DNA of 26,090 nucleotides from IMG/VR virus record IMGVR_UViG_3300006755_000007, positions 1 to 26,090 of that record, one strand, 5' to 3'. Below, one piece after another: positions 1-26,090 of this stretch. Position numbers and translations under genes: made by a program. Source of the stretch: a virus. Its lineage: Duplodnaviria > Caudoviricetes. The notes below the pieces were generated by a model that worked only from the letters and a program-made list of their open reading frames with translations, made no database searches and was not told the origin of the DNA. The stretch's first letter is position 1. Every line of letters begins with the position of its first letter.

Positions 1-549
1 CGGCAGCGCGGCGCCCGCCGCAGCGATCCCGCCGATGCTCTTCCCGACGTTCGCGAGCGGGCCCGAGAGGCTGGAGAACAGGGACCCCAGGCGCGCGAGC
101 GCGCGGCCGCCGGAGCCGTCCCGGTCGACGTCCACCTCGATGTCCACCTCGGGCGCCGAGGCTTCCAGCTCCGCCACCAGCCCGGCAATCTCGGCGTCCA
201 AGGCGGCCACGTCCGGGTCCAGCGCCACGTCCACCTCGACGTCATCGGCGAGCTGAGAGGCCTCCCGGATGATGTCGTCCAGGTCTTCCTGGAGATTGAG
301 CAGGGACTCCAGCTCGTCGAGCCGGGCTTCCAGCTGGATGGGGTCGGCGGCCAGCTCGGCGTCAGCGATGACCGCGTCCAGGCCGTTGATCAGGTCGGCC
401 AGTGTGTCGTCAGCGTCGAGCAGCGCCTGGAGTTCGATCGCATCGGCGTCCGCCTCGGCCGCGCGCACGATCTCGGACAGCTCTCGTTCCAGCTGAGGGA
501 GGGTTTCGGCAGTCGAGATGATCAGATCGACCTCGGCCTCAGATGCCAC
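1..549 (-). CDS. Tape measure protein, N-terminal part (runs off the left edge)
   Basis: Not in the ORF track. GTG at 549 after GGGAGG; open for 183 codons (MASEAEVDLIISTAETLPQLERELSEIVRAAEADADAIELQALLD...SIGGIAAAGAALP); directly follows the tail chaperones. Confidence 0.8.
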   Translation of the reverse strand, partial: MASEAEVDLIISTAETLPQLERELSEIVRAAEADADAIELQALLDADDTLADLINGLDAVIADAELAADPIQLEARLDELESLLNLQEDLDDIIREASQLADDVEVDVALDPDVAALDAEIAGLVAELEASAPEVDIEVDVDRDGSGGRALARLGSLFSSLSGPLANVGKSIGGIAAAGAALP

Positions 550-566
550 GGTCCCTCCCTCTCACG

Positions 567-1076
567 TCACCATGCGGCCATGGCGTTCATGGTCGCTTCC
601 GGATCACTGCCCTCATCATCCCACTCATCCTCGGCGCCGCGTGGGGGCAGGGCCAGGGAGAAATCGAGCTTGGCACGCTCCTTCTGGTCCAGGCCCTTTA
701 CGTGGAGCGCGTAGGTGGCGGCGCACCACTCGCCGATGGAGCGCTGCCAGGGGTCCAGGCCGGCGAGGAGAAGGCGGCCGAGGACCTCGGTACCGGCCGA
801 GGCACTGATCAGCTTCTGTGCCTGGTACCACTTCCGGCCCACCACCTGACCCAGGATGCGGCGCCCCTCCTGCTCCATGTCGCGCACCGCCTGATAGCCC
901 TCGGCCACCCCGTCCCGGATGGCGTCCTGCCCGGCCGGGTCGGCGAGGTGGAAGACGATCAAGCTGAGCGGGTTGTGGTGCTGGATCCAGACGGCGGCCG
1001 GGGCGTAGGGGAGGTGGACTCTCCGCCCGGCCACCTCGGCTTCCAGTGCCGAGCGGGAGAGGAGATCACTCCCCAT
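567..1076 (-). CDS. Probable tail assembly chaperone (pre-tape-measure protein)
   Basis: ATG 1076 overlaps the end of the upstream ORF (MGSDLLSRSALEAEV...). Position immediately before the tape measure gene; function from synteny. Confidence 0.6.
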   Translation of the reverse strand: MGSDLLSRSALEAEVAGRRVHLPYAPAAVWIQHHNPLSLIVFHLADPAGQDAIRDGVAEGYQAVRDMEQEGRRILGQVVGRKWYQAQKLISASAGTEVLGRLLLAGLDPWQRSIGEWCAATYALHVKGLDQKERAKLDFSLALPPRGAEDEWDDEGSDPEATMNAMAAW

Positions 1077-1410
1077 CGGCGGAGGGCAGCTGACCGGCAA
1101 CGTCCAGACCGTCGGTCGACCGCTTCTCCTCGTCGGCGTTCTGCCGCTTGATCAGGCGCCCGAAGACGGCCGAGGTGATCTCCGCCTCGGTGACCTCCCG
1201 GGCCACGTAGCGATCCAGGATGGCGCCCCACTGCTCGGGGCCCGCCGAGGCGGCCAGGGCCTGCGCCAGGACCTTGAACGAGCGCAGGCCCGTCGGGTCC
1301 AGCTGCGACATGACCATGATCCGCTTGATGTCATCGGTCGGGAGTGGGGCGAAGCGGTACGCCGTGCCCTTGATCTGGATGGTGTAGTGCGTGACGTCGT
1401 CCATGGTCAC
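1066..1410 (-). CDS. Probable tail assembly chaperone
   Basis: About 112-114 aa (HYTIQIKGTAYRFAPLPTDD...) with chaperone-like N-terminus; synteny. Confidence 0.6.
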   Translation of the reverse strand: MTMDDVTHYTIQIKGTAYRFAPLPTDDIKRIMVMSQLDPTGLRSFKVLAQALAASAGPEQWGAILDRYVAREVTEAEITSAVFGRLIKRQNADEEKRSTDGLDVAGQLPSADGE

Positions 1411-1414
1411 GAGT

Positions 1415-1828
1415 CTACGACCGGGTCCGGAAGCTGTAACCCCGCTGCGCCGCCACCTCCCGGAGGGCCTGATCCAGGAACGGCCGCGCGCGCGTACCCG
1501 GGTGGTTGACCACGCGCGCGTACACGACGCGCCCGCCCACGGTGAAGCGGAGCACCCCGCCCGTACGCCTTGGGACGATCCGATGCGGCCGGGTGCCGTC
1601 GTTCACGAACCCGGCGTACTCCAGGTCGGAGCCCACGGTCAGCGAGCCCCGCAGGGAGAAGATCCGGGGCGGCTCCGCCCGGATGGAGCTACGCAGGCGA
1701 CCCGTACGAACCGGTGCCAAAACCTTGGCCCGATTCACGACCTGACGCCCCGCCTCCGTCAGTTCGCGCCGTGTCGCGTTCGTGATCGTCCTGCTCAGCG
1801 CTGCCCGGTCCAGCCTGACCCGTGCCAT
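1415..1828 (-). CDS. HK97 gp10-like neck/tail-completion protein
   Basis: Motifs APVRTGRLRSSI, YAGFVNDGT and HPGTRARPFL; RBS GAGGAGG upstream. Confidence 0.85.
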   Translation of the reverse strand: MARVRLDRAALSRTITNATRRELTEAGRQVVNRAKVLAPVRTGRLRSSIRAEPPRIFSLRGSLTVGSDLEYAGFVNDGTRPHRIVPRRTGGVLRFTVGGRVVYARVVNHPGTRARPFLDQALREVAAQRGYSFRTRS

Positions 1829-1970
1829 CACCTACCTCCTCGGCGAGTCCGGCGTTGAGCCAGCCCTGCACCCGGGGCGTGAGCTCGACCGTGGCTTCAT
1901 CCCCGACGTACATCCCATTGAACGCCGTACGGATCCGGATCCGTACGCTCTTGATCTTCGCTCGTGCCAT
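1689..1970 (-). CDS. Small hypothetical virion-module protein (C-terminal half overlaps the next gene)
   Basis: ATG 1970 lies 2 nt after the upstream stop; MARAKIKSVRIRIRTAFNGMYVGDEATVELTPRVQGWLNAGLAEEV; fills an otherwise empty gap. Confidence 0.6.
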   Translation of the reverse strand: MARAKIKSVRIRIRTAFNGMYVGDEATVELTPRVQGWLNAGLAEEVGDGTGQAGPGSAEQDDHERDTARTDGGGASGRESGQGFGTGSYGSPA

Positions 1971-1972
1971 GG

Positions 1973-2491
1973 TCAGCCTCCTGGGCAGCAGTTCTGCATG
2001 CGGATCGTCACGGTCATGGTGCCACCGATGCAGTTCCCGTCCACCCCGAGCGGCCGGTACTCCCCGACCGCCACCTCTTCGGCCACGGTGCCCTCGGTCG
2101 CGCCGAACGCACAGCAGACGGCCGCCTCCATGGAGCCCATGTCGGCGTCCAGCCGGAGGGCGGCTGCCGTCCACTGGTCCTCGGACGGGACGCCCGTGGT
2201 GGGCGCCGAGGGGGCGCAACGGACGACGCCCATCTCCAGGGTCAGGGTGCGCTCCGCTTCGAAGCAGGAGACGTTGAAGCGGTCGCCAAGCTGGCGGACG
2301 CCGGAGACCCCCTGGATGCGGACCCAGGCCAGGCCTTCGCAGCACTCGTCACGGCTGGTGCCCAGGAGCGGGGTTACCTCGGCCCCGGCGCGCAGCATGA
2401 CGTGCTCCGGGGCGATCGGGGCGGGGCCGGCCGCCAGCGAGGCTTCCAGGCAGGCCAGGAGGTCCTGGGCGAGGATGATGGCGTTGGTCAT
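1973..2491 (-). CDS. Probable tail terminator / head-tail connector protein
   Basis: ATGA overlap with the upstream gene; MTNAIILAQDLLACL...CCEGLAWVR...LEMGVVRC...GNCIGG, typical of actinophage connector genes. Confidence 0.65.
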   Translation of the reverse strand: MTNAIILAQDLLACLEASLAAGPAPIAPEHVMLRAGAEVTPLLGTSRDECCEGLAWVRIQGVSGVRQLGDRFNVSCFEAERTLTLEMGVVRCAPSAPTTGVPSEDQWTAAALRLDADMGSMEAAVCCAFGATEGTVAEEVAVGEYRPLGVDGNCIGGTMTVTIRMQNCCPGG

Positions 2492-3336
2492 GAGACGTTG
2501 TACCTCGGTCCGACCAGGTCTGACGAGTAGACGCGCGAGCGCTGCGCCTTGGCCTGCGGGTTGACCGAGCGCAGCCACAGATCCGCCTGCGCCACGCCGG
2601 TCAACCCGTTCTCCAGCAGCTGCGCCGGGTCCACCACCTCGACCTGCACCCCGTTGCGCGTCAGGGACTGAAGCTGAGCAGGCAGCGCGCACTCGGCCCC
2701 GGCGCAGGCCTTCGCGAATTCGGCCGCCAGGAACCCGGCGGCGATCTGCCCGGCCCGGGGAACGGCGATGCCCTTGCGGTACGTGATCGAGAACGTGCCG
2801 GCCTCGGTGTCGGGCAGCTCCATGTCCTGGCACTTCGGCCAGCACCCGCCATCGGTGCGGACCAGCACCGGAATGCCCTTCCAGGAGTCCAGGCGGTACG
2901 CCGTGGAGGACAGCTCGACTCCGTCCACCATCACCTGGTCCACCGTGGCCACGGGGCCTTCGAGCGGGACCTCGCAGCGGGCCCGGCAGGAGCATGAGCC
3001 CATGCAGCCGCAGTTGCGCCACGTCCCACCGTCGATCCACGGCACCATCCACGGGCCCAGCGCGCCCGTCTGGCCCTGCGAGGTGACCGGGAAGGTCATG
3101 TAGCCGCCGACGTTGCCACACTGCGGCGCGCAGGGGCGCAGACGGATGGAGCAGGGGCCGTACTGCCGGCCCGACAACGCCCAGAGGGTGTACGCGGCCC
3201 ACGTCGTGGCGGCGGCGCGCACCTCGGCGCTGTAGTCGGCCCACCCCGGCGCGCAGGTGACTTCGACGGGCCACTCGCACGGGCCCTGCTCCGGGCTGGA
3301 GACCGGGCCCGGGATGGCGGCGTTGATGGCGGGCAT
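2488..3336 (-). CDS. Head-to-tail adaptor protein
   Basis: 282 aa, Cys-rich; LWALSGRQYG, WPKCQD and SLTRNGV...TGVAQADLW motifs resemble mycobacteriophage cluster B-type adaptors; RBS GAGGA. Confidence 0.75.
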   Translation of the reverse strand: MPAINAAIPGPVSSPEQGPCEWPVEVTCAPGWADYSAEVRAAATTWAAYTLWALSGRQYGPCSIRLRPCAPQCGNVGGYMTFPVTSQGQTGALGPWMVPWIDGGTWRNCGCMGSCSCRARCEVPLEGPVATVDQVMVDGVELSSTAYRLDSWKGIPVLVRTDGGCWPKCQDMELPDTEAGTFSITYRKGIAVPRAGQIAAGFLAAEFAKACAGAECALPAQLQSLTRNGVQVEVVDPAQLLENGLTGVAQADLWLRSVNPQAKAQRSRVYSSDLVGPRYNVS

Positions 3337-3344
3337 CGGTCCTC

Positions 3345-4019
3345 CTAGGTGAGCTGGACGGTCAGGGCTACACCCTGGTCGGTCCCGTCCGGCGTGCCGA
3401 AGCTGGCGGGCAGCGCACCGCCGATGCCGTCACGGTAGTACGCGTTGCGGTTGGCGGCGATCGTCGGGGAGGACGGGGCGATCATCGGGTCCCAGGTCGA
3501 GCGAGTGGTGACGCCGAGGTTGAGCAGCCCGCCCTGCCGCCCGCAGACCAGGTAGTGCAGGACCGGCCGCACGGCGACCGGCGTGGGTGTGATCTGTCGG
3601 GTGCCGAGGATGCCGGAGTCGATGACCCCGAAGTCGGCGACGAGCGTCGTCGGGAGCACGCCGTCCGAGGTGTACAACCCCATGCGCAGGTTGCCGCCGA
3701 TGAGCGCGAGCGTGGTGTTGCAGGCGATGGAGGTGAGGGTGCACTTGCGGCCCGGCCAGAAGGGCATGGCGAACATGCGGCCGTCCGGCACGTTGGCCGA
3801 GGCGGCGTTGCCGTAGGCCGGCACGTTGTGCCAGAAGCCGGAACGCACGGTCGGCACGTTGCCGGTGGGGCCGATGGTCAGCTGCTCGCCGGAGAGGCCG
3901 TCGCTGGCACGGATCTGCCCGAGGTCGCTCCTGTACCACGTGTCCCCCGACTGGGGTGAAGCGGGGGGTGTGGTGACGTTCAGGAGGCGGAGCAGGGCCC
4001 CCATGCGACGGCCGCTCAT
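3345..4019 (-). CDS. Fibre-like / minor structural protein
   Basis: TGATG coupling; PASPQSGDTWY fibre-type motif followed by a beta-rich domain. Confidence 0.6.
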   Translation of the reverse strand: MSGRRMGALLRLLNVTTPPASPQSGDTWYRSDLGQIRASDGLSGEQLTIGPTGNVPTVRSGFWHNVPAYGNAASANVPDGRMFAMPFWPGRKCTLTSIACNTTLALIGGNLRMGLYTSDGVLPTTLVADFGVIDSGILGTRQITPTPVAVRPVLHYLVCGRQGGLLNLGVTTRSTWDPMIAPSSPTIAANRNAYYRDGIGGALPASFGTPDGTDQGVALTVQLT

Positions 4020-4363
4020 CAGCGGACCGGGATGGCGGAGACGCGGAACTGACCCGAGGTCGGGACGAACCCGAACGTGACGCTGAAGCTGTTGATGCCG
4101 ATGGCCGTCACTTCGACGTTGTACTCCTGACCGGAGGAGACCTCGGCCACGCGCGTCACGAAGTCGTCCTTGTTCGCCAGAGCGAAGTTGTGGGTGATCG
4201 TGAACGTCTGGAGCACTCCGTCCCCGACGAGCACCGAGAAGCCGTCCGCAAAGGCGTTCAGCTGGTTGACGTTCACCGCGTCGGTTCCGGCGACGCCGGG
4301 AGCCAGCTCGGTGATCTTGTTGCCGTTCATGTCAATCTGCTGGCCGAACTGCACGCCGGACAT
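4019..4363 (-). CDS. Small fibre-like structural protein with YadA-stalk/HIM-like motif
   Basis: IDMNGNKITELAPGVAGTDAVNVNQL followed by a FTITHNF...SVTF beta domain; RBS GAGGAGG. Confidence 0.65.
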   Translation of the reverse strand: MSGVQFGQQIDMNGNKITELAPGVAGTDAVNVNQLNAFADGFSVLVGDGVLQTFTITHNFALANKDDFVTRVAEVSSGQEYNVEVTAIGINSFSVTFGFVPTSGQFRVSAIPVR

Positions 4364-4367
4364 GGGG

Positions 4368-4835
4368 CTACCTCCTCAGGTACGCGACGCCCGCCGTGGG
4401 CGTCGCAAAGGTGATCGTCAGGTTGTCGTCGTCCATGTACGCGACCTCACCGAACGTCTGTTCGTTGCCCAGGTCGATGGTGAGGACGGCGGGGAAGCTG
4501 TTCAGACCGTGCATGATCACCCAGGTGGTGGCGGCCACCGGCTGGTCCCACTGGAACGTGGACGGCCAGACGTGGGTGAGGCCAGGATCCAGGTCGACGA
4601 TCACGTAGAACGCCTGACCGTTGACCCTGACCCAGTAGTCCCCGTTCTGCACCCAGAAGTCCAGGTAGCCCGAAGCGTCCGTGTTGACCGGGTTCGGGAG
4701 CGGGGTCACGCCGCCCGAGTCGGCGAACAGCGGAGCGTGGATGTTGGAGAACCTGGGGAAGACGTGCGCCGGAACGTTGACGGCCAGCGACTCATCGTCG
4801 TACCAGTACTGCTCCCGGTAGCGGGCAAGGGGCAT
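4368..4835 (-). CDS. Fibre-like structural protein (virion-attachment-type N-domain plus small beta domain)
   Basis: ATG 4835 after GGAGG; NPVNTDASGYLDFW motif and C-terminal WVIMHGLN...LTITFATPTAGVAYL. Confidence 0.6.
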   Translation of the reverse strand: MPLARYREQYWYDDESLAVNVPAHVFPRFSNIHAPLFADSGGVTPLPNPVNTDASGYLDFWVQNGDYWVRVNGQAFYVIVDLDPGLTHVWPSTFQWDQPVAATTWVIMHGLNSFPAVLTIDLGNEQTFGEVAYMDDDNLTITFATPTAGVAYLRR

Positions 4836-4853
4836 GAGGGACCTCCCCCGTAG

Positions 4854-4887
4854 GGGCCCGGCCGCCCCCTCGAAAGCGGCCGGGCCC
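4854..4887 (-). terminator. GC-rich hairpin after the major tail gene (terminator/attenuator)
   Basis: Perfect 12-bp stem GGGCCCGGCCGC/GCGGCCGGGCCC with 10-nt loop, 12 nt past the stop codon. Confidence 0.7.
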
Positions 4888-4899
4888 ACCAGGTACAGA

Positions 4900-5604
4900 C
4901 TACGGCGCCGGAGTCAGCACCGTGGCACCGCAGGTCGGGGTGGGGAGCGGAGCGCTCGTCACCTCGAAGTGCATCGCCGTGGTCGGGCCGATGGCCGTCA
5001 CCAGCTTCTCGATCGTGGCCGGAACAGTGGCGTCACGACGGACCAGGTACGGGCCCGTGCCCCACTGAGAGTTGAAGACGGCGCGCGCCGTCCAGGTGAA
5101 CGTCAGGGCGCCGTTCTCGTGGGTCCACTCGCCCCACTGCGCGTCCTTGACCCAGGGGAACAGGAAGTACCCGTAGTTCGTGAAGCCGCCCGCCGTGCAC
5201 GCCTGGCCGGTGACGCCCTCCCAGATTTCCAGGCCGAAGTTGGCCGACCCGGAGACAGCGCCGTCGATGCGGAAGCCGATGTTGTTCGGCGTCGGGCTCG
5301 CGTCGTCGACGACGATGGGGTCACCCGTCACCAGGTTGATCATCGTGGGGTCGACGGTGCAGACGTTCAGCTCGATGTCGAGCCAGCGCAGCGCGACCGG
5401 CGAGCGGTCGTCGATGCAGAGGTCACCGTTCGCGTCCTGCTGGGTGATCTCTTCGGTGTCGGCATAGTTCGGGGTGATAGTGCCCGAAATGAACGCCTTG
5501 GCCGTCAGGGTGCCGCCAGCGCCACTGACCACGGCGCCACAGGAGTCCAGCTTGGTGATGCGCAGCATCTTTCCCCGGGCCAGGGACACGCAGGTCGTGG
5601 CCAT
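4900..5604 (-). CDS. Major tail (tube) protein
   Basis: 234 aa; RGKMLRITKLDSCG, ANGDLCI and YGYFLFPW motifs of actinophage tail tube proteins; followed by a hairpin. Confidence 0.85.
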   Translation of the reverse strand: MATTCVSLARGKMLRITKLDSCGAVVSGAGGTLTAKAFISGTITPNYADTEEITQQDANGDLCIDDRSPVALRWLDIELNVCTVDPTMINLVTGDPIVVDDASPTPNNIGFRIDGAVSGSANFGLEIWEGVTGQACTAGGFTNYGYFLFPWVKDAQWGEWTHENGALTFTWTARAVFNSQWGTGPYLVRRDATVPATIEKLVTAIGPTTAMHFEVTSAPLPTPTCGATVLTPAP

Positions 5605-5822
5605 TACTCGTCACCTTCCTTCTTGCTACGGCGCCGCGCACGCGCAGGCTCCTGCGGGGACTCGCTCGCGTACCTGCGTGCGAGGTAGGGCGGAATGCGG
5701 AACTCGGTCCCGCCCGCCTGGGTCATCACGTCGGCCGGGTCGTCGGCCAGGGACAGCAGCTCGCGCGCCGTCGCCTGCACCTCTCCGGCCGCCGGGATCA
5801 CGGTGGTCCAGTCGTCGTTCAT
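5604..5822 (-). CDS. Small hypothetical protein (72 aa)
   Basis: MNDDWTTVIPAAGEVQATARELLSLADDPADV...; TAATG coupling to the major tail gene. Confidence 0.65.
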   Translation of the reverse strand: MNDDWTTVIPAAGEVQATARELLSLADDPADVMTQAGGTEFRIPPYLARRYASESPQEPARARRRSKKEGDE

Positions 5823-5824
5823 CG

Positions 5825-6694
5825 CTACACCGGGGCCGGGGTTGCTGCGGTGGCCGGAGCCGCAATGGGCACCTGGACGGCGAACACGGTGTCGCAGATC
5901 CAGGCGTGGGCGTAGACGGTCTCGGCCAGGGCCATCCACTGGTTGTTCGTACGGTCCAGGGTCTGGACCGGGTCGGGCTGGTTGACCGCCGAGGACCACA
6001 GATAGACCTGCGGGGTCATGAACGCCCAGACGAAGCCGGCCGCCGGGGCCGCCGCCGCCGGGCCGGTGATGCCGTACCCGGCGCCGAGCGAGACGTTCGA
6101 GCCCAGGGGCGTCTTCCAGATGCCGACCTCCTGGCGGTCAAGCACTTCGCCGTAGGCGAGAGCGCCCGTCGCGCGCTGGTTGACGTGGATGGTGCCCACG
6201 TAGCCGTGCGCGTCGTAGAACGCCTCCTCCAGGGCGCTGATGGCCGCCCCGGCCCCTGCGGCCGTCGGGACCACGATCGTGGCTCCAGCGGTCGTCAGAG
6301 CCGGGTTCTGACCGGCCAGGCCGCCGCCCGTCCAGACGACGTTCTCCACGGCGTGCTGCGCCCCGGCGTTGTACCGGGCCGCGACCCGGCGCCGGACGTC
6401 GTCCGCCGTGGTGCCGACCGTGCCGCACTGATAGCTCGCGATGAGCCAGTACGGCGAGGCGTCCACAATGGGCGTGCCCGGCGTGAACGCCTTGGCGTCG
6501 TGCGGGGCGGCGCAGGTGGGGTTGTACGGCACGACCTGGATGCCGCAGTCCTCGGCCACGAACTGGAGCCCCGAGGCGATGACACGCTCCCCGACCTCCC
6601 CGGCGCGCGAGGCGACGGTAAAGAGGCCGTAGCGCGTCGCAGGGTGCTGCGGTGCCCGGATCTCGTGCTCGTTGTTGGTGATGATCACTGCCAT
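5825..6694 (-). CDS. Second capsid protein (putative major capsid pentamer protein)
   Basis: 289 aa directly after the major capsid gene; P..YGLF N-terminus, GYVGTIH, TPLGS..SLGAGY and DRTNN...LAE motifs as in cluster B-like actinophages; RBS GGAGGGAGG. Confidence 0.65.
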   Translation of the reverse strand: MAVIITNNEHEIRAPQHPATRYGLFTVASRAGEVGERVIASGLQFVAEDCGIQVVPYNPTCAAPHDAKAFTPGTPIVDASPYWLIASYQCGTVGTTADDVRRRVAARYNAGAQHAVENVVWTGGGLAGQNPALTTAGATIVVPTAAGAGAAISALEEAFYDAHGYVGTIHVNQRATGALAYGEVLDRQEVGIWKTPLGSNVSLGAGYGITGPAAAAPAAGFVWAFMTPQVYLWSSAVNQPDPVQTLDRTNNQWMALAETVYAHAWICDTVFAVQVPIAAPATAATPAPV

Positions 6695-6719
6695 GTCTGT
6701 CCCTCCCTCCGCTCTGAGG

Positions 6720-6757
6720 GGTGGCGCCCGCCACAGGGACGACGAGCGGGCGCCACC
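6720..6757 (-). terminator. Hairpin between the two capsid genes
   Basis: Perfect 12-bp stem GGTGGCGCCCGC/GCGGGCGCCACC with 14-nt loop, 15 nt after the major capsid stop. Confidence 0.65.
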
Positions 6758-6772
6758 GGTTCAGGGGGTGGG

Positions 6773-8518
6773 TCAGGCGGCCGGAGCCACGCAGGAGCTG
6801 TAGACCTGGTGGCCGGTCGCGCCGGACGGGCAGGCCTGGGCGGTGTACAGCTTGATCTCGCCGCAGGGGTAGATCGGGGCGTAGCCCTCCTCGGTGAACA
6901 GAGCCGTGTACAGGTTCTGCTTGAGGTTGGTGCTGTCGTAGACGTTGGTCAGGGTGATCACGTCTTCGCGCAGCAGCACGACCGCGCCGGCCGGGTAGAT
7001 CAGGAACTGCACGGTGTTCGGGAACGCGGTCAGGAACGTGATCGGGGCGGTGATGTCGCCCGGGCCCGTCGCGAGGCCGGACGGGTTGTCCTGCCAGTCG
7101 CGCACGAACTGGGGGCGGATGTTGCGGGTCGAGAACCAGCTCATGATCGTGGAGTTGGCCAACGCGAACGGGTCGGCGTGCCAGGCGTTGCGGCGGCCGA
7201 TGTCGGCGCGCCACTGCGCCAGGATCCACTGCGGCAGGACGATCTCCAGGACCTGGTTCTCGGACATGTGCGCCCGGTACCGCATGTCGATGGCGGCGAT
7301 GTCCACGGCGGCCAGGATGCTGGACACGGCGGAGGCATCGGGAGTCTGGCCGGTGGCCGCAGCGCCCTGCGGCGGGATGACCACGGCCGCGCCGGCCTGC
7401 GTCACCATCTGGGCGATGATGTCGCGGTTGACGTTGACCTCGTGCTTGAGCGTCAGGCCGTCGATCAGGGTCGCGACGTTCTCCCGGTAGCCGACATCCT
7501 GAAGGAAGCTGCCGGTGATGCAGGTGACGGCGACGTCCATGCGGCGGTCGGTGAAGACGGGGCAGGGCAGCTCGGTGCAGTTCTTCGGGGTGTCGGCGAT
7601 GACCTGCGCCTCGGTCAGCTTCGTGAACGAGGTGAGGGTGGCGTCGTTGATCTGCGCCCAGGACCAGTAGTTCGTGTAGTTCACGCCGCCTCGGGGGGCA
7701 GACATGGTCGGGAGGTCGATGAGACCGTCCGAGGTCCACAGGGAGCAGAGGTCATAACGGTTCTCGGACGGCGCACACCAGCCGGCCGCCGCCGTCAGAG
7801 CGCCCATGGACGGGCCACCCTCGTTGACGCTCTTCTCCCAGGCGCGCATGAGGGATCCGCCTTCCAGGCGGCTCTGGTTGCGCACGTCGTTGATCACCTG
7901 GGCGTCGGTCTCACGGTTGCCCGTGGCCCGGTGCTCACGCTCCCTGGTGAACTGCGCGAGCGCGCGCTCGGCACGGATGCCGCCGCCGACCCGGCTGGAG
8001 CCGAACTGGGCGAAGAGGCGAACCGAGGCCTCGCCGATCTCGCGCACGGTGGCCTCTTCGCCGACCGAGCGGCGCAGGACGCCCGCAGCGTCGGAGGAAA
8101 GGGCGGTCAGGACGCGGTCCCGACGGGTGGTGGCCACGGGCTCGACGACCGGAACGGCCACAGGGGGTTGTGCGGCCATCTGAGCGACGCTGGGGACCTC
8201 GGGGACCACCTCGGCCTCTACGGCCGCCACAGGGGCCGCCACGGGGCGCACGGAGGGAATCTCGGGGACGGTCACGCTGGCGAACGCGTCGCGCTGCGCC
8301 TGGGCCGCCTCTGCGGCCGCCGTACGCGCTGCGCCCTCGGCCTGGAGCAGGGGGAGCCGCTCGGCGAGGGTGGCGAACTCGGCAGCCTCCTCGGCGGTGT
8401 GCTGCTCCTGGGCGGCCAGGGCGGTGCCGCGCTCGGCGACGCGGGTGAACTCGGCGGCGAACGCCGCGTCGTCCAGGGTCGTGGGGTCGAAGACCTCGGG
8501 GGTGATCTCGTCGGGCAT
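6773..8518 (-). CDS. Major capsid (hexamer) protein with N-terminal scaffold-like extension
   Basis: 581 aa; Ala/Glu-rich coiled-coil N-terminus; LTAAAGWCAPSENRYDL, RGGV and KNCTELPCP motifs; RBS GAGGAGG. Confidence 0.88.
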   Translation of the reverse strand: MPDEITPEVFDPTTLDDAAFAAEFTRVAERGTALAAQEQHTAEEAAEFATLAERLPLLQAEGAARTAAAEAAQAQRDAFASVTVPEIPSVRPVAAPVAAVEAEVVPEVPSVAQMAAQPPVAVPVVEPVATTRRDRVLTALSSDAAGVLRRSVGEEATVREIGEASVRLFAQFGSSRVGGGIRAERALAQFTREREHRATGNRETDAQVINDVRNQSRLEGGSLMRAWEKSVNEGGPSMGALTAAAGWCAPSENRYDLCSLWTSDGLIDLPTMSAPRGGVNYTNYWSWAQINDATLTSFTKLTEAQVIADTPKNCTELPCPVFTDRRMDVAVTCITGSFLQDVGYRENVATLIDGLTLKHEVNVNRDIIAQMVTQAGAAVVIPPQGAAATGQTPDASAVSSILAAVDIAAIDMRYRAHMSENQVLEIVLPQWILAQWRADIGRRNAWHADPFALANSTIMSWFSTRNIRPQFVRDWQDNPSGLATGPGDITAPITFLTAFPNTVQFLIYPAGAVVLLREDVITLTNVYDSTNLKQNLYTALFTEEGYAPIYPCGEIKLYTAQACPSGATGHQVYSSCVAPAA

Positions 8519-8679
8519 CGCTGGCCTCCTCGGGCGCAGGACGGATGGTGGACACGTCTTGCGGCCCGGCTCTCAGCTCAGCGGCCACGTACTGATCACA
8601 GAGTAAGGCATCGGTCAATGGTGACTCTGTGTAGACAATGCGCAGTGTAGTCGCGTGGACTACAGAGAGTGCCTAGTCG

Positions 8680-8775
8680 GCATCTAGACGGGTTAGACGG
8701 GTAGTCCGGTTAATTCCCAGATCGTATATCCCACGCGGGGAGGATCCGGGGTACCTGTCTAACCCGTCTAGATGC
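8680..8775. repeat. Palindromic iteron-containing element, copy 1
   Basis: 30-bp arms (outer 19 bp perfect: GCATCTAGACGGGTTAGAC/GTCTAACCCGTCTAGATGC) around a 36-nt spacer; homologous to 25653-25744. Confidence 0.92.
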
Positions 8776-8782
8776 TGTCTGA

Positions 8783-8947
8783 CTAGGCCTTTCCCTTCGG
8801 AACGGCCTTGTAGGTGCCGCCCTTCGAGCTTGCCGACACCGCGATCCGCGCCTCCTGAATCGTCGCCACGGTCACGCTCGGTTCACCCCCCTTGAACGTC
8901 ACCTCGTACGAGACGTTGGGCCGTGCGGCCCCGCAGCATCCCGCCAT
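8783..8947 (-). CDS. Small protein with N-terminal CC motif (54 aa)
   Basis: Not in the ORF track. TAATG coupling to the protease gene; MAGCCGAARPNVSYEVTFKGGEPSVTVATIQEARIAVSASSKGGTYKAVPKGKA. Confidence 0.7.
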   Translation of the reverse strand: MAGCCGAARPNVSYEVTFKGGEPSVTVATIQEARIAVSASSKGGTYKAVPKGKA

Positions 8948-10086
8948 TACTCACTCCCTGTTGCGTTGTGCCAGGCCCACAGAGCCCTGGCGCTTACCGT
9001 CTGCCGCTCCTGGAAAGCCTCCTGAAGCGTGACCTTGTGACCCTCCTCGGCCACCGGCGTGATGCCGAAGCTGCCGATGAGCGAGCGCTGCGCCCCCGAA
9101 GCGAAGGCCACACGGGCCCTCGGCACAGGAAAGCCAGGCGCATTGACGCTACAGACTGCGATCAGCTCCAGCGACCCGCCGATACGTCGCCAATCGCCGC
9201 TGACGGGGCTGGAGCGGAACACGTCCACCGCCGCAGGCACGGCCCCGGGGAGCAGCCACCCGGCCACCCAGATGCCGTGGGCGTCCTCCCCGGCGACCAC
9301 CCGGGCGACGGCCGCAGACGGGTCGTCGTAGTGCGCCTGGGCGGCCTGGAAGGCCGCGCCGATGTCCGCGTGCCTCGGGCCCGCCACGAGCGTCCCCACG
9401 GGGATCGTGCGCCCGTCCTGGAGCGTCTGCTCGGCCGTGTGGAAGTAGGCGTACCCCGAGGCGCTGAACGGCGCCGTGACGCACCCGGGGAGCGCCACGT
9501 GGCAGCTGCCCCACCCGGCGATGTGGCCGAACACGCGTCCGCTGTCCGACACGGTGAGCGGGGTCAGCCGGTCCAGGTCGGGTGCCTTGAACCACTCGGC
9601 CGGGGGCAGCTCCGGGGCAGCGGCCGAGGCGTACAGCCACTCGGACTCCATGGCCATGCCGTCCTCTTCCACCACAGCCGGGAGCGGGTCCAGGGTGAAG
9701 GAGACGTCGGCGAACGCCGGGATGGACACCAGAGTGGCCCCGGCGATCCGCCAGGAGGTGATGACGATGCGCTCCTGGTCGTCCATCGTGTACTCGACGT
9801 CGTCCAGGTCCACCGAGGGCCCGAGCACCCCCGCCTCCAGCTGCTCGACCAGCTCCCAGGGCGCCGATTCCAGCATGCGTCCGCTCGCGCTGACCATGCC
9901 GTCCCGGATCGTCAGCTGATCGATGGTGGCGACCACCACCGAACCGTCGTGTCCGTCCGCGCTCTTCTCCTGCCAGGAGATCGGCAGGGGCAGCGTGCGC
10001 GAGGAGCCGCCGCCAGGCGCGATGATGCGGCCGTCCCCGGTGGGGACGCCCAGGCGCGCGAGCACGCCGTTCCAGGTCCTAGCCAT
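8947..10086 (-). CDS. Capsid maturation protease-like protein
   Basis: 379 aa between MuF and capsid; TGDGR, H.GSVVV, PSVDLD and GATLVSIPAF motifs, plus a second domain GRVFGHIA...GEDAHGIWVAG...SGDWR...VNAPGFP. Confidence 0.75.
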   Translation of the reverse strand: MARTWNGVLARLGVPTGDGRIIAPGGGSSRTLPLPISWQEKSADGHDGSVVVATIDQLTIRDGMVSASGRMLESAPWELVEQLEAGVLGPSVDLDDVEYTMDDQERIVITSWRIAGATLVSIPAFADVSFTLDPLPAVVEEDGMAMESEWLYASAAAPELPPAEWFKAPDLDRLTPLTVSDSGRVFGHIAGWGSCHVALPGCVTAPFSASGYAYFHTAEQTLQDGRTIPVGTLVAGPRHADIGAAFQAAQAHYDDPSAAVARVVAGEDAHGIWVAGWLLPGAVPAAVDVFRSSPVSGDWRRIGGSLELIAVCSVNAPGFPVPRARVAFASGAQRSLIGSFGITPVAEEGHKVTLQEAFQERQTVSARALWAWHNATGSE

Positions 10087-10205
10087 CAGTCGCTCATTTC
10101 CAGGATCTTGTCAGCGCGCCGTACGGCGCGTGCGAACCGGCAGCCGGGGTGCCACACCGTCTTCCACCACGCCATGACACTGCGGTGGCACAGGGGGCAG
10201 ATCAC
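10086..10205 (-). CDS. Micro-ORF, putative Zn-binding peptide (39 aa)
   Basis: GTGA overlap upstream and TGATG downstream; MICPLCHRSVMAWWKTVWHPGCRFARAVRRADKILEMSD. Confidence 0.55.
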   Translation of the reverse strand: MICPLCHRSVMAWWKTVWHPGCRFARAVRRADKILEMSD

Positions 10206-10351
10206 TGCGCACCCGCGTCCCGGGCGTACAGGTACACCAGCAGCTCGGGGGTGAGGATGGCCGGGTCACTGTCGATCGCGTCCAGCACGCCGTTGGGGTC
10301 GGACGTGATCGGGTCGATACCGTGCGCGATCCGCCACTCTTCCAGAGTCAT
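10202..10351 (-). CDS. Micro-ORF (49 aa)
   Basis: ATG 10351 after AGGAG; MTLEEWRIAHGIDPITSDPNGVLDAIDSDPAILTPELLVYLYARDAGAQ. Confidence 0.6.
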   Translation of the reverse strand: MTLEEWRIAHGIDPITSDPNGVLDAIDSDPAILTPELLVYLYARDAGAQ

Positions 10352-10360
10352 GATCGTCTC

Positions 10361-11167
10361 CTATCCGGTGGGAGCCTGGCGGCTCGTCCAGTCGATCGTC
10401 TCACCCAGCACCACCGGGAGCATCGAGCACCGGCAGTTGATGACCTCCCCGGCCGGCCCGGTGGGGTCGCCCGGGAACAGCAGCCGGGCGCCGCCGACGA
10501 TGAACGGCTCCGACAGGAGCGTGCGCTGCTTGTCGGCCTTGGTGTGGGTCGGCCGGGTGCGCGTGTCCTCGGTGGAGATCCACTGCTTGAACGGGGCCAC
10601 GTCACCTCGGGCCTCGGCGTCCAGCTGCGCGCCCCGGAAGACGCCCGCGTTGACGGCGCCGATCGTCTCGGTGCGCGCCACGGTCATGGCCCGGTTCGGC
10701 CAGTACGTGGTGCCGGAGGCTTGCAGGATCGTCTGGATCTCGTCTCGCACCCGCTCGAGCGCGAGCCCCTCGGTGATGCCGCGCTCGACCTCCCGGACGA
10801 TGAGCCCGTACACCTCGTCGGGGGTGTTGCGCATGCGGTTGCCGGCCTGGTTGAGGTAGGTGGACGTCCACGGGTCGGTGGGCGGGTCCCCGGCGGCCGT
10901 CACCCGCCGCCACGCGTCCGTGAGGACGCCCCGGACCTCGGGGATGACCTCGGTGTCGACGGCGTTGGTCCAGAACTGCACGTGGTCGCTGACGCGCCCG
11001 GGGTCGATGCTGCCGCCGTCCGGCACCACGGCGGGGCGCACCCGGTCCAGGAAGCCGGTCAGGGACCGGAACCAGGTGCGGGCGATGCGCTGTTCCCCGT
11101 CCCGGATGAACGCCTGCGCGCGCAGCCGCTGGGGGAGGTGCGGGTCGTCGCCGGTCGGGGTGGTCAC
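10361..11167 (-). CDS. MuF/SPP1 gp7-like minor head protein
   Basis: RAMTVARTET, KQWISTEDTRTRPTH, LLFPGDP and EVINCRC motifs. Confidence 0.9.
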   Translation of the reverse strand: MTTPTGDDPHLPQRLRAQAFIRDGEQRIARTWFRSLTGFLDRVRPAVVPDGGSIDPGRVSDHVQFWTNAVDTEVIPEVRGVLTDAWRRVTAAGDPPTDPWTSTYLNQAGNRMRNTPDEVYGLIVREVERGITEGLALERVRDEIQTILQASGTTYWPNRAMTVARTETIGAVNAGVFRGAQLDAEARGDVAPFKQWISTEDTRTRPTHTKADKQRTLLSEPFIVGGARLLFPGDPTGPAGEVINCRCSMLPVVLGETIDWTSRQAPTG

Positions 11168-12990
11168 CGCAGGTACCAGACCATGCGGTCCCGGTCGTGC
11201 AGCATGCCCGAGGTGAGCAGCCCGGTGACGTACAGCTCCAGGGCGGTGCGCAGCCGCTCGGGCTGCATGCCGAAGGCCAAGGCCACCCCGTCCGCAAAGC
11301 GGATGTCCACCTCGTTCTCGGCACGCTCGGGCTTGATCCGGGTGTGCAGTTCGTGGCGGGGAACGGTGCGGAACTGGCCCCGGTTCTGGTTGGTGAGCAG
11401 TCGACCACCGGCCCGGTCCAAAGCCTGCATGACGATGACTTCGGCGGCCGCGACGAGCCCCTCCGGGACGGTCTGCGCGTCCGGCTCCTGGCCCTGCGTG
11501 CCCGGCAGGGCGTTGTTCGGCTGCGGCTCGGGCTGGGGGGCTTCCAGCTCTCCGCCGGACGTGACGGTGGCGTCCACGCCCGCCGCCACGGGTGCCACCT
11601 CGATGGACAGCCCCAGCGCCGACGACACGGACGGGTCGGCGAGCAGCGTGGGCGCGCCGATGACGACCTTCTCCAGGAAGCGCCGGGTGCGCTCCTCCTC
11701 ATCCGGCATGGCGTCCTCGGGCACGCCGTTCTCGGAGAGCATGTACTCGTCCGAGATGAGCAGCTTCTCGTACAGGTCGCGCAGGTTCTCGGTGTCGTCG
11801 GGGCGCGCGACGATGGCGGTGGTGTCCCACCCGAGCTCGAACGTCTCGGCCTGGTCCGGCGTCATGCCCATGGCCACCAGGGCGGGCCGGAACCAGTGCT
11901 CGGTGATCGCGTCGCCGAGGGCCTTGAGCAACGGCTCGATGTAGATCTTGTACGTGGACTCCTCGACCTGCCAGGCGCTCCAGTGGTTGGATTCACCTTG
12001 CGTGCCACGGGCGACGTCGTTGGGCATGTCCAGGGTGGCGCCCAGGCGGTTGATCGCCTCCGTGCGCAGCTCCACGACGGACGCGTCGAACAGGGTGGAG
12101 AAGTCCTGGAAGAGGGCGTTGGAGATCTGCTCGCCGGGGAGGGTGAGCACGATGGGGACCTGCGCCGAGGCCTGGCCGGGGTTCTGGAGCGACAGCTCGG
12201 CGGCCGTGAGGAACATGTCCATCAGGGCGGCGCCCACGGTCTCGTGGTCGCCCTTGGGGAAATCGGCCTCCTCGGGCACGAGCCACACGCCGTTGCCCGC
12301 CAGACGGGAGTCCAGGCGGGCGGCGATGTTCTGGGAGGCCTTCTCGATCTCCCGGCAGATGGGGAGGGCCGGCCGTACGGCGCTGTCGGCCTTCGACTGG
12401 TCGTTGGGGTGGGGGCACCAGACGCGGAGCAGCCGGTCGGTACCGGCGCGCAGGAGGTTGTCCAGGCCGGTGAAGGGGTCGCGGTACTGCCAGGTGTCGC
12501 CTTTGGACTTGACCTTGTCGCCGGACAGCACGAGCCACTGGTCGGGCCGGTTGATGCCGCCCTGCGGGCGGACGACGATCCACGCCTCCCCGGGGACCTG
12601 CCAGCACAGGGAGAGCGTCTTGAGGAGCCCGGCGCGCTGGGCGGGGCCGCCGAGGACCAGGGATGCGGCGGCAATGGCGCGCGCGTCCTCGGTGGGCCCG
12701 GTGGCCTTGCCGGTGGCCGGGTCGATGTCGGTGGCGTGGACCTCGGCCTGGGACACGGCGTTGGCGATCCAGATCAGCGGGCCCCGCAGCTCGCCGATTG
12801 CATCGAAGAAGTACCAGCCCTCCTGCTGCCAGGTCTCGGTGGAGTCGGGCTTGCGGGCCCGGGCGATCGCCTTGACGCCGGGGCCGGACAGCGGCATGGC
12901 GGCGGCCAGCACGACCTTGGGCGGGTACGGCCGCCCGTCCCGTTCCACGGGGCCGCCCGTGCCGATGCGGAGCGCGTTGCGGATCCCCAT
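11164..12990 (-). CDS. Portal protein
   Basis: About 608 aa following the terminase; WQQEGWYFFDAIGEL, VPGEAWI, RLAGNG and NHWSAWQ motifs of actinophage portals. Confidence 0.88.
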   Translation of the reverse strand: MGIRNALRIGTGGPVERDGRPYPPKVVLAAAMPLSGPGVKAIARARKPDSTETWQQEGWYFFDAIGELRGPLIWIANAVSQAEVHATDIDPATGKATGPTEDARAIAAASLVLGGPAQRAGLLKTLSLCWQVPGEAWIVVRPQGGINRPDQWLVLSGDKVKSKGDTWQYRDPFTGLDNLLRAGTDRLLRVWCPHPNDQSKADSAVRPALPICREIEKASQNIAARLDSRLAGNGVWLVPEEADFPKGDHETVGAALMDMFLTAAELSLQNPGQASAQVPIVLTLPGEQISNALFQDFSTLFDASVVELRTEAINRLGATLDMPNDVARGTQGESNHWSAWQVEESTYKIYIEPLLKALGDAITEHWFRPALVAMGMTPDQAETFELGWDTTAIVARPDDTENLRDLYEKLLISDEYMLSENGVPEDAMPDEEERTRRFLEKVVIGAPTLLADPSVSSALGLSIEVAPVAAGVDATVTSGGELEAPQPEPQPNNALPGTQGQEPDAQTVPEGLVAAAEVIVMQALDRAGGRLLTNQNRGQFRTVPRHELHTRIKPERAENEVDIRFADGVALAFGMQPERLRTALELYVTGLLTSGMLHDRDRMVWYLR

Positions 12991-13280
12991 CACTCACCTT
13001 CCTTACTGGCCAGCCACCCGGCCACGTAGCTGAACGCCAGGGCAACGGCCGGGGCGTGCCACCAGGACCACGAGCCGACCCACGCGCCTGCGGCGGCCCC
13101 GGCCCCGCCGACCCACACGGAGACGCACCAGTCGCAGGTGAGGAGGTAGGCCAGCCACCCGTGCAGGTCGATTCGGGCGAGGACCCAGCGGCGCACGGGG
13201 TGCGTGATCTGGTCGCGTGTCACGAGCCGTGTCAGCCGGGCGGTTGCGAGGGCTGCCACCAGCAGCGTGAGGATGTCCAT
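12990..13280 (-). CDS. DUF1360-like membrane protein
   Basis: ALATARLTRLVTRDQIT.P.R and LLTCDWCVSVWVG signature; hydrophobic. Confidence 0.8.
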   Translation of the reverse strand: MDILTLLVAALATARLTRLVTRDQITHPVRRWVLARIDLHGWLAYLLTCDWCVSVWVGGAGAAAGAWVGSWSWWHAPAVALAFSYVAGWLASKEGE

Positions 13281-13288
13281 GGTGATCC

Positions 13289-14737
13289 CTATGATGCCCG
13301 CCGTGCAGCCGCTGCGCGCCGTGCGGCCATGGCCGGGTGCTCCCGGACGATGCCCTTGCGCTGCGCGCCGTGCGGGGTGGTGATGGTGCCCTCGGACCGG
13401 TCGTGCTTGCGCATCAGGTACGTGACGGCGTGCACCATGGCGTCCAGGCGGTCCGGGGACATGGTCGGCTCGTCCTCGGGGATCCAGGTGGTCAGCTGGT
13501 CTTCCAGGTCGGGGAAGGTCCCGACGTGGCTGACGCGGCCCTGTTCGTAGCGCATGGCGACGGGCTGCGCGCGTAGCCGCTTGCCTTGGGAGGCGTTGAC
13601 GCGCCGCAGCGGCGCCGCCCCGGGGTCGGTACCGGGGTTGCGTTCCTTCCACACGGTGCGCAGCACCTGCTCGATCCAGTCCTTGCCGCCGTTGTCCTCC
13701 ACGATGAGCAGGGAGGCGCCCCAGGTGTCCAGGAGGCTCCAGGCGCGCCGGGCGGCCCGGTCGGGACTCAGTCGCTCGGATCCGTCGGCCAGGATGTAGT
13801 TCCGTCCGTCAGCACCGCGTCCAGCCACGACCAGACCGGTTTCATCTCCGGCGCCGGTTCCCGCAGGGTCCATACCGACCACGATGTTGATGAGCTCGGG
13901 GGCGTGGTCCACACGGGCGCCGTCGATATGACGTCGAGCCACAAGCGCTCCCGGGAGGTCCTCAAGGACTTCGGCATTCAGCTCCTGCCTTCCGAGGGAC
14001 GTCCCCTCGTACTTCGCGATGACGGCGCGCTGGAACGTGGCGGCCAGGTTGCCCAGGTTGTCGTACGTGGTACCCCGGCTGACGGCCGTACGCTCGTCTT
14101 TCAGGAGCTGCTTGATCAGGGGCAGCGGCCGGGGCGTGGTGGTCACGAAGATCTGCGGGTGCTCTCCGAGGCGCATGCCGAGCTGCGCCATGTCCCAGGC
14201 GTGCTGGAGGTACCGCCAGGCGGCCATCTCGTCGAACCAGCCGTAGTGGTGCTGGGGGCCACGCAGGCGGTCCGGCTCGTCGGCCGAGTAACACATCTGA
14301 ATGGCGCCGTTGGGGTACGTCAGGCGCCGCTTCGACGGCTCGTACACGGGCCGGAAGGTGGCCGGAGCGCACGCCATGATGCCGGACTCACCCTGCACGA
14401 GGATGTCCCGGGTGTCGGCGGCCGTGGGGCCGATGAGCGCTCCGCGCTCCTGCTGCCGGGCCTTGGAGATGGCCCACTCGGCGCCCGTACGGGTCTTGCC
14501 CCAGCCTCGGCCCGCCAGGGCCATCCACACGTCCCACTCCCAGTCGGGAGGACGCTGGGCCGGGCGTGAATGCGGCCCAGCGTTCCCGCGATGCGGATCG
14601 CCGAGGCAGGCCGGATCACCGCAGATCCACGGCACCTTGCCGGCCTGGCGGTCCTGGAGCGTCTGCTCCAGGACCTCTTCCAGGCGGGCAAGGTCAGCCG
14701 GGCTCATGCGCTCCAGCTGCGCCCGGCTGATGCTCAC
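13289..14737 (-). CDS. terL: Terminase large subunit
   Basis: Walker A AGRGWGKTR, LRGPQ, Walker B WFDE, TTTP, nuclease VGMDPA and SPDRLDA; GTGA overlap with terS. Confidence 0.95.
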   Translation of the reverse strand: MSISRAQLERMSPADLARLEEVLEQTLQDRQAGKVPWICGDPACLGDPHRGNAGPHSRPAQRPPDWEWDVWMALAGRGWGKTRTGAEWAISKARQQERGALIGPTAADTRDILVQGESGIMACAPATFRPVYEPSKRRLTYPNGAIQMCYSADEPDRLRGPQHHYGWFDEMAAWRYLQHAWDMAQLGMRLGEHPQIFVTTTPRPLPLIKQLLKDERTAVSRGTTYDNLGNLAATFQRAVIAKYEGTSLGRQELNAEVLEDLPGALVARRHIDGARVDHAPELINIVVGMDPAGTGAGDETGLVVAGRGADGRNYILADGSERLSPDRAARRAWSLLDTWGASLLIVEDNGGKDWIEQVLRTVWKERNPGTDPGAAPLRRVNASQGKRLRAQPVAMRYEQGRVSHVGTFPDLEDQLTTWIPEDEPTMSPDRLDAMVHAVTYLMRKHDRSEGTITTPHGAQRKGIVREHPAMAARRAAAARRAS

Positions 14738-15240
14738 GACCCGCTGTCCTTGGCGTACTCGCGCTGGAGCTTCTCGACCAGCTCCTCCACCCGGTCCATG
14801 GCGGCCACGGTGGTGGTCTGGTTCTTCATCCCCAGCATGAGGCTGTTCGCCTCCACCCGGGCGAGCGCTTCGACGGCGCGCGTCCAGGCTACGGTGGGGT
14901 CGGTCTTGCGCTCGATGAAGACGTCCAGGCGGCTGTCGAGCAGCCCCCGGAGCTTGTCCATGAGGGCGAGGTTCTTGTCCCGGGACTCGGCCAGCTGGTG
15001 GACCAGGCCGTCCGTCTGCGCCTCGGCCAGGTGGACGTCGAAGGCCCGTACGCGCTCTACCCAGTTCCAGTCCGAGGACCACTTCGAGATCAGCTGGCGG
15101 GACTTGCCCAGCTCCTCGCACACCTTGGGGTGGGTGCGCAGGCTCATGTACGAGCGGAAGGCTTCGTACGCGACCGTGGTCTCTTGCGGCTGCCTCATCC
15201 ACGGGTGCTCGGCGTGGCCCCCGTCACCCCACTTCGCCAT
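14734..15240 (-). CDS. terS: Terminase small subunit
   Basis: PWMRQPQET..AYEAF..Y followed by an HTH and WS..WNWVERV.AFD; coupled to terL; RBS GAGGAGG. Confidence 0.8.
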   Translation of the reverse strand: MAKWGDGGHAEHPWMRQPQETTVAYEAFRSYMSLRTHPKVCEELGKSRQLISKWSSDWNWVERVRAFDVHLAEAQTDGLVHQLAESRDKNLALMDKLRGLLDSRLDVFIERKTDPTVAWTRAVEALARVEANSLMLGMKNQTTTVAAMDRVEELVEKLQREYAKDSGS

Positions 15241-15251
15241 GTCTGTCCTCC

Positions 15252-15749
15252 TCAGCTGGCCTTCCTGCACAGGAAGTATTCGTGTTCGTTCAGTACGACG
15301 ATCTCACCTGCGTAGCCCGTCGGGCACGCCTCAGCCGGCTCGCCCTGGTCGCCTTGCGGTCCGACCGGCCCAGGCGCCCCGCTCGGACCAGGAGGGCCCT
15401 CCGGGCCGCGTTCGCCTTGCGCCCCTTGAGCCCCTTGAGCGCCCGTAGGACCTGATGGACCGACCGGCCCGGTTTCGCCAGTCGGGCCCAGAACGCCCGG
15501 CTCGCCCTGCGGTCCCGGGCCCCCGGGCCTACCGTCGGCACCATCACGCCCGTCCTTTCCGTTCGTCCCTGTCTCGCCCTTCGGGCCCGCCACCGGGGTG
15601 CCGCCGAGGTCGCGCACCTGTTGCGCGAGCGCGGTGCGGTCGCGCTCGGCGGCCGTCAGGCGGTCCGCCAGCTGCTGGCCGTAGGCCAGGGCGTACGCCA
15701 CGGCCACGGACAGCGCTATGACGACGAGCCACCAGCGGACGGCTTTCAT
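15252..15749 (-). CDS. Membrane-anchored collagen-like protein
   Basis: N-terminal hydrophobic helix, short coiled coil, 28 consecutive Gly-X-Y triplets and a C-terminal CPTGY...C motif; ATGA coupling. Confidence 0.85.
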   Translation of the reverse strand: MKAVRWWLVVIALSVAVAYALAYGQQLADRLTAAERDRTALAQQVRDLGGTPVAGPKGETGTNGKDGRDGADGRPGGPGPQGEPGVLGPTGETGPVGPSGPTGAQGAQGAQGERGPEGPPGPSGAPGPVGPQGDQGEPAEACPTGYAGEIVVLNEHEYFLCRKAS

Positions 15750-16006
15750 GGCTTCCCCAGGACGGCGTACAGGATGATGCCCACGATGACAGGGGCCACC
15801 ACGGCCGTCCACACCCAGGTTTTCATGGCCTCGGTGCGCGCCTGTTGGGCAGCCACCTGCTTGGCGACGGCGGCGAGCTCCAGCTCGGCTACCCGCTGGT
15901 CGGCGGCGCGCTGCTCCTGCGTGACGTACCGGTCCATCTGGGAGAGGATCCGGGACACGTCCGCCTGGAGATCCCGGAGCAGCTCGCCGATCGTGGGCTC
16001 ATCCAT
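15746..16006 (-). CDS. Holin-like / lysis accessory membrane protein
   Basis: Coiled coil plus a single C-terminal TM segment (WVWTAVVAPVIVGIILYAVL), directly after the endolysin. Confidence 0.6.
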   Translation of the reverse strand: MDEPTIGELLRDLQADVSRILSQMDRYVTQEQRAADQRVAELELAAVAKQVAAQQARTEAMKTWVWTAVVAPVIVGIILYAVLGKP

Positions 16007-16016
16007 CAGCGCCGGG

Positions 16017-17123
16017 TCAGCTCATCGGCCAGGTGTGCAGCTCCAGCCATGCGTCCTCGACGGTCACGGAACCGGTGCCCTGACGGGAGACGACCTTGAA
16101 CACGAGCCGGTTGGCGACGGTGCCGTTGACGGGGACGGAGACGCTGATCGGCATCTGACCGAGGTCGCGGCCCTGGATTTCGCGCTTCACCGGGCTGTCG
16201 CCGGCGAGCGTGCCGTCCGAGTACTCCTCGGCGGCGTAGACGTGGACGACTTCTTCGCGCTTCAGGCCGGTCAGCACGAGCGTGACGACGCCGGAGTAGG
16301 TGACGTTGGAGGCGACCGTCTTGCCGCCGTCGGCGTGGCCGTTCGCGTCGTCGGGGTACTCCTCGGTCCAGTAGATCGTCTGGGCTACGCCATCGACCAG
16401 GGTGAGGTTCTCCTGGCGGCGGCCGACGAAACGGTTGGGCTTCTCGGGCATGTCGGTCCCTGTCTGCGGGGGCGCCGTGGCGCCGGGGTTCCAGCCTGCC
16501 GAATGCGCAAGCCGTTCCTTGATCCTCGCACGGAACGCGGGCATGGACGGCATGCCTGGACCAGCCGGGTCGGGCTTGTAGTCGGACCACTCCTTGTGGC
16601 CGATGCACGACTTCTCGGACCACTGGTGGAAGCGGCAGACGGCCGCGTTGGCGCGCACCATGGCCTCCACCTGGGCCTCGGGCCACGGATCCTTGCCGTT
16701 GCCGTAGTTGACGCACTCGTACCCGTAGAAGTGCGGGTTGCCGTCCACGGCCCCGGCGCTGCCCTGGTGCTGGTGGGTGGCCGGGGGCACGTCGTTGTAG
16801 CGCTCGTCGCGCACGGCGGCCAGCACGTTGGGGTCGCCGCCTCCGGCGTGGTTGGCCCGGCCGTTGCCAACGAGGTGGACGACTCCGTCCTTGGTGATAC
16901 AGCCCTGGGCGAGGGGGCCGGGCAGCTCGTCGTCCCCGTCGAAGATGTACTGGACGGCGCCGGAGCTGCCGCCGCCGGTGTGGTGATTGATCACGCCGTT
17001 GACGGGGCCCCAGGCGCCCTTGTGGTTGCGGTTGTGGGTCCGCCAGCCGGGGTACTCCACCACGGTGCAGCCCTCGGCACGGAGTGCGGCTACGTACTGG
17101 TCTGCGGTCATCGGTGTCGACAT
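16017..17123 (-). CDS. Endolysin, N-acetylmuramoyl-L-alanine amidase (Amidase_2)
   Basis: GVINHHT, GRANHAG, FYGYEC and IGHKEWSDYKPDP catalytic motifs. Confidence 0.92.
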   Translation of the reverse strand: MSTPMTADQYVAALRAEGCTVVEYPGWRTHNRNHKGAWGPVNGVINHHTGGGSSGAVQYIFDGDDELPGPLAQGCITKDGVVHLVGNGRANHAGGGDPNVLAAVRDERYNDVPPATHQHQGSAGAVDGNPHFYGYECVNYGNGKDPWPEAQVEAMVRANAAVCRFHQWSEKSCIGHKEWSDYKPDPAGPGMPSMPAFRARIKERLAHSAGWNPGATAPPQTGTDMPEKPNRFVGRRQENLTLVDGVAQTIYWTEEYPDDANGHADGGKTVASNVTYSGVVTLVLTGLKREEVVHVYAAEEYSDGTLAGDSPVKREIQGRDLGQMPISVSVPVNGTVANRLVFKVVSRQGTGSVTVEDAWLELHTWPMS

Positions 17124-17125
17124 GG

Positions 17126-17272
17126 TCAGTTACCGCCCTTCTTCAGGGCGGCCAGCGCCCGCAGCTGGTGGGTGACCCACTCGGCCAGCACGTGGTCCGG
17201 GGTGTTGGACTCGGAATCCCACCCCCATTCGTTCAGCAGTCGGGCCAGCTCCGTCTGGAAAGCTTCTTCCAC
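17126..17272 (-). CDS. Small hypothetical phage protein (48 aa)
   Basis: Not in the ORF track. MEEAFQTELARLLNEWGWDSESNTPDHVLAEWVTHQLRALAALKKGGN fills the gap up to the endolysin. Confidence 0.6.
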   Translation of the reverse strand: MEEAFQTELARLLNEWGWDSESNTPDHVLAEWVTHQLRALAALKKGGN

Positions 17273-17311
17273 GCGATCACGTCCCTTGTCGTCGTCTTGG
17301 CCAGAATACGA

Positions 17312-17342
17312 CGAGACCCCCGCCGGGTGGACGGGGGTCTCG
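17312..17342 (-). terminator. Hairpin at the boundary between the middle genes and the lysis/late genes
   Basis: Perfect 11-bp stem CGAGACCCCCG/CGGGGGTCTCG with 9-nt loop, followed on the minus strand by TCGTATTCT. Confidence 0.7.
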
Positions 17343-17351
17343 GGGTCAGGG

Positions 17352-17549
17352 TCAGCTGTCGTCGGGGCGTTCGTTGAAGTCGGCGGCCGCGATCAGCCGC
17401 TCTCCGACGGACCGGGCCTCCTCGTTGGTCAGCCGTAGGTGACCCTTCTCGTCGGTAATGACCTGAGTCACCCAGACGTACAGCACGGAGATGTCGGTGC
17501 CGGTGAGGGTCTCCCCGGCGGAGTAGACGTTGAACGGGCCCTCATCCAT
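17352..17549 (-). CDS. Hypothetical protein (65 aa)
   Basis: Coupled ORF ending LTNEEARSVGERLIAAAD, a common actinophage small-protein pattern. Confidence 0.65.
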   Translation of the reverse strand: MDEGPFNVYSAGETLTGTDISVLYVWVTQVITDEKGHLRLTNEEARSVGERLIAAADFNERPDDS

Positions 17550-17613
17550 GGCCGCACCCCTTGACCCACCAGCCGCAGCGGGCGCAGTAGCGGTACTCGG
17601 TTCCGTCGCTCAT
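17542..17613 (-). CDS. Micro-ORF, Cys-rich peptide (23 aa)
   Basis: TGATG overlap upstream and 8-nt overlap downstream; MSDGTEYRYCARCGWWVKGCGHG. Confidence 0.45.
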   Translation of the reverse strand: MSDGTEYRYCARCGWWVKGCGHG

Positions 17614-17786
17614 CAGCCACGTACCAGGGTCACGATGATCGCGACGATGACGACCAGGTTCACGCAGGACTGTGCGATGACACCCCCGACCGTCAGGGGC
17701 TTGCGCTCCTTCCCGACCGCCCACGGTGCCAGGAGCAGTCCCAGGGCGTGGATCACGAGGAGGCAGTAGAGCAGGATGGTGATCAT
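17613..17786 (-). CDS. Small 2-TM membrane protein (57 aa)
   Basis: ATGA coupling; two hydrophobic stretches flanking GKERKP. Confidence 0.7.
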   Translation of the reverse strand: MITILLYCLLVIHALGLLLAPWAVGKERKPLTVGGVIAQSCVNLVVIVAIIVTLVRG

Positions 17787-18112
17787 GATTCGTCCCTTTT
17801 GTTGAAGCGGGACCCAAGCCACTTGCTCGGGCCGACGGTCAGCCACCGGTTGGGGTGGCTTGGATCACGCATCAGCGTGACCTGCGGTTCTTCTTCCACA
17901 GCCCCTTCCGGGGCCGGTGGGGGAGCGGGGTTAGGTGTAGGTGGCACGCGCTTGGCGGCCCAGATGATCGCCCCCCACCCCACGGCCCACAGGGCCAGGA
18001 CCGAGAAGGTCGGGGTGATCGCCCACATGAGGCTGGCGAACCCCAGGACGACCGTCGTCGCGACGGCCGCCCCGGCGCAGCCGGTGCCCTCGGGGGTGTC
18101 GTCCTCGCTCAC
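17783..18112 (-). CDS. 2-TM membrane protein with Pro-rich tail
   Basis: GTGA coupling; hydrophobic hairpin then PPTPNPAPPPAPE. Confidence 0.7.
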   Translation of the reverse strand: MSEDDTPEGTGCAGAAVATTVVLGFASLMWAITPTFSVLALWAVGWGAIIWAAKRVPPTPNPAPPPAPEGAVEEEPQVTLMRDPSHPNRWLTVGPSKWLGSRFNKRDES

Positions 18113-18624
18113 GACACCACCGCCGTGAACCAGACACCAGCCAGGTTGGCCGCCGAGGCGAGCGGTACGGCCGCCCAGCGGGCTATCCCGGCCGAGAGGG
18201 CCAGGGTCCCGCCGGAGAGGAACCCTCGCCACTTCGAGCCGGTGGCGCCCTTGTCGTGGCGGACGTAGAAGACCACGAAGGACAGGATCGCCATGAACAG
18301 TCCGCCCGGCGTCAGGACCAGGTTGGCGGTCTGCGGGGCGAGCATCTGGGGGCCGCCGAACCCGTACTGATAGACCGCATCCCCGACGAAGGTCGAGCCC
18401 CAGATCATCCACTTGCCCAGCACCCCGGCCAGGCCGCCGACGCAGAGGGTGAACAGTGCCCCGATCGCCCAGGTGAGGACGAAGGGAAGCAGCTGCCCGA
18501 GGTAATGCAGCTTGCGCTTACCCGTGAGGGCCTTGATCCCGGGGTACCAGTCGGCGATCTCCCAGGCGAGCATCGAGAAACCGATCAGGAGGGTGCCGAT
18601 CGTGTAGTAGACGGGCGCGTTCAC
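18109..18624 (-). CDS. Multi-pass membrane protein (171 aa)
   Basis: GTGA coupling; about 4 hydrophobic Gly-rich segments. Confidence 0.75.
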   Translation of the reverse strand: MNAPVYYTIGTLLIGFSMLAWEIADWYPGIKALTGKRKLHYLGQLLPFVLTWAIGALFTLCVGGLAGVLGKWMIWGSTFVGDAVYQYGFGGPQMLAPQTANLVLTPGGLFMAILSFVVFYVRHDKGATGSKWRGFLSGGTLALSAGIARWAAVPLASAANLAGVWFTAVVS

Positions 18625-19472
18625 TTCGGGAGCACCCCCAGGTACCGCAGCAGCCGGGTGGCACGCTCCTGGCCGACGCCCAGGTGAGTCTTCATACCGA
18701 CCACGGTCGGGTTGCTCGTACTACCGACGTACTCGGTCGCGCCGGGCAGGTACGGCTTGTCCCGGTCTTCGAGTACGCCCCCCTCGATGGCTGAGGGACC
18801 GTCGGGTATGGGCTCCGGGTCGGGTACGACGGTCAGGTACGGGACGGGTGAGTCCGGGTCGCCGTACTCGGCCGTACTCCACGCCTCGGGTACGGAGTCG
18901 GGTACGGACGGGTGCGGGGTCCAGTCGTAGTTGAGTACGGGTGCGATGTCCGGCCCGGCCTCCGGGTACGGGAGTACGGCGGCGGTCTCCACCGGGTACG
19001 TACCCAGCTGCGCCGAGGTATCGGGTACGAGCTCCTCGGGGGCCTTCACCACACCCGAGAAGAACGCGTCCGCCGTACCCGCCTTGAGACCCCAGAGGAT
19101 CTCCTGCCGGGTACGTACCCGCTCCAGCGAGTGGACCCGCCAGACGATACCCGGGGCGATGGCGCCGACGGCGGCCGTGATACCCACCTCCCACCTGACG
19201 TCGTCGGGTACGAGGTCGGCGGCCAGGAGGTGCGAGGTGACGTTGGCCAGGACCATGACGAGTACGGCCGTGGCGACGTCGCGCCGTACTCGCAGCGCCT
19301 GAATGACGTACAGGTCGAGTGCGCCGGGTACGGCCACCGCCACGTACTCGTTGACGTGGGTGGCGGTGGCGAGTGTGTACTCGGCGTGGGCCGTACCCAC
19401 CAGAGCGCACAGGAGCGCTCCGGCGAGTACGGGGTGGGTACGTACCCAGGTGACTGCGGTGGGCGTACTCAT
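18621..19472 (-). CDS. SpdB/DUF2637-like membrane protein with C-terminal HTH-like motif (283 aa)
   Basis: ATGA coupling; 3-4 N-terminal TM segments (TAHAEYTLA, AVPGALDLY, GAIAP.IVWRVH), Pro/acidic linker and C-terminal PTVVGMKTHLGVGQERATRL; same architecture as Streptomyces plasmid spread proteins. Confidence 0.7.
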   Translation of the reverse strand: MSTPTAVTWVRTHPVLAGALLCALVGTAHAEYTLATATHVNEYVAVAVPGALDLYVIQALRVRRDVATAVLVMVLANVTSHLLAADLVPDDVRWEVGITAAVGAIAPGIVWRVHSLERVRTRQEILWGLKAGTADAFFSGVVKAPEELVPDTSAQLGTYPVETAAVLPYPEAGPDIAPVLNYDWTPHPSVPDSVPEAWSTAEYGDPDSPVPYLTVVPDPEPIPDGPSAIEGGVLEDRDKPYLPGATEYVGSTSNPTVVGMKTHLGVGQERATRLLRYLGVLPK

Positions 19473-19626
19473 GCCTGGCTCCGGTACCTGACGCACGGGC
19501 ACTCGGTGCACTGCTTGTACCCGGGCCGGGAGTCGGCGTACTCGATGTGCTGCGCGTACTCGTGTCCGCACCCGCGCGCCTGGCACTGGGGTACGGGCCC
19601 GTTGGGGGAGGTACCGTCCGTACCCC
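18728..19626. repeat. Dispersed array of GRGTACG/CGTACYC motifs inside coding sequence
   Basis: Hand count of about 30 heptamers (about 39 GTAC in 18642-19623), both orientations, including GGGTACGTACCC at 18994, 19109 and 19436. Confidence 0.88.
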
Positions 19627-20143
19627 ATGCCCGGCTCGACTCCTGAATGGTCTGAGCCGAGCGCTTGGCCACGTCGGCCATGCGGGTGAGTTCGGACAGC
19701 AGCCGGTTGGCCATGACGGTCGTCTGGTTGGCGAGCGAGGCGCACGGGTCGCCCGGCTGGCCGTGGCCGTCGCTCCAGGGCATGCGGCATACGCCGCACA
19801 GGGGCTTCGGGTGCGACCGGGCGTCCTCGTACTTCGGCTCCTCGTACCCGCTGCCAAGCGCCTGGTGCAGCGGCAGGACGCGCGCCACTTCGTCGCGCAC
19901 TCGGCGCACGATCAGCTGGTCGATCAGGCTGCCCTCGACCACGCTCGACTGCAACGGGTCCTTGAGTTCCAGCCATTCGCCGAGGGCGGCGTGCAGGCCG
20001 GCGACGCGGTCGTGGCGGGCGCGCACCTCGACCTCCTCGCCGCTGTCCCCCTCGGACCGGAAGATCAGGTAGTCCTGGCACTTGCGGATTGACAGGCGGT
20101 CGTCGTCCTCGTCCACGTGGCTGAAGATCAGTTCAAACTCCAT
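19469..20143 (-). CDS. Hypothetical protein with two putative Zn-binding motifs (224 aa)
   Basis: TGATG coupling; CGVC..H..C and CQARGCGH....H...CTECPC. Confidence 0.7.
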   Translation of the reverse strand: MEFELIFSHVDEDDDRLSIRKCQDYLIFRSEGDSGEEVEVRARHDRVAGLHAALGEWLELKDPLQSSVVEGSLIDQLIVRRVRDEVARVLPLHQALGSGYEEPKYEDARSHPKPLCGVCRMPWSDGHGQPGDPCASLANQTTVMANRLLSELTRMADVAKRSAQTIQESSRAWGTDGTSPNGPVPQCQARGCGHEYAQHIEYADSRPGYKQCTECPCVRYRSQA

Positions 20144-20583
20144 CAGCTGTCCTCTCCGGGCTCCCACGGGAGCCATTCCTTCGGTCCGGGGCCGGTCAGG
20201 CGCCGGAAGTGCGGCCGCAGGCGAAGCGTGTTCTTGTCGCGCGCCCGGTGGGCGACAATCGGGAGGGCCCCGCCCCGGCGCGCGAGGTTGATGAGCGCGA
20301 TGCGCTCGGCGGGCGGGATGACCGGGTTCGTGATCTTGCACTGAATGAAGATCAGGGGGTTGAACTTGACGATGAGCGGGCCCAGCGCCATCGACGGTTC
20401 CGGCGGCACGCCCCAGACGTCGACCTTGCCCCTGGAGCCGGAGGAGCGTCCGGCGTCGTAGCCGAACCCTCTCCAGCCGATATGGCGGGGCTGTGCGTAG
20501 GTCGTCTCGCAGGTGCAGCCGACCAGGTAGTGCATGACGTCCAGCTCGAACCCGGCGCCCTGGCGGGTCGTGTTCCTAGCCAC
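20143..20583 (-). CDS. Hjc-type Holliday junction resolvase / PD-(D/E)XK nuclease
   Basis: G..FE, GY...RSSGS...VD and IFIQCK motifs. Confidence 0.8.
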   Translation of the reverse strand: MARNTTRQGAGFELDVMHYLVGCTCETTYAQPRHIGWRGFGYDAGRSSGSRGKVDVWGVPPEPSMALGPLIVKFNPLIFIQCKITNPVIPPAERIALINLARRGGALPIVAHRARDKNTLRLRPHFRRLTGPGPKEWLPWEPGEDS

Positions 20584-20941
20584 GGAACGGGTTCTCCGGA
20601 TCGTCGTCGCCTGCGGCCAGGACCCGGCGAGACGACCGCAGGCGCGCGTACTCGGCGGCCGTGACGCGCCGCTCTGCCGCTTCGCGCCTCTCCTGCTCGT
20701 CCTGGCTCTGGCGCTTGTCCGGCAAAACGCCCGCCTCGCAGAGCTTGCAGGAGTCGTGCCAGTAGTGCCGGTACTCGTCGTTGTAGTGGTCCTCGACCTC
20801 GGACTCTGCGCGCTCCAGGACGTCGTCCAGGGCGCTCAGAGCCGACGCCTTGAGCTCGCCGGTCTCATACGGGACGTTCGTTTCATCGGTGGCGATGCGC
20901 AGGAGCTGAATCAGCCCCAGGGCCGTGTCTTTGTCGATCAT
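20576..20941 (-). CDS. Hypothetical protein (121 aa)
   Basis: TGATG coupling; H..H..C..C cluster and a charged helix. Confidence 0.65.
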   Translation of the reverse strand: MIDKDTALGLIQLLRIATDETNVPYETGELKASALSALDDVLERAESEVEDHYNDEYRHYWHDSCKLCEAGVLPDKRQSQDEQERREAAERRVTAAEYARLRSSRRVLAAGDDDPENPFRG

Positions 20942-21159
20942 CAGTCCTCGCTCCGGTAGATGCACTCGCTCTTGTGGACTTCCTTGCCCGTCAGGGTCAG
21001 GCAGGAGCCGCACAGCTCCTCGTCGTCCCTCAGCTCCTTGTTCCAGCGCCGCTCGCGCGCCCAGTCCATCGCCAGGCCGGTGATCATGATGATCACTCCG
21101 ACGAGGACGCCGAGGCACCCGGCCAGAAGCCAGATCTGCCACGTCTGCCATGTCTCCAC
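20941..21159 (-). CDS. Small single-TM protein with CxxC..H..C tail (72 aa)
   Basis: GTG 21159 after GAAGGGA; hydrophobic N-terminus. Confidence 0.65.
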   Translation of the reverse strand: METWQTWQIWLLAGCLGVLVGVIIMITGLAMDWARERRWNKELRDDEELCGSCLTLTGKEVHKSECIYRSED

Positions 21160-21189
21160 GGCTCTGTCCCTTCTCTCGGTGGTGCTGAG

Positions 21190-21237
21190 TGCCCCCGGCC
21201 GGATTCGATCCGGCACCCTCACGGCGTGCTCGGGGGC
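21190..21237 (-). ncRNA. Mini tRNA-like element (acceptor stem and T-arm; no D arm or normal anticodon arm)
   Basis: GCCCCCG-N16-GCCGG-ATCGAAT-CCGGC-CGGGGGC-A: 7-bp acceptor stem stacked on a 5-bp stem with a 7-nt loop; intergenic. Confidence 0.55.
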
Positions 21238-21253
21238 GGTACTGCGGCGGTGC

Positions 21254-22048
21254 TTAGACGGGCTTGGGGATGAGCGACTCGGCCGTCTGAATGATCGTCT
21301 GGAGGTCGCGTCCCTCGCGCACCGCGTTCCAGGCCCGGGTGTAGTAGGCGAGGTTGACGTAGAACGGGGGCTTCTTCTGGGAAGCCTTGTCCCGCATGAG
21401 GCGGTCCCGCAGGGTGAGGACGGGGTGGCCCACGTCGAGCTTCGCGCCGGTCTCCAGCTGGGCGAAGAACTCGGCGGCCGCCCCCTGGTCGATGCGCTGG
21501 AACAGGTGGTGGGCGACGCCCGTGACGGTGGCCGAGGCCGGCCGGAAGTGCGCGTTGACCCGGGTGCCGACGTCGGCGCTGCGGCGCAGCGAGCCGTTGG
21601 CGGCCAGGTACTCGCTCAGCTGGCCCGGCGTGGGGGCGAAGTGCGGGGTGAACTTGTGGTTGCCGTTGTCCCACATCCACGCCCGCCGGGCGGTGGCCGC
21701 CAGGACGTTGACGTTGATCTCGCCCCGGATCTTCCAGGCGTCGGCGGTGGTCCGCTTGCGACCGAGGTCCATGGTCTCCTGCGTCTGGATCGGCAGACCG
21801 GTGATCAGGAGGATCTCGATCGTGACGCCGGACTTGACGACGGCGCTGAGGCGGTGCTGGCCGTCCAGGAGGGTGCCGTCCTCGGAGAGCTTGATCGCCT
21901 CGCCATTGAGGCGCCATTCGCCGTTGGTCATGGCGTTGGCCAGCTCGGTGACGCGGCTGTCCGAGAGGTTGCGGTTGTGCTCGTTGCCCTTGAGAAAGGC
22001 GGTGGCCTCAGCCGGCCCGATCGTGGTGACGTTGGCGTCAATGGTCAT
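21254..22048 (-). CDS. ParB-like / DGQHR-domain protein (264 aa)
   Basis: N.HNR.LS, M.NGEW..NGEAI, LLDGQHRL.A and MDLGRKRT..D motifs; RBS AAGGA; has its own promoter-like motif. Confidence 0.8.
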   Translation of the reverse strand: MTIDANVTTIGPAEATAFLKGNEHNRNLSDSRVTELANAMTNGEWRLNGEAIKLSEDGTLLDGQHRLSAVVKSGVTIEILLITGLPIQTQETMDLGRKRTTADAWKIRGEINVNVLAATARRAWMWDNGNHKFTPHFAPTPGQLSEYLAANGSLRRSADVGTRVNAHFRPASATVTGVAHHLFQRIDQGAAAEFFAQLETGAKLDVGHPVLTLRDRLMRDKASQKKPPFYVNLAYYTRAWNAVREGRDLQTIIQTAESLIPKPV

Positions 22049-22109
22049 GTCTGGGTCCTTGTCTCGTGTTGGGTTCTCGGGGCCGGGCTCTTCATCTGCC
22101 CGGCCCCTC

Positions 22110-22150
22110 GATGTCTTAAGTAAACCCCGGTCCGTGTCCTGTGTCAACCC
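22110..22150 (-). promoter_or_regulatory. Conserved promoter-like motif, copy A
   Basis: GGGTTGACA-N16-GTTTACTTA-A-GACATC; same layout as 25334-25374. Confidence 0.75.
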
Positions 22151-23838
22151 TTGACGTACGGATCGAACACTCGGGCTGCGATCCGCACGTCGATGGCCGT
22201 CGACAGCTCGCCCCGACGCAGGCCCTCGGCCTGGACGCCCAGGCGCGCCGCCAGGTCCAGCTGCGGCTGGGAGGGCGCCGACTTCCGCCACCGGGCGCTA
22301 CGGGCCGTGGAGAAGGACGCGTAGTCCTCCGACACCGCCTCGCCCCAGGCCATGGCGCTCCCGAGGTCCAGGCCGGTGTACTGCGTGCGCTTCCACTTCT
22401 GCCTGCGCTCGGCCGTGCAGACGTCCCACAGCCCCGCCTCGGCCGAGGGCCACAGGAAGACGTAGGTCTCGCCGCAGTTGATGAACAGGACGCCCGCAGG
22501 CGTGCGCACCCACGCATGCTCCGAGGTCTCGAACGCGCTGACCTCTCGCGCCTTGAGTTCGAAGGCCAGCGAGCCGGCCGCCACCTTGGCGTTGGCCTCG
22601 GTCTCCTCTCGGATCTCCGCCTCGGCCAGCGACTCGCCGTCCCGGATCGGCCCCCGGTAGTGGTCCGGCTCCAGGTCGATCAGGGTGCGCAGCTTGTTGG
22701 CCGAGGCGCCGACCAGGTCGAGCACCAGGGCCTCGGTCTTGCCGGGGTACGGCCGCAGGACCCGGCCCACCATCTGCGTGTACAGCGGGGCCGACTGGGT
22801 GGGCCGGGCGATGACCGCTACCTCGGCCTGCGGCATGTCGAAGCCCTCGGTGAGCACCATGCAGTTGACCAGGACCTGAAGCTTCCCGGTGCGATAGGCG
22901 TCGTAGATCGCCTGACGGTCCTCCCGGGGTGTGGTGCCGTCCACAACGGCCGACGGGATGCCGCCCTCGGAAAGGGCTTCCCAGGCCGCGTGCGCGGTCT
23001 CCACCGTCGGCGTGAACACGATGCCTTGACGGCTCCCGGCGTGGTCCTGGTAGGCCCTGGCAATGGCATCGTCGGCCTGCGACTCCATCAGGGCCCGGCC
23101 GAGGTCTCCGGCCTGCCAGTCACCCCTGGACGACTTCACCCCGCCCAGGTCGAGCGCCTTCAGGTCGATCTGCCGGGTCCGGACGTCGGTCAGATAGCCC
23201 TTCGAGATCATCCACAGGATCGACTTCTGGTAGACCACGTCATCCCACTGGTCCCCGAGGCCCCGCCCGTCGCCACGGGCCATGGTGGCCGTGACGCCGA
23301 GCTGGAGCGCGTTGGGGAACGCCGCGTAGACCTTCTGGTACGACGCGGCTGCGGCGTGGTGGCACTCGTCGGTGATGATCAGGCCGATGGGGCGCGACTC
23401 GGGCAGTGCCCAGCTGGATCCACCTCCCTCCTCCGCCGCCCACAGTTGCTGACGTCGCTTCTCGCTGGCCAGCGTCTGGACGGACGCCACGATCACGTCC
23501 GCCGCGACGTCGTTGTCCTGCGCCTTGACCTTGCCGACGTTCACGCCCGGCATGACCGCGCGCAGCTTGGCGATGGCCTGGTCCACCAGCTCGTCACGGT
23601 GGGCCAGGATCATGACGCGGCGGCCCTTGTCCGGCCACTGGGTGATCCGCATGTCCGTCCCGATCGGCGTCACAGCGGTCTGGTAGCTCATGAACTCCCG
23701 GACCAGGGCCGAGAACACCACGGTCTTGCCGGCGCCGGTCGGAAGGACGATGGCCGGGCGCTGCATGCCGCCCGACCACGCCCCGAAGACCGCGTCGATC
23801 GCAGCGCGCTGGTAGTCGCGCAGCTTGATCTCGGTCAC
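22144..23838 (-). CDS. SF2 DEAD/DEAH-box helicase
   Basis: LRDYQ, PTGAGKT, AHRDEL, DECHH, TAT, LTEGFD and QMVGRVLR motifs. Confidence 0.95.
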   Translation of the reverse strand: MTEIKLRDYQRAAIDAVFGAWSGGMQRPAIVLPTGAGKTVVFSALVREFMSYQTAVTPIGTDMRITQWPDKGRRVMILAHRDELVDQAIAKLRAVMPGVNVGKVKAQDNDVAADVIVASVQTLASEKRRQQLWAAEEGGGSSWALPESRPIGLIITDECHHAAAASYQKVYAAFPNALQLGVTATMARGDGRGLGDQWDDVVYQKSILWMISKGYLTDVRTRQIDLKALDLGGVKSSRGDWQAGDLGRALMESQADDAIARAYQDHAGSRQGIVFTPTVETAHAAWEALSEGGIPSAVVDGTTPREDRQAIYDAYRTGKLQVLVNCMVLTEGFDMPQAEVAVIARPTQSAPLYTQMVGRVLRPYPGKTEALVLDLVGASANKLRTLIDLEPDHYRGPIRDGESLAEAEIREETEANAKVAAGSLAFELKAREVSAFETSEHAWVRTPAGVLFINCGETYVFLWPSAEAGLWDVCTAERRQKWKRTQYTGLDLGSAMAWGEAVSEDYASFSTARSARWRKSAPSQPQLDLAARLGVQAEGLRRGELSTAIDVRIAARVFDPYVKG

Positions 23839-23930
23839 TTGCCCTTCTCCTTCTCCGCCTTGGCGGCCGCCTGACGGCGCTTGCCCGCCGAGCTGCGCCG
23901 TTCGTTGCCGGTCGGGTTCTTCCCGACCAT
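23835..23930 (-). CDS. Micro-ORF, basic peptide (31 aa)
   Basis: MVGKNPTGNERRSSAGKRRQAAAKAEKEKGK; GTGA overlap with the helicase start. Confidence 0.45.
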   Translation of the reverse strand: MVGKNPTGNERRSSAGKRRQAAAKAEKEKGK

Positions 23931-23943
23931 GTCCCTGGGGTCC

Positions 23944-24174
23944 TCAGCCACGTCCCATGACCTCCACGCTCTGCCGGTACCAGCCCGAGTCGGCCACGGT
24001 GCAGCCGGGGTACGCCTCGTTGAAGCGCTTGCGCATCGACTCCTCCAGCTCCTGCCGAGCGTGGTCCGTGTCGTGCACGAACGCCGGACAGGTCATCTGG
24101 ACGTACGGCGTGCCGTGGTACTGCTCGACGGGCTCCCCCAGGATGAGGAACACCCAGATGCTGACGATCATCAC
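23944..24174 (-). CDS. Hypothetical protein (76 aa)
   Basis: RBS GAGGTG; tightly packed in the operon. Confidence 0.6.
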   Translation of the reverse strand: MMIVSIWVFLILGEPVEQYHGTPYVQMTCPAFVHDTDHARQELEESMRKRFNEAYPGCTVADSGWYRQSVEVMGRG

Positions 24175-24175
24175 G

Positions 24176-24427
24176 TCACCTCTTCGGTGCAGGCTTCGGC
24201 GCCTGCGGCTTGACCATGGAGACCTTCGGCGACAGGGTCTTGACGCTCGCCTTGGGAGCGGCCGGCTTCGGCGACAGGGTCTTGCGGGGCTTGGCCCGGT
24301 CGATGTCGACGTCCAGTTCTACGCCGGGCACGTCCGGGACGTCCGCCGGGGCGGTGCACTTGTCCAGGGCCAGCACGCCCGCCACGATCAGGCTGAAAAC
24401 GACGAAGGCCAGAAGCACGTGTCTCAT
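24176..24427 (-). CDS. Small membrane/secreted protein with Lys/Pro-rich tail
   Basis: ATGA coupling; N-terminal hydrophobic helix; KTLSPK occurs twice. Confidence 0.7.
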   Translation of the reverse strand: MRHVLLAFVVFSLIVAGVLALDKCTAPADVPDVPGVELDVDIDRAKPRKTLSPKPAAPKASVKTLSPKVSMVKPQAPKPAPKR

Positions 24428-24633
24428 GCCGAGGCCTCGCGCTCCACCGAGATCCAGGCGGCCAGGATGTTCTGGGCCTCACGGATCCTGCGGGCGTTGC
24501 GGCTCATCTCGGTGTTGCTGCGGGTCATCGCCGGAACGGTGCGTCCCGCCGACTCCAGCCGGGCGAGCGTCAGCTCCGCCTCGGCCCGGTGCTTCCTGAT
24601 CGTCGCCAGGACGATCGGGTGTACGCCGCTCAT
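24424..24633 (-). CDS. Hypothetical protein (69 aa)
   Basis: RBS AAGGAG; stop coupled to the next gene. Confidence 0.6.
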   Translation of the reverse strand: MSGVHPIVLATIRKHRAEAELTLARLESAGRTVPAMTRSNTEMSRNARRIREAQNILAAWISVEREASA

Positions 24634-24958
24634 CACTGCTCTCCTTCCACTTCGCTTCCCAAAACTCTTCGGTCTCCCGGTCGGCGCCGCACCGAATGCA
24701 GGCGCCGGACCGGTTGTACTCGTGCTCGGCGAACGTGACGCCCCAGGACGCCACGCAGACGTACCAGCCCCGCCCCTGCCGCCGGACTCTCCACGTTCCG
24801 TCCCGAATCCCCCGGGAGCGGTTCTTGTCGTACGCGCTGCGCCAGGCCTTGCACCTCACGCACCGGCACTTGAACCAGCGGTGGGCGAAAGAACTGCCGT
24901 GCGATACGTGGTCGGGGAGGTCCACCGGCGGTTGCGGCGGATCGGGGCGCCTGCTCAC
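24479..24958 (-). CDS. Zn-binding hypothetical protein
   Basis: GTGA coupling to the LuxR-like gene; HG...CRCVRC and H......CIRCG motifs; C-terminal tail overlaps the next gene. Confidence 0.6.
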   Translation of the reverse strand: MSRRPDPPQPPVDLPDHVSHGSSFAHRWFKCRCVRCKAWRSAYDKNRSRGIRDGTWRVRRQGRGWYVCVASWGVTFAEHEYNRSGACIRCGADRETEEFWEAKWKESSDERRTPDRPGDDQEAPGRGGADARPAGVGGTHRSGDDPQQHRDEPQRPQDP

Positions 24959-25311
24959 TTCGGAAGGAGCGCCGCCGCTCGCCCGGTCAGGATGTTGGCT
25001 AGACCTTCGAGCACGTGGTTGACGTGCTCCTCGGTCTCGTCGATCGGGACCGGCAGCTTGTTGCTCCGCAGCATCTCCGCCGCCCGGTTGTAGGCCAGGT
25101 AGGTGGCGTAGCGTGCGATCGCCTCACGCGTCGTCTTCGCGCCCATCTTCTGGGTGGCGTACCCCATGTCGTTGGTGATGACCTGCCGGCTCTTGCCCAT
25201 GCGGTGGGCGATCGACTGGTACAGCTCACCGGTCGCGACGGCCGACAGAATGTCGAACTGCCGAGGCGTCAGGGGGCCCTTCTGGTTCTTGTGCTGGACC
25301 TCTTCGGTCAC
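24955..25311 (-). CDS. LuxR-type HTH transcriptional regulator (118 aa)
   Basis: GTG 25311 after GAGGAGG; LTPRQFDILSAVATGELYQSIAHRMGKSRQVITNDMGYATQKMGAKTTREAI. Confidence 0.8.
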   Translation of the reverse strand: MTEEVQHKNQKGPLTPRQFDILSAVATGELYQSIAHRMGKSRQVITNDMGYATQKMGAKTTREAIARYATYLAYNRAAEMLRSNKLPVPIDETEEHVNHVLEGLANILTGRAAALLPK

Positions 25312-25333
25312 GGTGACCTCCTCGTTCGGGGGT

Positions 25334-25402
25334 GATGTCATAAGTAAACGGCGACAAATGTCGTCTGTCAACCCCTGTCGCCAGGGAAGTACCCTGGCGA
25401 CA
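25334..25402. promoter_or_regulatory. Divergent promoter/operator region
   Basis: Promoter motif copy B (25334-25374, minus strand), dyad CGACA-AA-TGTCG in its spacer, and perfect IR TGTCGCCAGGG-N5-CCCTGGCGACA (25376-25402). Confidence 0.75.
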
Positions 25403-25632
25403 TGAACACAGAGATCACGCGCGTCACGCGCGCAGAGGCGGCCGTGCACGCGAACGTCAGCATGCGCACCATCAGCCGGTGGGCCGCCTCGGGCGCCCTC
25501 GGGAAGATCCACCGGCCGCCGAGCGGCTCGCCGGAGCCGGTCCGGTACGACCTTGCGCGCGTCCTGGAAGTCGCTCGCCGGTCACGCAGGGTGGTGACAG
25601 TAGAGTTGCCCGAACCGGACATCTCGGGTTAG
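25402..25632 (+). CDS. MerR/excisionase-type HTH DNA-binding protein (76 aa)
   Basis: VTRAEAAVHANVSMRTISRWAASGAL...VRYDLARV. Confidence 0.8.
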   Translation: MNTEITRVTRAEAAVHANVSMRTISRWAASGALGKIHRPPSGSPEPVRYDLARVLEVARRSRRVVTVELPEPDISG

Positions 25633-25652
25633 AGGATCCTCCGAAAGACAGC

Positions 25653-25744
25653 TCCTAGACGGGTTAGACGGGTACTCCGGTTAATTCTCAGATAGGATTC
25701 CTTACGCGGAGATGATCCGGACTACCTGTCTAACCCGTCTAGGA
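25653..25744. repeat. Palindromic iteron-containing element, copy 2 (candidate replication origin)
   Basis: 28-bp arms (outer 17 bp perfect: TCCTAGACGGGTTAGAC/GTCTAACCCGTCTAGGA) around a 36-nt spacer, about 100 bp before the primase-like gene. Confidence 0.9.
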
Positions 25745-25850
25745 CGTGACTAGGGCCTGGTCAGGGCACCCGCAACGAGACCGCCCCCGAACCTCAGAGA
25801 GGCACCGGGGGCGGCTCGCGCACCGTCAGTACGCACCTGAAGGGTACCGA

Positions 25851-26090
25851 ATGGACCTGATCACCGCTCTGTCACCGGAGCACTATGAGGAGCTGGTCGT
25901 CTCCTCCGTCATCGACCCGGACGTCGTCACGGCGCGTGGCTACCGGACGATGACCGGCACGGCCGCCGAGCGCGACGAGCTCGAGACCTTCGGCTTTACC
26001 CGCTACCAGATCCGCGACGACTCCTTCCCGCTCCTCCTCATCCCGATGCACGGCATGACCGGCGAGGCACGGGGCTGGCAGATCAAGCCG
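25851..26090 (+). CDS. Probable DUF3854-type primase/helicase, N-terminus (runs off the right edge)
   Basis: ATG 25851 after GAAGGG; MDLITALSPEHYEELVVSSVIDPDVVTARGY...LLIPMHGMTGEARGWQIKP. Only 80 aa are visible. Confidence 0.65.
   Translation, partial: MDLITALSPEHYEELVVSSVIDPDVVTARGYRTMTGTAAERDELETFGFTRYQIRDDSFPLLLIPMHGMTGEARGWQIKP

Follow-up and report, generated by a model that had tools for sequence, protein, structure and literature searches.

Why should a phage write one short DNA word dozens of times into a single kilobase, most of which encodes a membrane protein, and what reads it there? The question is raised by a 26,090-nucleotide stretch of DNA (the window), which is part of a tailed phage with 69% GC. 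Terminase, portal, capsid, tail and endolysin genes occupy its left side, a helicase and the start of a primase-polymerase its right side, and the array gene is placed between early genes and lysis/packaging genes. The genomes of close relatives measure about 41–43 kb. The host is probably an actinobacterium, because prophage-like relatives are found in Streptomyces assemblies. No match was obtained among 50,697 GenBank phage records, hence there is no cultured model phage. The features discussed below are collected in Table 1.

Table 1 Positions of the site array, of P0001 and its predicted parts, and of the adjoining genes in the window
Feature	Positions	Strand	Remarks
Dispersed site array	18642..19626		(C)GRGTACG here, GRGTRCR clade-wide; irregularly spaced in both orientations
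P0001 gene, 283 aa, putative membrane-anchored HTH protein	18621..19472	-	GGAG precedes the ATG; the ATG overlaps the upstream stop
Four-helix membrane domain, residues 14-118 (predicted)	19119..19433	-	Model, hydropathy and charge
Linker, Pro/acidic, length-variable	18768..19118	-	Low confidence: pLDDT <50 over much of residues 142-184
Three-helix FtsK-gamma-like HTH, residues 236-277 (predicted, confident)	18642..18767	-	Profiles and model
Upstream ORF, 224 aa, Cys/His-rich end	19469..20143	-	Stop overlaps the P0001 start; last 150 bp hold 7 GTAC
Multi-pass membrane protein, 171 aa, phrog_16379	18109..18624	-	Translationally coupled to P0001
Membrane protein, 109 aa	17783..18112	-	Coupled to the 171-aa gene; common downstream in phage loci

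The initial annotation had reported about 39 GTAC in about 1 kb, some 30 of them as GRGTACG or its reverse complement, and a recount gave precisely 39 (18642–19623) and 30, in both orientations (16 on the plus and 14 on the minus strand). The looser word GRGTRCR occurs 36 times. Of the GTAC, 32 lie in the P0001 gene and 7 in the 150 bp upstream, in line with the described extension of the array into the preceding gene. The 12-bp palindrome GGGTACGTACCC is present at all three places given for it (18994, 19109 and 19436), and the motif was correctly said to fall in different codon phases (14/8/10 for the GTAC in the gene). It was also correctly said to span both membrane-domain and linker DNA: the linker-coding DNA is the densest part of the array, and the membrane-domain DNA holds 9 sites as compared to 2.6 expected under a synonymous null. 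Helical phasing of the sites at 10–11 bp was not detected (1056 of 2000 nulls reach the observed value).

The expectation of about 3 GTAC put forward earlier holds as a base-composition figure, but is low against the remainder of the window, with 115 GTAC in 25.1 kb (4.6 per kb), and against codon-aware nulls, under which 7.3–15.9 are expected in the gene. Specifically, with the protein kept, phage codon usage gives 7.3 and uniform synonymous choice 7.3; permuting the synonymous codons of the gene itself gives 15.9, and shuffling its codons 9.1. The observed 32 was reached in 0 of 5000 draws for each of the four nulls, and the proposal of a DNA-level signal thus withstands a codon-preserving check. 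Where the protein permits a GTAC, the gene uses 32 of 37 places, as compared to 69 of 307 in 22 other genes. Moreover, such permissive places are more than twice as dense in the array gene (4.3 vs 1.9 per 100 nt), suggesting that the amino acids have been shifted toward the word too. The enrichment is local rather than genome-wide, as had been supposed: among 60 tiles, only the 3 that overlap the array reach at least 8 in −log10 p (8.1–17.7), and the best word in the 57 control tiles does not exceed 5.8.

Such a pattern could in principle be a by-product of local duplication or gene conversion, of a restriction decoy or of Z-DNA-prone sequence. The linker is indel-rich in the alignment, as duplication would have it, but the site flanks are unlike each other, a repeat search returned no repeat family within the array, and the sites fill synonymous positions in the conserved membrane domain. 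Both GTAC and GTGCAC are restriction sites. Still, the remainder of the window shows no avoidance of GTAC (230 seen vs 229 expected from a Markov model), which speaks against the restriction/modification decoy that the initial annotation had listed as an option. As for Z-DNA, the core GTRCR alternates purine and pyrimidine, and the tied fold matches of the protein include Z-alpha domains (see below); however, other word classes in the family, such as CGGAAC and GTGAGAC, do not alternate. None of these forms explains the covariation with the recognition helix described below, and a by-product is considered very unlikely.

P0001 has no family in Pfam, PHROG/PHROGs or NCBIfam, and 166 homologues were found. 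The structural model places membrane helices at residues 14–37, 42–62, 66–84 and 95–118, in agreement with four hydropathy peaks. Basic residues flanking membrane helices mark the cytoplasmic side (the positive-inside rule). In P0001 a basic loop, RVRRD, follows helix 2 and a basic stretch follows helix 4, suggesting that both ends of the membrane domain are cytoplasmic and that the HTH faces the cytoplasm. For the C-terminus, FtsK gamma is the top single-domain match of the family profiles (2J5P, E 5e-5), and 6 of 40 members score with PF09397 (FtsK_gamma; best E 5.6e-5). In the structure search, FtsK gamma ranks second (Z 5.8, rmsd 1.4, 43 residues aligned) and third (Z 5.5, rmsd 1.8), tied with unrelated HTHs, e.g. 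FapR and Z-alpha. The HTH profile also matches GntR repressors, and Foldseek returned nothing at E 0.001 for the whole model or for the HTH alone. An FtsK-gamma-like fold is a reasonable, not a firm, prediction. Matches of the family profile to PPR repeats were set aside as sums of many weak repeats. The recognition helix opens with Gln268 (codon 18669–18671), the residue that tracks the word in the comparisons that follow.

The first locus set consisted of 92 other loci (viral, genome and metagenome; duplicates included), 4 plasmid loci and 29 loci from Streptomyces genomes. Removal of duplicates, truncated genes and partial membrane domains left 89 genes, or 51 after dereplication at 90% membrane-domain identity. 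A held-out set of 134 further loci gave 80 new complete genes, 74 of them with a placeable HTH. Contigs from four runs that were compared with the region proved to be partial relatives and contributed nothing further. A gene-centred array is present in all 25 dereplicated genes of the phage clade (top word at 7–29 in −log10 p); in the wider family 36 of 51 reach 8, the arrays being weaker in distant relatives. An initial threshold of 4 was lax, as about 12 of the 57 control tiles pass it, and the counts at that level (48/51; 72/80) consequently overstate the distant arrays. Thirty DUF2637 genes, serving as a control of similar build, remained at or below 9, mostly from glutamine runs. In G307, a complete relative with the same word as the window, the sites form a single peak of 40 per kb vs 0–5 elsewhere. 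For 16 clade members, the array starts 200–400 bp upstream of the gene and ends at the HTH-coding stretch. Site density stays constant while positions turn over: the membrane-domain DNA of 18 genes shows 39 distinct positions at 12.9 sites per gene, and between 1 and 6 of the nine membrane-domain sites of the window are common to each of these genes. In the same DNA, 16 of 18 Gln-type genes, each with at least 9 sites, beat the synonymous null at 0/400; of the other two, L037 beats it with 5 sites and L023 does not.

The word follows the recognition helix. Once the HTH-coding DNA is left out and membrane-domain identity controlled for, similar words go with similar third helices (partial r 0.43; 0/5000, in Mantel permutations that ignore kinship). 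The first residue of the helix alone gives 0.64, the highest among 20 positions. Words were aligned to GRGNRCR for calls at position 4. Of 27 called genes with Gln at the first helix position, 26 have T (2 further Gln genes gave no call), and none of the 9 non-Gln genes of the first set has T; Thr goes with C in 5 of 6, and Trp and Gly with A. A Gln that opens a recognition helix classically contacts adenine. The held-out genes behave alike, with Gln–T in 30 of 32 called genes (4 without a call) and Thr–C in 3 of 3. There, SD(S/G)YGRR-type helices go with A (15/15) and GDSYGRR with T (5/5), and a Ser-to-Gly change at the helix turn accompanies the change from CGGAAC (15/15) to CGGTAC (5/5). 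Further helix–word pairs are SD(S/G)YGRR with CGGAAC, SRATAGRR with GTGAGAC, SEATAARR with GTGAGAG, and DPEWVRNQ with CCGGTA. Exceptions among 90 genes are 7 non-Gln genes with T and 2 Gln genes without it. The choice between A and G at position 5 of the word has no visible cause in the helix, almost identical helices going with anything between 0 and 96% A; in the window A makes up 90%, which is why this array is rich in GTAC.

Single lineages illustrate the same trend. L012, nested in the Gln clade, has exchanged Gln for Trp, and its membrane-domain DNA shows 9 vs 1 of the new sites and 2 vs 17 of the old ones. Of 17 groups in which the nearest HTH and the nearest membrane domain point to different words, 10 carry the word expected from the HTH and 2 that expected from the membrane domain (p 0.04), the latter both leading to a Gln-type gene. 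In several pairs with membrane domains 85–98% identical (L107/L110, L082/L074 and L104/L085) linker and HTH have been swapped together, and only the linker carries the new word. A self-recognising module would predict this pattern, which linkage of linker and HTH alone would give as well. Because kin share traits, independent contrasts are few, with only 3 pairs on supported branches in the first tree (p 0.25) and 6 in a larger tree, of which 4.1 point the same way and 0 the opposite way (p 0.125). In L075 and L077, a near-invariant Glu-Tyr of the membrane domain reads Glu-His, and GAGTACG has become GAGCACG, the word of their own helix class. As the word changes together with the HTH tail in related genes, the protein likely binds its own gene. 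The suggestion that the array is bound by the C-terminal HTH of the encoded protein hence gains support on comparative grounds.

Binding by another protein, either the ParB-like product of 21254–22048 named in the initial annotation or a host factor, was considered in the light of the same data. The ParB-like gene sits 2–3.5 kb upstream in many phage loci and is present in 4 of 5 complete relatives. Still, it is absent from the fifth, G307, which keeps both the word and the single peak, and several other loci lack it in the interval from helicase to array gene. Conversely, L012 does have the ParB-like gene, and there the word changed along with the gene's own HTH. Its product has no match in Pfam or PDB, and the ParB label is therefore a guess at the level of motifs. 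ParA (PF13614) was found in none of the 5 complete relatives (control 14/14); in this, and in a ParB-like gene that does not always accompany the array, the locus differs from ParABS systems. A host factor would not track the gene's own helix. Another binder is, like a by-product, considered very unlikely.

We therefore return to the reading in which the array is the target of the self-encoded HTH and, by way of the four-helix anchor, many bound copies tether the phage genome to the membrane. We assign it a probability of roughly two in three. Tethering is proposed because P0001 is predicted to be held in the membrane by four helices, with many copies bound along 1 kb. Taking the membrane topology and the FtsK-gamma-like fold as predicted, we infer direct binding, a preference for cis and the purpose as follows. 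P0001 would be inserted into the membrane while being made, and its HTH, on a flexible linker, would bind the nearest GRGTRCR sites, each as a single site. Some 35 sites of low information would give avidity and restrict binding to one kilobase, and the cis preference would arise via coupled transcription, translation and membrane insertion. The most likely purpose would be to position phage DNA at the membrane in a hyphal host, either while it replicates or just after its injection. P0001 would have no motor of its own, and the two coupled downstream membrane proteins may act together with it.

The genes of these two proteins and that of P0001 are all joined by start–stop overlap. Among 78 distinct loci with sufficient flank, 51 have the 171-aa gene at most 700 bp downstream. 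It is absent in plasmid loci and in many distant genomic loci; linkage makes its product a likely partner of P0001. A complex prediction for this neighbour and the P0001 membrane domain gave no answer (score 0.00).

Self-binding could also serve autoregulation, P0001 blocking transcription over its gene and the 150–400 bp upstream, and thereby capping a possibly harmful membrane protein and the two coupled genes. This would fit all covariation evidence equally, and the array does reach upstream and stop at the HTH-coding end; moreover, SpdB2 forms pores according to excerpts of PMC4447253. However, about 35 sites over 1 kb, at the cost of rare codons and changed amino acids, go far beyond what an operator needs, and a membrane-fixed binder would tether the DNA anyway. 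The gene is translationally coupled to its operon neighbours, and a promoter scan of 17000–26090, weak for this host, gave no candidate site. Autoregulation is accordingly viewed as improbable.

Among known systems, sites within a gene's own coding sequence have two precedents. SpdA2, in excerpts of PMC4170104, stabilises pIJ101 and recognises a 12-bp palindrome within the SpdA2 coding sequence, direct binding being shown by shift assay, and removal of the sites or of the gene lowers segregational stability; SpdA proteins are described there as 117–163 aa long, with a conserved N-terminal DNA-binding domain and 1–3 copies of one conserved 12-bp palindrome. The resemblance of P0001 to SpdA2/sps is that of a mobile-element protein with sites in its own coding sequence (32 of 39 GTAC in the P0001 gene), binding by P0001 being presumed. 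Unlike SpdA2, P0001 would be a 283-aa membrane protein with a C-terminal HTH and about 35 dispersed heptamers, the word varying across the family. RepAM of pMEA300, from excerpts of PMC2440964, likewise binds repeats in its own gene; it differs from P0001 in being a replication initiator rather than a membrane protein, with identical repeats that form a hairpin origin.

In overall build P0001 resembles SpdB2. Excerpts of PMC4447253 deal with the SpdB2/SpdB spread proteins (pSVH1, pIJ101), pSVH1 SpdB2 being the characterised member. SpdB2 is described as having four membrane helices, an N-terminal coiled coil, an oligomeric pore and non-specific dsDNA binding, and as working with TraB; SpdB2 homologues in some actinophages are noted there too. 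P0001 shares the four (predicted) membrane helices, a DNA-binding part and an operon of small membrane genes, but has no N-terminal coiled coil, only 13 residues preceding helix 1, and its phages have no TraB where tested. The 51-row membrane-domain profile was compared with pIJ101 SpdB and with the pSG5, pJV1 and pSN22 proteins and gave E >0.05 in hmmsearch and probabilities of 0.3–2.5% in hhalign. The pSG5, pJV1 and pSN22 proteins are here presumed to be the spdB2 products. DUF2637 (PF10935) gave no Pfam match for P0001 and an hhalign probability of 1.5% against 30 DUF2637 domains, and all Atlas leads were below 0.9. Gbn/SCO1839 was dismissed as a link to SpdB2, as spdB2 merely appears among the up-regulated genes in excerpts of PMC9239103.

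The C-terminal half is closer to DNA translocases. KOPS are polar sites on the same strand. Like TraB with clt and FtsK gamma with KOPS (2J5P, 2VE8), P0001 would place a C-terminal gamma-type HTH, for which support is modest, on a membrane-anchored protein, its third helix setting a 7–8 bp word; in TraB, helix alpha3 of the winged HTH reads the clt repeats (excerpts of PMC3583192). Unlike TraB and FtsK, P0001 has only membrane domain, linker and HTH and no RecA-type ATPase motor. Moreover, its sites are non-polar and dispersed in the reader's own gene, not arranged in short direct-repeat blocks. The earlier label "clt-like" fits less well on this account, and also because no TraB was found in the phages tested. 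A search with PF01580 found none in 5 complete relatives, but PF01580 is insensitive to TraB, and a profile built from six proteins was used instead. This profile scores the TraB beside L085 and L087 at E 1e-17 or better and gave no hit in the window or in two prophage regions, nor in the parts covered of G307 (40,000 of its 40,739 bases) and of G305 (about three quarters).

These results bear on the possibility that P0001 is a motor-less remnant or component of an Spd-type spreading channel, delivering the phage genome to an FtsK/TraB pump, host-encoded or co-resident, at hyphal cross-walls. Distant homologues do lie near TraB-like genes (L085, L087 and L095–L097), the plasmid homologues L095/L096 having long Scy-like coils, and a homologue is present in about 13–16% of the sampled Streptomyces-group genomes (39/301; 65/401). 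The pJV1 gene 666–1781 (L135), of membrane-plus-HTH build, carries 16 GTGAGC words of its own, separate from clt. Its counterpart in pSN22 (L133:5361–6444), with GTGAGC in the matching region, is a membrane-plus-HTH gene split in the record into ORFs of 251 and 98 aa. Both genes are presumably spdB2. SpdB2-like actinophage genes have been proposed to assist spread, in excerpts of PMC4447253. The phages tested nevertheless yielded no TraB with the six-protein profile, the sites are non-polar, and a sequence link to the named SpdB proteins is missing; the channel reading appears distinctly improbable.

Phi29 and CGP3 also encode their own means of recruiting replicating phage DNA to the membrane, as proposed here for P0001. 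According to excerpts of PMC4974454 and PMC4446434, phi29 p16.7 binds terminal protein and displaced strands, and p16.7 and p1 are DNA–membrane anchors; CGP3 AlpA is an adaptor to the actin-like filament AlpC, with sites in the promoter region, alpS being a degenerate motif concentrated at its own operon. In P0001, unlike p16.7 and AlpA, anchor, reader and target would be one gene. Taken together, P0001 would work like SpdA2/sps and SpdB2 combined, but is not a demonstrable member of either, because it fails the SpdB/SpdB2 and DUF2637 sequence tests and lacks the features that define sps and clt. A literature search covering mainly open-access papers returned nothing on arrays of this kind; the primary SpdB2 (Tiffert 2007) and TraB (Vogelmann 2011) papers could mention such repeats.

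More tentatively, and with the odds rather against so broad a claim, tethering by P0001 might exemplify an undescribed device, widespread among the phages, prophages and plasmids of actinobacteria, in which one gene would unite a membrane anchor, a re-programmable FtsK-gamma-like reader and a centromere-like target in its own codons. The HTH-plus-linker half would be swapped as a module of reader and address, giving each element a private address, and in phages without integrase, ParA or TraB the device would position naked phage DNA, or pass it, along hyphal membranes and cross-walls. If true, the "non-specific" DNA binding reported for plasmid SpdB2 would hide a specific target in SpdB2's own gene. 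The matter bears on two open questions, namely the positioning of phage DNA inside filamentous actinobacteria and the way in which Spd-type membrane proteins deal with DNA. The family offers well over a hundred natural HTH–word pairs with single-residue contrasts, which renders both an FtsK-gamma-like recognition code and the tether model testable. As comparable arrays exist in the long-used laboratory plasmids pJV1 and pSN22, experiments need no uncultured phage.

Regarding life style, neither tyrosine integrase nor serine recombinase was found in the 5 complete relatives (control genomes positive 14/14 and 2/14), and in two more distant relatives the locus lies near tyrosine integrases; the array gene is thus carried by both life styles. 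In L018/L019 (G003), and likewise in L040/L041, a single contig bears the locus twice, as identical copies at a distance of 39.5 kb, i.e. a tandem prophage or a concatemer. Within the window, the end of the ORF upstream of P0001 (19469–19600) has a zinc-finger-like Cys/His pattern whose codons stem largely from the array word, and a collagen-repeat ORF (15252–15812, minus strand) lies between holin-like and terminase genes, away from the tail genes. A pair of 110-bp hairpin elements of lower GC with long repeat-bearing arms (8671–8785 and 25641–25756; 84% identical over 97 nt) is placed upstream of the major capsid gene and of the primase-polymerase ORF, respectively. A 76-aa protein encoded just before the second copy (25402–25632, plus strand) gives a weak BldC-type HTH match, far under the cut-off (E 1.7e-4). 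The hairpin elements are candidates for an origin, a promoter switch or a packaging signal. G305 has a copy beside the primase-polymerase start, and G307 carries a different 160-bp hairpin pair of the same build in matching places.
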